A stretch of DNA of 63,951 nt, the filler included, from an uncultured Methanosarcinales archaeon (GTDB lineage: Archaea; Nanobdellota; Nanobdellia; Woesearchaeales; CALCXY01), in assembly GCA_964385185.1 (NCBI GenBank). It is 4 parts of 4 records of this genome, joined end to end, with 100 filler letters (N's around TTAATTAATTAA, not from the genome) between each part and the next. Parts side by side here need not be neighbours in the genome. Positions count along the whole stretch, not along the records: positions 21,261 to 41,078 come from CAYLOA010000022.1; 3 more parts are not named here. One strand, 5' to 3'. The position numbers and the translations under genes were made by a program. Positions within the stretch are counted from its first letter, which is position 1. Each line of letters begins with the position of its first letter. Shown here piece by piece: positions 1 to 63,951 of this stretch. Under the pieces are notes generated by a model, which saw nothing but the letters and a program-made list of their open reading frames with translations, had not been told where the DNA came from and made no database searches.

Positions 1-524
1 TATGCAGCTAATATTTCTGTTACTAGGCAATCTTCTGTTTTCTTTTTAGCATTAAATGCTTTATGATATGCTCCTTGTACCATATGTCTTAAAGCAATGT
101 CTATTCTTCTTTGTGGTGCACATTCAACTGCTTTAGGATATCTTGCACCCCCATATTCGATGGAGATAATCTCTTCTCTTGGAGCACCGTTTTCAATTGC
201 CTTAACTAAGACTTTGATTGGGTTTTCCTTTGTTTGAGCTTCGATTTTCTTTAAGACATTCTCTGTGATTTGATAAGCGTTCTGTGATTTACCAGTAATG
301 TGTCCTGAGGATTTAAAATGTTTTTTTGATTTATGTCCAGGGCACATAATTTTATTCATTAATCGTTCAACAATAAAAATCTTTGATTTGTGGAATCTGT
401 TACCTGCGTATCTTGCACCTGTTTTAGGGACTACTCTAGGTTGTAGTTGAATATAGTCTGCTAGACCAGGATCCTCTACTTTAATGCTTTCTGTTTCCCA
501 TCTATTGAATGCTAATACGGTCAT
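1..524 (-). CDS. rps7: 30S ribosomal protein uS7 (3' end runs off window)
   Basis: Manual translation MTVLAFNRWETESIKVEDPGLADYI...KAIENGAPREE...YGGARYPKAVECAPQRRIDIALR; directly downstream of S12. Confidence 0.95.
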   Translation of the reverse strand, partial: MTVLAFNRWETESIKVEDPGLADYIQLQPRVVPKTGARYAGNRFHKSKIFIVERLMNKIMCPGHKSKKHFKSSGHITGKSQNAYQITENVLKKIEAQTKENPIKVLVKAIENGAPREEIISIEYGGARYPKAVECAPQRRIDIALRHMVQGAYHKAFNAKKKTEDCLVTEILAA

Positions 525-526
525 GT

Positions 527-964
527 TTATTTCCTTGCCTTCTCAACTTTTCCTCTTAATAGGGCGTTGAGAGACTGATCATTTACTTTAAGAACTTGAA
601 ATCGAACTCCAGGGATATCTCCTTTGGATCTTCCTTTCGCCCCTCCAATACATTCGATGATTACTTCGTCGTGTTCATCTACTAGTTTAATGGCTTCATT
701 TCCTGGAACAAAAGCTGTTACTTGTTTACTGTTTTTTACTAATTGTACTCTAACACACTTTCTCATAGCTGAGTTAGGTTGTTTAGCTTCTAATTGTAAT
801 TTCTCTAGAACAATCCCTTTTCCTTGGGAAGAACCTTCCATTGGATCGGATTTTACCTTAAGATTTAATGTTCTGGACTTGTATACAGCGCTTTTCCACT
901 TAGAATCTCTTCTACGCTTCTTTAGCTTATTTGCTGCATTGATTCCTTTTGATTTTTTAGCCAT
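527..964 (-). CDS. rps12: 30S ribosomal protein uS12
   Basis: [16 protein letters not shown] and GDIPGVRF motifs. Confidence 0.98.
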
Positions 965-1125
965 TTTGTGTTATGTATAGTGATTAGGAACTCTAGGGGG
1001 TTTTTAAAGCTTGCGTTTGAAACTGTGCTGAAAAAGGTAAGTTTCAAGGGGTAAACTTGTGATATTTGGTTTGGAAAATATCCTATTATCGATACCTTTT
1101 AATACGAGGCATCTCATAAGTAAGT

Positions 1126-1290
1126 ATGTCATTTACTGCTTTAGAGAAAAAAGTCTTAGTACAGCTGTTAAAAGAGCATATAGCTCAAGTGAAGAAACAA
1201 GAACATGTTCCTTCTCAACAGATTGCTCTGTTATCAGCTGAAGTTAAGTATGAACAAGTTCTTAAGGATATAATGAAGAAGGTTAAGTAA
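1126..1290 (+). CDS. Small helical hypothetical protein, 54 aa (absent from ORF track)
   Basis: ATG...TAA frame MSFTALEKKVLVQLLKEHIAQVKKQEHVPSQQIALLSAEVKYEQVLKDIMKKVK; TATA-like TTTTAATA about 25 nt upstream; fills the gap up to the nusA stop. Confidence 0.7.
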   Translation: MSFTALEKKVLVQLLKEHIAQVKKQEHVPSQQIALLSAEVKYEQVLKDIMKKVK

Positions 1291-1293
1291 GAA

Positions 1294-1722
1294 CTAAACA
1301 ACCTTTATCTCATCTATGTCAAAATATCTTTTTACAATAGATTCAGTATTACGAAGTGTTTCAGCGGCTCTGCCGATTAAGTATCCTCTTGTTTGGTGAT
1401 TTTCTGCTGTTAGTAATACTATTTTCTTTCCATCTTCTTCTTTCTCTTCAACGTTAGCAAGTTTATTAGGATAGACCACATGTTGGATGAATTTTTCAAT
1501 ATCAGGAGAAAATTCGATAATCTTTATAGTTTTTTTAGCCATATGATTTAATTTCTTCACATTAGCTCCTTGTTTACCAATAGCCTTAGCTGCTTGGTTT
1601 TCATCCACAATATAGGTAATGCTTTTATCTCCAGGATAACAATCCTTAACTCTAGCACCTGTCATAGACTCAAACAGACTTATATGTTTCAGAACCTCAG
1701 TATCTAGCTTTATCTTACTCAT
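1294..1722 (-). CDS. nusA: Archaeal NusA (KH domains)
   Basis: AIGKQGANVK and LIGRAA KH motifs; follows L30e. Confidence 0.95.
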   Translation of the reverse strand: MSKIKLDTEVLKHISLFESMTGARVKDCYPGDKSITYIVDENQAAKAIGKQGANVKKLNHMAKKTIKIIEFSPDIEKFIQHVVYPNKLANVEEKEEDGKKIVLLTAENHQTRGYLIGRAAETLRNTESIVKRYFDIDEIKVV

Positions 1723-1984
1723 TTACGCTGACCACTGAAATAGAAAATGTTTTTTTACATACTATACCTAATTCTTCATTAGGAATTTTAAGATTCACAA
1801 TAGGAACTTTTGATACACTCACCATTGCGTTAAGATCTTCTTTTAATTCTGCTGGGCAATTAGCAGCTAGGTAAATCTTTTTTGTTTTACCTGCTCTAAG
1901 ATTTCTTTTTGCCATATTAACACCTATAATCAATGCTTTTGAATCTAAACTTTTCTTAATTTCTACTACTGAATCACTTGCCAC
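1715..1984 (-). CDS. rpl30e: 50S ribosomal protein eL30
   Basis: [19 protein letters not shown]; conserved position after rpoA''. Confidence 0.92.
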
Positions 1985-3131
1985 TCTTCTTTCCTCCCAT
2001 CTTTCTTGTTTTTAAACTTGGAAGACCGGTTCCTACTGGAACAGCCTGATTTAACATGACATTCTCAACTACTGAGTTTAATTCATCGATTTCTCCAATA
2101 AGTGCAGCGTTAATAACGTGTCTAATTGGAGTTTCGAATGATGCTCTTGCTAATACGGATGATTTCTCGGATACAACTCCATATCGAGTGATTCCTTTGA
2201 TACTCCCTGAACTACACATGGTGTCTGAAGCAAGCATGATGTGTCTAATGTCGACATTCAGTCCTTGTGCTTCAATTACTTTGTATACTTCGTTAATAAT
2301 AGCTTGTCTAGCAGCTTCAATTCCAAATACTTCATAAATTTCATTAATATCATTTGAGATAGTTCTTTCTTTTTCAACCCAGTCAAGATCAAACATCTTT
2401 TTTAGGTTGGAACCTGCAGTGATAATGATAAATTCTTCATCTCTTTTAACAGGAAGTACTTGTTTAATTCCTTTAATTCCCTTGATGAATAATTTCTTTA
2501 ATTTTTCTCGTACTTTGTATACAATATTAAGATTATCTTCTTTTGATTTAACTTTTAGGATTAGTCTGTCACCTTCTACTTTAATATTTGAGAATGCTGT
2601 TTTCATTCCTTTTTTGATAGTAGCAGTTAAACCTACCATACCTAACTCTAATTCCTTCATCTTTTCTTTGTCTATAGTAACTTCAATTTTAGCGTCAACA
2701 ATATTGATAACAAATTCTTTAGCAATTTCCTCAAAGACTGTTTCTTTAATGGACATGGCAATCTTTCGAATATCTTTACCTTTGTTATAAGGACTCTTTA
2801 GGAAAATTTCCATCATCGGTGTTTTTAGTGTCTTTCTACCGTCTAAAATCTCGATAATTCTAGGAAGACCCATAGTAACATTCATCTCTGCAACTCCTGC
2901 GAAGTGGAAGGTATTCAATGTCATCTGTGTACCGGGTTCTCCAATGGATTCTGCGGAAACAACTCCTACGGATTCTCCTGCTTCTACCTGCATGTATACA
3001 TACTCTTCAACAGCTCGTTCCATAATCTTAGTGATTTTAGCAGCTGAAGCTCCTTTAGGAAGATGCTTTTCAATCTCGTCCAGAATAGTTACTGGGAGTT
3101 TATCTACGTATTTTTTTATGATAGGGTTCAT
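1974..3131 (-). CDS. rpoA2: RNA polymerase subunit A'' (Rpo1C)
   Basis: [27 protein letters not shown]. Confidence 0.98.
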
Positions 3132-5791
3132 TTTGTAGTCTCGATTAATTTTTTAACATTAATTGTTCCTTTTTCTGATTTTGATACATCAATACCGTCT
3201 TCACCATACATGAATTGGATAATTTTACCTGATGCGTCTCTTACTGTTTGATCGTACTCTACTTTAAGATCCTGCATTGCATTTGCTAATCTTCTATACA
3301 AATATCCTGATTTAGGAGTTCTCAAAGCGGTATCCATTAATGAATCTCGTCCTGTCATAGCTTGGAAGAAGAATTCATGAGGTGCAAGACCTTTTTTGAA
3401 TCCATGTCTGATAAATCCTCTCGCTGCAGGACTTAAATCATTCTTTTTGAAATGTGAAAGTGTTCTTAATTTGTATCCTTTGTCAATTCTCTTACCTCTC
3501 ATAGCTTGTTGACCTACACATGCAGCCATCTGAATTAAGTTTAGAGGATTTCCTCTTGCTCCTGATGCAGCCATAACTACTGAGGCGTTATTTTCACCAG
3601 CATATTGGGAGACAATTTGTCCTGTTTTATTTCTTGCTTTGTTTAGTACTTCTAGGATCTTTAATTCTAATGTTTCTTGCATACTTCTTCCCGGGAAGAC
3701 GTCTAATACTTTTTCTTCATATGCTTTGATTAATTCTGCAACTTCTTTTTCTGCGTTTGTTAATGTTTCTTCAATTTTTGCTCTTGCATCTTCAGGCATA
3801 TCGGAATCCATTAGTCCAGTAGTAAATCCATAGTTCAATAGCACTTGGTTTCCTAGTCTAAACATGTTTTCTAGAATTTTAATTGTTTTAGCAGGTCCAT
3901 ATTGCTTGTGCAAGTCTCGTAGCATTAATCCTGCTTCTTGACCAATACTATTTGCGTCAATATGACCTTTTGTTAATTGTCCGTTGTTGATAACGACTTC
4001 ATTATTTTCTTTTTGTCGTGAATTTCCTACATAGTTAAAGTCAGATGGAATTAATACCGAGAAAATTTCCTTTCCAGTAACTGTTTGTTTTTGTGGTAAT
4101 TTTTTATAATTAGTAATACCAATATTTGAAAGTAATTCAACTGCTTCATTTCTTGTCATACTAATGGAGTCAGTTAGTAAGTAGTTTCCTGAGATACTAT
4201 CTTGTGTACATCCAATAATGGATAGACCGTATCTTGGTGAAATTAGTTGAGTTGGAATTGCCATTAATGTTTCTGCTTCTGCACGTGATTCCTCATTTTG
4301 AGGGATGTGTAGATTCATCTCGTCTCCATCGAAATCTGCGTTATATGGGTGACAGACAGCAGGATTTAATCTGAATGTTTTACCAGGAAGGACTTTAACT
4401 TTGTGACACATCATGCTCATTCTGTGGAGTGATGGTTGTCTGTTAAAGATTGCAATATCTCCATCCATTAAGTGTCTTTCAACAACATATCCTGGTTGTA
4501 ATTCTTCAAGAGCAGCTTCTTTAGTTTCGTCGGTAATCTTCTTCTTTTTACCGTCTGGTCTAATAACATAGTTACATCCTGGGTATTTAGTAGGTCCTCG
4601 CTCAATAAATGCTTTTAGATATTTCATGTTCCAAGGAGTAATGGTCTCTGGAACGGAAAGTTTCATTGCAATAATCTTAGGAACTCCTACTTCATCCAAT
4701 GCAAGCATAGGATCAGGAGAGATAACTGTTCTTGCGGAAAAGTTTGTTCTTTTTCCAGCTAGATTGTGTCTAATTCTTCCTTCTTTACTTTTAATTCTTT
4801 CACTGATTGTTTTAAGTGGTTGTCCTGATCGGTGTCTAGCAGGAGGTAATTGTGCTACGGAATTATCAAAGAAGGTAGTAATGTGATATTGTAGTAAGTC
4901 CCACAAATCCTCGATAATAATTTCTGGAGCTCCAGCGTTAATATTTTCGAATAGTCTTTGATTGATTCTTACAATGTCTCCCATCTTGTGGGTAAGATCG
5001 TCCTCACTTCTTTCACCTGATTCTAAGGTAATAGAAGGTCTCATAGTTACGGGTGGAATAGGCATAATTGTAATGACCATCCATTCAGGTCGTGCAGTTT
5101 CTGCATTAATTCCAAACATTTCTACATCTTCATCAGAGATTTTTTCAAGTCTCATTCTAATTTCAATAGGTGAGATTCTTTTATCATTCTCTAGGAAAGT
5201 TGTAGGTTTTTCTAATGCGATTTTAAATTGTCGAGCAGAACAGTGTGCACATTTATTTGCATTCTTCATACTGGTAAGCACTTTTTTCATGTATGCTTTC
5301 CTTCCGGAGAATCCAATTTCTTTATCAATACGTGCAAATTCTTTTTTTGCTTTGTCAATCTTAATTTTAGGTATTAATACTCTTCCACAATCTCTACAGG
5401 TAGATTTTAGTAAATTTAATACTGTTGCAATATGAGAAATGTGAATGATAGGACGAGCTAATTCCATGTATCCAAAGTGACCTGGACATTCTTTTAATTT
5501 AGCTCCACAAGTTTTACACCGTAGTCCTGGATCGATAACTCCTAGTCTGATGTCCATTAGTCCACCGTCAACAGGATATCCTTCTTTATCGTACAATTCT
5601 GGAGTAACTACTTTAGCGACAGCCATTTTTTTAATGTCTTTAGGACTCAGCATCCTAAATTCAATAGCTTTTACTTGTTTAAAGATTCCCACTTCAGTAG
5701 GTTCTAGTTCTTTCTTTTCCTCAGTAGATTCTGAAGATTCATCACTAGGTTCTTCCATTGGTTTCTCTACCGGTGCTTCTTCGTCTGCCAT
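3128..5791 (-). CDS. rpoA1: RNA polymerase subunit A' (Rpo1N)
   Basis: Catalytic [17 protein letters not shown] zinc site. Confidence 0.99.
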
Positions 5792-5792
5792 T

Positions 5793-7595
5793 TTAGTATT
5801 TATTCTCCAAGATTAATTTTGGATAGATTCCAAGTGATTTAAACTCGTCTAGTAATAGTTTGAATGCATAACTGATTTCAATATCATTTATTTCTGCGTG
5901 TTCAGTGGATACTGGTTCTATCTTACTATCATGGTAAGAATCATAGAATCCCATTAATCCTGTTTCTTCTGAAACGGGAATAATAGTTCTGTCTGAATCG
6001 AATCTTTCTTTCAATAGTAATGCAGCTCCGTGAGCGATGAAGGTATCCTTCTCCATCTCTCCTAGTCTTAATCCTCCTTCCTTAGCTCGTCCTTCTGTAG
6101 GTTGTCGAGTAAGTAGTTGGATTGGACCTCTTGCTCTTGAGTGGATTTTGTTAGCAACCATATGCTTTAATTTAAGATAATACATGTTTCCTACGAATAC
6201 TCTTGCTTGGTATTTAATTCCTGAAGCTCCATCATACATGGTTTCTGTTCCGTCGTCTCTAAATCCTAGAGTAAGTAATTCTTTTCTAATTGCATCTTCA
6301 GATTCTCCATCGAATGTCGTACCATTAATAGGTCGTGCAGCCAAGGATCCTGTTTTTCCTGCAATAAGTTCTAATAAGTGTGCAACCGTCATACGTGAAG
6401 GGATGGAATGCGGTGAAAACATAATGTCAGGAACCATACCGGATGAGGTAAATGGCATGTCTGCATTAGGTACAATCATTCCGATAACTCCTTTTTGTCC
6501 GTGTCGTGAGGTAAACTTGTCTCCAATCTCTGGAACTCGTGAATCTCTCACTCTTACTTGGACTAATTTGTTACCTTCTACGTTTTCTGATAGTAAAATA
6601 AAATCTACAACTCCTTTTTCTCCGTGTCTTAATGCAACTGAAGATTCTCTTCTAGTTGAAGAGGCAAGGTTGTATTCATCTAATCCTGATAAGAATCTAG
6701 GAGGGGATGTTTTTCCGATGATAACATCATCTTCACCTACTTTTGCTTCTGGGTAGATAATTCCATCTCCTTCAATTAATCGGTAATCTTTTTCTGATTT
6801 GTATCCTTTGATATCTTTATCAGGAACTGTAATAGTGTCTTGTAATCCACCTGAGTATCGTAATTCTTCTGCAATGGATGGTCTGAAGTAAGTTGATCGT
6901 CCTAATCCTCGGTCAACAGCACCTTGATTTAAGACAATTGCATCTTCCATGTTGTATCCTTTGTAACTCATAACAGCTACAATAACATTTTGCCCTGCAG
7001 GATGTTTCTCATACTCTGCAATATCGTGCATAATTGTTTTTACAACAGGATTTTGAGGATAATGAAGAATATTTGTATCCATGTCCATTCTTACGTTAAA
7101 ATTAGCAGCGTAGAATCCTAAAGCTTGTTTTTGGTTCTTTGAACCTGCGTTTAGTTTTGCTGATGGATTAAAGTTTCCGTAAGGGACTAAAGCTGTAGTT
7201 AATCCTAACATTGCAAGTGGACTAATTTCTAGGTGTGTAGTATCTTGAGTAATGCTTTTTTCATCGAAAGCAACTAATGCATCTTCTTCTTCTGATGCGT
7301 CTAGGTATTCAATAATTCCTTGTTCAACAAGGTCATTCCATGTCATTTCTTTGCTCTCTAATTGTTTAAGATGTTTTTCTGTTAACAAAGGAGCTCCTTC
7401 TTTAACGACAATGATAGGTCTTCTTGCTCTCCCTTTATTGGATTCTATATGAATCTCATCAATTTGATTATGGAATTGTAGGTTTAAGTTTTTAGAGATA
7501 ACTCCCTTTCTTCTTTCTTGCTTTACCTGTTTGATAAAGTCTTCAGGATTATCTATAGTCCCTACATATTTTCCGTTTAGGTATATTTCAGTCAT
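5793..7595 (-). CDS. rpoB1: RNA polymerase subunit B' (Rpo2C)
   Basis: GDKFTSRHGQKG, GGLRLGEMEKD. Confidence 0.98.
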   Translation of the reverse strand: MTEIYLNGKYVGTIDNPEDFIKQVKQERRKGVISKNLNLQFHNQIDEIHIESNKGRARRPIIVVKEGAPLLTEKHLKQLESKEMTWNDLVEQGIIEYLDASEEEDALVAFDEKSITQDTTHLEISPLAMLGLTTALVPYGNFNPSAKLNAGSKNQKQALGFYAANFNVRMDMDTNILHYPQNPVVKTIMHDIAEYEKHPAGQNVIVAVMSYKGYNMEDAIVLNQGAVDRGLGRSTYFRPSIAEELRYSGGLQDTITVPDKDIKGYKSEKDYRLIEGDGIIYPEAKVGEDDVIIGKTSPPRFLSGLDEYNLASSTRRESSVALRHGEKGVVDFILLSENVEGNKLVQVRVRDSRVPEIGDKFTSRHGQKGVIGMIVPNADMPFTSSGMVPDIMFSPHSIPSRMTVAHLLELIAGKTGSLAARPINGTTFDGESEDAIRKELLTLGFRDDGTETMYDGASGIKYQARVFVGNMYYLKLKHMVANKIHSRARGPIQLLTRQPTEGRAKEGGLRLGEMEKDTFIAHGAALLLKERFDSDRTIIPVSEETGLMGFYDSYHDSKIEPVSTEHAEINDIEISYAFKLLLDEFKSLGIYPKLILENKY

Positions 7596-7596
7596 T

Positions 7597-9093
7597 TTAT
7601 ATGTTCAATGGCTTTAAGCCAAGGTTTTTTAGTGATTTTAAAATTTCTTCTTCGTCTGCATCTCCTGAAATACTTGTTAAGAGAGCAAGATTTTTTCTTA
7701 ATCCAATATTAGTTCCTTCTGGAGTTTCAATTGGGCATAATCTTCCTAGATGTGTACAGTGCAGTTCTCTCGCTGCGAAATTTTCTTGGGAAGCTGATAA
7801 TGGTGATACAACTCTTTGTAGATGAGACATAGTCTCTAAGAAATTTAATCGTTGAATTCTTTGTGAGATTCCTTTTCTTCCCCCTACCCAATTACCCGTA
7901 GCCATTGCTGAATACATTCTTTGAGTTAACAGTTTGTCTCTGATAATAACTTTGATTGACGGGAACTTTCCTCGTTTTACAATTCTTTGGAAGTTGTATA
8001 ATAAATCTTGAATTAATACTTTTAGATTTACTCTGAAAAGATCTGATAGTAATTCTCCTGCTAGTTTTAGTCTTTTGTTACCGTAATGATCCTTGTCGTC
8101 TAATTTTGTTTTACCAGATTCAGCAACAATAAACTTTTTCATTAATTTACATAAGTTGTGTGCTTTTACCATTCTATCATCACTTGTTAAACCAAGATTT
8201 GGAAGAAGGTATCTGTCTAAGATATCGTGCATTCTCTCAAGTCTAATTTCTTTTGTTTGTGTGATTCCAATTCTTCTTGCAATGTAATCGATAGCTTCTT
8301 CTTGCGTTTTAATTTCAATGTATTCGTATAGATTGATTAGGATTTCATCAAATTGTTTTTTCTCTGAGATGAACTTCATGATGTCTTCATCTTTAAGGAT
8401 TCCCAGAGCTTTGATGATAACAACTAATGGTACTCTTTTTACTCTTGTGAATGAGAGGTAGAAAATTCCATCTTTCAATCGTTCGATTGTATGTGGTATC
8501 TTGAAACTTCCTGATTCTGAGAATAATTTTCCAACATAGGGTGAAGTGGTATGTCCTTTTTCAACTAAGAATTTGTTAGACGCTAAATCTTCAATATCGA
8601 TTAGTACTTTTTCTGTTCCGTTGATAATAAAGTATCCTCCTGGATCATCTGGATCTTCTCCTTTAGAGATAACATCTTCACGACTGAGACCGGATAGATG
8701 ACAGAAGTTTGAATGTAACATCACTGGAATGTTTCCAATCTGTGTAGTAAATGATTCTCTTTGTACTTCGTTAATATGAGCAGAAACTTCGATAAAGACA
8801 GGAGCTGAGTAGGTAATTTTTCTAAGCCGTGCTTCAACAGGGTAGATATCTCTTTTGGATCCATCTGCTTCTGTGATTTCAGGCTTTGTTACCCAGATTT
8901 TGTCTAGTTTGATTTTAAAATCGTCAATATTATGTGGGATAATCGTAGGAATAATTTCTTTGTTTTCTTCAACAATTTTTTGTAGTTCATTTTCTATGAA
9001 GTTGTTAAAACTTCCAATATCTGAATCTACAAAAGACCGTTCTTCAAAGTACTTTTGGATTAAAATTTTTCCTTGATCAAGCATTGATAACAC
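7597..9093 (-). CDS. rpoB2: RNA polymerase subunit B'' (Rpo2N)
   Basis: DPGGYFIINGTEKV, CPIETPEGTNIGL. Confidence 0.98.
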   Translation of the reverse strand: MLSMLDQGKILIQKYFEERSFVDSDIGSFNNFIENELQKIVEENKEIIPTIIPHNIDDFKIKLDKIWVTKPEITEADGSKRDIYPVEARLRKITYSAPVFIEVSAHINEVQRESFTTQIGNIPVMLHSNFCHLSGLSREDVISKGEDPDDPGGYFIINGTEKVLIDIEDLASNKFLVEKGHTTSPYVGKLFSESGSFKIPHTIERLKDGIFYLSFTRVKRVPLVVIIKALGILKDEDIMKFISEKKQFDEILINLYEYIEIKTQEEAIDYIARRIGITQTKEIRLERMHDILDRYLLPNLGLTSDDRMVKAHNLCKLMKKFIVAESGKTKLDDKDHYGNKRLKLAGELLSDLFRVNLKVLIQDLLYNFQRIVKRGKFPSIKVIIRDKLLTQRMYSAMATGNWVGGRKGISQRIQRLNFLETMSHLQRVVSPLSASQENFAARELHCTHLGRLCPIETPEGTNIGLRKNLALLTSISGDADEEEILKSLKNLGLKPLNI

Positions 9094-9319
9094 ACCTATA
9101 GAATATTGTTTCTCCGACGTATGGATTTTGTCGGGTAATTTTGATAATATCTCCTTCTTTTGCTTTTAGATTAGCAATAGAAGCATCTTTAATATTGATT
9201 TTAGGAAGACTGATAGTAGTGATCTTGTAGTTTTCTAGCAGTTTTTCTTTCTCTTTTTCAGAAAGCTTCGCTTGCTTAGGTACAAGATAATGTTTCGTGA
9301 TATCAAATTTTGAGGCCAT
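9077..9319 (-). CDS. rpoH: RNA polymerase subunit H (Rpo5)
   Basis: HYLVPK...LPKI...GDIIKITR...YRCV. Confidence 0.96.
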   Translation of the reverse strand: MASKFDITKHYLVPKQAKLSEKEKEKLLENYKITTISLPKINIKDASIANLKAKEGDIIKITRQNPYVGETIFYRCVINA

Positions 9320-9382
9320 TTTTGTTTCTAAACGTTTGTGTTATTCGACAATCCCCTTTGTTATTTGGTATGTATGATCGTA

Positions 9383-9471
9383 CGGGCCGGACGAGATTTG
9401 AACTCGCGACAGCTGGATTAAAAGTCCAGTGCTCTGTTGCCCACATTTGTTCCAGGCTGAGCTACCGGCCC
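9383..9471 (-). tRNA. tRNA-Lys(TTT) with 15-nt D-loop intron (9437-9451)
   Basis: Acceptor GGGCCGG/CCGGCCC, anticodon arm CTGGA-CTTTTAA-TCCAG, T-loop TTCAAAT; removing AACAAATGTGGGCAA restores GCTCAGCCTGGCAGAGC and a 74-nt tRNA. Confidence 0.92.
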
Positions 9472-9475
9472 ATTA

Positions 9476-9623
9476 CGCCCTGGCCGGGAAAATCTCATCC
9501 CCACGAACGTGGTGAATGTTTCGAACCCGGGTCGAAGCCTTACTTCCTGCAATTGAATGCAGTCGACAGGGCTTCATGATAGTTACTGCAGCTTGTCGCT
9601 GTGCCAGACTACACTACCAGGGC
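9476..9623 (-). tRNA. tRNA-Asp(GTC) with three introns (D-loop 9583-9602, anticodon loop 9541-9563, T-loop 9490-9519)
   Basis: Removing 20+23+30 nt gives GCCCTGGTAGTGTAGTCTGGCCTATCATGAAGCCCTGTCGAGGCTTCGACCCGGGTTCGAATCCCGGCCAGGGCG, a typical 75-nt archaeal tRNA-Asp. Confidence 0.92.
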
Positions 9624-9872
9624 GAACGTCAGCAAACCTTCTACTCTTTAATAAACGTCTAATTAGACTCTATTAAGTGTGTAGAAAGATTTTTCTGGCA
9701 TTTAAGAATAGAGTAAAGAGCCTGTTTATAAAGCTTTCTCTTTTGTAACCTAAATTATACTATCTAGAAGAAATCACGTATTTCATGTACGGATTTAGAG
9801 TTTATGAGGTATTGATATATATAAATATTGTGGAGCTGGGTTATAATTTGATGCAAGATTTAGTAACCTTTC

Positions 9873-10604
9873 CTAATATTGAATTCCAAATTGTTCTAAA
9901 ATGTATTGAGAGACTTCACCTTTTCTTACTCCAAAATCAATTCTAATATTCATTTTATCCACACAATGTTTAAATTGACTTTTACTGTCAAGATGAAAGA
10001 ATTCCCTATAGGGAGTCAATCCCAGATAATGTGGTGGAACTATTGCATTAAAATCTAGTTGGTAAATATATTCTCTAGCTAATGAGTATCCGATTGTGTG
10101 ATCTAATTTGGCAGTCAATGAATTGGAAAAACAATCATGATCCAACCTGTCCCTATTTCTTTGAGAATCATTCCCATTCCTTGCAAATGCTAATCGCAAC
10201 ATAATGTATTCATCGATTGCTGCTATCATTTCAGTCATTGCCCCATTCGGTTGAGTGCCAAATTTTTGATGATAGGAAAAACCATGACAAAAATGACTTA
10301 CTTCTTCGAATACTGTTATCCAGGCGTCATGGGGTGTAACTTCTTCTGCTTCATTAAATTGATTGAGAACTTCTGGTTTAAAATAAATCATAGGAAGTAG
10401 ATCTCCTGTGAATTTATTTTGATTTAGGATAACACACCCGAGACAATTTGATAATCTTTCTATAATACCTGGGATAAATTTTTCAAGCCTAGGAAGAGAT
10501 TTATCAGTAATAAGATGATTTTTGGCATTTTCACCAATTTGGATATCATGCATTTTCTCAATTTGCGATTGTGCTAGATCTATAGCTTCGTAAATACTTG
10601 CCAT
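9873..10604 (-). CDS. Hypothetical protein (EExxH motif, possibly zincin-like)
   Basis: 243-aa ORF with FEEVSHF and a downstream TEMIA Glu. Confidence 0.7.
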   Translation of the reverse strand: MASIYEAIDLAQSQIEKMHDIQIGENAKNHLITDKSLPRLEKFIPGIIERLSNCLGCVILNQNKFTGDLLPMIYFKPEVLNQFNEAEEVTPHDAWITVFEEVSHFCHGFSYHQKFGTQPNGAMTEMIAAIDEYIMLRLAFARNGNDSQRNRDRLDHDCFSNSLTAKLDHTIGYSLAREYIYQLDFNAIVPPHYLGLTPYREFFHLDSKSQFKHCVDKMNIRIDFGVRKGEVSQYILEQFGIQY

Positions 10605-10660
10605 TGTTGTCTATCACACCATAGATATATTTATTTATTGTTATTTATAATAAGAGAAAA

Positions 10661-10984
10661 ATCCCTCCCCCCAGATTACTACGTTAAGTATGAATCCTGC
10701 AGGTTAACTAAGTAATGGAATGGTTTATGATGCAATGTGCGAAAGAGTTAAATACCTAATAAACAGAGAATTAATCAATGGTTAATAATATTTTGATTCA
10801 GGAGACTCCCAGTAGTAAAGTAACCATTTATACAGTAGTAAGTACTGTGATTAATCTGATTATCGGTGTGCTTATATTACTAATAAGTGCCATAGTAATT
10901 AAGGGAAAACTTCAAGTTGGAAATTATTTGATTTTTATTGTACCTTCTTTTGTCGTTATTGGATTGGTCGTAATAATTTTTCTT
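10661..10984. repeat. 324-bp perfect direct repeat, copy 1 (copy 2 at 15814-16137)
   Basis: Identical by eye from ATCCCTCCCCCCAGATT to ...GTAATAATTTTTCTT; includes promoter and first 69 codons of a membrane protein. Confidence 0.95.
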
Positions 10985-11170
10985 ATTCTTCGAAGCAAAG
11001 ACAAAGAAGATTCTTCAGGTACACTACATATAATCTCTAAGGATGTTGCAGAAAAAGCACTCTTTATTATCAATGAACGTATAAAAAATTCTGAAAAGAT
11101 TACTCCTGAAAACCTTTCTAAATATATTAAAAAAATGAAGAAAAACTTAGCTAAATTAGCACAATCTTAA
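10778..11170 (+). CDS. Chimeric membrane protein: N-terminus identical to 15931 ORF, unrelated basic C-terminus
   Basis: First 69 aa identical to 15931..16404, diverging exactly at the repeat boundary. Confidence 0.65.
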   Translation: MVNNILIQETPSSKVTIYTVVSTVINLIIGVLILLISAIVIKGKLQVGNYLIFIVPSFVVIGLVVIIFLILRSKDKEDSSGTLHIISKDVAEKALFIINERIKNSEKITPENLSKYIKKMKKNLAKLAQS

Positions 11171-12288
11171 ATTTTATCAACTTCTTCAAAAATTCTAAAT
11201 AATTGGTGTAATCCTAATCTAATCTTTTCAGTGAGTAAATATTCATCTGTTGAATGAGTTTTTTTGCCATCTGCAATCGCTATAGTGAGACTAGGTAATC
11301 CCAAACTAATTGGATAATTAGAGTCTGTACTTCCAACATCATCTATTGTAGGAATATCTAGTTCTTTATGTACACTTGTGATAATTGTTTTGAGTTGTTC
11401 ATTTTCCATATTTCCGCCAGGTCTATCACCCAATATTTTACTTTCAACTTTAACAGAAGTTACTTGACTAATAATTTCTTCAATCTCTTTTATTTTTTGT
11501 TTTAATATTTGACCATCAATAGATCGTACCTCAACACTAAATTCTGCTTTTTGTGGAATAGCATTAACTGATGTGCCCCCTTGAATTGTTCCTATATTAA
11601 AAGATGTTTTTGGATCAGAAGGATAATTAATATTAGAAATTTTCTTAATTATTTTTGTGGCTTCTATAATTGCATTAGGTTTTCCAAATTCTCTCCAACT
11701 GTGACCGCCTTCACCTATGATAGTTATATTACATCTATGACTGCCAACTACTGTCGTAGTTAATCTTCCAAGTTTATGTCCTTCTATTACAATATGTGCC
11801 TTGACTTTAGTTTTATCCACATTATCAAAATAATATTTCATCCCTCTCAGATTACCTAATCCTTCTTCTCCAACATTGTAGAGAAATACCATTGTATGTT
11901 TAGGAGTAATATTATTTTCTTTGATATATTTCATTAAGTAGAGCATTGCTGTATCACCTGTAGCATTATCACAAATGCCTGGACAATATATAATTCCTTT
12001 CTCTTCCTTAATTTCTAAAGGTGTCCCTTCTGGAAATACTGTGTCTGCATGTGCTGAAAAAATAATAAGATTATCAGAAGATCCTTTTAATGTAATAACA
12101 AGATTTCCTTCTTTGTCAATATGAATATTTTGGTATCCTATATCTTCTACTAGTTTTTTGAAGTAAAGAACTCTTTTTTCTTCTTTAAATGGTGGAGAAG
12201 GAACTAATGCTAACTTTTTCATATCTTCCATAAACTGATTGTAAAACTTTTCAATATATTCTTTAATGTTATCCATTGTTAAATCCAA
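11167..12288 (-). CDS. M20/M25/M40 family metallo-hydrolase (peptidase T-like)
   Basis: SAHADTV, GICDN, GEEGLGNL, GEGGHSW, GSTDSN, THSTDE motifs. Confidence 0.9.
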   Translation of the reverse strand: MDLTMDNIKEYIEKFYNQFMEDMKKLALVPSPPFKEEKRVLYFKKLVEDIGYQNIHIDKEGNLVITLKGSSDNLIIFSAHADTVFPEGTPLEIKEEKGIIYCPGICDNATGDTAMLYLMKYIKENNITPKHTMVFLYNVGEEGLGNLRGMKYYFDNVDKTKVKAHIVIEGHKLGRLTTTVVGSHRCNITIIGEGGHSWREFGKPNAIIEATKIIKKISNINYPSDPKTSFNIGTIQGGTSVNAIPQKAEFSVEVRSIDGQILKQKIKEIEEIISQVTSVKVESKILGDRPGGNMENEQLKTIITSVHKELDIPTIDDVGSTDSNYPISLGLPSLTIAIADGKKTHSTDEYLLTEKIRLGLHQLFRIFEEVDKI

Positions 12289-13342
12289 TTACCTCTCTGT
12301 GTAATTCTTCAATTAACTCATTAGATTCTTCTGGGTTCATAACATTATAAACTTTAGCATTTACAAGTTTTTGAAATGTTGATTTACGATAATATGCTTC
12401 TTTAAGTATTGGGACATTAAAAAAGAATGGAGCTGTTATTCCACATTCTTTTGTAAAGTGAAAAGCACCATAAGCACCCATATAATCTGTAGAACACATT
12501 GCTACTGCAACAACATTCTTTTTAATATTATTATCTGATAAAAGAGCAGGTATTGAAGCCCACATTACATCTCCCCCTGGTTCTAAAATTATAACATCTG
12601 GATTTTGCTTTTCTGTCTCATTTAATATTCCATATAATGTTGGTAAATATTCAGATGGTTCTAAATTATATGTAGTTACTAATCCAAAATCTACTTTATC
12701 AAGAAAAGAATCAGCTCCAGCATCTCTATGCGAATAGGTATCTCTTATATTTCCTGAACCATTTGTTTTGGAAGCAGCTACTTTCATCCCCTTACCTTTA
12801 AACCCTTTGATTACTTTACCAATAAGGGTAGTTTTACCACACTCTGCACTTGAACCTAATCCTAATATTATTGGAATTTTTCCTTCATAGGTTAGAGATG
12901 GTTTGTAAGGTGTTAAATCCGTAAGATTACATACCTTATCATTTTCACTAACTAATCCTTCTAATCTAATATTTACTGGTTGATGACCTATATGTTCAGG
13001 TACTCTTCTCACAGTTCCGACAATAGCGGATGATGATAAAATTTGAAAGATGTCTCCATTTTTACAAATAACTCCTTCTTTTGAAATGTCTCCTGAAATA
13101 TTTGTCCCACTTTGCCTAATACCAAATACACCAACCATATAATCTCCTTTGCAAAGATGTTGAAATTCTCCTTCTAAATCTAGTTGATCAATATATCCAC
13201 CATCACTACTGAGAACTTCAAAAACCCCCATACTTCCAGGAATAGCAACACCATTATTTTTAAGGTCAAGACTTCTAAGATTTGATGGAAATCTTATATT
13301 GTTTGATACTACTTTAAATTCATGGTTCAACATGGTTATCAC
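12269..13342 (-). CDS. DUF1611-like P-loop protein
   Basis: GSSAECGKTT P-loop, KTNGSGNIRD..HRDAGA..DFGLVTTY, DVIILEPGG. Confidence 0.7.
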   Translation of the reverse strand: MITMLNHEFKVVSNNIRFPSNLRSLDLKNNGVAIPGSMGVFEVLSSDGGYIDQLDLEGEFQHLCKGDYMVGVFGIRQSGTNISGDISKEGVICKNGDIFQILSSSAIVGTVRRVPEHIGHQPVNIRLEGLVSENDKVCNLTDLTPYKPSLTYEGKIPIILGLGSSAECGKTTLIGKVIKGFKGKGMKVAASKTNGSGNIRDTYSHRDAGADSFLDKVDFGLVTTYNLEPSEYLPTLYGILNETEKQNPDVIILEPGGDVMWASIPALLSDNNIKKNVVAVAMCSTDYMGAYGAFHFTKECGITAPFFFNVPILKEAYYRKSTFQKLVNAKVYNVMNPEESNELIEELHREVIGFNNG

Positions 13343-13345
13343 TTA

Positions 13346-14752
13346 CTAATGTGTATAAAATGTTCTTATCTTACGATAATTATCAGCTGCCATTAATAGT
13401 CCTTCTTTTTGGAAATTACCAGACATTCTAAATCCTCCAAATGGAGAATGTTCAAAACGGAATCCTGGTTGTCCATTCCAACTAAACTGTCCCACATTAA
13501 TCCTACTAAAATAGGATTTTGCTTCTTTCTCATCTTCTGTGACTATAGCACCTGCAAGACCATACTTTGAATTGTTTACAATTTGTAGTGCATCCTCCAT
13601 AGAATCTACCCTAATAATTGGGGCTACAGGTCCAAAAGTCTCTTCTACGACTAGTTCTGCATCTTTTGGTACATTGTCAATAACTGTAGGAGAATAAACA
13701 GCTCCTTTCTTATAATGCCCTAATAATACATTTCCACCATTTCTAACTGCATTATTAACTCTTCTTTCTATACACATTGCAGATTTATTACTTATAACAC
13801 ACCCTACGTCTGTATTTTCATCATATGGATTTCCATATTGTAATTTTTCAACTAAAGGAAGAAACTCATCTAAAAATATGTCTGCTATATTTTCATGGAT
13901 TAATAATCGTTTTATTGATGTACAACGTTGTCCAGAATTTTTAAAAGCCCCTAATGCTATTGTAGCAGCCATTTTTATATCTGCTTTTTTTGAAACATAC
14001 AATGCACTGTTGCCTCCAAGTTCATAAACCTGATGTAAAAAAGGATTTTGACTTTGTGCTATAGCTTGAGCAACTTTATGTCCATTTCTTAGACTTCCTG
14101 TGTAGGCTAAAACCTCTAATTGTTCACAGTTTAACATTGCTTCAAGTGCTTTAACAGGATCTGAAGAAGTTACTATTTGATATTGAGATGAAGGAAATCC
14201 TGCTTCATAAAGTAATTTAAAAAAGGCAACAGCAGATAAAGGAGTTTTTTCTGAAGGTTTTAATACCATATTTGCATTAGCAAGGAAATTTGGAACAACT
14301 TTATGAGATACCTGATTTATTGGATGATTAAAAGGTGTAATAGCTGCCACTAAATTTACTGGCGTTTGGATAACATCCATCATATTATGTGATTCATTAA
14401 CTCTAAACCTATCACTAATATCTACAATATCTTGTTCATCACTATCTGTATTAATTAAAAATTCATGAGAAAGTTGTATTAATGCTTCTGTTCTTCCTAC
14501 TTCATAAAGTGAATCCTTTTTACAAAGACCAGATTCTTTACTAATTAAAGTAGCTAAAACTTGTTTTTGTTCTTGAACTATATTTCCTAAACGTTTAATT
14601 GCAGATAATCTTTCAGTTTTATCTAATTTTTCAGTATTTTGAGCAACTTTTTTTAAAATATCAGTAATTTCCCGAGAAGAATAATCTTTTACTACTCCAA
14701 CTAACTCATTATCATATGGACTATGAACAATTAATTGTTCTGATATTTCCAT
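13346..14752 (-). CDS. Aldehyde dehydrogenase, phosphonoacetaldehyde dehydrogenase (PhnY)-like
   Basis: ITPFNHP, KPSEKTP, ELGG, KNSGQRCT, EETFGP; DSLYEVGR and SPFGG..SGN..KEG resemble PhnY as recalled. Confidence 0.85.
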   Translation of the reverse strand: MEISEQLIVHSPYDNELVGVVKDYSSREITDILKKVAQNTEKLDKTERLSAIKRLGNIVQEQKQVLATLISKESGLCKKDSLYEVGRTEALIQLSHEFLINTDSDEQDIVDISDRFRVNESHNMMDVIQTPVNLVAAITPFNHPINQVSHKVVPNFLANANMVLKPSEKTPLSAVAFFKLLYEAGFPSSQYQIVTSSDPVKALEAMLNCEQLEVLAYTGSLRNGHKVAQAIAQSQNPFLHQVYELGGNSALYVSKKADIKMAATIALGAFKNSGQRCTSIKRLLIHENIADIFLDEFLPLVEKLQYGNPYDENTDVGCVISNKSAMCIERRVNNAVRNGGNVLLGHYKKGAVYSPTVIDNVPKDAELVVEETFGPVAPIIRVDSMEDALQIVNNSKYGLAGAIVTEDEKEAKSYFSRINVGQFSWNGQPGFRFEHSPFGGFRMSGNFQKEGLLMAADNYRKIRTFYTH

Positions 14753-14846
14753 TGTTAATTAATAGGAATCAGTTCTGATTTATAAAGTCAACGCATAAAT
14801 AGTATGATATAATTTATACTAAACTAATAATTTAAAAAAATTAGAT

Positions 14847-15470
14847 TCATCTAACAAACAAAAACTTTTCTTTGTCTTTATTTAATTCTATAATAGAATG
14901 TCCTTTGTTTCCATAAATCTTTGCATCTTTGCCATAGAGTTTATTTAATTCCAAATCTTCACCTAGTAATAAATCATCTCTTTCTTCTATAAATTGTTTC
15001 ATCTTTGTAGGTATTCTGGTGATAAATTCATCTACTCTATATTGTTTATTATTTACCTTGATTGTAAAGTCTTGTTGTAGTTTTAGGATTGCTTCATTCT
15101 CTTTCAGTTGTAGTTCAGGATAGGCTTTTTCTTTTGTTATGTCTTTGCCTTCAAATACAGTGAAGTTTAACAGAGTATCATCTACAACTTCTTCTAAAAA
15201 TAGAGATGGATTTGATACTGTAGTTGGGTTTCTGTTGGTGAATTGTATCTCTCCATCATTTAGTGAGGTAAATCTGAGAAAACACTCTGTGGCTAGGCTA
15301 TAGGCTGATTTAACTAGGGTTGATACACTGGCTGTGTCTTCTGTTTCCATATTATTTTCCAGTATTGAGTTTTGAGCGACTCTTAACCACATAAAGAATA
15401 ATACTGTTAAAACTAACATAATGGCTATTAAAATAAACTGATGAATTTTGCAGTAATTTGCATCACACAA
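14847..15470 (-). pseudogene. Membrane-anchored hypothetical protein, apparently 5'-truncated
   Basis: No ATG before the hydrophobic FILIAIMLVLTVLFF segment; abuts an oppositely oriented fragment head-to-head. Confidence 0.5.
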
Positions 15471-15778
15471 AGCAAGATTTAGATAAGGAAGCAGGTAAGG
15501 TTGTAAAATTAAGTGCTAAAGCTCAAAAAACAATGCTTGAAGAGTATCAGAGATTATTTCAACTTTTCAAAGATACAAAGAAATTTCAGGAGATTTTGCG
15601 ACAATTATTAGTATTAATGCATGCTCAAATTTCTAATTCTGGAAATAAAGAATTATTAGAGATGATTGAACGGGTTGAAGAGGATGTTGACAGAGAAGAT
15701 AGACAAATAAAAAGTCAAGGCATTAGAAAGGCACAACAAAGTAGAATTAAAGGTACTAAATTAAGCTTTAGGAAATAG
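15458..15778 (+). pseudogene. C-terminal fragment of a coiled-coil protein
   Basis: Frame opens after TAA at 15434 with no ATG or promoter space; helical, charged composition. Confidence 0.5.
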
Positions 15779-15930
15779 AAAAGTAGGGCCCAGAACAATG
15801 TCCTGAGCCCTGGATCCCTCCCCCCAGATTACTACGTTAAGTATGAATCCTGCAGGTTAACTAAGTAATGGAATGGTTTATGATGCAATGTGCGAAAGAG
15901 TTAAATACCTAATAAACAGAGAATTAATCA

Positions 15931-16404
15931 ATGGTTAATAATATTTTGATTCAGGAGACTCCCAGTAGTAAAGTAACCATTTATACAGTAGTAAGTACTG
16001 TGATTAATCTGATTATCGGTGTGCTTATATTACTAATAAGTGCCATAGTAATTAAGGGAAAACTTCAAGTTGGAAATTATTTGATTTTTATTGTACCTTC
16101 TTTTGTCGTTATTGGATTGGTCGTAATAATTTTTCTTGTTAAGAGTAATAAATCCTATAATTATTATGTGATGGGAGATGGTGTCAAAAGCATTTATAGT
16201 TTTTTGTCAACTAAAGAATCTATGGCTAAATTCGAAAAAATAACAGATATCCAGATTTCTCAAGGTATGTGGCAAAAAGTTTTTAAAATTTATAGTGTAT
16301 CTTTTCAAACTGCTGGTTCAAATATTTCTGAGGTCGTCTTCCACAACATTGATGATCCTGTAAAGTTGAGGAACCTAGTGAGTAAGAAATTGGGACTAAA
16401 ATGA
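15931..16404 (+). CDS. Membrane protein with bacterial PH (bPH_2, YdbS-like) domain
   Basis: 2 TM segments then FEKITDIQISQGMWQKVFKIYSVSFQTAG. Confidence 0.85.
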   Translation: MVNNILIQETPSSKVTIYTVVSTVINLIIGVLILLISAIVIKGKLQVGNYLIFIVPSFVVIGLVVIIFLVKSNKSYNYYVMGDGVKSIYSFLSTKESMAKFEKITDIQISQGMWQKVFKIYSVSFQTAGSNISEVVFHNIDDPVKLRNLVSKKLGLK

Positions 16405-16928
16405 GTGAACGGTCAATTCAAGCTAGTGGGAAATTCCTAACTTCTATCGTACTCCGACCTTTGAAATTTGATCTTTTGGTATTGTTTGCTAGTACATATT
16501 TTAGTGTGTTTTTGATAAAACCTGATTTGATCACTCATTCATTGTCTTTGGGTTTTCTTATTACAGTACCTTTTTTGATTATGGGCATAGTATATCAAAG
16601 GTTGTTTTTTAAATCGTACCAACAAACTGTCAGTGGGGACAAAATAGTTTTCAGATACGGAGTACTAACAATGAAAGAAAAAATTATTCCCAAATCTAAA
16701 ATTACAGATGTTTCTATTAGCCAAAACTTTTTCGAAAAGAACTTAAATATATTTCGTATTCAGATTAATACTGCTGGATCTCATATAAGGCGTGCAAATT
16801 TTGAGGAACATATAGGGGGATTAGGGGGGCTTCCAAGGTCAGGTATGAAGAGCGAAATTAAATTTGAGGGAGAATTCATCGGTATTACTCGTCCAGAGCA
16901 GATAAAAAAATTGATTGAGAGAAAGTAA
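16401..16928 (+). CDS. Membrane protein with bacterial PH (bPH_2) domain
   Basis: 2 TM segments then YGVLT..EKIIPKSKITDVSISQNFFEK..NI..IQINTAG; ATGA overlap with upstream paralogue. Confidence 0.85.
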   Translation: MSERSIQASGKFLTSIVLRPLKFDLLVLFASTYFSVFLIKPDLITHSLSLGFLITVPFLIMGIVYQRLFFKSYQQTVSGDKIVFRYGVLTMKEKIIPKSKITDVSISQNFFEKNLNIFRIQINTAGSHIRRANFEEHIGGLGGLPRSGMKSEIKFEGEFIGITRPEQIKKLIERK

Positions 16929-17007
16929 TAATTATAAAATTTCTCATTTTTTGGAATCTAAGTCTACTTTGTTTGTAATTTTATATAAGTAATCATTCTT
17001 TTGTAAG

Positions 17008-17039
17008 AAAAAAAAGGCTCAGAACAATGTCCTGAGCCC
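17008..17039 (-). terminator. Hairpin plus U-tract downstream of tRNA-Tyr
   Basis: Minus strand GGCTCAGGAC-ATT-GTTCTGAGCC followed by T8. Confidence 0.6.
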
Positions 17040-17043
17040 TGGA

Positions 17044-17169
17044 TCCCTCCCCCCAGATTCGAACCGGGAACCTTTCGGTCTCAGCTGACTTGGTGTCATT
17101 CAGTGCTTTATACACAGTCTCCAAGCGATTATCTACAGCCGAACGCTCTAGCCATTGAGCTAGGGAGGG
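17044..17169 (-). tRNA. tRNA-Tyr(GTA) with 53-nt anticodon-loop intron (about 17080-17132)
   Basis: CCCTCCC/GGGAGGG acceptor with archaeal C1-G72, TTCGG-CTGTAG[intron]A-CCGAA, TTCGAAT T-loop; 73 nt after splicing. Confidence 0.93.
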
Positions 17170-17259
17170 AATAGTAATTAGTTTATTGAATTGCTTTATA
17201 AAAGTTCTTGTTAAGAAGTTGTGCATTGGGCAAAGAATATGGTAAATAGTATTGAGCAG

Positions 17260-17375
17260 TCACCACTACTACTGGCACACACAGTGTGCAGTAGTGGTGA
17301 AAACAGTATTTCTTTAAGGGCTCGCAGTCGTAAGACTGCGAGAGTGGGCACTCTGTGAGTGCCTCTGTTTTTTTT
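17260..17375 (+). other. Three consecutive hairpins followed by a T-run (candidate ncRNA or palindromic-repeat cluster)
   Basis: TCACCACTACT...AGTAGTGGTGA; CTCGCAGTC-GTAA-GACTGCGAG; GGCACTC-TGT-GAGTGCC; then poly-T. Confidence 0.55.
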
Positions 17376-17409
17376 AATTGCTCACAAATACTTAATCTAG
17401 AACTAAATC

Positions 17410-17538
17410 TTACTTATCTCTATTTTTATAGGCAACTAGACATGCTGCTTTGATCCAGCATTCTTTACATTGTTCTATTTCATCGTGATGTAAGCCAAAG
17501 CATTCATCATCCTGATACTTAACCATTTTTATTGCCAT
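17410..17538 (-). CDS. 42-aa cysteine micro-protein (absent from ORF track)
   Basis: MAIKMVKYQDDECFGLHHDEIEQCKECWIKAACLVAYKNRDK; C-x10-CxxC-x5-C; TATA-like element upstream. Confidence 0.7.
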   Translation of the reverse strand: MAIKMVKYQDDECFGLHHDEIEQCKECWIKAACLVAYKNRDK

Positions 17539-17574
17539 ATGATAAATAGAATAAAAGAACTAGTATAAAAGGTT

Positions 17575-18309
17575 TTAGGCGGGAATGATTCTTCCCGTCT
17601 GAGTTACCCTATAGGTTCCCGTCATTTCACTATCAGGTTGGGGATTATTGAGATAGATTGCTCTATTTTCTACTGCTTGAGTTACCATCATCTCAGGGTG
17701 TGGTTTTCTGATAGTAATATGCATATTTCCTTGTCTATCCTGATTTTGTTCAACAACATGTCCACCCGTAGGTAGTTCAAAGAGTAAATGATCTTCTTCA
17801 ATATTAGCTTCTCCCATAATTGCTTCGTATCCCGTTACAAATATTTTCGTACCGATATATTCCAACTCTTTGGTTTCTTCGGGTTTAGGGTGCATGTTTA
17901 TGGGCGGGACAATATCATCCTTCTCTTTTTCCTTGTAGTTGGTAACCTTCATGGATCCTCCCCATGGTTCTACTGTTTCCTGGATTTCACTTCGAATTCT
18001 AGTAGCCCCTAAATTGATTTTAGCGTTATAGGCTTTGAATACTACATTGAAGTTTTCATCATAGGTAATCATACCTGCAAGGTTTCCTTTTTCATCTTTA
18101 ATGTGGTATTCTTTCTTTGCTAAGTATCCACAGTTTGCTACGTCGGTAGATTCTTCTTGTAATTCATAAGAGTATTCACTAAATATTTCCATATCTAATA
18201 GATTATGTTCTAGACTTTGTTTCAATTTTCTGTTGAGTTCTGTGTCTCTCATGTATTGTTCCCATGAAAGTGCTACATTCTTTGTGTCCATAGTATCTTC
18301 TAGTGTCAT
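17575..18309 (-). CDS. Hypothetical protein
   Basis: 244-aa ORF with GAGGT SD, coupled to upstream small ORF. Confidence 0.75.
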   Translation of the reverse strand: MTLEDTMDTKNVALSWEQYMRDTELNRKLKQSLEHNLLDMEIFSEYSYELQEESTDVANCGYLAKKEYHIKDEKGNLAGMITYDENFNVVFKAYNAKINLGATRIRSEIQETVEPWGGSMKVTNYKEKEKDDIVPPINMHPKPEETKELEYIGTKIFVTGYEAIMGEANIEEDHLLFELPTGGHVVEQNQDRQGNMHITIRKPHPEMMVTQAVENRAIYLNNPQPDSEMTGTYRVTQTGRIIPA

Positions 18310-18485
18310 TATGTATACCTCGCAGAATATGCTTCATTGAGACTTTTTATTAAATCTCTTGGTGTTGGAGCAAGGTACTCTTTAGATTTGTATTGTTTAA
18401 TTGCTGCCTGTTGCTCCGCCATTCTAATTTTTTCAAAAGGGGGAACTATGGGTGATGGCATTTGATAGGGGTTGTTATGTTTCAT
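18309..18485 (-). CDS. 58-aa hypothetical protein (absent from ORF track)
   Basis: MKHNNPYQMPSPIVPPFEKIRMAEQQ...SARYT; GAGGT SD; TAATG overlap with next gene. Confidence 0.65.
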   Translation of the reverse strand: MKHNNPYQMPSPIVPPFEKIRMAEQQAAIKQYKSKEYLAPTPRDLIKSLNEAYSARYT

Positions 18486-18619
18486 TTTTTTACCTCGTGA
18501 TTCAATAGATATTAGAATAAGATATAGCTATAAGAAATTGTCAATATAAGGTATATAGAATTGTTTCAGTCTTACGACTGCGAGGATAGAAAAAAATAAA
18601 ACAAAATAAAATTAGAAAG

Positions 18620-18994
18620 TTACTCTTTATTCTCTTCTTCCTGTTCTTGAACTTCTTCTTTTTCTTCCTCAGTTTCTTGAGGTTCAAGTTCAGGTTCTTC
18701 TTCTTTCATTTCATCGGAAGGTGTATCTTCCTCATTGTCAGATTTTTCCATGATCTCATCGTCATCTTCGATGTCGTTTCCTAAATCATGTGAGTCGTCA
18801 CCATAGTCAGCAGGATTTTCTTCTTCTTCATTATCTTCCTGAATTTTTGGTTCGTTCTCTTCTTTCTCTTTTTCTTCTTCAGTTTTCTCTTCAGAAGATT
18901 CTTCGGATGTTTCCTCAGATTTTTCTTCTGTAGTGTCTTCTGTTACTGCTTCTGCCAATGCATCTACAGTCTCTTTTTGTTCATCATCAGTCAT
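18620..18994 (-). CDS. Highly acidic low-complexity protein
   Basis: About half of 124 residues are D/E; starts 11 nt after rpl15e. Confidence 0.75.
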   Translation of the reverse strand: MTDDEQKETVDALAEAVTEDTTEEKSEETSEESSEEKTEEEKEKEENEPKIQEDNEEEENPADYGDDSHDLGNDIEDDDEIMEKSDNEEDTPSDEMKEEEPELEPQETEEEKEEVQEQEEENKE

Positions 18995-19005
18995 ATTATC
19001 CCTCT

Positions 19006-19584
19006 TTATCGTGTTTTTCTATGGTAGGCTGCTTTTTTAGATGGTCTTATTTTTTCTGCGCCTTTACCTTTTTTCCTAAGGCCTCTGGATTTTTGTCCAG
19101 CGCTTGTAAGTCCTCTAAACACTCTACCTTTATGATTGGATGCACTGATCCAATTTCTTTTTTTGTCAGCTATAATTTCTGGAGCTGCTGTATCGATTAA
19201 GATTATCTCATACCACAGAGTTTTTCCATCTTCTGCAACGTAGTATGAATTTAATACTTCACAGTTTGGATACTTTCTGTTTGCTCTTTCTTCAGCAATT
19301 TGTTGATGAGATTTATCTAGGACCATTCTCACACGAGAAGTTTTAGGTCTTCTTTTACCCATTTCGTATCTTCTGTGTCCTCCTTTAGAAACACGTTGTC
19401 TTACAACAATAAAACCTTTTTTAGCTTTGTAACCTAATGATCTTGCTCTATCAATTCTAGTTGGTCGTAAAACTCTTACTGTAGAATTTTCTCTTCGCCA
19501 TTTGATTAACCTTTCTTTCCAAATTGGACCAAGATTTTTCTTTGGTTGTTTCCAAAGATCCTTTACATATTTGTACATTCCCAT
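19006..19584 (-). CDS. rpl15e: 50S ribosomal protein eL15
   Basis: RPTRIDRARSLGYKAKKG, EVLNSYYV, GRVFRGLTSAG. Confidence 0.98.
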   Translation of the reverse strand: MGMYKYVKDLWKQPKKNLGPIWKERLIKWRRENSTVRVLRPTRIDRARSLGYKAKKGFIVVRQRVSKGGHRRYEMGKRRPKTSRVRMVLDKSHQQIAEERANRKYPNCEVLNSYYVAEDGKTLWYEIILIDTAAPEIIADKKRNWISASNHKGRVFRGLTSAGQKSRGLRKKGKGAEKIRPSKKAAYHRKTR

Positions 19585-19609
19585 TTTAGCCTCCGTTGTT
19601 ATAATTCTT

Positions 19610-19647
19610 TCTAGGATTCAGGCAAGCCAATACCCACATCTCCTAGA
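19610..19647 (-). promoter_or_regulatory. Structured 5' leader of rpl15e (probable eL15 ribosomal leader)
   Basis: TCTAGGA...TCCTAGA stem enclosing GGC-TT-GCC-TGA, between a TATA box (about 19667) and the SD. Confidence 0.6.
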
Positions 19648-19728
19648 TTGAAGGAGTAATGGGGTGTTTATAAAGATTGTGTTTTAATTTGCCAATAATT
19701 TCCCTCTCTTTCAATAACTCTTATGTAA

Positions 19729-20661
19729 TTACTTGCAACCTACTGCAACTTCGTCAGCATAACACGTTTGTGTAAATGAAAGAGTGCATTGAGGGGTAAT
19801 AAGTCGATTGAAGATAACATTCTTGACTGTGCATGACTCCTGGGCATAAGGAACATCTGACAATATATTGTGAGATTTGGTCGTGCATGATTGCCCCACA
19901 CTATTGCACTGACTATTTGATGTACAAAACATACAATTAAATGTACAGGTTGTGGGGATTGTTTCACTATATACACCGTATTGAGTCCAGCCAGCTGGGC
20001 AAAAATTGTGTGTACCAGTTAATCCATTCTTTCCATTGATAACTGCGAACCTGCAAAGTAATTGACCTGCTCCACCCCCTCCAGAATTTGCATGTGTCTT
20101 TGCAATAGTTCCCCCTTGTGCTATACATTCATCAACAGAATGCCCTCTGTGAAGAAGGCATTTTGAACATGGACCTCCACAATCTGTGCCTGTTTCTCCT
20201 TGGTTTTTAATTCTATCATCACAAGTGGCACATGGTTGGGTATTGCAAGCCTTAGTATCTGATCCAATACATGATTTTCCACCACAGGTAGGGGAAGGGT
20301 TGTTACATATTCTTGTTTGAGTGCCACCTCCACATGTTACAGAACAAGAACTATACTCTTCACTCCAACCACCATCAACAACTGAACCGCAATCGGAGGG
20401 AGTATTTATTGTATCACTGGTGATTGGAGCATTTTCACTTTGAAGATTTGGAGGTGTTAATGAAAGGGGAGTTAATTCTGTATCATGTTCAAAATTTACA
20501 ATACCGAAATTCGGTGCTTCCGAGATGGGGAAAGTTCCAAGAGGAACACCCAAGTATACTTGAAAAGGGTGCTGGAGTTGTAAAGCTGATATATGATTAG
20601 CATCGATTGGTATAATAAACAATGCTAAAATTATGAAACATATGAATATTATCTTTTTCAT
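19729..20661 (-). CDS. Secreted Cys-rich protein with thrombospondin type-1 repeat
   Basis: Signal peptide; VDGGWSEEYSSCSVTCGGGTQTRICNNPSP; CDDRIKNQGETGTDCGGPC; CPAGW C-terminal domain. Confidence 0.85.
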   Translation of the reverse strand: MKKIIFICFIILALFIIPIDANHISALQLQHPFQVYLGVPLGTFPISEAPNFGIVNFEHDTELTPLSLTPPNLQSENAPITSDTINTPSDCGSVVDGGWSEEYSSCSVTCGGGTQTRICNNPSPTCGGKSCIGSDTKACNTQPCATCDDRIKNQGETGTDCGGPCSKCLLHRGHSVDECIAQGGTIAKTHANSGGGGAGQLLCRFAVINGKNGLTGTHNFCPAGWTQYGVYSETIPTTCTFNCMFCTSNSQCNSVGQSCTTKSHNILSDVPYAQESCTVKNVIFNRLITPQCTLSFTQTCYADEVAVGCK

Positions 20662-20686
20662 AAAATTACACCCAGTTGTTTAGTTA

Positions 20687-21160
20687 TCAATTTAATTTTC
20701 TTATGTTCAAACGTGTGTAGACTGGTCCACTATGATAAAAATAAGATGTAGGCTTTTGATGCTTAACATCTAAGCTTATAATATCATTAGCATTGAAATA
20801 ACCAATATAATTAACATGACGGTCATCCCAGCTGAGCTGAGTGCTAATGTGACCATGATCAACTTCTATATTCTTTCCGTTATTTTTTAGGAAAAAATGA
20901 CCATAATCGTCTATCGGGACATAGACAAGGGTACGTGCAGTGATTTGATAGTATCCTGCCTTTTTTATAGTAATTCCTTGATTGTCACTTCTTTTCTCAA
21001 AGTAGTCTTGGTTAGTATTGTATTGTTCGACATCTAGTGTGATGTTTTTAATAGTATTAGCTGCCTGATTCCTTAGATGAGCACTAGGATGTCATTGTCC
21101 CATAATCGGTGTTGCCAGGACAGAACCAGCAGATTCAATATTCCCATCCTCATCAAATTG
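20687..21160 (-). pseudogene. C-terminal part of a C1q/TNF-like beta-sandwich surface protein, in-frame TGA at 21092-21094
   Basis: 157-codon frame from contig edge: ...PIMGQ*HPSAH...GITIKKAGYYQITARTLV...YFNANDIISL...TRLNIRKLN. Confidence 0.6.
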
Positions 21161-21260
21161 NNNNNNNNNNNNNNNNNNNNNNNNNNNNNNNNNNNNNNNN
21201 NNNNTTAATTAATTAANNNNNNNNNNNNNNNNNNNNNNNNNNNNNNNNNNNNNNNNNNNN
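21161..21260. other. Artificial contig linker
   Basis: N-run with TTAATTAATTAA (six-frame stops); same at 41079-41178 and 60376-60475. Confidence 0.97.
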
Positions 21261-21391
21261 CAGAACAACAAATTGCAAAATGGGCAAGAGCCTTATGATC
21301 TGGACGAGGACACACATCTCCCAGTTATAGGACAGGATATAATTTTGGTTAGTAACAACATTAATAAACCCATTTCTTTTATTATTACTTT

Positions 21392-21622
21392 ATGACAAAA
21401 TACTGGTTTAAACCTAAAAAATACGGCTATGGAGCAATGCCTTCATCCTGGGAAGGTTGGTCATTTACCATTCTATTCATACTATTCGTATTATACAGAG
21501 TAAACAAGCAAGATCATATGGTCATGCTCTACCTTGAATTAATTGTTTCAGCTATAATCCTTATAGTCATTTCCAAAAAGAAGACAGATGGTGTTTGGAA
21601 ATGGCGTTGGGGAAAAGAGTAG
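21392..21622 (+). CDS. Small 2-TM membrane protein
   Basis: WFKPKKYGYGAMPSSWEGW N-terminus, WRWG C-terminus. Confidence 0.8.
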   Translation: MTKYWFKPKKYGYGAMPSSWEGWSFTILFILFVLYRVNKQDHMVMLYLELIVSAIILIVISKKKTDGVWKWRWGKE

Positions 21623-21654
21623 TATTAATAACTATGCAATAACTTCTATCCTAT

Positions 21655-22026
21655 ATGAGTACAGGTAAACTGAGTGAACAAGATGACTTAAACTCAATTT
21701 TTGTTAGAAATAAAACAAGAAAGAAATTGAAATGTTTAGGTTGTGGAAAAGAGTTTTTGACAGATATATGTCATAGATTTTGTAGTACTTGTAAGAAACG
21801 AAATGGTCGGAAAGGAGATACTTCAAAATATGAAACTAGATCTCATTCAGAACTTGACTTTAATCCAAATTCACCTCTAAAAAGCTTATACGAACGAGTA
21901 ATAGATTATACAAACGGCCTATATACATCCACAACGAGCACTCCACCTTCTGGCAATACATTATTCCAAATACCCTCAAGAAGGAACAGAACCACAAATC
22001 CTACCCAAATAAAGTACGTTTTATAA
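21655..22026 (+). CDS. Small zinc-finger protein
   Basis: CLGCGKEFLTDICHRFCSTC. Confidence 0.75.
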   Translation: MSTGKLSEQDDLNSIFVRNKTRKKLKCLGCGKEFLTDICHRFCSTCKKRNGRKGDTSKYETRSHSELDFNPNSPLKSLYERVIDYTNGLYTSTTSTPPSGNTLFQIPSRRNRTTNPTQIKYVL

Positions 22027-22181
22027 AGAAGTAATAAATTCTATATTATATGACCCTCCTTCGAATATTGCCACTCCCCCCTATGCCCAAAGACAGCATC
22101 CTGCATATTTAATTGCCATACCTAATTTAAGTAAATCTACAACACCATAGATTTTATATATCTTAACTTCTAAAGGTAATT

Positions 22182-22508
22182 ATGCCTACTGTCAAAGAAT
22201 CAGATGAACAAAAAAAATGGCTCAGATGTCTTAGATGTAATAAACAAATGTGGACTGATAGATGCCACAGAATTTGTGTAAAATGTCAGAGAAGAAATAA
22301 TGCGCAGCATGTTAAAGATGTCGTTGCAATTGCAGAACCAGGTAAACCATCTACTGCCTCATATACAACAGAGACGAAATCTTCACTTTATTTTCAAAAC
22401 CCTTTCTACTCACCTAAAGAGGCTGAATCTATGGCAGACAGAGTAAAAGGTTCATTTGTTATGAGTTTTTTTTATAGAAGTAATAGAAGACAAAAATTAT
22501 ACAGATAG
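22182..22508 (+). CDS. Small zinc-finger protein (paralogue of 21655 ORF)
   Basis: CLRCNKQMWTDRCHRICVKC. Confidence 0.75.
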   Translation: MPTVKESDEQKKWLRCLRCNKQMWTDRCHRICVKCQRRNNAQHVKDVVAIAEPGKPSTASYTTETKSSLYFQNPFYSPKEAESMADRVKGSFVMSFFYRSNRRQKLYR

Positions 22509-24239
22509 GTAATTAGTAATTCTTCCGGCATGACTATTAAGTGGATTTTTAGAATTTCCTTTCATGGCATCGTGAATGACAGCCACCTGTCTATTCATTT
22601 TCTCTATAGACCCATATAGATGTCCATTCTTTTTCATCATAGCCAAAATATTTGAATCCACTTCCACAGGAGTATTTAAAAAATCTTTTGCATTTTCGGC
22701 AACTCTCACATTCCGATCCATTTCTCCTCGAATATCGTCCACAATTTTTCTCATATTATCTTCAAAACTGTATTGCCGAAAGTCTGAATTCTCTCGTGCA
22801 TACATAATAAAGTCAAAGGGTCTAATCATCTTTTTCACTTCAGGATCATCATAATCAAATGGATATACACCATGTGATGTATCTACAGCTCTAGCTTCAA
22901 CGGTCCCCTCTTCTGTTAATCTTAGTGCATATCCGATTGTCCAATCTTCTCCCTTCACTATAACTTCGTTACCATACAAATTTCCCCAGGCATCATGTAC
23001 ATTTTGTGCACTTTCACCATCATACAATCTCACCATATCACTTAAGGTGGTAGCCGTTAGTGGAGTTGGCTTCCAGGATTCGCTTTGCCTTACACCACCA
23101 AAAAAACTTAATATATTTGGAGCAGTTTCTCGAGTACGTGAACCTGCCAAATCTTCGGCATATTCTGCAAGCTCTTCTGCTGATTTGCTACTTACCTGAC
23201 CATCTTGCTTATCGTAAGAATCGATTAAACTCTCGGCCCCTTTTGCAATTTCATGCAAATCTTCAGTAAGATCATTATTAAATTTTCCATTCTCTATAGC
23301 AATATTACCACTCAAAAGACCTCTAATCTTTGCATTTAACTCAAGACTTGAGGGTACACCCTCTGGGAACATTCCTTCAGCTAATTTGATATTTCTAGCA
23401 TCGGCCATATTCTTGGTAACATATTCGTGAACAATTACTTGATCTTTTAGATCTAGGCCACTGTAAGAATCTCCCAAAAGTTCAATTAAATTGTATGCAC
23501 CTAAATCACCTACCCGGTCGACACCTGCCTTTCGGTATTCATTCGCTCGATTAAATTCTTCCCCAAAGCTTAAAGATTCATATTCTTCTTGTAACTCATT
23601 ATCATGGAACAATAATGCTAGATCCATAATACATGTAGAGGATACTTGAGACAATGCTCCCTCCTGATTAACTCGTTTATACATCATCTGCAAAGCTGAC
23701 GTTCGTTCCTTTACATCCTCCATGGAGCCCAACTTCTCTCCAAAATCACCTAAATCCTTATTGGTTAAAGCATTTGGTGGAGTAGGAGCCCTATATGATC
23801 CCAATCCATCACCTTGTTGAAATATGGCCCTTCTAGGATTAAAATACCATGAATTAGATAGAACATCAGGTTCACTCGTTTGAGGTTTCCTAATCTTCTC
23901 ACGTTCATGTCGAGGAATGCAAACTTCTATAGCATCCAAAGATGACAATTGTTCATGAATCATGCTATGAAAATAGGCATCGACTACTGCAGTTTTTTTA
24001 AAGAAATCAATGTTAAGATCACTTAAATCCAAAATTTCGGCAAAATCAGAGGAATCATCACCATGTCCTCCAAACAAATATGAACACACCTGAGGAGTCA
24101 ATCTAACCTCTCCAATATCATCAAGTAAAGGTTGCATCTTCTGCAACATTAAAACCATCTCTTTTTGAGCACTTAAAACATTAGAATCATTAAAATCAAA
24201 TGTTGTAGTTTCTGCAACAGCCATTTCAATTGAAATCAC
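22497..24239 (-). CDS. Hypothetical protein
   Basis: 580-aa ORF, no motif recognised; likely start MAVAET. Confidence 0.8.
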   Translation of the reverse strand: MISIEMAVAETTTFDFNDSNVLSAQKEMVLMLQKMQPLLDDIGEVRLTPQVCSYLFGGHGDDSSDFAEILDLSDLNIDFFKKTAVVDAYFHSMIHEQLSSLDAIEVCIPRHEREKIRKPQTSEPDVLSNSWYFNPRRAIFQQGDGLGSYRAPTPPNALTNKDLGDFGEKLGSMEDVKERTSALQMMYKRVNQEGALSQVSSTCIMDLALLFHDNELQEEYESLSFGEEFNRANEYRKAGVDRVGDLGAYNLIELLGDSYSGLDLKDQVIVHEYVTKNMADARNIKLAEGMFPEGVPSSLELNAKIRGLLSGNIAIENGKFNNDLTEDLHEIAKGAESLIDSYDKQDGQVSSKSAEELAEYAEDLAGSRTRETAPNILSFFGGVRQSESWKPTPLTATTLSDMVRLYDGESAQNVHDAWGNLYGNEVIVKGEDWTIGYALRLTEEGTVEARAVDTSHGVYPFDYDDPEVKKMIRPFDFIMYARENSDFRQYSFEDNMRKIVDDIRGEMDRNVRVAENAKDFLNTPVEVDSNILAMMKKNGHLYGSIEKMNRQVAVIHDAMKGNSKNPLNSHAGRITNYLSV

Positions 24240-24306
24240 ATATAATTATATAAATATTTTGTATAAATAACAAGTCTTTATAAAGCAAATTATCCTCCGT
24301 ATTTCT

Positions 24307-25182
24307 ATGGTTTTATCACTTAAAGAAATTGAAGCATTGGATAGTATACAAGCTTATCTTAACAACAGACTTACATTTGAGTGGCTTAAATTGCGAACTT
24401 CTTGGGTTGGAGATAGATGGTTACAGAATGGAGATGAGCATTATGATACTCTTGCAATACCCATAGAATTTAGTAGAAGATCTGAACAAGAAGGTTATGG
24501 ATTAATCCGTCATACAGCAAAAGAATTGTATGGTCTTCCCCCTAAGTCTAGAGTATATGTTAAGGGACTTCATGAAATTGCTAATTGCACCATGAATCCC
24601 ATTAGGGTGACTGCTGATATTGAAGGATCCGAACAACAGTTTTTTATTAAAGACCCAGAACCAAAAAGATTCTATGGTAAGGCCTTTTATAATATTCTTA
24701 TGGATGGAAAATTTATAAATTTTCGAGCCAATGGTGGATGTGTCGTCTCCCAACATGTTCCAGGAACAGTATTTGAAGATATCTCTGAAAATGATTACAA
24801 TCACAATAACTTCTGGAGAAATAAGGCAAGATTAGATGTTTTCATGAATCTCATTCTTCTATATGATGTAGTGGGGAAGGAAAGAAATTATTCTGTGGAC
24901 ACAGATGGAAATATCCATCTTCTTGATTTTAATCAAAGTCTTCAGGAAGGAGATCACTCATTTTATGATGATACTGAAGTTAAGTCAAGATCTGAATTAC
25001 AAGCACTAAGGAAAATAGAAGAGGGAAAAATCCTTACAGCATATCGGAGAAATCCTCGTACTATTCAATTATTTTACGAAGCTCTAAAAGAAAATAATTT
25101 TGAAGAAGAGTTAGCCTATAGATTAGGTGAGCAAAGTATGGCAGATGTAGTACTTAAAAGAATTCAACAATTACAGACCTAA
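24307..25182 (+). CDS. Atypical protein-kinase-like (PI3K/HipA-type fold) protein
   Basis: FFIK, SQHVPG hinge, LLYD..ERNY catalytic-loop-like segment, LLDF. Confidence 0.55.
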   Translation: MVLSLKEIEALDSIQAYLNNRLTFEWLKLRTSWVGDRWLQNGDEHYDTLAIPIEFSRRSEQEGYGLIRHTAKELYGLPPKSRVYVKGLHEIANCTMNPIRVTADIEGSEQQFFIKDPEPKRFYGKAFYNILMDGKFINFRANGGCVVSQHVPGTVFEDISENDYNHNNFWRNKARLDVFMNLILLYDVVGKERNYSVDTDGNIHLLDFNQSLQEGDHSFYDDTEVKSRSELQALRKIEEGKILTAYRRNPRTIQLFYEALKENNFEEELAYRLGEQSMADVVLKRIQQLQT

Positions 25183-25463
25183 TCCCTTTCTTTAACCTTT
25201 TCAGTAACCTTCTTAAAAGTCTCAATCTGCTTTTCAGTCAAATTGCCATAACGAAGATAATTAATTTTAATACTTCTTAGAAATGCACTTTTTTTATACA
25301 ACGCTTCAGAAATGCCAAGCAACTTTTTCATCTTAGGATCTTTAATCTCTCCCTTAAGATCATCCTTCTGACAATCCCAACAGACAGGAAACTTTGTTTT
25401 CCATGTGATAGTAACATACTTCTTTTTGCATTTACTACACAAGTGCTTATAGGTAATAGGCAT
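25179..25463 (-). CDS. Small zinc-ribbon protein
   Basis: CSKC...CWDC; C-terminal YGNLTEKQ. Confidence 0.75.
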   Translation of the reverse strand: MPITYKHLCSKCKKKYVTITWKTKFPVCWDCQKDDLKGEIKDPKMKKLLGISEALYKKSAFLRSIKINYLRYGNLTEKQIETFKKVTEKVKERD

Positions 25464-25508
25464 ACTATTTTAATGAATGTCATAGTATATTAATGCTTGG
25501 GTTATAGG

Positions 25509-25871
25509 TTATATATACTGTTTGATGTTATTAACAAATCGTTCACAAGATTCATCATCACCTTCTATGGGAGTCATGAGGACATCGTTGACACCCCAAG
25601 GCATATAGAGGCTTCCTGAAACGGAAGAGAGCAACAAAATACTCCCATCATAATCCAATCGTTCCCTTACAATCCTCGAAATCTCTGGTGATTTTTCATT
25701 TAATACATAATGACTGTCCATCACCAAAGCTTTATATCTCTCATGAGCAAACTGCTCCAATGCTTGTATAGGATCATCCCCTGGAGTTGCCCCTTCATTA
25801 CTTATCCCAGCTTCATCTAGAATATCCTGAATGGCTTGATAATCATCTCTGAATATGAATACATCGATCAT
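25509..25871 (-). CDS. Degenerate receiver (REC) domain protein
   Basis: FRDD, ALVMD, ILLLSS, GVNDVLMTP (conserved Lys absent); start moved to MIDVF to avoid tRNA overlap. Confidence 0.55.
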   Translation of the reverse strand: MIDVFIFRDDYQAIQDILDEAGISNEGATPGDDPIQALEQFAHERYKALVMDSHYVLNEKSPEISRIVRERLDYDGSILLLSSVSGSLYMPWGVNDVLMTPIEGDDESCERFVNNIKQYI

Positions 25872-25967
25872 AATATTGTAAATACAGAATTCTTTATATT
25901 GATTTCTAGCATTAATCTCACGACACTTCGAAAACCTTATAAAAAGAATGAAAAACATATATACTAT

Positions 25968-26042
25968 GCCCCTGTAGTGTAGTCCGGCCAATCATTTTGC
26001 CCTCTCACGGCAAAGACTCGGGTTCAAATCCCGACAGAGGCG
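25968..26042 (+). tRNA. tRNA-Glu(CTC), intronless
   Basis: TTGCC-CTCTCAC-GGCAA anticodon arm, TTCAAAT T-loop, upstream TTATAAAA; one C-A mismatch in acceptor stem. Confidence 0.93.
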
Positions 26043-26169
26043 TCTAAGGAATAAGCTAAGCTTATTCCTTAATTCCCACTTCTATCGATTTGAAAAAATA
26101 TACATTATGTTATTTAAAATAACACTCAAGAATATTCTCTAAAAAATTTGAAATAGGAATCACAAACGA

Positions 26170-27150
26170 TTATTTCTTTCGTTCATTAAATACCTGGTTA
26201 TTATATTTAAACTGCCGCAAGGTCATTAGATAGACAGTCCCATCAGGACATGGTGTCCCAAACTCTTTTGTAGGCCGAGTGTACTTAACTACAACCTCAT
26301 CGTCAGGCGTAAAACCAAGAGCTTCAACGATACCCTCACTTCTTGCTATACAACTCGTATGATCTCCATTATGGTCAAACATGATGTAATGATCCTTTTT
26401 CACACCAGGAGATATTTGTAAATTTGAAAAGTTGTATTGATTGAATTGTTGTGGTATGGGTTCGAGATTCATAACTTTTACCCATTTAGATCCTCTCAAG
26501 ATCCCTTTGTCTCCGATATTTAGCCTTCCTGAAGTGGTCCAGACACTTTTTGGTGAATTTCCTTCAAGAACATTTGCTACCTTCTCAAATAAGTGTTGTG
26601 TGTCGTTCATTTTAGCTGCATATGATGCTGTTAGATTTGTAAAATCCTGAACGCCGATCCTGTACCGAACTCCGCTTGGACAAGGTGTACCCATACTGGA
26701 TCCAGGAGATGCATATTCTACAATTAGATCGTCATCCATTCCAATTTCTATCACTTTTATTTTTCCACCAGTTTCGACTCCACAAGGTTCCCCTTTGGAG
26801 ATAAACTTACTACCATTAGAATATTTTTGCTCTAAAGGTTCTTCATTCAACAGATGGACCCATTCTCAACCTGGAATAACTGCGATATCCCCTACAGAAA
26901 TATTTGATAAAAGTTCAAGATCAGAATACCCTTTAGGATTAAATTTTTTAATTATTTGGTTATCATGATGCTTTGGTTCATATACAGGTTTAGTAGGCAA
27001 AAATAGGAGCCGTCCCAAAGTCATAGTTGTTAAAATCATTGTATACGTCAGAAATCTTTTTGAGCCCCATCGTTGATCGTACCTCAAAACAGCTTCATCA
27101 TAATCTTGATTAGATGTATCTCCATTTTGACAAATTGTTTTATTTATCAT
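26170..27150 (-). pseudogene. Membrane-anchored two-repeat protein (GTPCPxG repeats) split by in-frame TGA at 26866-26868
   Basis: Track ORFs 26866..27171 and 26170..26850 share a frame; ISVGDIAVIPG*EWVHLLNEEP aligns with second repeat LNIGDKGILRGSKWVKVMNLEP. Confidence 0.75.
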
Positions 27151-27261
27151 ACAAATAAGTGGTAAATTCAAGTATTTAAATATATCGATATTCGTTCCTG
27201 AATAGTAACAACAAAGAAATGTAATGGAAATGGAGGTTACAAATAATTCATATAGTAATTA

Positions 27262-28863
27262 TTACTCCATCCTTCTCAACTTCAAGAAACTAAAACCCAT
27301 TATCCCAGCTAATAAAATAGCCAACACTACAATAATAATCAATATATGTCCACTCAATTCTGAAGGACTTTCACTCACTTCAACAGGTTTTTCTCCTAAT
27401 CGTTCAATTTCAACCTTTTTCTCTTCTTTCTTCGCACTTCCTGCAGTAGACGTAACTACTTGCTCACTCTCCTCAACTTTTTCAACTTCAGCCTTAGCTT
27501 TTTCCTGCTGACCTTCTAAATCTGGGATAGCAAACAAATACTCAGTATATTCCCCTGTCAAATGTTCCCCAGTATACGTATCATAATTCCAAGTAACCGT
27601 AATCTCAACATCAAAGGTACTAGAAACATCTGGCCAATCTACCTTCCTATCTAAAATTGAAATGGAAGCATTATTACTAATCTCTAAATCTCGAAAACTC
27701 ACAGGCTCAAATTCTTTATAGTTTGCAGAGATATCAATATTCAAATTTTTAAACCCAAATGCTGTAGGATTACTTAAATTAAATTTAACAGGTACTTTGC
27801 TTCCAGCACCATACTGATAGGTAGAAAAATTACTAATAAGTACCAACTCTGGTTTTTTTATCTCAAGCGGTTTAGTATTTTCAATATTCAAATCAATTCC
27901 ATTAAATACAAAGTCAATGGAAGCAACCACATCACCCGTCCCAGAGGTAACTCCTTTCAACTCCAACCATAAACTCCGTGTTTTATTGGAACTAATAGGA
28001 CCACTCCAAATTAAATCCCTCCAAGCCACATCACGCCTAACAACTTCTACATTAGTCGGTAAACGTACTTCCAATTTCTTAATCTCAAGTTGTTTTTTCT
28101 GCGTATTTGTAATATTAAGAAAATACATAAAATTCTCTTGTAGGGTAACATCTTCTCCTCCACCAGTAACAATATCAAAAAATTCATTCTTTATTTCAAA
28201 AGTAATTGCCCCTGTTTCCTTTTCTTTTTTTACAATACCATTATTAAATTTTAAAGTTGCCCGAGATTTTAATTCAACAGGATTCTTAATTTTAATCCGG
28301 TACTTACATTTGTGCTCTGCACCGGATTTAAGCTCTCCTTTCCAGGTAATCCCTGCAACACCTCTAGTACATTTTCCATCATTACTTACAATCTCAATCT
28401 CAGCTGGAAATGAATCACTATATTCAATATCTTTGACCGTAGCATCAGAAGGATTCTTAATAGATACTGTAATATCAGACTCATCCCCAATTTCAATATC
28501 TCTATCGACCAATTTCCGAACAATATCTAAATCAGATACATCTTGTTCCACCGTGATTTCAACTTTATAGCTTAATTTTTGAGATTCATAGTCATAATCA
28601 CCATCTTCATAACCAAGAAAGCATATAGTCATTTTGACTTGAGAGAAACATTGTTCCAAGTCAACAATAGAAGTGGTATCACCATACTTAACAACTACTT
28701 TAGTAGGGGGAATACCGTATGACTGTGCAGTTAAATTGATTCCATCAAGTTCCACACTATCTGATGGGTTTAATTTTCCATTAAAGATTTCTTCTTTTAC
28801 TCCAGAAACGGTTTGAATACACACTAATATAAGTAATAAAACAAGTAACCTCTTTTTATCCAT
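27262..28863 (-). CDS. Cell-surface multi-Ig-like (DUF11/S-layer-like) protein
   Basis: Signal peptide, beta-rich repeats (ITVSIKN...YSDSFP...ITWKG), C-terminal TM anchor. Confidence 0.8.
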   Translation of the reverse strand: MDKKRLLVLLLILVCIQTVSGVKEEIFNGKLNPSDSVELDGINLTAQSYGIPPTKVVVKYGDTTSIVDLEQCFSQVKMTICFLGYEDGDYDYESQKLSYKVEITVEQDVSDLDIVRKLVDRDIEIGDESDITVSIKNPSDATVKDIEYSDSFPAEIEIVSNDGKCTRGVAGITWKGELKSGAEHKCKYRIKIKNPVELKSRATLKFNNGIVKKEKETGAITFEIKNEFFDIVTGGGEDVTLQENFMYFLNITNTQKKQLEIKKLEVRLPTNVEVVRRDVAWRDLIWSGPISSNKTRSLWLELKGVTSGTGDVVASIDFVFNGIDLNIENTKPLEIKKPELVLISNFSTYQYGAGSKVPVKFNLSNPTAFGFKNLNIDISANYKEFEPVSFRDLEISNNASISILDRKVDWPDVSSTFDVEITVTWNYDTYTGEHLTGEYTEYLFAIPDLEGQQEKAKAEVEKVEESEQVVTSTAGSAKKEEKKVEIERLGEKPVEVSESPSELSGHILIIIVVLAILLAGIMGFSFLKLRRME

Positions 28864-29692
28864 AATACATATAGCTCAAAAGCTTATATATTAATCTTGC
28901 TGATAATACGTTACAATGTTCTTGTCCTTCTCTTGGACACAATTCTACAACATCAAAGCCAATTATTTTCTTTTTTGCACTTACTTTCTTTAAAAATTTC
29001 AATAATTGCCAATATCCCATCCCTCCAGGCTCTGGAGTCCCCGTAGCAGGCATAATGGAAGGATCTAAGGCATCTAAGTCAATTGTAACATACACTTCTT
29101 CATCAAGTCTATCAACAGCCTTATCCATCCAAGAATCATCATCCATTATATCTTTGGCAAAGAACACATTATCATCTACCATATCCTTTCTTTCACCTTG
29201 AGAACAACTTCGAATACCTACTTGGACAAAAGGGCAGATGTCTTTAACTCTTGCCATAACAGAAGCATGTGAGAACTTTTCTCCTTTATATTCATCCAAT
29301 AAATCTGCATGTGCATCAATTTGTAACTTACACATTTTTGGAAATTTTTCTTTAAACGCTAAAACAGAACCAATACTGATGGAGTGTTCCCCACCCAATA
29401 AAACTACTTTTTTATCTTGAGAAAGTAGTTCAGAAACCCTTTTCTGAACGTTTTGCACCATCTCTGTTGCATCTTTTCCAGTAATGGGTTCATCTGTAAA
29501 GATTCCTTCTTTTACCACCTCAGAATCTGTTTCTATGTCATATGTTTCTAAATGTAAACTGGCATCGATAAGTGCCTCTGGCCCTTTATCTGCACCTTTC
29601 ATCCATGAGCTAGTACCATCAAAAACTACCGGAAGTATTACTATCTTAGCTTTATCTACATTATCAGCACTTCCACCTACGTATTGTTCCAT
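28856..29692 (-). CDS. speB: Agmatinase (ureohydrolase family)
   Basis: GGEHS, DAHAD, DLDALDP, TGTPEPGG; start at MEQYV. Confidence 0.92.
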   Translation of the reverse strand: MEQYVGGSADNVDKAKIVILPVVFDGTSSWMKGADKGPEALIDASLHLETYDIETDSEVVKEGIFTDEPITGKDATEMVQNVQKRVSELLSQDKKVVLLGGEHSISIGSVLAFKEKFPKMCKLQIDAHADLLDEYKGEKFSHASVMARVKDICPFVQVGIRSCSQGERKDMVDDNVFFAKDIMDDDSWMDKAVDRLDEEVYVTIDLDALDPSIMPATGTPEPGGMGYWQLLKFLKKVSAKKKIIGFDVVELCPREGQEHCNVLSARLIYKLLSYMYYG

Positions 29693-29750
29693 AGAAATAT
29701 AGACTCTGATATCTATTATAAAAGTATCGTTTAGGAAAAGTGTTAAGAAT

Positions 29751-29868
29751 AAAAAACGCCAACGCCCGGAACAACTACACAAGTTAGTTGACCCCTACTT
29801 CGGATTGGAGGATTTCACTTCGTTCAACCCTCTAATGCTCATGAAAAGAAAAAACGCCAACGCCCGGA
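29751..29868. repeat. 20-bp direct repeat of tRNA-Ser 3' end enclosing a 78-bp hairpin insert
   Basis: AAAAAACGCCAACGCCCGGA at 29751-29770 and 29849-29868. Confidence 0.88.
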
Positions 29869-29978
29869 TTTGAACCGGGACATCCGTGAGGAAACAACCG
29901 CTCCTCGCTTCACTCGGACCATTTCAGCCGAGCTGAAACTTTCCAGGGTTGCGCAGTACCAGGTTGTGCCACGTTGGC
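29855..29978 (-). tRNA. tRNA-Ser(GGA) with 40-nt anticodon-loop intron (about 29901-29940)
   Basis: GCCAACG/CGTTGGC acceptor, CAACC-CTGGAA[..]-GGTTG, long variable arm, G73; 84 nt after splicing. Confidence 0.9.
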
Positions 29979-30146
29979 ATAGCTAACGTGGCGACCACAA
30001 ACTCTGTTTGGGTGTATGCCACGTTGGCGAATGGAATGAGACTACGTGGCGACCGTGGATTTTGATCCACGTGTATGCCACGTTGGCGAATGGAATGAGA
30101 CTACGTGGCGACCGTGGATTTTGATCCACGTGTATGCCACGTTGGC
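29979..30146 (-). repeat. Three tandem hairpin units (50, 59, 59 bp), each starting with nt 1-12 of tRNA-Ser
   Basis: TGCCACGTTGGC ends at 29978, 30028, 30087, 30146; units 30029-30087 and 30088-30146 identical. Confidence 0.92.
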
Positions 30147-30208
30147 GTAAAGTTGGAACAAAACTAAGTAATAAAAGAAATAGAAATTGGTTTATAAAGT
30201 TTACCAAT

Positions 30209-30763
30209 TCATCTAGCGTGTAATACTTCAGGTTTTAATAACCCAAACTCAGGATCATAGCCAATGCTAAAACCTTGTGTTACCAACACACCTAATGATT
30301 GGTATATTCTAATACTTTTTCGTCCCCATTCTGGTAAACAAGACGAAGATGCATATTTTTCTGGATTGTTCGCATATCTTTTTGAGTCATCCACAGAAAG
30401 GAGAGCCTCTTTTGCCCCCTGCTGAGTCATGGTTACTTCCATATCTACAGAATCTACAGTTAACATTAAAGGAGTAAGATTCTCCGCTGATATTTTCGTT
30501 TGCACTGCAGTCTCAAAATCATCTCCCTCATGAATTCTATGAGCATATTGTCGCGCACTTGCGCCTAACATGTTCTCTCTTGTTCTTGTCTCTTGCCCTA
30601 CGTATGGTTTACTTGCTACCTCTTCAAGAAACAAGTATACACCTTGAGCAACATCTCTATCCCATAATTCACCTGCAGGAAGAATTAAATCATTACCCCT
30701 TTCAGAACTTGCACAATTTCCTTTCTGTGTAATTACTCTTATTAATCCATCCATATAAATCAC
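30209..30763 (-). CDS. Hypothetical protein
   Basis: 184-aa ORF, no motif recognised. Confidence 0.7.
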   Translation of the reverse strand: MIYMDGLIRVITQKGNCASSERGNDLILPAGELWDRDVAQGVYLFLEEVASKPYVGQETRTRENMLGASARQYAHRIHEGDDFETAVQTKISAENLTPLMLTVDSVDMEVTMTQQGAKEALLSVDDSKRYANNPEKYASSSCLPEWGRKSIRIYQSLGVLVTQGFSIGYDPEFGLLKPEVLHAR

Positions 30764-30807
30764 CCTGTATAGTTATAGAGAAGAAGAATCAAATAGAATA
30801 TAAAAAA

Positions 30808-31134
30808 CTATTTATTCCCACAGTAGAATATCTTCCTAATATCAACATCAGATGTTGAAAAACCACCAGTACTATGGTGACTATCTGCAGGAGTGGGAGG
30901 AGCCTGGGTTACTTCTTCCTTAGTTATTTCTGTTCCAGGCTCCGTAGGCATAGGAGCAATCTCTCTCTTAATCTCTTGTTGTTTTACCATGTCTCGTATT
31001 TCAACAACTTGAGAATTTAAATCCACAATAACTCTCTTTAGATCTCCGACTTCTCGTCGTAAGTCTTTAGTTTGAATATCTACCAATAATTCAACTTTTC
31101 GTTCAATGAGTAAGTCTTCAACCATTGATATCAT
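30808..31134 (-). CDS. Coiled-coil hypothetical protein in ftsZ operon
   Basis: Heptad N-terminus, Pro/Thr linker, C-terminal DVDIRKIFYCG peptide; overlaps upstream gene. Confidence 0.75.
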   Translation of the reverse strand: MISMVEDLLIERKVELLVDIQTKDLRREVGDLKRVIVDLNSQVVEIRDMVKQQEIKREIAPMPTEPGTEITKEEVTQAPPTPADSHHSTGGFSTSDVDIRKIFYCGNK

Positions 31135-31849
31135 CCTCTATATTGTTGGAAATAAAATTAATCATTTTGTCATTCTCAGCAATTTTATAGATATCTAAAG
31201 CAGTTTTTGAATCGCCTGCATGTAATAATCCCTCTGCTAGAGAATTTAATCGATCAGTTGCACCTGTAATTTTATAGGCTCGAACGGCATAATCAAGCTG
31301 TCTTTCATCAGCAGCACGATCTCCAAGTTCAATCATTTGTTCAACTTCTCCTACACCTTCAAAAGCTTCAAGAGCAAGTTCCCATTTACCTTTATCTATA
31401 CATTCTTTCCCTATCAGTACCATTCTTTCTTTTGCTTGTAGCTCTTTGAAAACGCCAAGAGCAGCTTTGAAATTTTTATTAGTAAAACAGGTCTCTCCAA
31501 TATTTCGTAATTCCTGCAAATTTCCAGACATTTTAAAGCATTCAACTGCTTTTTCAAAAAAAGCAATTTTAACATATTCTCGTCCAACTTCTGTAAGTTT
31601 AGCTCTATTCTCTGAGAGAATAAACGCTTTCTCACCCTGTTCAAGATTACCACGCCGAAGATGTTGCTCTCCTAAGCTATTATAGAGCTTATATCGCATT
31701 TTTTCTTCAAACATAGAAAGATCAAGGTCCTCCACTTTTTTATGTAGTAGGTTTGGCAGAATTTTCTGAACAGTGTGATCACTGTGTGAAGAACCCTGAT
31801 CTAAATTTATGTGTGATAAGACATTGTTTTGAATTACTTTATCTTCCAT
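31118..31849 (-). CDS. TPR-like alpha-solenoid protein
   Basis: About 29-aa repeats (L.EVG..Y....FEKAVECF; L..IG..C....F..AL..F); immediately after ftsZ. Confidence 0.8.
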   Translation of the reverse strand: MEDKVIQNNVLSHINLDQGSSHSDHTVQKILPNLLHKKVEDLDLSMFEEKMRYKLYNSLGEQHLRRGNLEQGEKAFILSENRAKLTEVGREYVKIAFFEKAVECFKMSGNLQELRNIGETCFTNKNFKAALGVFKELQAKERMVLIGKECIDKGKWELALEAFEGVGEVEQMIELGDRAADERQLDYAVRAYKITGATDRLNSLAEGLLHAGDSKTALDIYKIAENDKMINFISNNIEDDING

Positions 31850-31850
31850 T

Positions 31851-32867
31851 TTACACACTCTCGATATTCAACTCATTATTCATCCACTCAGACTCATTAG
31901 TCTGTTTAGCTTCTTTTCCAAGAATCCAAGGGCTTTTAACGCCAGTGATAATGGTCATTACAATGATTTTGCCTTCCATGTTATCATTGATTCTTGCCCC
32001 CCAGATAACGTTTGCATCGTCGTCCAAAGTTGCAGTAACCAAATCTCCAGCTTTTGCAATATCATCAAGAGTTAAGTCTGGCCCGCCTTCTATATGTATT
32101 AAGGCACCAGTTGCTCCTCGGTAATCAACATCTAATAATGGATTACTCAGGGCCCCCTTAACACTCTCTTCTACTTTTTGGTTGGTGTCTGAGTTACCTA
32201 CGCCAATACTAGCAACACCACCGTTTGTCATTATAGCCTTGACATCGGCAAAATCTAAGTTTACAAGGGAAGGAACAGCAATAGTTTCAACAATTCCTCT
32301 AATCATTGTAGAGACTAATTCATTTGCAACAGAAAATGCTTGTTTAACGGGCAAGTTTCCTGCAATCTCAACAAGTCTATTGTTATCAACAACAATAACA
32401 GTATCACAATGTTGTCTTAATTCCATAAGACCTTGTTCAGCTTTTTCAATTCGAGCTCGCTCAATCTTGAACGGCATAGTAACCGTTCCAATAATGATAG
32501 TATCTTGTTCTTTAGCCATTTTTGCAACAACAGGGGCAGCACCAGTTCCAGTACCTCCACCCATACCTGCACAAATAAAAAGCATATCTGTATGACCAAG
32601 CATTTCTTTTAAATCGTTAAGACTTTCTCTGGCAGCATCTCCGCCTGTTTCAGGATATCCTCCTGCACCTAATCCTTTAGAAACTTCTTTTCCAATCAGT
32701 AATCGATGATCTGCACTTGTTAATTGTAAATGTTGTTGATCTGTATTTATTGCTAGAATTTCAGCCCCCTTTATTCCTTTTTTATGAAGCCAGTTCGTCA
32801 TATTACTCCCTGCGCCTCCAACTCCGATAACTTTGATATGAGCTACGCCCGTTTCTATTTGTTCCAT
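31851..32867 (-). CDS. ftsZ: Cell division protein FtsZ (FtsZ2-like)
   Basis: GVGGAGSN, GMGGGTGTG, NLDFADV; GAGGTGA SD before MEQIETG. Confidence 0.97.
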   Translation of the reverse strand: MEQIETGVAHIKVIGVGGAGSNMTNWLHKKGIKGAEILAINTDQQHLQLTSADHRLLIGKEVSKGLGAGGYPETGGDAARESLNDLKEMLGHTDMLFICAGMGGGTGTGAAPVVAKMAKEQDTIIIGTVTMPFKIERARIEKAEQGLMELRQHCDTVIVVDNNRLVEIAGNLPVKQAFSVANELVSTMIRGIVETIAVPSLVNLDFADVKAIMTNGGVASIGVGNSDTNQKVEESVKGALSNPLLDVDYRGATGALIHIEGGPDLTLDDIAKAGDLVTATLDDDANVIWGARINDNMEGKIIVMTIITGVKSPWILGKEAKQTNESEWMNNELNIESV

Positions 32868-33067
32868 GTGATCACCTCTGCCAGAGTAAAAAGCACCTCT
32901 TTTTCCCTGCACTCAATAGTTTTTTTGTAGTTTCTTATAAATAGCAACTAGTATATAAATGTTACGTTTTAGTATACTGGTACCTAAATTGTGTGTTTTC
33001 GGGTAATATCTAAAAAGTAGAAATTTCAATCTATAGACTACAAAACGAAAAATATTGTTAAAAAGAA

Positions 33068-33391
33068 TTAATCCTTAGCAATCCCAAAAACGGATCTTAG
33101 AGCCACAACAATGGTTGCTGGAACGAAAATAATCAAGATATTACTCAACATTTTGGAGATAATCGGTACAATTGCCAGAACATTTTGACCTAAAGCACTC
33201 ACAATAACAAGAACAGCACCTGCCATGAGAAAAGGTTGAGTCTCTTTCTCAGTTACATTAAGCAGTCCTACAATAAGTCCCACAATAACTAAGATAAGTG
33301 CAGCAAGAGTATTAACATCCCATACGAATGCCATAACAATAGCAACAATAATTCCAATCAGAAATGCCCAACTGCCTATTACACTTTTCAT
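33068..33391 (-). CDS. Small multi-pass membrane protein
   Basis: Four hydrophobic segments, GLIVGLLNVTEKE. Confidence 0.8.
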   Translation of the reverse strand: MKSVIGSWAFLIGIIVAIVMAFVWDVNTLAALILVIVGLIVGLLNVTEKETQPFLMAGAVLVIVSALGQNVLAIVPIISKMLSNILIIFVPATIVVALRSVFGIAKD

Positions 33392-33467
33392 ATGATTATC
33401 TAGAAGGAATTAGTATTTAAAGATTTATGTAAAGAAAAATAATGGTACTATAAGTTCAATCATACCG

Positions 33468-34516
33468 TTACTTAAAATTTCTCCTATCTACTCCAGCCAA
33501 ATATGTTCCTACACCAGCAAGCAAGGGAATAAACCAAAGTCCTGAAGCCCACAATCTTTTTCCACCCATTTGATCTGCCATATCTCCCATGAACACATCT
33601 GAGGCGCCTAATGATTCTGATTTTTTCTGAACTTGTCCCCACCAACCACTAGTATACTTTAACTCAGGATCCATATTATCCAATTCTCGATACTCATGAA
33701 TGGCACTTCCAATAGCATTTTTCAAAAATCCAATATTTAAGGTTTTGATATCACTTCTGATAATTGTAAGATCAGTATCGTCATCGAATTTATTCAAGCT
33801 GGCCTTTGCTCTGTTTAGATATTCTATTGAATTTTTCAACTGACCCATGTCAGCATAAATCAATGATACATAAGTATTTCCCCATGCGTCATTCATAGGA
33901 GTAAAATTTACATCCCAAGGACTAAAGAATGAATAATTCGCAGCTGATTCCATAAGATTAACTAAAGCCATATTTTTTGGGAAACTTTTTCCCCACTGGC
34001 ATTTACCCCTCCTGAAACTGCATCGTTAAATGCTTCATAAGCTGAAGATATTGTCTTTGCCATTTCACTAGATAATAATCTCTTCATAGGGAGGGTATCA
34101 GTTTCAGATGGCAATGTGTTCTGATAGGTCATACGTACCCATTCTGGTGCATCTTCAGGTAATTTATTCGATCTATATGCTTCGTCTAATAGTCCTATTC
34201 CATGAGCATGCAACTTTGCATCATCCAATATATTTGCCAAATTGTCCATATTATAAAATTCAGATTTGAACCATATGGCAGTGTTTTCACCTCTTCTAGA
34301 ATTTGCATGTATTGATGCTTCCTCCAAAAGCCCCTCCATAGATTGAAATCCTTCTGTTTTTTTAGCCATGACAGTTGAACCAGCTACTGCAATGGGTTTT
34401 TCAATAAATTTATCTATGTCTAAATATTCAAAGAAAAAATTAGAAGCTATACTATATATAGCTACAAGTGCTAAACCTCCTCCTAGATACCTTTGAAGCC
34501 TTCCATTCCTAAGCAT
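33468..34516 (-). pseudogene. Possible single membrane protein split by a 1-nt frameshift (ORFs 33962..34516 and 33468..33971)
   Basis: N-terminal TM on first ORF, C-terminal TM on second; one extra A in the A6 run near 33975 fuses them. Confidence 0.45.
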
Positions 34517-34575
34517 AATAATTGATAATCTAAGCTAATTTATAAAGTTATCATTTATTATTTTATTAAGAAAAA

Positions 34576-34884
34576 TTAGGCGTCAATCATTTCAATTTTG
34601 TAACAGTGCCACTCGAGGGGTTGAGCAAAGCGAAATCCCTCATACGTTGTACGTAGCCTTCTAAGCGGACGCGCTTAGGCGTCAATCATTTCAATTTTGT
34701 AACAGTGCCACTCGAGGGGTTGAGCAAAGNNNNNNNNNNNNNNNNNNNNNNNNNNNNNNNNNNNNNNNNNNNNNNNNNNNNNNNNNNNNNNNNNNNNNNN
34801 NNNNNNNNNNNNNNNNNNNNNNNNNNNNNTACGTTGTACGTAGCCTTCTAAGCGGACGCGCTTAGGCGTCAATCATTTCAATTT
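34576..34884. repeat. 99-bp tandem units duplicating the last 23 nt of rps10 (copy number hidden by N gap)
   Basis: TTAGGCGTCAATCATTTCAATTT at 34576, 34675, 34862 with the same hairpin-rich insert. Confidence 0.85.
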
Positions 34885-35173
34885 CAATATTCAATCCCTC
34901 AGGTATAGGAACACGCATTACCAACCTAAGAGCTCGCTCATCTATCCCTAAATCAATTAAACGTTTATGAATTCTCATCTCATAACGTTCCCAAGAAGCC
35001 TTACCTTCACCACAAGGACTTTTTCTTGTAGTAACTTTTAATCGTTTAGTAGGAAGAGGAATAGGTCCACGCATATTAACACCTGTTTTCTCAGAGATAT
35101 CGTTGATATAACTACATACCTCGTTGACTTTACTAATGTCAGTCGATGCTATCTTGATTCGTGCTTTTGGCAT
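34862..35173 (-). CDS. rps10: 30S ribosomal protein uS10
   Basis: [34 protein letters not shown]. Confidence 0.97.
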
Positions 35174-35230
35174 TTTGTGCGTGTACCGCATGATAAACAA
35201 GGGTTCATCATGAAAAGGAAATTAAAAAAA

Positions 35231-36520
35231 TTACAGTTCTTTCTTTGTTAGCTCGGTAACCATACCTGCAGCTACTGTAGTTCCTGAATCCCTAATCGCG
35301 AACCTTGCTAGTTGCGGTATTTCTTTTTGAGTTTCAATACATAATGGTTGTACTGGCTTAACTCTTACAATAGCGGCATCGCCGTTTTTGATAAAGTCTG
35401 GATTCTCAGCCATAACTTCTCCCGTTGCTGGGTTAAGTTTCTTCTCAATAGCTTCAATTGTACAAGCCACTTGAGCTGTGTGAACGTGGAACACCGGAGT
35501 GTATCCTGCTGTCATAACAGTAGGATGGTTCAACACAACAATTTGAGCTTTAAATTCAGTTGCAATAGTTGGTGGAGCATCTGCAGGACCTAATACGTCC
35601 CCTCGAGTAATGTCCTTTTTACCAGGACCTCTTAGGTTAAATCCAATATTATCTCCTGGTTCAGCAGTTTGGAATTGTTCGTGATGCATTTCAATCGTCT
35701 TGACTTCAGCTACAACGCCTTTTCCTTCTCTACCAGGTACAATACTCACTTTTTGACCCACTTTCATAACACCAGTTTCGACTCGTCCAACAGGGACTAG
35801 ACCGATTCCAGTAATATTGTAAACATCTTGTAATGGAAGTCTCAAAGGTAATTCTGTTGGTTTCTCAGGTGGCTGAAGTTCAGCTAACTGATCCAATAGG
35901 CAATTTCCTTTATACCAAGCCATCTTATCAGATTTCTTAGCAACATTCTCTCCATGCAGTGATGCAATAGGAACGAATGGAATCTTTGCAGGATCATATC
36001 CAACTGTTTTTAGTAAAGCTTCAACTTCCCCTTTCAGTTTGTTGAATCTTTCTTCACTATAGTCACACATATCCATTTTGTTAACAGCAATGATTAATTG
36101 GTTAACTCCTAATGTTCTTGATAAGAAAACGTGTTCTTTAGTTTGTGCTTGGATTCCGTCTGACGGGTTTCCTGAAATAACTAAGACACCAGCATCTGCT
36201 TGAGCAGCACCAGTAATCATGTTTTTAACGAAGTCCTTGTGCCCTGGAGCATCAATGACAGTAAAATCGTATTTTGCTGTATCGAATTTCTTGTGAGCAA
36301 GATCGATAGTAACTCCCCTTTCTCGCTCTTCTTTTAGATTATCCATAACGAAAGCGAATTCAAATCCGCCTTTTCCTAGTTCTTGAGCTTTATCTTTAAG
36401 CTTTCTCATAGTTTGTTCATCGATAGCACCTGCATCGAATAGAAGTCTACCTACTGTAGTGGACTTACCGTGATCTACGTGTCCAATGAAAATCAAATTC
36501 ATGTGTGTTTTGTCAGCCAT
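35231..36520 (-). CDS. tuf: Elongation factor 1-alpha
   Basis: [25 protein letters not shown]. Confidence 0.99.
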
Positions 36521-36765
36521 TTTTAGTGTTCCTCCAATATAATATGTATATTTATTTGTAAATTAATACTTCTTTAGGAATCCGAGACGGTTTATAAAGG
36601 TTTTGCTTTCGACCGAAGGAAGAAAGGAAAACTTCAAGGCGCTAGTCTTGTTAGTTACGCTTTTCGTGAAGTAATCTATTACCCAGAGAAACTTGCAATT
36701 AGATGCAATTAGGGTCCCAACACATCACCATAACCTTTAAATACGCCTCAGTCTAATCTCAGACC

Positions 36766-37842
36766 ATGAACACTAAAGAAATTATAAAGAAGCTTAATAA
36801 GATCAAAAACGATATCAAAAAGCATGAATTAGAGCATTATGGTATGGGTTGGTGGGATGATGAAAGGGTAAATAATGTCAAGGCTTTAGTAGCAGATCTA
36901 AAAGAATTAAAAGAGATAAGAGGTTTTACTTCCATAGAGTTAGATGCTTGGCTCCAATTCTTAGAAAAATGTTTAGCTGCCTATGGTTTTAGTGAATATG
37001 GCGACTCCTATCAAGCAGAAAAAGAGATAAAACAAGTAAAGCAAAATACAGCAAGTGTATTAAATAGCTAGATTCATAAGCTTGTGACTGACATAGAAAT
37101 GTTCGAAAAAGATCTCTGTTCAAAACCAGATAGTCAGGTAATGAAAAAATGGAGAGAGAGTATTTTAAAAATTCCCGATAGTTCAATGATTGCCATAGTT
37201 AGGGGACAGGACCCAAATGAAACAGTAGCATTTATGTTGGCTACCGAAATATATAAGATGTTGAAAAAGGAGTCAAAGAACAGATTTTCTGTCGAGCTCA
37301 TCCATGTTCCTGTGGAAGAAACACCATGGGCTATTATATACATGAGCGAAGAAGAACTGGAGCATGTAACTCCAGATAGTGAGTTGGTTTATTTTTCGGA
37401 GGCAAGTAGTACACATGAAAAGAATTTTGTCAATAATTTACTGAAAATGTTCCCGTTTGGAAATCTGGGATCAGTATTTCTTTTTCATAACGGGACTCCC
37501 GATAAACTTTTTTCGGAAAGCCTATGGGGGGAAATTATTCTAGAGATACCAGGTGTATACGTTGATAATACGAACAGAAGAGTTCTTGAACGAGCAGCAA
37601 GGTTATATATACCAGATATGAATCTGGATAAAGTTATGCAGGAAGTAAAAAAATGTAATTTGAAACATCCGCCAACTAGTAAATCCAATGAAAAATACGA
37701 TGCATTTGTGAGATACTTTGCGAGATATACAGATCCTAAGAAGACCTTTCAAAAGTATGGTAAAGAAAAGATGATGACAGATATACTCAATTTAATAGTT
37801 CAAGTCACAGTAGAAACAGCTGAAATCATCAAACAGCGTTGA
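36766..37842 (+). pseudogene. Hypothetical gene probably split by in-frame TAG at 37069-37071
   Basis: ORFs 36766..37071 and 37084..37842 are in frame (ASVLNS*IHKLVTDIE); distal part has degenerate M14-like GQDPNE / LFHN. Confidence 0.55.
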
Positions 37843-37922
37843 ATACAGTGAGCACCCATGATGCCTACTACAGCTACATAACAAGTGCATAAACAATAAA
37901 ATAAGAAAAAATAAAAAATTCC

Positions 37923-40100
37923 CTAAGCGCCTACCATCGCATCAGTTAAACCTTTTCGTTCCTTAATCTGCTTAGTAATTTTCTCTTGTTGCTCATTTGG
38001 TAGCTTTTCAAACATCTGATCAACTAAGCTTGAGTTTCCTCGTCCACCTGTTGCTGATCGTAAATCTGAACTCCATCCAAACATTTCTCCTACTGGCATT
38101 TTAGCAGTAGCAATAACAAGGATTCCTTCTTCATTCATTTCGATTAATTGTCCTCGTTTGTTCTGTACCAATTTACTAATCTCTCCCATATACTCTTTAG
38201 GAGCTTCAATTCGTAAAATTTGCATGGGTTCAAACAAGACAGGACCTGCTGTCATCATAGTCCCTCGAATACCCTCACGCACTGCAGGGTACATCTGAGC
38301 AGGACCACGATGAATTGCATCTTCGTGTAATTTCATATCGTTCAACGTAATTTTCATTCCTACACAAGGCTCTTTACAAAGAGGTCCTTGTTTCATAACG
38401 TCTTCAAACATGTCTAAAATCATCTCAATAACTTCTCCTAAGTGGACTTGTCCTCGAGTTGCATCAACAAAAATGTTACCTTTGTACACATTCTTAACTT
38501 TTTCAGCTTCTTTAGAAGCCATACCTGCTTCAACAAACAAGTCTCTCATTTTAGGATCTTTTTTCTTTAATCGTCCCTCAGGAATATGTCCATCTTTGAT
38601 AGCTTGAGCAACGGTATCTAAAACCGGTTCAGCCGTAAAGAAGATGTGATTGTGTTTGTTAGGTGATTTACCCATAACTTCTTGACCTTCTTTAGTCACT
38701 GTCTCTCTATAGACAACAATAGGTGGAGATGCGTTAATCTCTACCCCTTTTTCAGTCAAGATTCTATTTTCAATAACTTCAAGGTGTAATTCTCCCATTC
38801 CATGCATTAAGTTTTCTCCTGTCTCTTCGTTAATTTCAATTTGGACAGTTGGATCTTCTTTTGCAACGATTCGAAGAACTTCGATTAACTTTGGAAGATC
38901 TCCTGGTCGTTTAGCTTCAATAGCTTTAGTAACAACAGGATCGAAAATGTGTTGAATTTGTTCAAACGGTTCAGTTGGACCTAAGGCAATAGTTTCTCCT
39001 ACATAGGTTTTAACTCCTGCAATTCCAACAATATTTCCACTAGGAACGTTATCAACAATTTCTCTCTTTGCACCATTATAAATAAAAACGTTTTGTACTC
39101 TTGCTTTATTCTTTGATAAAATTTGATAGACTTCCATCCCTCTTTTAACCGTTCCACTAAATAATCGTCCGGAAGGAATTTCTCCTGCTTGAGGATCTAC
39201 AATAATTTTTGTAACAACGAAAAATAAAGGTCCGTTTGGATCACAACTTACTAATGCTTTTCCTTCTTCACTATCAATTTCACCGTGCCAAATATTTGGA
39301 ATTCTATATTCTTGAGCTTGTTTTGGATTAGGGAGATGTTTTACAACCATGTTTAATACAACAACGTGCAGAGGAGCTTTATCTCGTAGAGCTTTGATAG
39401 TTTCTTCTCCACCATTGAACGCATCAATAACATCTTTAAAGCCAATTTTCTCTTTAACCATAAAATCTGCACTTAATGCCCAATTCTGAAATGCTGAACC
39501 AAATGCAACACTTCCATTGTTAACATCAACTTGCCACTTAGCACCATCTTCTTCACCCGCAATATCTCTAATCAATTGATTTACGTGTGTAATGATATTA
39601 AGGAATCTTTCTTGCATAGCTTCTGCAGTTAATTGTAATTCTTTCATTAATCTATCAACTTTATTGATAAATAAAACAGGTCTTACTTTTTCTCGAAGAG
39701 CTTGTCTAAGAACAGTTTCTGTCTGAGGCATAACACCTTCAACAGCGTCGACAAGAACGATAGCTCCGTCAACAGCTCTCATAGCTCGAGTAACGTCTCC
39801 TCCAAAGTCAACGTGACCTGGAGTATCTAATAAATTGATTAAGTATTCAGTATTGTCAACAATATGGACCATGTTAACAGCAGCAGTATCAATAGTGATA
39901 CCTCTTTCCTGTTCATCGTCGTGAAAATCTAATTTAAGAGCTTTACCCGCATCTTCTTTACTCATCATACCGCAGCCTGATAGTAAGTTATCGGAGAATG
40001 TAGTTTTTCCGTGATCAATATGAGCACAAATAGCAATATTTCTAATTTGATCGGTATTTTTCATAATACCCATTACCTTATCAACCATCTTATCTGACAT
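37923..40100 (-). CDS. fusA: Elongation factor 2
   Basis: AHIDHGKTT, DTPGHVDF, diphthamide-site HEDAIHRG. Confidence 0.99.
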   Translation of the reverse strand: MSDKMVDKVMGIMKNTDQIRNIAICAHIDHGKTTFSDNLLSGCGMMSKEDAGKALKLDFHDDEQERGITIDTAAVNMVHIVDNTEYLINLLDTPGHVDFGGDVTRAMRAVDGAIVLVDAVEGVMPQTETVLRQALREKVRPVLFINKVDRLMKELQLTAEAMQERFLNIITHVNQLIRDIAGEEDGAKWQVDVNNGSVAFGSAFQNWALSADFMVKEKIGFKDVIDAFNGGEETIKALRDKAPLHVVVLNMVVKHLPNPKQAQEYRIPNIWHGEIDSEEGKALVSCDPNGPLFFVVTKIIVDPQAGEIPSGRLFSGTVKRGMEVYQILSKNKARVQNVFIYNGAKREIVDNVPSGNIVGIAGVKTYVGETIALGPTEPFEQIQHIFDPVVTKAIEAKRPGDLPKLIEVLRIVAKEDPTVQIEINEETGENLMHGMGELHLEVIENRILTEKGVEINASPPIVVYRETVTKEGQEVMGKSPNKHNHIFFTAEPVLDTVAQAIKDGHIPEGRLKKKDPKMRDLFVEAGMASKEAEKVKNVYKGNIFVDATRGQVHLGEVIEMILDMFEDVMKQGPLCKEPCVGMKITLNDMKLHEDAIHRGPAQMYPAVREGIRGTMMTAGPVLFEPMQILRIEAPKEYMGEISKLVQNKRGQLIEMNEEGILVIATAKMPVGEMFGWSSDLRSATGGRGNSSLVDQMFEKLPNEQQEKITKQIKERKGLTDAMVGA

Positions 40101-40111
40101 TTTTATTCCTC

Positions 40112-40591
40112 CTAGAAGACGTGCTTCTCATGCACGGTCTTGTAATCAAAAATCTCTGACTCTGAGAACCATAGTGCAATCTCTTCCTTAGCTTCTTCTA
40201 ATGTTCCTGAAGCGTGGATAAGATTCTTTATGGCAATTCCCTTTCCGTCAGTATATTCATAAGAGTGATGTGCGTAATCTCCTCGGATGGTTCCCGGAGG
40301 AGCTGTTTTTGGCTCAGTAGGTCCGGTAATTTTCCGAACAACCTCAACACAATGTAATCCCTCTAAAATAATCGCAGTAACTGGCCCTTCAGTAATCATT
40401 TTCTCAAGTCCTGGATAAAATGCTTTATCGATATGTGCTTTGTAGTGTTGTTTTGAGAATTCAGCGTTGATATGCACTAATTTCATACCCGCAATCTTTA
40501 ATCCTGCTTTCTCAAATCGAGTAAGTAATTCTCCAACAATACCTCGCTGAACTCCATCAGGCTTAATAAGAATTAAACTTCGTTCAATCAT
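40112..40591 (-). CDS. ndk: Nucleoside diphosphate kinase
   Basis: IKPDGVQR, PGTIRGD, NLIHAS. Confidence 0.97.
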   Translation of the reverse strand: MIERSLILIKPDGVQRGIVGELLTRFEKAGLKIAGMKLVHINAEFSKQHYKAHIDKAFYPGLEKMITEGPVTAIILEGLHCVEVVRKITGPTEPKTAPPGTIRGDYAHHSYEYTDGKGIAIKNLIHASGTLEEAKEEIALWFSESEIFDYKTVHEKHVF

Positions 40592-40833
40592 TTCTTAGCC
40601 TCAGGTTTTTTTTCAGCTTTTTCTTTCTTCTCGTGATCGATTTGGTGAAGTCTTTTTTCTTTCTCAATCTGTCCAGCAGCAGTCCACAGTTTTTTTCTTG
40701 GGTTTCTACCCAGTTTAACCATATTTTTCTCACACTTCATTTTACAGAAGTATAATACTGTGCCATCTTTCTTGATGTACATCTTACCAGATCCGCTAGG
40801 AAGTTCTTTTCCACAAAAACTGCAATCTGCCAT
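40588..40833 (-). CDS. rpl24e: 50S ribosomal protein eL24
   Basis: CSFCG...DGTVLYFC..KC...GRNPRK..WT. Confidence 0.95.
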   Translation of the reverse strand: MADCSFCGKELPSGSGKMYIKKDGTVLYFCKMKCEKNMVKLGRNPRKKLWTAAGQIEKEKRLHQIDHEKKEKAEKKPEAKK

Positions 40834-41078
40834 TATGACCGTCCACCTTCACTTCGTCCGCCCTTGGATAGTTGTCTTGCCTCAATTTCTGTCTCTCTCA
40901 GCATTAACATATCTCCTACTTGGACAGGACCTTTAACATTACGTCTCATGATCTTGTTTTTATCTCTTCCATCAAGAACTCGTACTCTTACTTGGATAGC
41001 TTCCCCTCGAGTACCTGTTCGACCGACAACTTCTTCAACCTTTGACGGAACAGCAGTACTAAATCGTACAACTCCTCT
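40833..41078 (-). CDS. rps28e: 30S ribosomal protein eS28 (5' end at contig break; absent from ORF track)
   Basis: [21 protein letters not shown]...[19 protein letters not shown]. Confidence 0.95.
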
Positions 41079-41179
41079 NNNNNNNNNNNNNNNNNNNNNN
41101 NNNNNNNNNNNNNNNNNNNNNNTTAATTAATTAANNNNNNNNNNNNNNNNNNNNNNNNNNNNNNNNNNNNNNNNNNNNA

Positions 41180-41968
41180 ATAGCTGATGAGATTATTGTT
41201 GTCCATGATGGTCCTTGTAGTGATGACAGTTTGAAGATTGTTTCTAAATATACTGGCAAAGTGTTTGTTGGTGACCATATTGGTGAGGCAGAACCTCATC
41301 GTAACTTTACTTTTAGACAAGCTAAAGGTGAGTGGTTATTACAGATAGATGCTGATGAGTATTTGGTTCCGGAAATGCAGAAAACGTTGAAGAAATATTT
41401 GAAAGAGACTAAACATAGTTCTGTTGGAGCTTTATGGGCTCCCTATAAGTTGAGTCGTAAAAAAGGATTTTTTTCTCGAGCTGGTAAATCGTTTATTTGG
41501 AAAAGGAAGAAAATGAATTATTTTTCTGGTGTGCCACATGCTATTCCTCAGATGAATGGTAGTGAAGGTGTTATGGAGTTGCGATTAGGGCATTCAGCTG
41601 GTGTAAGAAAGTTTTCTGATAAGATTTATCCTTGGACTACTATTCAAGCTGCTTACCTTAGGGCTTTTGGTGATTCTTCTGCAGGTTTATTGGGATTAAA
41701 GTTTTTACCCCTGGTAATTGGAGTTTCTTTTCAATATTTACGTAAAGGAGTATTAGATGAAGGGATTGTGGGATTACGTTATCTTATCTATCAAATGTTT
41801 TATCATTTTCAGATATTTTTGTATTTATTCTTTGATTCTTTTGGATTACGAAGTAGGAAGTATGGAGATAAGAAACGGCAGTTATTAAGATTTAAAGAGA
41901 AAACGTTGTATTCACAAGTAGGTGGAAAAACAGTTGTATTTAGTCCTGGTGATGAGAGGGATTATTGA
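41180..41968 (+). CDS. Glycosyltransferase family 2 (5'-partial)
   Basis: DEIIVVHDG..SDDS, WLLQIDADE. Confidence 0.9.
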   Translation: MADEIIVVHDGPCSDDSLKIVSKYTGKVFVGDHIGEAEPHRNFTFRQAKGEWLLQIDADEYLVPEMQKTLKKYLKETKHSSVGALWAPYKLSRKKGFFSRAGKSFIWKRKKMNYFSGVPHAIPQMNGSEGVMELRLGHSAGVRKFSDKIYPWTTIQAAYLRAFGDSSAGLLGLKFLPLVIGVSFQYLRKGVLDEGIVGLRYLIYQMFYHFQIFLYLFFDSFGLRSRKYGDKKRQLLRFKEKTLYSQVGGKTVVFSPGDERDY

Positions 41969-42177
41969 TTCTCCTTTTATGTTTATAAATACAGGTATCT
42001 TTGCTTATACAAAGGTGATAAAATGATTCAAAATCCGAGAATCCTAGGAAACATATTTGTAATATTTTTTATAATATATTTCGCTAACAATTTATCGTCA
42101 AACGGAATGCATTATCTAGGATGGCTCATATTGGTTGGATATGGATATCTTGTGTATATTCGGAGAGGTTTTGTTTT

Positions 42178-42857
42178 ATGAATTTTAAGCAAGTTTTATC
42201 CATAGTTTTACTTTTAATAGGTTTACTTATTTTTGTGTCTAGTTTAATTTTTGGTATAATGAGTTGGGTCGATATTTCTTTTACAGTTGGACTTAAGGAG
42301 TTCTTATCTCATGTTCCAATTTCTCTCCTTTTTTTGGGTCCTGCCTTGGCATGGGGAGAAGGTTGGATTGCTCCTAATGTTTTTTGAGGAAAGATGATAA
42401 TCTAAATTTAAGCTATACATTAAAAGCTGATCCCTCTAGTAAAAATTCATTAAAAGAGGAAATCATTGTTGATTTCCCAATTGAATTTTGTAATAATGGA
42501 AATCAGGAAGGTATAGTATCCCGTATTGAATGTGAACCAATAATTGAGGGGAGAGAGCGTCAAAAGATGGATCTTTCTAAGGATGAATTGGTTGGCACGT
42601 GGACCGAATTTAGAAAGGGGAAACAGGAATTAGGTGAATTGCTCCCCATTGTGATTCCAGGAAAAAAAAGTTATCCTTTGACTTGCAAAATTCAATTTAG
42701 TTATAGGTATATGGGAAAAGAATCACGTAAGGGGAGAACTATTCTGAAAATTTTGAAGAGTTTGACAACACTGTATGTAAATATTGAATATAAAGTATCC
42801 TCATCTAGTAGAATCGTGTGTAAATTACAAAGGTATAAATTAGATTTCTCCAAGTAA
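42178..42857 (+). pseudogene. Possible frameshifted membrane protein (ORFs ending 42387 and 42857)
   Basis: One extra T in the T6 run at 42380-42385 fuses 2-TM N-terminus with soluble domain (NVFLRKDD). Confidence 0.5.
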
Positions 42858-42866
42858 ATTATCAAA

Positions 42867-43031
42867 TCACCCTTTGGAAAATCTTAATCCTAACCAAGTG
42901 AACATACAACCAAGAATAAAGATTATAACCCTGATTCCAAAACTTTCATTTCCTAAAATGGCATATATGATTGCACCGAATCCAATTATTACAGCCGCTG
43001 CTGTTCCACTAATTAATTTTGTATCACTCAT
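42867..43031 (-). CDS. 54-aa 2-TM protein (absent from ORF track)
   Basis: MSDTKLISGTAAAVIIGFGAIIYAILGNESFGIRVIIFILGCMFTWLGLRFSKG. Confidence 0.65.
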   Translation of the reverse strand: MSDTKLISGTAAAVIIGFGAIIYAILGNESFGIRVIIFILGCMFTWLGLRFSKG

Positions 43032-43087
43032 TTTATTATGTTGGATTTCAATTTACTTAAATTTATCTATTTAGTTTATATTTTATT

Positions 43088-44542
43088 TTACTCATCAACA
43101 GTCTTAGGTCTAAATGGTAATTTATTGAACATTTCTTTTATCATATCTTTATCTTGTTCGTCAAGAGCTTTTAGAAGTAATAATACTCCTCCGTAGACTA
43201 CGACAGAAGCTATAATAATAATTATGAAGTGGAAACTTTGTAAAAGAAGTATTGTTGCAGTCATAACTAATGTTGCTGCAATAGGTTTCCAGGTTAATTT
43301 GATGATGTTCAGTTTCATTCCAAAGTAATGCAGCATTGCAAAAGTTGAAACGAATAATCCAAACTCTGTGAACATAGTAGTGTATGCAGCTCCTGTATAT
43401 CCAATCCTTGTTATGAGGATATAATTGAAGACAATATTGAATATTGCCCAGCAGAGAGTAATCAATGAGTATAATTTTTGTTTATTCATGGCATTGAGCA
43501 TGTTTGTTGTGATTGCATTAAGGAATAAAGCAGCTTCTGCCCAGATTAAGATGGCAAAGATAATTCCTGAGGCTGCAAATTGTTCTCCAAAGACAAAGTG
43601 AATGATTCTACTTGAAAGAATCATTCCACCCATTGCCATGGGTAATGCTAGAATAATAAGATAGTAAAGAGATTTTCTGTATAACGATTTTAGATGCTCC
43701 GTAGAGTTGACAAAAAACTTAGACATTGCAGGAAATGTTGCTCCTACAATTGCAAAGGGGATAAAATGAAGTGCAGTTGATACTCGTACAGCTGCATTAT
43801 ACCAACCTACTTGTGAATAATCTGTTAAGTAGGTGAGCATGACAGTGTCAATACGATAGTAGAGCATTAATAATAATCCTGCAAACCAAAAGGGCCAAGA
43901 TTCTGTTAATATGTGCTTCCATAGTTTGAAATCAAATGCTAAGTGTACTTTTTGAAATTTTGTGTGTGCGTAGTAGAAATAACATGCTAGGGCAACTGCG
44001 TATGAAACTATAAATACTGATATGAATGCAGTTACTTGGAAACCTGAGATTAATAGGATGATTCCTAACGTTAGGCTGATAATTCGTTCTACAATATTGA
44101 TGATTGAATAATATTCTAGTTTTTCATAACCGCTAAATAATGATCTGAATGGTCCTGCAATATCGTTTAAGAGTAGGTAGATTGCTGCTAGGATGATTGC
44201 TCCTGATACGTCCACTGTTTTTTGTGAAAATGATATTCCAATAATTGCTATAAAAGTGATTATTGTTGATAGGATGAGTTTTATAGTTAAGGTGTTTGAG
44301 AAGTATGCATCTGCTTTTGATTTATCTTTTGCTACTTCTCTGATTAAATACCAAGATATTCCAAAGTCAGAGAATATTTGGAAGATTCCAATATATGCAG
44401 TTGCAAAGGCAAAGATTCCTAGGCCAATATCTCCTAGATATCTTGCCATGGCTATGATTAAGAAGAACGATAAGATTCTGTTTAATATTTCAGATCCGAA
44501 TAGCCAACCTGTATTTTTGGCAATTAATGCTTTATCTGACAT
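43088..44542 (-). CDS. Oligosaccharide flippase (Wzx/RfbX family)
   Basis: IAKNT, ARYLG..LG, DFGI, RIDTVML..VGWYNAA; many TM segments. Confidence 0.93.
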   Translation of the reverse strand: MSDKALIAKNTGWLFGSEILNRILSFFLIIAMARYLGDIGLGIFAFATAYIGIFQIFSDFGISWYLIREVAKDKSKADAYFSNTLTIKLILSTIITFIAIIGISFSQKTVDVSGAIILAAIYLLLNDIAGPFRSLFSGYEKLEYYSIINIVERIISLTLGIILLISGFQVTAFISVFIVSYAVALACYFYYAHTKFQKVHLAFDFKLWKHILTESWPFWFAGLLLMLYYRIDTVMLTYLTDYSQVGWYNAAVRVSTALHFIPFAIVGATFPAMSKFFVNSTEHLKSLYRKSLYYLIILALPMAMGGMILSSRIIHFVFGEQFAASGIIFAILIWAEAALFLNAITTNMLNAMNKQKLYSLITLCWAIFNIVFNYILITRIGYTGAAYTTMFTEFGLFVSTFAMLHYFGMKLNIIKLTWKPIAATLVMTATILLLQSFHFIIIIIASVVVYGGVLLLLKALDEQDKDMIKEMFNKLPFRPKTVDE

Positions 44543-44623
44543 GTAGAATTGGAGACTTTAAGGGTATTTAAAAGCTGTGGAATTGGGGGAAAATTTTATA
44601 AGTTAGGGGTGATTCTGGTGTTT

Positions 44624-45649
44624 ATGGCAAACCCAGGACAATTTTATGTTGATGATGCAAGAGTAGATTATATGGGAGATGGATTGCATTTTACTTTCAA
44701 TTATCCTGCAACTAAAAAAGTTATAGAGAGAGCACTCCCTGAAGCACCTCAATTTGGAATTGATTTTTTTAATACCTTGGCATTGGAACATGGAGCTGAA
44801 TTAGGAACACCAGAAGTGCCTACAAGACCTTCAAGTGCTGGGAGTATTTATCAGTTTGCCGATGATATGGTAATGATTCATAGAAGAGATTTAAAGGCTC
44901 CGGTGCATCCTATGTATCATAGTTGTTGTTCAGGCTATCCAGAAGCAGGAGAGACTGTTCTGGAGACTCAAGTTAGAGAAACAGCTGAAGAGAATTTAGT
45001 TCTTCTTGGAAATGATCAGATTGTCACTGATGTTGTTGTTCCAGAAGATACTGCTTTACAGACATTGAGAACAGTTGAGCGTTTAGGATTACGACTTCCT
45101 ACTAAATTATATGATGTACAGACTATTGGTGGTCCAGATACTTTTGCTATTTATGATGATGGAAAATTGATAGATGAAGGCATGGGATATATTGATATTT
45201 TCTTTGAAGGGTCACGAGGACATAATGTTATGGCTGTTAGGCGTTTTACTGATTTACAAAGTCAAGATGTTTTTCCTTTTGATTCTGAAGGTGCTGTTAA
45301 TGAAGGTAAATCTTTTTTTCATTTTAAGCGAGAATCGTATTTAATTCATCCTAATGATGAATTAGAGATTGGAAAACCAATGAAGCAAATTAGAAAATTT
45401 CAAGCTGAAGTGGGTCAATATGGTCAAATATCTATTATCCAAGAAAATAATAATTTGGAACCTCAATTGGGTCCTGACAAGGTTCGAGTTAAGCACTCAG
45501 ACATTTGGTATCCTGATGGTCAGTTAGTTAGAGTATTAGCAGGATTAGGATTTAAGAATCTTGAACACAATTGGAGAGAAATAGAAAGGTCAAGATGTGA
45601 AGCTAAACTAGAAGGTAAAACTTTAATTCATCCTGATTATTTAGCTTAG
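44624..45649 (+). CDS. Nudix-fold protein
   Basis: GYPEAGETVLETQVRETAEE Nudix-box-like motif. Confidence 0.65.
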   Translation: MANPGQFYVDDARVDYMGDGLHFTFNYPATKKVIERALPEAPQFGIDFFNTLALEHGAELGTPEVPTRPSSAGSIYQFADDMVMIHRRDLKAPVHPMYHSCCSGYPEAGETVLETQVRETAEENLVLLGNDQIVTDVVVPEDTALQTLRTVERLGLRLPTKLYDVQTIGGPDTFAIYDDGKLIDEGMGYIDIFFEGSRGHNVMAVRRFTDLQSQDVFPFDSEGAVNEGKSFFHFKRESYLIHPNDELEIGKPMKQIRKFQAEVGQYGQISIIQENNNLEPQLGPDKVRVKHSDIWYPDGQLVRVLAGLGFKNLEHNWREIERSRCEAKLEGKTLIHPDYLA

Positions 45650-45670
45650 TTTCATTAATTTTATATAGTT

Positions 45671-46105
45671 TTGATGTATTGTTCTATTATGAAAATACCT
45701 TTGATACCTGGTTCATTACAATATAGAATACGAAAGGCAGTTCCTAATGATGTTACCAGTTTGACTCTTACTCATGTTGATAAGTCAGTTATTCCCGATG
45801 GGAATGGTTCTTCAAAATATGCAAATGTGTCTGTAGAAAGAGTTGGCATACAATTTAGTGGTCGTAGGAAGACTGGTGAATCTTTTACTGGTGAAAAAAT
45901 TGCTATACATCCATTCGATAGTGCAAATCTCTACGTTAATGATATAATTAATACATTGAGAGACCATTATTCTACAGTAATAGGTGCAAGTAATATTCAG
46001 ATAAATCGAAATCCTGATAGGGGCTTAATGGAGCTGTTAAGTTTAATGTATAGTTATCCTGTAGCTAATCTTTCGCCAGAGACTCAGAGTCCCATTTATC
46101 ATTAG
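45671..46105 (+). CDS. Hypothetical protein
   Basis: 144-aa ORF; start uncertain. Confidence 0.55.
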   Translation: MMYCSIMKIPLIPGSLQYRIRKAVPNDVTSLTLTHVDKSVIPDGNGSSKYANVSVERVGIQFSGRRKTGESFTGEKIAIHPFDSANLYVNDIINTLRDHYSTVIGASNIQINRNPDRGLMELLSLMYSYPVANLSPETQSPIYH

Positions 46106-47798
46106 GGTTGTCATCTCTTTTTACTAAGAAGTTTCCAATAACGAGATAATCTATTCCTGTTCCCATCATACATCTATAGGCATCATGAGGTGTTAAGACA
46201 ATAGGTTCTCCACGAATGTTAAAAGAAGTGTTAATAACAATAGGTATTCCTGAATGTTTACCGAATTCTTTAATTGTTCCATGATATAATTTGTTTTGTT
46301 CAGGTGTTATTGTTTGTAATCTTCCTGAACCGTCAACGTGAGTTACTGCTGGGATTTTATCATGAAACTCTTTTTTAATAGGATAGACAAATAACATGAA
46401 CTTTTCATCATCTTTGTCTAATTCAAAGTATTTGTGAGCATCTTCAGCAGTTACCGCTGGAGCAAACGGTCGAAATAATTCTCTATGTTTTACTTTAGCA
46501 TTAATTATTTCCTTCATATCTGGATTGGTTGCATTAGAAAGAATAGATCTTGCCCCTAATGCTCTTGGACCCCATTCCATACATCCTTGAAACCATCCAA
46601 TTACATTATTTTCCCAGATTAATTTAGCAGTAGTTTTGATGAGATCATCATCGGATTTAAAGGTGGTATAATTCACATGATTTTTGTCTAGATATTCTTT
46701 TACTTCTTTGTCTGTGAAAGAAGGTCCTAAGTAAGCATGATCCATGACAGTAGTTCTTGGTTTGTCCAAGACTGAATTGTATAGGTAGAAAGCAGCTCCT
46801 AGTGAAGTTCCTGCATCTGAAGCTGATGGTTGGATAAATACATTCTTGAAAGGAGTATTTGCTTTAATTTTACCATTTGCAACGGAATTTAATGCAACTC
46901 CTCCAGCCATACACAAATTATCTGATTTTGTTTCTTTGTGTAGTTGGTTTAACATGTGAAACAAGGATTCTTCAGTAACTTTTTGTAGAGATGCTGCTAT
47001 ATCTTTATGTTTTTGAGTTAATTCTGATTCTGGTTTTCTCTGAGGCCCAAATAGCTGAGTCATTTTTCTAGATGGCATTTTGGAAGCCCATTGAAAGACA
47101 AAATATGACATGTCTAGACTGTATGAACCATCTTCATGTAAGGTGATTAGTTTTCTAATTTCGTCTTTGTAGATAGGCTTACCATACGGGGCTAGTCCCA
47201 TTACTTTGTATTCATCGTTATTTACTTTGAATCCTAAGAATGCTGTAATTGTGCTGTATAGTAACCCTAAACTATGTGGGAAATGAATTTCTTTGTCAAT
47301 AGTTACTTTATTTTCTTTAGCATGGCCAAATGTTGTGGTTGCCCATTCTCCTACACCATCTACGGTTAATATTGCCGATTCTTTGAAGGGTGAGACTAAG
47401 TATGATGAAGCTGCATGAGATAAGTGATGATCGATAAAGGATACGTCTTTTTTGTAGCCAATCTGTTTCTTTAATGTTTTTCTAATTCTTAGCTTTTCAT
47501 TTATCCAACCAGGGATGGTTTTAATGAAGGTGAAATAAGATTTTGGAAATGCTTCTAGATGTTGAGACAAGATTCTTTCAAATTTTAAGAGTGGTTTTTC
47601 ATAGAATGCTACATGGTCTAGTTTATCTCCTGTTATGTTTGCTTTTTTTAGGCAGAATTTTATTGCATTAATAGGAAATGAGATATCATGTTTCTTTCTT
47701 GTGAATCGTTCTTCTTCAGCTGCAGCTACAATTTTTCCGTTATGGATGAGACAGGCAGCTGCATCGTGGTAATAGCATGAAATTCCTAGGATATACAC
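46065..47798 (-). CDS. O-carbamoyltransferase (NodU/CmcH family)
   Basis: YHDAAA, AEEERF, HHLSHA, EYKVMGLA, EWGPRALG, FRPFAP, NTSFN. Confidence 0.96.
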   Translation of the reverse strand: MYILGISCYYHDAAACLIHNGKIVAAAEEERFTRKKHDISFPINAIKFCLKKANITGDKLDHVAFYEKPLLKFERILSQHLEAFPKSYFTFIKTIPGWINEKLRIRKTLKKQIGYKKDVSFIDHHLSHAASSYLVSPFKESAILTVDGVGEWATTTFGHAKENKVTIDKEIHFPHSLGLLYSTITAFLGFKVNNDEYKVMGLAPYGKPIYKDEIRKLITLHEDGSYSLDMSYFVFQWASKMPSRKMTQLFGPQRKPESELTQKHKDIAASLQKVTEESLFHMLNQLHKETKSDNLCMAGGVALNSVANGKIKANTPFKNVFIQPSASDAGTSLGAAFYLYNSVLDKPRTTVMDHAYLGPSFTDKEVKEYLDKNHVNYTTFKSDDDLIKTTAKLIWENNVIGWFQGCMEWGPRALGARSILSNATNPDMKEIINAKVKHRELFRPFAPAVTAEDAHKYFELDKDDEKFMLFVYPIKKEFHDKIPAVTHVDGSGRLQTITPEQNKLYHGTIKEFGKHSGIPIVINTSFNIRGEPIVLTPHDAYRCMMGTGIDYLVIGNFLVKRDDNPNDKWDSESLAKD

Positions 47799-47885
47799 GC
47801 AATCACCTCCTTTTGGGAGGTCATTGGTGTCCTAAAAATCTGTTTATTTGATGAATTTTTTATACCTACAGATTTTTTTGACATT

Positions 47886-48116
47886 TTAGAAGGACCTCAG
47901 GTAGTCATCGTATGACTCTTCTTTATTTTCTCTTTTTACCCAATTGGTTTTTCTCATTTTAGTTATGAGGAAGTGTTTTCCTGAAAGTTTAGCAATGAGT
48001 TTTGTGGGTCCTATTGCTATAATGTAGACTCCCGTGAGTAGGATGAAGTTTACTAGATGTGCAATATGGTGACCAAATGCTTGGAAACCGTTTTTGAAAC
48101 CTGTAAAGAACTTCAT
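47886..48116 (-). CDS. SxtJ-family C-terminal-like small membrane protein
   Basis: FGHHIAHLVNFILLTGVYIIAIGP...TNWVKR...YLRSF. Confidence 0.7.
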   Translation of the reverse strand: MKFFTGFKNGFQAFGHHIAHLVNFILLTGVYIIAIGPTKLIAKLSGKHFLITKMRKTNWVKRENKEESYDDYLRSF

Positions 48117-48316
48117 CTTCTTATCACCTGAAAAATTATTATGATTGCATATATGATAAATAGTGCTTCGATGAATCTTAAGTATGATATTTTTCCTAGA
48201 ATCCAGTGTGATGCTGTTAACCAATAGAATATTGCTGTGAATATGGTCATGGCAATAGCATAACCTAATTTTTCACCTAAGAATTCACTTAATGATGTTT
48301 TGGTGACAGTATTCAT
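48113..48316 (-). CDS. Small 2-TM membrane protein
   Basis: Hydrophobic ORF with ATGA overlap. Confidence 0.65.
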   Translation of the reverse strand: MNTVTKTSLSEFLGEKLGYAIAMTIFTAIFYWLTASHWILGKISYLRFIEALFIIYAIIIIFQVIRR

Positions 48317-48355
48317 ACTATTCGGAATATAGGGGCTTTTATAAGGTTTTCTGGT

Positions 48356-48514
48356 CTAGAATAGAGCATAGATAAAAGGACTTAGAGCAGATGATTGTCC
48401 TACTACAATTAATATTCCTGCTAGGATTAACATAATAACGATCGGGAGTAACCAAAACTTCTTTCTAATACGAAGAAAGTCCCATACATCCCCTAATAAT
48501 GATCTGTTTCCCAT
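48356..48514 (-). CDS. DUF5989 (SxtK-like) small membrane protein (absent from ORF track)
   Basis: WDFLRIRKKFWLLPIV...SALSPFIYALF. Confidence 0.9.
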   Translation of the reverse strand: MGNRSLLGDVWDFLRIRKKFWLLPIVIMLILAGILIVVGQSSALSPFIYALF

Positions 48515-49471
48515 TTAGATTAACTCGTGTGTAGCAATGAATGTTGCTATTTGATCTGCAATAATCTTTGATCCTTCTTCATTGACATGGTTGTCATACT
48601 TTCCAATAACATATTCGGAAGCGTCTTTGTTTTTAAAATTATCTAAAAGGTCGATGTAGGCAGCATTGTTTTCAAATGCAGCATTCTCTACAAAATTGTG
48701 TGCATTCATAAACGGATATTCTTCAAAATTATAGAAGAATGGGATGGTTACAACAATAGGGACTGCGTTGCTGTCTCTTATTTCTTGGATGAGATTGGTA
48801 ATTTGTTGTTGATGTAGTGAGAGATTTCCATTGTATGTTGTGGTTACTTGATTAATGTAAGAATCTTCAAACGTTTGTTGTTTTAAGGAGTCGTAGAAAA
48901 TAATTATCATATTGTAGAGATAAGAGTTTTCTAGGAAGAATTTTCCAAATACAGCGTGGAAGATGTTTCCTATGTAGGATGAAGATTGGAACTGTTTGTG
49001 ATGTTCTTCTCTTGCTTTTAGAGATTCATCTGTTTCTGCATCGTTTAGAAAATATCCAATGATTACAATGTCTGGGTTGAGTTGTTTTGCTTTTCTTTTG
49101 TAGATGAGGAGTTCAGTTTCTGTATCTTCACCGGGCCATGCTGTGTTAATCACTTCTACGTTAGGATTTTGTTCTTTTAATTTGGTTTCTAGCTGTGCAG
49201 GCCAGGTATTCTTTGTTTCCTTTATTCCATGGCCAAAACTCATTGAATCTCCAAGGATGATTATTCTTGGACCTGTTTTAGTTGTTATGTCTGTGTCTGA
49301 ACGGAATCCTAAATTATTGAATTCTGTAGATTCTATGAGTTTTTTCATTCCAGGACCACCTAATGTATGTGAATAGTCTGCAAAGAAGATTCTAAAGAAT
49401 CCTTCTAAGAAGAATAGACAGAGAATGATGACAACGATTAAGAGAAGAATATTTTTGGTAGTGTTTTTCAT
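48515..49471 (-). CDS. Membrane-anchored SGNH/GDSL hydrolase
   Basis: N-terminal TM, NNLGFR, LGDSMSFG, FLND, DNHVN. Confidence 0.9.
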   Translation of the reverse strand: MKNTTKNILLLIVVIILCLFFLEGFFRIFFADYSHTLGGPGMKKLIESTEFNNLGFRSDTDITTKTGPRIIILGDSMSFGHGIKETKNTWPAQLETKLKEQNPNVEVINTAWPGEDTETELLIYKRKAKQLNPDIVIIGYFLNDAETDESLKAREEHHKQFQSSSYIGNIFHAVFGKFFLENSYLYNMIIIFYDSLKQQTFEDSYINQVTTTYNGNLSLHQQQITNLIQEIRDSNAVPIVVTIPFFYNFEEYPFMNAHNFVENAAFENNAAYIDLLDNFKNKDASEYVIGKYDNHVNEEGSKIIADQIATFIATHELI

Positions 49472-49472
49472 A

Positions 49473-50390
49473 CTAGAAGAGATCCTCTGGCGTTTTAAAG
49501 CCCTGAGGGTAACCTACTTCGATAGACACAGGTCTGTAACCTAAGTCTTCAAAAGCAGATTTTTGTTCAAAGTTAGCAGACATTGCTGCTCCAATGACAT
49601 AATCTTTTTTTAACATGGGTTCCTCAGATACTTTCTCCCAAATCCATGCTATCATATAGCATATAAACAAGGGAATAGGTATCATAGGTTTGTTTATTTT
49701 AAATGTCTTTCTAATTAAATTGGTATATGCCCACATAGTCATGGCTGTTCCGCCACCAAAATTGTAGGTTTTTCCATAGGATTTTTTGTTATTTGCAACT
49801 TTTGCTAGACCTTCTGCAATATCATTTACCCAGACCGGTCTTTTTACTGCTCTTAATGTTCCAATAGTTGGAATGATAAAAGGGAATTTTCTTAATGTTT
49901 CAACGTAAATCTTTAGTTCTTGAGATCCTCCTTGACCGTATAGTAAAGTAGGTCTGATAATGGTGTAGTTAATCTTTCCATCATACTGTCTCATAAGGTG
50001 TTCAGACTTTATTTTTGAATGTCCATATGTAGTTCTTGTTTTGTAGGCTGCAGCTGCAGCTGAGATTAAGATAAAATGTTTTACTTTAGCATCTACTGCT
50101 GCATTAATGACATTTTTTGTTCCTTCAAAGTTAACAGCATTGAATGCTTTTTTGTCTTTTGCTACTAGAATTGCTGCTAAATGGTAGACTGTGGTTACCC
50201 CTTTCATGCATTTTTTTAGAAGTTCTGGGTTGGTGATGTCACCAATCATTTTTTCACACTTGACACCATCAAGATTATGGATCATTTTGTCATTTTCTAT
50301 GACCATAGCTCTTACTTTCTCTCCTTGATCTGAGAGTTTCTTTGCTAATTTAGAACCAATATATCCTGTTGCACCTGTAATTAATATCAT
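49473..50390 (-). CDS. NAD-dependent epimerase/dehydratase (extended SDR)
   Basis: TGATGYIG, YGHSK. Confidence 0.9.
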   Translation of the reverse strand: MILITGATGYIGSKLAKKLSDQGEKVRAMVIENDKMIHNLDGVKCEKMIGDITNPELLKKCMKGVTTVYHLAAILVAKDKKAFNAVNFEGTKNVINAAVDAKVKHFILISAAAAAYKTRTTYGHSKIKSEHLMRQYDGKINYTIIRPTLLYGQGGSQELKIYVETLRKFPFIIPTIGTLRAVKRPVWVNDIAEGLAKVANNKKSYGKTYNFGGGTAMTMWAYTNLIRKTFKINKPMIPIPLFICYMIAWIWEKVSEEPMLKKDYVIGAAMSANFEQKSAFEDLGYRPVSIEVGYPQGFKTPEDLF

Positions 50391-50494
50391 TATACTCTTT
50401 AGGAATATTGAGGGTTATTTAAAGATTATTGTACTGGGGATTATGATAGATTTTTGACATAAACCTTATAAACATTCTATGACTCCGTGTTTTT

Positions 50495-51967
50495 ATGACT
50501 GAAGTTTTATTAATACAGCCGAGTTATGGCAGTTGGGAGAATATGGGGGCTAGACTGCCTCATGCTATGCTTTCAATTGCATCCATGCCAGTGAAGAAAG
50601 GATATAAAGTAATTCTTATTGACCAACGAGTTGACAAAGATTGGAAACAGAAGTTAATCACTCACTGTAAAAAAAATCCTGTCTGTGTTGCACTTTCTAC
50701 TACGACTGGAATGATGATTGATAATTGTTTCGAGTTGGCTGAAATTATCAGAGAACATACTGATGCACCTATTGTTTGGGGAGGACCTCATCCGACTTTA
50801 TTTCCTGATCAAACTATTAAACATCCTTTAGTGGATATGGTCATGATTGGTGAAGGTGAATTTACATTTATGAAGTTAGTTGAGAAGCTAGAGAAAGGAG
50901 AGAGTATTGATGACATCCCTGGACTTTTGTATAAGAAAAAAGAAAATGGAGAAGTTAAGATTATTAAGAATCGTGAAAGAGAGATTATCAAAGATTTTGA
51001 AACTATTCCTGATCTTCCTTATGAGTTAGTTGATTTTAAAAAATATTATGGATTAAATTTTGATTCTGCAAAACCGAGTATTACTATGATTACTAGTAGA
51101 GGATGTCCGTATACCTGTGGTTTTTGTGCCATTCCTGTATTGTATAAACGAAGTTGGAAGGCATTACGTCCGGAAATGGTTATTGAACGATTAAAGTATA
51201 TGGAAGATAAGTATGGGATAAAGGATTTTTATTTTCAAGAAGATAACTTTGCTTTTGATTTGAAGCGGGTGAAAGGAATATCTGAAGCTATTATTAAAGA
51301 AAAGATGGATATTACCTGGGGAACTCTTGGGATAAGGGCAGATACTATTTGTAGGATTGATGATGATCTTTTGGAGAAAATGTATAAAAGTGGTGCAAGA
51401 CAATTGGATGTTGGAGTTGAGAGTGGGAGTCAACGAGTCTTGAATATTATTGGTGGAGCTAAAAAAGTTGTAGATATGCAGAATGCTAATAAGAAAATAA
51501 GTAAATATCCTATTTCAATGAAATATACGTTTATTGCTGGTTATCCTACTGAGACTATGGATGAATTGAAGCAATCTGTTGATTTGGCTATGAGTATGTT
51601 AAAAGAAAATAAACATGCCTATGCTCCGTTTTTTGTTGCTTGTCCGTATCCTGGAACTTCATTGTTTAATATCGCTTTACAACAAGGTCTTAAAGTTCCT
51701 AAGGATTTAAAAGGATGGGCAAGTTTTGATCAGACTATTCCTACTAAGGAAAATATTCCTTGGATGGATAAAAAACAGTTTGATGTGTGTAAAATGTTGG
51801 CTTTAACTTCGTATTTTACTTCTAAGAATATGTCTGTTAAGTATGGGAAAGCACATATGAGGATTTTACTTGGTGTGTATCATCATTTTGCTAAGTTTAG
51901 GTTTAAGAATATGTTTCAACATGCTTTTGTTGAAGGTAAAGTAGCTGAGAAGATGTTTTATAGCTAA
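50495..51967 (+). CDS. B12-binding radical SAM protein
   Basis: GGPHPT, GEGE, SRGCPYTCGFC, GVESGS, GYPTET. Confidence 0.93.
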   Translation: MTEVLLIQPSYGSWENMGARLPHAMLSIASMPVKKGYKVILIDQRVDKDWKQKLITHCKKNPVCVALSTTTGMMIDNCFELAEIIREHTDAPIVWGGPHPTLFPDQTIKHPLVDMVMIGEGEFTFMKLVEKLEKGESIDDIPGLLYKKKENGEVKIIKNREREIIKDFETIPDLPYELVDFKKYYGLNFDSAKPSITMITSRGCPYTCGFCAIPVLYKRSWKALRPEMVIERLKYMEDKYGIKDFYFQEDNFAFDLKRVKGISEAIIKEKMDITWGTLGIRADTICRIDDDLLEKMYKSGARQLDVGVESGSQRVLNIIGGAKKVVDMQNANKKISKYPISMKYTFIAGYPTETMDELKQSVDLAMSMLKENKHAYAPFFVACPYPGTSLFNIALQQGLKVPKDLKGWASFDQTIPTKENIPWMDKKQFDVCKMLALTSYFTSKNMSVKYGKAHMRILLGVYHHFAKFRFKNMFQHAFVEGKVAEKMFYS

Positions 51968-51973
51968 GCGATA

Positions 51974-53887
51974 TTATACTTTCTTATCATTTACAAATAT
52001 GTCGTGCCATTGGTCTAGGACTAATAATGACCATAATTGTCTTGCATAGTATTGTGAGGTGAGTTTATGACGTTTTAGGATTAATTTGTATGAAAGATTA
52101 TCTTGATAGTTTAAGAGTTTGTCAATGTAGCCTTTTTTACAAATTCCATTGATGAATTTGGACTCTAAAAGCGTTTGTTTTGTTAGTTCTTTGAATTCTC
52201 CTCCAAAGAAGTGATCAATCGGTGTAAAGAATCTTTGTTTCTTTCTTTTGATGATTTCTTTTGGCAATAGATGAGAAACTGCTTGTTTTAGGATGAGTTT
52301 TTCATTATTTCCTTTCAACTTTAATTTAGGATGGATTCTCATGGCTGCTTCTACCACTTTGTGATCCATGAATGGAACACGGCCTTCCATACTATGAGCC
52401 ATGGTCATTCTATCTGATCGAGTTAAGATATCCGAAACTAGCCAATTTTTTAATTCAAAGTGCATCACACTATTCAATTCATTCTGTTTATGATCTTTAT
52501 TATCGGGATTTTGGAAGTATTTGGTCAATATTTTGTAATCGTCATGTAAATATGCAAATTGGTTGATGGTTTCTGGTTTGAGAAGATCATGTTTTTCTTT
52601 ATCGTTGAAGATTGTAGTTAATTGATAGTATCTATTTTGAGGATCTTTTACATTATCTAGTAACTCACCTAGTTTGTCAAACGCCCCATCTTTGGGAAGA
52701 AGATTTAGGGATGGTTTGATTAGATATTTGTTTATTCCAGATGGGACAGCTTTGTCGTATAGTTTAGTTGCCTTCATCAATCGGTATTGTTCATATCCCA
52801 TAAAGATTTCATCTGAACCTTCTCCCATGACCATAACGGTAACATGTTTCTTTGCTTCTTTGAAGATTTGGTAGGCAGGAAGTGTGGTTAAGTCTCCTAC
52901 TGGTTCATCCAGGTGGTAGATAATCTTAGGGAGTGTTTTGAGTGAGGAAGATGATAAGGTCAGTTCAGTATGATCAGTGCCTACATGGTCAGAGACTAAT
53001 TTTGCTTGTTTGAATTCATTATCAGGTTCACCTTCAAAGCCAATCGTGAATGTTTTGATGTTTTCAGTAAATTCTTTCATCATGGCAACTATTGCAGATG
53101 AATCTAATCCTCCGCTGAGGAGTGCTCCAAGTGGGACGTCTGAGATAAGTCTTCTTTCAACAGCATCTTTTAGTTCATCATGGACTTCTTTTTTTGCTTT
53201 AGCTACATTATCTGATTGATTTTTGAGAGAGATGTCCCAGTATTTTTGAATTTTGAGTATGCCTTTGTTTATCGTGAGAAAATGTCCTGGTTGAAGTCTT
53301 TTTACGTTTTTTAGAATTGTTTTTTCTCCCAATACAAATCGGTATGACAAGTATTGATTTAATGCATCTGGATCTAGGTCTTTTTTGATGTCTTGGTTTT
53401 GCAATAGACACTTTATTTCAGAGGCATAAAAGAATTGGTCGTTTTCTGTATCGTGGGTGTAGTAGAGTGGCTTAATTCCTAATCTGTCCCTTGCTATAAA
53501 TAGAAATTCTTTATTGGAATCATATATGGAGAAGGCAAACATTCCATTTAATTTCTTAAGACAGTCTACTCCCCATTCTTCATATGCATGGATAATTACT
53601 TCGGTATCAGAATCTGTTTTGAAGGTGTGTTTTTTCTCTAATTGAGCTCTAATTTCTAGGTAATTGTAGATTTCACCATTAAATACAATTGCTAAGGATT
53701 CATCTTCATTGTAGATCGGTTGTTTTCCAGTAGAAAGATCGATAATAGACAGTCTTACCATACCCATACAGAAGTTTTTATCGGAGAATGTTCCTTCTTC
53801 GTCTGGCCCACGGTATTTCATTACTTTCATCATGGATTTTAGGAGCTCCTTGTCCTCTATTCCATACATTCCACAGATTCCACACAT
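51974..53887 (-). CDS. asnB: Asparagine synthase-like glutamine amidotransferase
   Basis: MCGICG, RLSIID, FNGEIYN, LSGGLDSS, EGRVPF. Confidence 0.93.
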   Translation of the reverse strand: MCGICGMYGIEDKELLKSMMKVMKYRGPDEEGTFSDKNFCMGMVRLSIIDLSTGKQPIYNEDESLAIVFNGEIYNYLEIRAQLEKKHTFKTDSDTEVIIHAYEEWGVDCLKKLNGMFAFSIYDSNKEFLFIARDRLGIKPLYYTHDTENDQFFYASEIKCLLQNQDIKKDLDPDALNQYLSYRFVLGEKTILKNVKRLQPGHFLTINKGILKIQKYWDISLKNQSDNVAKAKKEVHDELKDAVERRLISDVPLGALLSGGLDSSAIVAMMKEFTENIKTFTIGFEGEPDNEFKQAKLVSDHVGTDHTELTLSSSSLKTLPKIIYHLDEPVGDLTTLPAYQIFKEAKKHVTVMVMGEGSDEIFMGYEQYRLMKATKLYDKAVPSGINKYLIKPSLNLLPKDGAFDKLGELLDNVKDPQNRYYQLTTIFNDKEKHDLLKPETINQFAYLHDDYKILTKYFQNPDNKDHKQNELNSVMHFELKNWLVSDILTRSDRMTMAHSMEGRVPFMDHKVVEAAMRIHPKLKLKGNNEKLILKQAVSHLLPKEIIKRKKQRFFTPIDHFFGGEFKELTKQTLLESKFINGICKKGYIDKLLNYQDNLSYKLILKRHKLTSQYYARQLWSLLVLDQWHDIFVNDKKV

Positions 53888-53939
53888 GTACTTCTGGAGT
53901 GTAGGAATGTTTAAATACGTTATGTATTTTCAATATTTT

Positions 53940-55235
53940 ATGACTTATTTGTTGCTTGGAGGAGGGATTGCAGCCCTGAGTTTGGCTTATTTTCTCAAAG
54001 AAGATAGCATTATTTTAGAGAAAGACGAAAAAATAGGAGGTCTTTGTAGAAGTTATGATTTTAAAGGGATTACTCATGATGTAGGGCCACATATTCTCTT
54101 TTCTAAGAATAAGGAAATTCTGGCATTACATTCAAGTTTTATTAAAACGAATAAGATTAAGCGGAGTAATAGTATTTATTTCAAGGGAAAATTTGTTAAG
54201 TATCCATTTGAAAATGATTTAGCTGCTTTACCTGAAGCTGATCGAGATTATTGTTTACAAGAATTTCTTCATAATCCGTATGAAAACTATGAAGCAAAAA
54301 ATATGCTTCAATTCTTTTTGAAGACTTTTGGAGAGGGGATTACTCGATCGTATTTACAGCCTTACAATGAAAAGATTTGGAAATTTGATAGTAGTTGTAT
54401 GGATACTCAGATGGTGGGAAGAATTCCTAAACCTCCTAAAGAAGATGTGATTAAATCAGCTGAAGGAGTCGAGACTGAAGGATATAAACACCAATTACAT
54501 TTTGAATATCCTACTACTGGTGGGTTTCAGAGTTTGGTTGATGCGTATGCAGATCGAATTAAAGATAAATCTAAGATTATGAATCCAGTTAATATTACTT
54601 CCATGAAACGTGAAGGGAAAGAGTGGGTTGTTGAAAGTGATAAAGGCCAATTTAAATCTGAAAAAATGATTAACTGTATGCCTTTACATGAATTGTTTGC
54701 CTATCTTGACGCTCCTGCAGAAATTACTACTGCTTTGGATAATATGTTGTATATTAGTATCTATGTTGTGTTGATTCGAGCTACAAAAGATACGATTGGA
54801 GAGAAATTAGCTATCTATATTGCTGATAAAGATGTTATTTTTCATCGATTGAGTAAATTAAACTTTTTAGGGGATGAGTATTGTGCTCCTGATGGCAAGA
54901 GTACATTTTTAGCTGAGATTACCTATCGTCCTGGAAGTTATCTTTCTACATTACCTGTTGAGGAGATTAAGGAGAAGGTCATTGATGGATTGGACAATTG
55001 TAATTTTGTCAAGAGAGAGGATGTTGAAGATATTGAGGTTAATAGTTTCAAGTATGCTTACGTTATTTATGATTTAGATCATCGGAAGAATACAGATAAG
55101 GTTCTTGAGTATTTACGAAGTATCGGAATTGAGAGTAATGGAAGGTTTGCAGAATTTGAGTATATGAATTCTGATCATGTTGCTGAACATAGCCAAGCTT
55201 TAGCAAAGAAATTAGAAGGTGGAAGTAATGAGTGA
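53940..55235 (+). CDS. FAD-dependent oxidoreductase (UDP-galactopyranose mutase/HemY-like)
   Basis: LGGGIAALS, GGLCRS, DVGPH, PYNEKIW, GRFAEFEYMNSD. Confidence 0.85.
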   Translation: MTYLLLGGGIAALSLAYFLKEDSIILEKDEKIGGLCRSYDFKGITHDVGPHILFSKNKEILALHSSFIKTNKIKRSNSIYFKGKFVKYPFENDLAALPEADRDYCLQEFLHNPYENYEAKNMLQFFLKTFGEGITRSYLQPYNEKIWKFDSSCMDTQMVGRIPKPPKEDVIKSAEGVETEGYKHQLHFEYPTTGGFQSLVDAYADRIKDKSKIMNPVNITSMKREGKEWVVESDKGQFKSEKMINCMPLHELFAYLDAPAEITTALDNMLYISIYVVLIRATKDTIGEKLAIYIADKDVIFHRLSKLNFLGDEYCAPDGKSTFLAEITYRPGSYLSTLPVEEIKEKVIDGLDNCNFVKREDVEDIEVNSFKYAYVIYDLDHRKNTDKVLEYLRSIGIESNGRFAEFEYMNSDHVAEHSQALAKKLEGGSNE

Positions 55236-55935
55236 GCCGAGTCTTTCTATTATTTTACCTGTGTATAATGAGGAGAAAGTTATTGCTAAAGTTATAGCTG
55301 ATTTGTATGAACAGGTTGTTCAGGTGTATGATGGTAAGGCAGAGATTATTGTAGCTGAAGATGGCAGCACGGATAATACTAAACAAGTTTTGGCTGACGT
55401 TCATAAGAAAATTCCTTTTGTATTAGTGTCTGGTGTTGAGCGGAAAGGATATAATAAAGCGAATAAAGATGCTCTTGCTCTCGCTAAAAGTGATTTAGTT
55501 TTTCTTTCTGATGCAGGAGGGGGACATGATCCTCAAGATTTTTTTAGGATGTTACCTTATTTGAAGAATTATGATGTTGTTAGTGGGATTAAAAAGCAAC
55601 GAAAGGATCCTTGGCAGAGAATTGTGATGTCAAAAGTGTATAATGCTTACATTTCTGTATTATTTTTACATCGATTTAGAGATATTGATGCTGGATTTAA
55701 AATTTATAAGCGAAAAGTGTTAGATGCAGTATTACCTGAGTGCACTTTGTTTAAAGAATGTATTTCTACTGAGATTTTACTTAGGACGGTTACTAAAGGA
55801 TTTAAGATTAAGGAGATTCCTGTTACGCATTTAGAAAGAGAGATTTTAGCTCAGAGAACATTTTCATTTAAGAAATTGCCAAAATTAGTCGGTGGTATTT
55901 TTGTGGATGTTTTGAAATTACGATTTAAGGTGTAA
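55228..55935 (+). CDS. Glycosyltransferase family 2 (DPM1-like)
   Basis: IILPVYNEE, EDGSTD, DIDAGFK. Confidence 0.9.
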   Translation: MSEPSLSIILPVYNEEKVIAKVIADLYEQVVQVYDGKAEIIVAEDGSTDNTKQVLADVHKKIPFVLVSGVERKGYNKANKDALALAKSDLVFLSDAGGGHDPQDFFRMLPYLKNYDVVSGIKKQRKDPWQRIVMSKVYNAYISVLFLHRFRDIDAGFKIYKRKVLDAVLPECTLFKECISTEILLRTVTKGFKIKEIPVTHLEREILAQRTFSFKKLPKLVGGIFVDVLKLRFKV

Positions 55936-55939
55936 GATT

Positions 55940-56728
55940 ATGAAATCATTACAGGGGAACATAGTTTTAGTCACAGGAGCTTCTCGAGGTATTGGGAAGG
56001 CTTTGTCTATTTTATTATGTAAAAAAGGTGCTACGGTTATTATTGCTTCTCGAACTTTAGATCCATTGGAAGAGTTTCAAGGAAAGTTGAAGAAGGAAGG
56101 TCATAGTGTAGATGCTTTTGCAGTAGATGTCTGTTCTGAGAAGTCTATTGTTGATTTGGTTGGGAAGATTAAGGAGAAATATGGAAAACTTGATGTTCTG
56201 ATTAACAATGCAGGAATTGGATTATTTGAAACGGTTCGAGATTCTAAGGTTGAGGATGCTAAAAAAGTATTTGATACCAATGTGTGGGGTCCAATGATGC
56301 TTATTCAACAAGTATTGCCACTTATGGATGGAGGATCCATTGTTAATATTTCATCAGCAATTACTTTTCATGGAGCATTCTATCAAGGTGTGTATTCGGC
56401 TTCTAAATCTGCATTGGATAGATTATCAGAATCCTTGGCAATTGAGGAAAAAGGTATTAGTGTGACTAGTGTTTTTGTTGATCGGACAAAAACTACCTTT
56501 AGAGATCATGTTGTAGGTCCTAAGGATAAGTTAGTTCTGCCTGCAGGTGGGGAAGAAACCACTGTTCAAGATTGTGCAAAGTATATTGTGAAAGCTTTGG
56601 AGAAGAGGGTGCAGTTTTGTTATCCTAATTTGAAGGTTCGTGTTTTTCGAATGATTACTGGAATTTGGCCTGAGAAGATTTCAAGAATGTTTAAGAAACA
56701 GTATATGAGGATACAGAATGGAAAATAA
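55940..56728 (+). CDS. Short-chain dehydrogenase/reductase
   Basis: TGASRGIG, NNAG, YSASK. Confidence 0.92.
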   Translation: MKSLQGNIVLVTGASRGIGKALSILLCKKGATVIIASRTLDPLEEFQGKLKKEGHSVDAFAVDVCSEKSIVDLVGKIKEKYGKLDVLINNAGIGLFETVRDSKVEDAKKVFDTNVWGPMMLIQQVLPLMDGGSIVNISSAITFHGAFYQGVYSASKSALDRLSESLAIEEKGISVTSVFVDRTKTTFRDHVVGPKDKLVLPAGGEETTVQDCAKYIVKALEKRVQFCYPNLKVRVFRMITGIWPEKISRMFKKQYMRIQNGK

Positions 56729-57707
56729 GGTATTAGTAACAGGAGCTCCTGGATTTTTAGGAAATCAACTTATTGATACTTTGTTAAAGGATGACCGAAA
56801 GATTACTTGTTTAGTCCATCCTTCTATGAAGAGTCCTCAGTTTGATTCGATGTTTACTTACTCTGATAAAGTTACTGTTGAGTTTGTGGATGTGCGAGCT
56901 CCACTTGAGCAATTACAAGGATATATGAAAGGTATGGATAGTGTGTTTAATTGTGCAGGAATGCAACATCCAGTATATACCAAGGAAATTTATACTGTTA
57001 ATCGAGATGCTCCTGCACATTTGTTGCAAGCGGCAATTAATTCTGGTGTGAAGAAGTTTGTTCATGTGAGTAGTTCTTCTATTCATGGAGAAAATAAAAA
57101 AGGCGAAGTGATGGATGAAGAAACCCCATTTCACCCTTTGACTCATTATGCTAAAAGTAAAGTGCAAGGAGAACATTTACTTTTGAAGTTGGCAGATAAA
57201 GGAGTTACTTTGAGTATGATCCGTCCTTCTGTGTTTTATGGAAGTCCTGCTTCTAAGAATTTGAATGAACTCATGGATGGTCTTAGAAAAGGTAAAAAGA
57301 TGCCTTATATTGGGAAAGAAGGAAGTCTTCGTTCGTATGTAGCATTACAACAAGTGTGTGATGCACTAGTTTTAGCTGAGCAGAAGTCAAAGACTGGTGA
57401 GGCGTATTTGATTACTGATACGGAACCGCTTACAACTAAGCAGTTTTTTCAGAGTATCTGTAATGGATTGAAGGTGGAGTGTAAAACTCGGAGTTTGCCT
57501 ACATTTTCTTCACGTATTGGAGAAGGGGTAGCGATGTTTGCTGGATCGATGGGTAAACATCTTCGTATGGCTAATATTTTAGGAGAATTTGGTCGAAATC
57601 ATGTGGTGAGTAATGCAAAAGCTGTTAAGGAATTAGGATTTAATGCTATTGAAGAGTCTACTACGGGGTTGCAGTCTATGGGCAGAAACTTTATAAGTGG
57701 TGAATGA
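56718..57707 (+). CDS. NAD-dependent epimerase/dehydratase
   Basis: TGAPGFLG, YAKSK. Confidence 0.9.
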   Translation: MENKVLVTGAPGFLGNQLIDTLLKDDRKITCLVHPSMKSPQFDSMFTYSDKVTVEFVDVRAPLEQLQGYMKGMDSVFNCAGMQHPVYTKEIYTVNRDAPAHLLQAAINSGVKKFVHVSSSSIHGENKKGEVMDEETPFHPLTHYAKSKVQGEHLLLKLADKGVTLSMIRPSVFYGSPASKNLNELMDGLRKGKKMPYIGKEGSLRSYVALQQVCDALVLAEQKSKTGEAYLITDTEPLTTKQFFQSICNGLKVECKTRSLPTFSSRIGEGVAMFAGSMGKHLRMANILGEFGRNHVVSNAKAVKELGFNAIEESTTGLQSMGRNFISGE

Positions 57708-58708
57708 TTTCTCAGTTTATTATGGATGACCAAAAAAAAGTTCTTATTACTGGTGTTACTGGTTTTGTAGGTAGTCATTTAGTTGATTATTTGCTTGCTA
57801 ATACTGATTACAAAATTTATGGTTTGAAACGGCCAAATTCTTCACTTAGGAATATTAAGGATACTAAAGATAAGATTACGTTGCTTAATGGTGATCTTAA
57901 TGATGAAACGAGTTTGGTGAGGGCTCTTGAAAAGAGTCAGCCTGATTTTATCTATCATTTAGGAGCTTTAAGTTGGGTAACCCCTAGTTGGGATATGCCA
58001 GCAGCCTACATGCAGACCAATGCAGTAGGGACCGTAAATTTATTTGAAGCTATGCGAGTCGTTGGAAATAAAGCTCGTCTGTTAATTTCTTGTACTCCTG
58101 AAGAGTTTGGAGATGTTCCTAAAGAAATGATTCCTATTACTGAAGAGACTCGAATTCATCCTATTAATCCCTATGCAGCCTCAAAGGTTGCACAAGATGC
58201 AGTTTGTATGAGTTATGGAGCTTCTTATGGATTTGAGATTATTAGAACACGAGCATTTAATCATGAAGGGACTCGTAGAGATATCTTAGGAGCTAATGCT
58301 TCATTTGCATTTCAGATAGCACAAATTGAGAAAGGGATTATTCCACCTGTAATTAAAGTAGGAAATTTAGAGGCTACTCGTAATTTTACTGATGTTCGAG
58401 ATACGGTTAAAGCATATTATCTAGCTATGGAAAAAGGAGTTCCTGGTGAGCTGTATCTTATTGGGACACAACAAATTCATACGATGGAAGAGTGTTTGAA
58501 AATGTTAATTCAAGCATCTCCTATGCGGGATAAAATTACGTATGAAGTTGATCCTGAACGTGTTCGTCCAACAGAATTGAATACGTTTATTGGTAAATTT
58601 GATAAATTTGAACAACTTACGGGATGGAAGCCTACTATTCAATTGGATGAAACCATGAAATCTATTCTTGATTACTGGAGGGAATTTTTAGAGAAGGGGT
58701 ATTATTAG
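57704..58708 (+). CDS. GDP-mannose/GDP-heptose 4,6-dehydratase-like protein
   Basis: LITGVTGFVGSHL, PYAASK, RAFNHEG, GNLEATRNFTDVRD, RVRPTE. Confidence 0.85.
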   Translation: MISQFIMDDQKKVLITGVTGFVGSHLVDYLLANTDYKIYGLKRPNSSLRNIKDTKDKITLLNGDLNDETSLVRALEKSQPDFIYHLGALSWVTPSWDMPAAYMQTNAVGTVNLFEAMRVVGNKARLLISCTPEEFGDVPKEMIPITEETRIHPINPYAASKVAQDAVCMSYGASYGFEIIRTRAFNHEGTRRDILGANASFAFQIAQIEKGIIPPVIKVGNLEATRNFTDVRDTVKAYYLAMEKGVPGELYLIGTQQIHTMEECLKMLIQASPMRDKITYEVDPERVRPTELNTFIGKFDKFEQLTGWKPTIQLDETMKSILDYWREFLEKGYY

Positions 58709-58710
58709 AG

Positions 58711-59592
58711 ATGAAAATTCTTATTACTGGTGTTAATGGATTTCTTGGTCAATTTCTAGCTACTACTTTACTTGCAAAAGAACATACTGTAGTTGGATTA
58801 GGCAGGAAGGCAAGTTGTTTGGTTGGTGGTGTGGAATATATTTCTGGAAGTGTACTTGATAAAGAAGCAGTTGGAAAAGCTATGGAGGGTGTGGATGCTG
58901 TTGTCCATCTTGCTGCTTTAACAGCACACGCCGATATTATTGATAATAAATTTGATACCTTGCAGATTAATTTGTTGGGAACTAAGAATGTGTTAGATGT
59001 TATGCGGGAGAAGCAAGTTAAGAAATTTTTGTATGCTTCTACTGGGAAAGTCTATGGAGAGATATCTTCTCTTCCTATTACTGAGGAGCATGTTACCAAG
59101 CCATTAAATGTTTTAGGAAGGTCTAAGCTTTTAACGGAGAATTTAATTAATTTTTATAGTTCGGGAAGTGAATTTGTTATTTTTCGAATTTTTAATGTGT
59201 ATGGACCTAAACAAAAGGATAATTTTCTCGTTCCTACTATTTTGAGTCAACTACGTGAAGGAGAGAGTGAGATTACCTTGGGGGATATTTCTGCTCAGAG
59301 AGATTATACCTATGTAGATGATGTGATTAAGGCATTTGTTTTAGCTTTGGAGAAGCAATTTGATAAAGAAATTCAGGTGTTTAATATTTGTTCTGGGAGA
59401 GGGGCATCTGCTAAGGAGATTGTAGATATTATTGGAAAGCATAAAGAGAGGGAAATAATTGTTCATGTTAATAGTGCTTTGATACGGAAGGATGAAAAAG
59501 ATGTTGAATATGGAAGTTTTGCAAAGGCTCAAGAAGTGTTGGGTTGGAAACCTACGATTTGTTTAGAGGAAGGTTTAGGTAAGTTACTATGA
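58711..59592 (+). CDS. NAD-dependent epimerase/dehydratase
   Basis: TGVNGFLG, FNVYGP, RDYTYVDD; catalytic YxxxK appears as LGRSK. Confidence 0.85.
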   Translation: MKILITGVNGFLGQFLATTLLAKEHTVVGLGRKASCLVGGVEYISGSVLDKEAVGKAMEGVDAVVHLAALTAHADIIDNKFDTLQINLLGTKNVLDVMREKQVKKFLYASTGKVYGEISSLPITEEHVTKPLNVLGRSKLLTENLINFYSSGSEFVIFRIFNVYGPKQKDNFLVPTILSQLREGESEITLGDISAQRDYTYVDDVIKAFVLALEKQFDKEIQVFNICSGRGASAKEIVDIIGKHKEREIIVHVNSALIRKDEKDVEYGSFAKAQEVLGWKPTICLEEGLGKLL

Positions 59593-60375
59593 AAGCTGTT
59601 ATTATGTGTGGCGGAAGAGGAACTCGTATGGGGGATCTTGCCAAGGAAATTCCTAAAGGGTTAATTGAGATTGGTGGAAAGTCCATTTTGGAACATCAAG
59701 TTGAATTGTTGAAGAAATATGGGATCGTAGATATCTGGATGACGGTTGGTCATTTGAAAGAACCTATTATGGATTATTTTGGTAATGGAGAGAAGTTTGG
59801 TGTTAAGATTCAATATTATGAAGAGGAAGAACCTCTAGGAACTACAGGAGGAGTTAAGAAAATTGCTAAAGAGTTGGATTCTGATTTTCTTATTTTGTAT
59901 GGTGATGTATTAGTGCATATGGATTTGGGAAAGTTAATTGCTTTTCATAAAAATCATGATGCAGATGCCACACTTGTTGTCCATCCTAATGATCATCCTC
60001 AAGATTCTGATTTGGTTGAGATGGATTTTAGTTGTAAGATTACAGCATTTCATTCTAAAAAAGAAATTGAAGGAAAGTTTTTTCATAATATGGTCAATGC
60101 TGGATTATATGTTTTGAAATCACCTGTTGTTGATGAGTTGCCTGATAAAGGAGATTTTGGGACAGACTTTTTTCCTGCTGTTGTAGATAAAATGAAGCTG
60201 TTTGGTTATAATACTGCAGAATATTTGAAAGATATGGGAACACCTTCACGATTGGAGGAGGTGAATAAGGCTTTTGTTTCTGGTAAGGTTAAGAGATGTG
60301 GAAAAGAGCATAAACGAAAAGCAATTTTTGTAGATAGAGACGGGACGATTAATAAGGAAGTTAAGTTGTTGCATA
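59589..60375 (+). CDS. Nucleotidyltransferase (HddC-like) fused to HAD phosphatase (GmhB-like), 3'-partial
   Basis: CGGRGTR..PK, PLGTTG, YGD, DMGTP, then KAIFVDRDGTIN. Confidence 0.88.
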
Positions 60376-60475
60376 NNNNNNNNNNNNNNNNNNNNNNNNN
60401 NNNNNNNNNNNNNNNNNNNTTAATTAATTAANNNNNNNNNNNNNNNNNNNNNNNNNNNNNNNNNNNNNNNNNNNN

Positions 60476-60970
60476 GGTTACATCAAAGTGGGAAATATGC
60501 TTGAGCAATATAATCTCTTGTGGTTAGAAATTGACACCTACAATTCCACAGCACTGCGCCAGATTAAAGATTCTGTTATGACACCCATAACTTCGTGTGA
60601 AAATCTATACGGAACTCGCCAATATCTACCATTCTTTGAAAAGCACGCTATGGATACGGTTTCAATAGATGTTATTTGGAATGGTTTTACGTGTTCAAAG
60701 AAAATTGCTGATATGGCGGAACTTTATGAAATGAATATCTCTCCTCACAACTACAATGGACTTCTTTCGACTTTTATTAGCATGCAATTTTGTTCACTTG
60801 TACCTAATCTACATCTGGCAGAAATCGATGTTGATGATGTACCATGGAGAGAGGAGCTTTTTACTAATTTGCCAATTATAGAAGATGGTTATTTGAGTAT
60901 ACCTACAGAACCTGGTTGGGGTACAGATCTTAATGAAAAAGCTTTAATTAAATATAAGTGGCCAAAGTAG
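60476..60970 (+). CDS. Mandelate racemase/muconate lactonizing enzyme family (5'-partial)
   Basis: WLE, CENL, SPHN, PTEPGWG. Confidence 0.85.
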   Translation, partial: GYIKVGNMLEQYNLLWLEIDTYNSTALRQIKDSVMTPITSCENLYGTRQYLPFFEKHAMDTVSIDVIWNGFTCSKKIADMAELYEMNISPHNYNGLLSTFISMQFCSLVPNLHLAEIDVDDVPWREELFTNLPIIEDGYLSIPTEPGWGTDLNEKALIKYKWPK

Positions 60971-61887
60971 ATGCAAGATTTCGTGTTGCTGTATTAGGAC
61001 CTGGAGCTATTGGTGGGTTTTTGGCTGCCTTGTTTTGGAAAAAGGGGTATGATGTTTCTTGTATTGGGAAAAAAGCTTCAGTTGTGCAAATAGCAAGAGA
61101 TGGTATTTACCTTAAGAGTAGGTTTTTCGGGGATTTGATAGCTCATCCTAAAGCACACACGAAATTGAATGAACAGGTCGATGTGTTGTTTATAACTGTT
61201 AAAGCTCCCTTTTTAGTTAATGCTATAGATCGAATTGATATAAATTGTATAAAAAATTCAGTTATTATTCCTTTGCTAAATGGAGTAGGGCATTGCGAAA
61301 TAATTCGCTCACAACTCGGTGCAAGAATTGCTGTTGGTACTATCGGATTAGTTGAAGCAAAAATAAACCGCAAAGGAATCATTTGTCATTTATCAAATAA
61401 TAAACCCCACATTGACATTGCATCTGCTTCTGATATTTCTGAAGAATTACAAAAAAAGATCATTAATGCTGTAAAATTAGCTGGAATTTCTATCTCTGTC
61501 TTAGGTACAGAAAAAGAGGTTATCTGGTCTAAGTTAGTACGTTTAAATGCTATAGCGTCATTAACTGCTGCTTTTCAAAAAACCATTGGAACTATTCGTT
61601 CTGATACTGAATTAAGGTTATTGTTAAAGGAAATTGTGGAAGAAGGGGCTTTGGTTGCTGGGTTTGAAGGAGTACAAATTGAGCCTGAAGAGATAGTTAG
61701 GCAAATAGATTTACTTCCCAAAACACTTAAGACTTCATTACAGTGGGATATTCAAAGAGGTAAGTCATCTGAACTGGATGCCATTACTGGTGGAGTAATA
61801 AAATTAGCAAAAATTTATGGAGTTTCTTTGCCAGCTCACAAACATGTGTATAGGTTAATCAAAGAACGCTTGGCTTCTTTTGGGTAG
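60958..61887 (+). CDS. panE: Ketopantoate reductase family protein
   Basis: GPGAIGG, TVKA, LNGVG, WSKL, TSLQWD...SELDAITG. Confidence 0.85.
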   Translation: MAKVDARFRVAVLGPGAIGGFLAALFWKKGYDVSCIGKKASVVQIARDGIYLKSRFFGDLIAHPKAHTKLNEQVDVLFITVKAPFLVNAIDRIDINCIKNSVIIPLLNGVGHCEIIRSQLGARIAVGTIGLVEAKINRKGIICHLSNNKPHIDIASASDISEELQKKIINAVKLAGISISVLGTEKEVIWSKLVRLNAIASLTAAFQKTIGTIRSDTELRLLLKEIVEEGALVAGFEGVQIEPEEIVRQIDLLPKTLKTSLQWDIQRGKSSELDAITGGVIKLAKIYGVSLPAHKHVYRLIKERLASFG

Positions 61888-61931
61888 TAGATTGTACGTC
61901 TGTCTACTCCTGAATAAAATTGTAATTATGT

Positions 61932-62663
61932 ATGACACTTAATAACAAAAAAATTATGGGAATTGTTGGCATTCGCTCTGGATCAAAAGGAGTACCAAAT
62001 AAGAATATTCAACCGCTTTTTGGTAAACCTTTAGTTGGCTGGATTCTAGATGTTGCTAAAAACTCAAAGTATATAAATCGTCTAGTGGTTTCAACTGACT
62101 CTCAAGAATATGCAGATGTAGCTACTTCATTCGGTGCGGAAGTGCCTTGTCTACGTCCGCCGGAGTTTGCTACTGATTTTTCACCAGAGTTCGAGTATGT
62201 AAAGCATATGATTGAGTGGCTTGAGACTAATGAAGCCTATAAACCTGATATTGTTGTTCGTTTGATGTCAACTGTTCCTTTGCAAACTAGTGAAGATATT
62301 GATGCGGTTATTAAGATATTAATCGAAGATGAAAAGGCTGACTCAGCTGTAGTTATTTCAGAGGCAAGGCAACACCCTATGAAAGCATTAAAGATTATTG
62401 ATGATGGTGAAGGAGGAGAGGGACTAGTAACCTATTTTTCTGATTCAAGTCATGAAGTAACTCCAATTGCAAGGCAAAATTATGAACAGGCATATTATAG
62501 AAGTAACGTAATTGCATTTAATAGTAATGTACTGTTCAATACTAATTCTCTTACTGGAGATGTTGTCCGTTTTCACAAAATACCACAAGATAGAGCTATA
62601 GATATTGATAACGAGATAGATTTTCAATTAGCTGAACTAATTCTAAGAAACTATGAACAATAA
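61932..62663 (+). CDS. Acylneuraminate cytidylyltransferase family (NeuA-like)
   Basis: RSGSKGVPNKN, VVSTDS, DIDNEIDF. Confidence 0.9.
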   Translation: MTLNNKKIMGIVGIRSGSKGVPNKNIQPLFGKPLVGWILDVAKNSKYINRLVVSTDSQEYADVATSFGAEVPCLRPPEFATDFSPEFEYVKHMIEWLETNEAYKPDIVVRLMSTVPLQTSEDIDAVIKILIEDEKADSAVVISEARQHPMKALKIIDDGEGGEGLVTYFSDSSHEVTPIARQNYEQAYYRSNVIAFNSNVLFNTNSLTGDVVRFHKIPQDRAIDIDNEIDFQLAELILRNYEQ

Positions 62664-62692
62664 ATCTTTCGTGTTGTCATAACTAAAATGCT

Positions 62693-63951
62693 ATGCAGAA
62701 ATTAAGAATTATTCCTCAATCAGATTTTCTTAGAATTAAAGACACTGATATTTCAACAACGCTAAAATTATCAATTATTGCTGATATGTGCAGATTGAAT
62801 ACATTGGTTGCTGTCAAAAAGGCTGGTTCCGGTCATTTGGGTTCAAGTTTCAGCGCAATGGATATTGTAGTATGGCTCTACTACTGTGAGATGAATACTT
62901 TAAATTTGGGATTTGATAGTGAAGACCGTGACATTTACTTCTCTTCCAAAGGTCATGATGTACCCGGTCTATACTCCGTACTCCATTCTTTGGGTATGAT
63001 TTCGGATGAAAAATTGCTTATGTTGAGACGTTTGGGGGGGTTGCATGGTCATCCGGATGTGAGTGATCTTGGGATCGAGGCAAATTCTGGATCTCTAGGA
63101 ATGGGTATATCCAAAGGGCGAGGGATGGCCTGGGCAAAAGACTTTCTAAACAGGGAAGGACGCGTCTTTGTAATGACAGGTGACGGTGAGCTTCAAGAAG
63201 GTCAAGTATACGAAGCGCTACAGGGAGCCGCACATCTGAACAAAGGGTATCCTACTGTTATTGTTGACCATAACAAGGTGCAAACAGATAAGCTACTGGA
63301 AGAAATAGTAGACTTGAGAGATTTAGAGAAAAAATTATCAACCTTTGGGTGGTTCATTGTGCGATGTAATGGTCATGATTTTGATGAATTAGAGAGAGCA
63401 TTTAGTGCATGTAACAATGTAACGAATCAGCCGAGACTAATTATTGCGGATACAATTAAGGGAAAAGGTATCTCTTTTATGGAACACCCTTTAGCTCTGG
63501 ATAAGGGTAATGGCTTCTATCCTTGGCATGCTGGAGCACCAGACGATGATTCCTTTGCCGCAGGCTTAAATGAGCTCAGGATTAGAATAAATAAGATTCT
63601 AAAAGGATTATCTCTTGGTCCGTTGTCCCTTAAAGATACTATACCTTTGAAAAATAATAAGGAAAAATTGAATGCTTCTTTGGTTGGAGAGCAGCTGAGC
63701 CAGGCTAGCATTGATAAGCAGAAAGAAGTTTCAGAGGAGTATGTAGCAAATGCCTATGGTGAAGCATTGGTGGAATTAGCCGACAAAAGGAAAGATTTTG
63801 TAGTTCTCGATGGAGATTTGTCGGTTGATTGCCGTTTAAGGAATTTTGAAAGAAAATACCCTGACCGTTTTATTGAAGTAGGGATTGCTGAACAGGACAT
63901 GGTATCAATGGCTGGAGGTCTGGCAAGGCAAGACCTGATTCCCATTGTAAA
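62693..63951 (+). CDS. Transketolase-like ThDP enzyme (runs off window; absent from ORF track)
   Basis: AGSGHLGSS, SKGH, LHGHP, SGSLGMG, GDGELQEG, TIKGKG, EVGIAEQDM. Confidence 0.92.
   Translation, partial: MQKLRIIPQSDFLRIKDTDISTTLKLSIIADMCRLNTLVAVKKAGSGHLGSSFSAMDIVVWLYYCEMNTLNLGFDSEDRDIYFSSKGHDVPGLYSVLHSLGMISDEKLLMLRRLGGLHGHPDVSDLGIEANSGSLGMGISKGRGMAWAKDFLNREGRVFVMTGDGELQEGQVYEALQGAAHLNKGYPTVIVDHNKVQTDKLLEEIVDLRDLEKKLSTFGWFIVRCNGHDFDELERAFSACNNVTNQPRLIIADTIKGKGISFMEHPLALDKGNGFYPWHAGAPDDDSFAAGLNELRIRINKILKGLSLGPLSLKDTIPLKNNKEKLNASLVGEQLSQASIDKQKEVSEEYVANAYGEALVELADKRKDFVVLDGDLSVDCRLRNFERKYPDRFIEVGIAEQDMVSMAGGLARQDLIPIV

Follow-up and report, generated by a model that had tools for sequence, protein, structure and literature searches.

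Short non-coding hairpin repeats which spread within bacterial genomes, such as the Rickettsia palindromic elements, the REP/REPIN sequences with their RAYT transposases, the Correia elements and similar MITEs, form hairpins, tolerate transcription and can sit in genes without destroying them. In these bacterial repeats the two arms are part of the element itself and do not vary from site to site, and duplication of the target is either short or lacking. Integron attC sites and CTX-phage attP are imperfect hairpins, 50–70 nt long, whose bulges are conserved and whose distal stem-loop varies; they lie in tandem by a fixed site. Rearrangements that arise by template switching at quasi-palindromes have a direct-inverted-direct layout, in which one arm appears to have been corrected against the other. 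Finally, pTN3 of Thermococcus nautili recombines with nt 2–44 of tRNA-Leu, the minimal site, with 41 bp of identity (PMC5495485).

The locus reported here has points in common with each of these systems. In the window (the whole stretch of DNA analysed, 63,951 nt from a tiny marine archaeon), an intron-bearing tRNA-Ser(GGA) gene is directly preceded by three tandem units of 59, 59 and 50 nt, which together occupy 30146..29979 on the minus strand, and each of them opens with nt 1–12 of the gene on sequence reading, as the original prediction had stated (Table 1). Tandem Repeats Finder reports a period of 59 with 2.3 copies and 100% matches at 30012–30147; GCCAACGTGGCA occurs four times in the window against 0.03 expected, and GGTCGCCACGT three times against 0.06. 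The units had also been predicted to fold as hairpins whose inner hairpins differ and yet stay paired, and this agrees with the computed energies of -22.9 kcal/mol for A (z -6.0) and -21.1 kcal/mol for B (z -4.4). The outer arms pair over a longer stem than had been claimed, of up to 11 positions, with 9 of 11 paired in A and 10 of 11 in B. The linker measures 11 nt in unit A and 3 nt in unit B.

Table 1 Features at and around the tRNA-Ser(GGA) gene, in window coordinates.
Feature	Coordinates	Strand	Description
Promoter-like element AAAC-TTTATAAA	30202..30191	minus	BRE-like element and TATA box; 3′ end 44 nt upstream of A1
Second AT-rich box TTTTATTA	30176..30169	minus	Weaker; sequence reading
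Unit A1	30146..30088	minus	59 nt; CM R2 62.9 bits, E 3.8e-17; fold z -6.0; in order GCCAACGTGGCA (copy of tRNA nt 1–12), TACAC, GTGGAT-CAAA-ATCCAC, GGTC, inverted copy GCCACGTAGTC, linker TCATTCCATTC
Unit A2	30087..30029	minus	59 nt; 100% identical to A1
Unit B	30028..29979	minus	50 nt; CM R2 61.8 bits; fold z -4.4; flanks as in A, inner hairpin CAAAC-AGA-GUUUG, inverted copy GCCACGTTAGC (10/11 complementary), linker TAT
tRNA-Ser(GGA) gene	29978..29855	minus	Rfam tRNA 39.3 bits; ARAGORN (introns allowed) tRNA-Ser gga i(40,40)
3′ unit	29848..29751	minus	T-run trailer, short inverted copy of T-loop region GGGTTGAAC, spacer, second tRNA 3′ end TCCGGGCGTTGGCG with T-run (29770..29751)

The identical pair A1/A2 is not an assembly duplication, the circumstance named beforehand as speaking against the array. 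The stretch is present in 20 DNA metagenome runs from 17 studies, and Logan contigs were examined from four of these runs, each from a different study. In all four, the A-to-A junction is bridged by a unitig (30059–30100) at approximately flank depth, while the A-specific unitig (30071–30147) stands at about twice flank depth (21.6 vs 10.8, 13.5 vs 7.1, 13.4 vs 7.0 and 37.8 vs 19.7). The copy number check proposed with the original prediction therefore points to precisely two A units. The identical set of three units is also present on an independent 9.4-kb metagenome contig (L142), and another contig (L160) ends inside an A unit.

The tRNA-Ser(GGA) gene escaped both default ARAGORN and an Rfam gathering scan run over the entire window. 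A sensitive scan with the Rfam tRNA model recovered it above the cut-off of 29 bits, with a 41-nt insertion in the anticodon loop, where the intron of about 40 nt lies roughly at 29940..29900. No integrase or transposase ORF lies beside the gene, the ORFs at around 26–34 kb being an arginase-family gene together with FtsZ-like and unknown ORFs.

A TATA box had been placed upstream of the array, and the TATA-like box TTTATAAA is found there, at 30198..30191. It fits (A)AANCTTT(T/A)(T/A)AAA, which is seen in relatives upstream of both first units and unit-less tRNA genes, and from the usual geometry of archaeal promoters we infer that the element at 30202..30191 acts as the promoter. The 44 nt between it and unit A1 are AT-rich, and a reading of the unit linkers of the window revealed no TATA-like sequence; in relatives, some long linkers (L228, L292, L311) contain a TATA-like box of their own. 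Promoter-like boxes stand about 26–38 nt upstream of the first unit in most relatives read. Because this equals the distance from box to +1 in unit-less tRNA genes of relatives, the native promoter would now drive the unit first. As the whole array lies downstream of the sole consensus-like promoter, it should be transcribed as a pre-tRNA leader of ~170–190 nt with three stable hairpins. These hairpins persist when leader and tRNA are folded together, and in the minimum-energy structure GCCAACG of the first unit pairs with the 3′ acceptor strand of the tRNA, which suggests a reason why a duplicated acceptor strand is better held in a hairpin. RNase P RNA was found in four of four relatives tested, so that a hairpin leader would be removable. 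Small RNAs released by tRNA processing, one of the two readings put forward originally, are plausible, being compatible with an upstream promoter and with RNase P RNA.

A first pattern scan of a genome collection was too degenerate, with at least 120 loci, chance matches among them, and six tRNA-Ser genes among the matches listed. The first relative was a Woesearchaeota MAG (G001, locus L027) in which one 66-nt unit precedes tRNA-Ser(GGA), and pattern searches together with a metagenome scan, in which 35 of 40 loci were unrelated repeats, yielded further units before tRNA-Ser(TGA) and tRNA-Ser(GGA) in two genomes (G296, G313) and on two metagenome contigs. All six units that were folded gave good hairpins (z -3.1 to -6.0). 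In an alignment of seven units from six sources, 86% of cells are paired and 11 of 20 pairs have changed on both sides; none of 500 shuffles reaches this pairing and no slid register comes near it. Among 41 distinct units the corresponding values are 87.5% and 15 of 20, in an alignment which leans towards structure because it was fitted to the model.

Two covariance models were built, CM R1 from the seven-unit alignment and CM R2 from 43 units. Of the 28 genomes of the family, 9 contain CM R1 matches (17 in total), and of 150 genomes sampled from the Woesearchaeota order 22 do (42 in total). With CM R2 the count for the order rose to 79 matches, 1–9 per genome, in 36 of 150 sampled genomes, or in 34 of 148 if two unpublished genomes (G122, G133), each with one weak partial match that was not read, are set aside. 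The covariance-model search proposed at the outset thus finds homologous units elsewhere, and the module family is widespread among genomes of this order. In the 64-kb window itself, CM R2 matches only the three units of the array. Our literature search, which covered full text with subscription journals and supplements outside its reach, returned no description of such modules, and the family is apparently undescribed.

Reading of 10, 29 and 35 loci revealed a common plan: X, the first 11–14 nt of the gene, ending in GCA; TAC(N)C; a perfect hairpin; GGTCGC; X′, which is X inverted; a linker; and the gene. The inner hairpin has 5–9 bp of variable sequence, its tip often reading ..AATC-AAA-GATT.., and the linker is commonly ..CGTTACACTCAT. 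Constant features of the junction between outer and inner stem are an internal loop of 2x1 (AU/C), two pairs, which are AC/GU or, in L158, CC/GG, and a bulge of 1 nt. A copy of the first 11 nt was found within 140 nt downstream for 67 of the 69 units measured, exact in 62 of these 67 and with an exact run of 12–14 nt in 57 of 67; it begins 2–58 nt (median 14) after the end of the covariance-model match. As read in the same measurement, the junction is GCA in every case, and the gene continues with CA or TA; wherever the downstream copy was read, it proved to be the start of a same-strand gene.

With few exceptions, the matches stand immediately before tRNA-Ser, tRNA-Thr or tRNA-Arg genes whose nt 10–14 read GCA(C/T)A, giving the target rule G10 C11 A12 Y13 A14. 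Of the loci read, the set of 29 comprises 27 tRNA genes (23 Ser, 4 other), one contig end and one non-tRNA site, and the set of 35 comprises 31 tRNA genes (23 Ser, 4 Thr, 4 Arg), one contig end and three non-tRNA sites, counts in which sites elsewhere are under-sampled, since the models were built mostly from tRNA-Ser units. A unit also precedes tRNA-Thr(CGT) in G307. Homologous units stand before non-orthologous isoacceptor genes (GGA, TGA, CGA and GCT), and none of 14 other tRNA genes in G001 and G296 has its own first 10 nt copied within 200 nt upstream.

The arms of the module track its target. Where the tRNA begins GCCGCGG, GCCAGCGTCGC, GTCGCGG or GCCTCTGTAGC, X matches that start and X′ is its complement, while core and linker are common across genomes and targets. 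The X/X′ pairs are GCCAACGTGGC/GCCACGTTAGC in the window, GCCGCGGTGGC/GCCCCCGCGAC at L228, GCCAGCGTCGC/GCGACGCTGTC at L234 and GCCTCTGTAGC/GCTCCACAGGC before tRNA-Thr at L256. X′ is often a hybrid, in that its proximal part fits the local nt 7–11 and its distal part, ..CTTGGCA or ..CTTGTCA, is kept whatever the local nt 1–6 (L252, L263, L275, L240, L121). In the pair counts of the 41 units, pairs 6–11 are 92% paired and pairs 1–5 are 73% paired. A fold-back or template-switch step copying X into X′ would explain these hybrid arms.

Several candidate identities for the unit were rejected. With Rfam 15 over 29600–30300 and E values up to 10, the units have no match; the tRNA alone passes and the other four matches are far under the cut-offs. 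K-turn, C/D box, H/ACA and ribozyme readings found neither a motif by eye nor an Rfam match. An archaeal BHB intron is marked at its two junctions by two 3-nt bulges on opposite strands with a 4-bp helix between them. Inspection of the junctions between units and tRNA revealed no such motif, and the folds give the 2x1 internal loop and the 1-nt bulge on the same strand. A derivation of the inner stem of unit B (CAAAC/GTTTG) from the anticodon stem (CAACC/GGTTG) was dropped, as no other unit has such a likeness, and GGT of GGTCGC is not an inverted copy of tRNA nt 15–17 (ACC), as it persists before genes with AATC.

Besides a few unclear non-tRNA sites, the module occurs at two clear protein-gene sites. 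In G301 (L245) a unit occupies the uvrA 5′ end (NCBIfam UvrA equivalog, 667.7 bits), with a copy of ~46 nt of the gene start on either side of it. The sequence at the junction, GAGAGCA|CAATCT, resembles tRNA-Ser nt 10–18, and the inner hairpin, GTGAATC-AAA-GATTCAC, is nearly the one found in tRNA-Ser units of the same genome. Its X′ is a hybrid, GCTCTCT corresponding to the new target and GCGC being donor-like. The first copy of the uvrA start opens a 32-codon ORF whose TGA overlaps the ATG of uvrA. In G008 (L314), an MCM gene (Pfam MCM_N, 35.1 bits) has a related hairpin insert at its start, with an exact 16-nt repeat on the flanks.

The modules also come and go. G313 (L198) has a unit which G312 (L197) does not, though tRNA-Ser(TGA) and its intron are the same in both, an insertion polymorphism, and a 5′ unit is likewise missing at L131, L204 and L207. 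Identical tandem copies are found not only as A1/A2 of the window: there are two identical 130-nt units in G304, two of 68 nt at L250 and three in G313:C4, in keeping with slippage or unequal exchange amplifying a repeat after the first one is in place. Mismatches in the hairpin at L237 and two mismatches in X at L242 indicate that some units are decaying and that not all are young.

These observations bear on whether the hairpins are leader RNAs, maintained by selection because the pre-tRNA needs them, with the duplicated 5′ end as part of the design. Such leaders could keep the acceptor 5′ strand from pairing or set the moment at which it pairs, guide RNase P, serve as a protein-binding site through the AU/C loop and the bulge, or yield stable small RNAs on processing. 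The strong conservation of structure, with pairs changed on both sides, is what this reading expects, as is the retention of core sequence and stem irregularities across an order; X′ could pair alternatively with the real tRNA 5′ end, to which it is complementary, and the units are predicted to lie inside the transcribed leader. Selection on a functional RNA could explain equally well why the stem irregularities are conserved and why X has stayed identical to the gene in 62 of 67 units. However, orthologous tRNA genes do well without a unit (G312 against G313, and the loci without a 5′ unit listed above), matches occur in only 36 of 150 genomes, the number of units varies between one, two and three with identical tandem copies included, and some copies are decaying. 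Moreover, the module sits with rebuilt arms in the starts of uvrA and the MCM gene, where a role as tRNA leader makes no sense. We therefore consider it unlikely that the modules are maintained as leader RNAs.

The gene in the window is accompanied on its 3′ side by a further duplication. The last 20 nt of the tRNA with its T-run (29868..29849) are repeated 98 nt downstream (29770..29751), the 20-mer occurring twice in the window against 0.00 expected. The fold of this 3′ unit is no more stable than shuffled sequences (z -0.2). Analogous 3′ units stand beside tRNA-Ser, tRNA-Gly and other tRNA genes in relatives. In these, the T-loop region recurs as an inverted copy, alongside a hairpin-rich core and a repeated tRNA 3′ end with trailer. 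They are a mirror image of the 5′ units, and a core ACACGC-AAAAATC..GATTTTT-GGTGCC is common to tRNA-Gly, tRNA-Ser and another tRNA. A rough count also placed 3′ copies at tRNA-Gly and tRNA-Glu genes; its comparison of terminal copies at Ser and non-Ser genes is unreliable, as ARAGORN boundaries were off by one, the 5′ copies of the window were missed and intron-bearing tRNA-Ser(TGA) genes were called tRNA-Ala. In G245 (L229) and G321, a complete tRNA-Ser lies between the two ends of an older gene copy, and these ends still match.

Mirror-image units at tRNA 3′ ends would be in keeping with independent local rearrangements, in which, at each gene, a chance replication template switch at the quasi-palindromic tRNA 5′ end triplicates it in direct-inverted-direct order and unequal crossing-over then builds the arrays, with neither a common element nor mobility. 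The tRNA 5′ end is nearly self-complementary, the direct-inverted-direct order of X, X′ and X is the outcome of two template switches, and the variation in repeat length, from 12 to ~46 nt, resembles slippage rather than the work of a transposase. The likeness to quasi-palindrome rearrangements extends to the hybrid X′ at uvrA, in which one arm seems to have been corrected against the other. A template-switch process could rebuild the arms, but it leaves the shared core, the hairpin tips and the linker unexplained. Sequence that does not come from the target is common to different genes and genomes, namely TAC(N)C, GGTCGC and the linker ..CGTTACACTCAT, and so are hairpin tips such as (T/A)GAATC-AAA-GATTC(A/T) and AAAAATC-AAA-GATTTTT. 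As the junction always follows GCA and the hairpin of the uvrA unit matches that of a tRNA-Ser unit in the same genome, an origin by unconnected local events is very unlikely.

The duplicated tRNA 3′ end, and the older split gene copy with matching acceptor strands which brackets a complete gene in G245 (L229), could alternatively be taken as traces of integration. On this view, recombination between the 5′ part of the tRNA gene and a plasmid or virus with a tyrosine integrase would have restored the gene and stranded its old 5′ end upstream, before later deletions took away nearly all of the element. For pTN3, integration into the 5′ part of an archaeal tRNA gene is documented, with restoration of the gene at a distance from its promoter, and as at the pTN3 att sites described there the modules have the tRNA 5′ part duplicated, the gene rebuilt and the displaced copy upstream by the old promoter (PMC5495485). 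The intact tRNA gene expected at an integrase att site is indeed reconstituted here, but neither an integrase-bearing element nor a repeat of at least ~40 bp was found: no integrase gene or fragment lies nearby, only 38–47 nt separate the repeats of the window, and the repeat is 12–14 nt long against the 41 bp of identity given for pTN3 (PMC5495485). The modules further differ from pTN3 in their copies being ~40 nt apart, in the inverted target copy held in a hairpin and in the protein genes that are hit. Their arms adapt to unrelated targets (tRNA-Thr, tRNA-Arg and uvrA), unlike an attP site, and a scan of viral contigs yielded no such unit, its two loci both being unrelated 43-nt tandem repeats. 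That the units are integrase scars is, in our view, very unlikely.

Like the bacterial palindromic repeats, the modules are short and hairpin-forming, tolerate transcription and can lie in genes without destroying them. In contrast to those repeats, they have an outer stem that reproduces the target, a duplication of 12 to ~46 nt and a low copy number, and almost all their sites are at tRNA nt 12–14. The module is thus not a classical MITE, since its arms are target-derived and its duplication is long and variable (12–14, 16 or ~46 nt), and a copy number of 1–9 matches per genome is unlike that of proliferating MITEs. Nor do the unit-bearing genomes consistently hold the Y1 (HUH) transposase expected of IS200/IS605-type (PATE) or REP/RAYT elements: the Y1 (IS200-type) profile PF01797, the sole enzyme family profiled, shows no association, with matches in 10 of 22 CM R1-positive genomes against 45 of 128 others, and G296, G039 and G083 have units and no PF01797 match. 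With attC and attP the modules share size, conserved bulges, a variable distal stem-loop and tandem arrangement by a fixed site; unlike in integrons, there are no cassettes between units. Read against the attC R-box consensus RYYYAAC/GTTRRRY, GCCAACG and CGTTAGC come close and do not fit, and other units, with for instance CGTAGTC or CCGCGAC, do not fit either.

Taken together, the evidence makes it probable, though by no means certain, that the array derives from a gene-sparing insertion/duplication module which acts at the level of DNA, was amplified in tandem, is transcribed as a pre-tRNA leader and is removed by RNase P. A small module would insert, or be copied, into the first 12–14 bases of certain genes of Woesearchaeota-type DPANN archaea. 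As the target start is duplicated, and the intact gene restarts with X after the linker, the gene survives the insertion. In the window, a type A unit would then have been duplicated in tandem, whereas type B adjoins the gene. The original suggestion of repeated 5′-targeted insertions is favoured by the same junction in many tRNA genes, by the two protein-gene sites and by the presence/absence difference between close relatives; it holds less well for the window itself, where the complete identity of A1 and A2 fits tandem amplification of one unit, so that the array is probably not the product of three separate insertions. We infer this order of events, insertion followed by amplification. Once transcribed, the hairpin leader would be cut off the pre-tRNA by RNase P, and X:X′ pairing may hide the extra acceptor 5′ strands, which, if unpaired, could compete for the 3′ acceptor strand of the tRNA.

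We regard the module as kin to small selfish hairpin repeats or to tRNA-end duplications, and there is a fair chance that its mechanism is new. More tentatively, and with the balance of probability somewhat against it, the modules may represent an undescribed class of gene-sparing mobile modules of DPANN archaea, in which a core hairpin of ~25–30 nt enters after ..GCA and fold-back or template-switch synthesis writes target bases into both the direct and the inverted arm. If this is true, arms written from the target would rebuild the gene and mask the duplicate in a hairpin, with no need for terminal repeats encoded by the element, and the same mechanism would link the 5′ units to the mirror-image 3′ units and to odd tRNA gene structures such as introns, split genes and nested copies.

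If this account is correct, ultra-small archaeal genomes contain a family of very small insertions which persist because the start of the gene that they enter is duplicated and the surplus copy is folded out of the way. This would account for a recurrent oddity of DPANN tRNA genes, namely 5′ and 3′ fragments, long structured leaders and tandem hairpins which confuse tRNA finders and annotation, and would offer a concrete picture of how a tRNA gene can acquire additional sequence and still be retained. The covariance model and the target rule make the element searchable, and the mechanistic question is now which enzyme or repair pathway writes the target-derived inverted arm. Should the hairpins prove to be functional leader RNAs, they would constitute a new kind of pre-tRNA control element.

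The repeats around the tRNA-Ser gene of the window are not confined to its 5' side: the final 20 nt of the gene, together with the T-run, recur 98 nt downstream, and ahead of this second copy of the 3' end the T-loop region is briefly repeated in inverted orientation. In relatives, mirror-image 3' units lie beside tRNA-Gly, tRNA-Ser and another tRNA gene (loci L207, L201 and L204), and share the core ACACGC-AAAAATC..GATTTTT-GGTGCC.

Partial tRNA-Ser copies of other kinds were found in three further relatives. The ~120 nt before tRNA-Ser(CGA) in G002 resemble a truncated copy of that gene, comprising the 5' part, the anticodon arm with CGA and the variable arm, with the T arm absent; this is another, longer type of 5' partial copy than the hairpin units of the array. 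In G245 and G321, the enclosed complete tRNA-Ser(TGA) has the acceptor GCCGACG/CGTCGGC, while the upstream piece is a partial copy (nt 1-57) with the acceptor GCCAGCG and the downstream piece is a 3' part with a T-loop insert, terminating in CGCTGGCG. The two outer pieces match one another, as though a newer gene had come to lie inside an older one and parted its two ends.

In the relative G296, a conserved leader of ~75 nt with two hairpins is common to several non-Ser tRNA genes (loci L186, L188 and L190); it lies between a TATATAAATAAT box and +1 and represents a leader family distinct from that of the hairpin units of the array.

The tRNA-Tyr gene predicted in the window was called neither by default ARAGORN nor by the Rfam gathering scan. 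The tRNA-Ser genes of G001 and G296 (loci L121 and L126) contain two or three introns each, one of them in the T-loop, and ARAGORN either failed on these genes or called them wrongly.

Features in the window and in loci of relatives
Feature	Location	Strand	Remark
3' unit behind tRNA-Ser	window 29751-29848	-	repeated gene 3' end and inverted T-loop-region copy
Putative partial 5' copy upstream of tRNA-Ser(CGA)	L122 (G002) 1340-1500		~120 nt
Complete tRNA-Ser(TGA) between two partial pieces	L229 (G245:C23) ~1410-1800; likewise G321:C25
Intron-bearing tRNA-Tyr(GTA)	window 17040-17170	-	ARAGORN, introns allowed
184-aa ORF directly upstream of array	window 30209-30763	-
32-codon upstream ORF	L245 1477-1575	+	opened by duplicated uvrA start

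No Pfam match was obtained for the 184-aa ORF at E up to 0.01. The 32-codon ORF at the uvrA locus of G301 (L245) reads through the hairpin module, and its TGA overlaps the uvrA ATG (ATGA), an arrangement that would allow translational coupling of the upstream ORF and uvrA.
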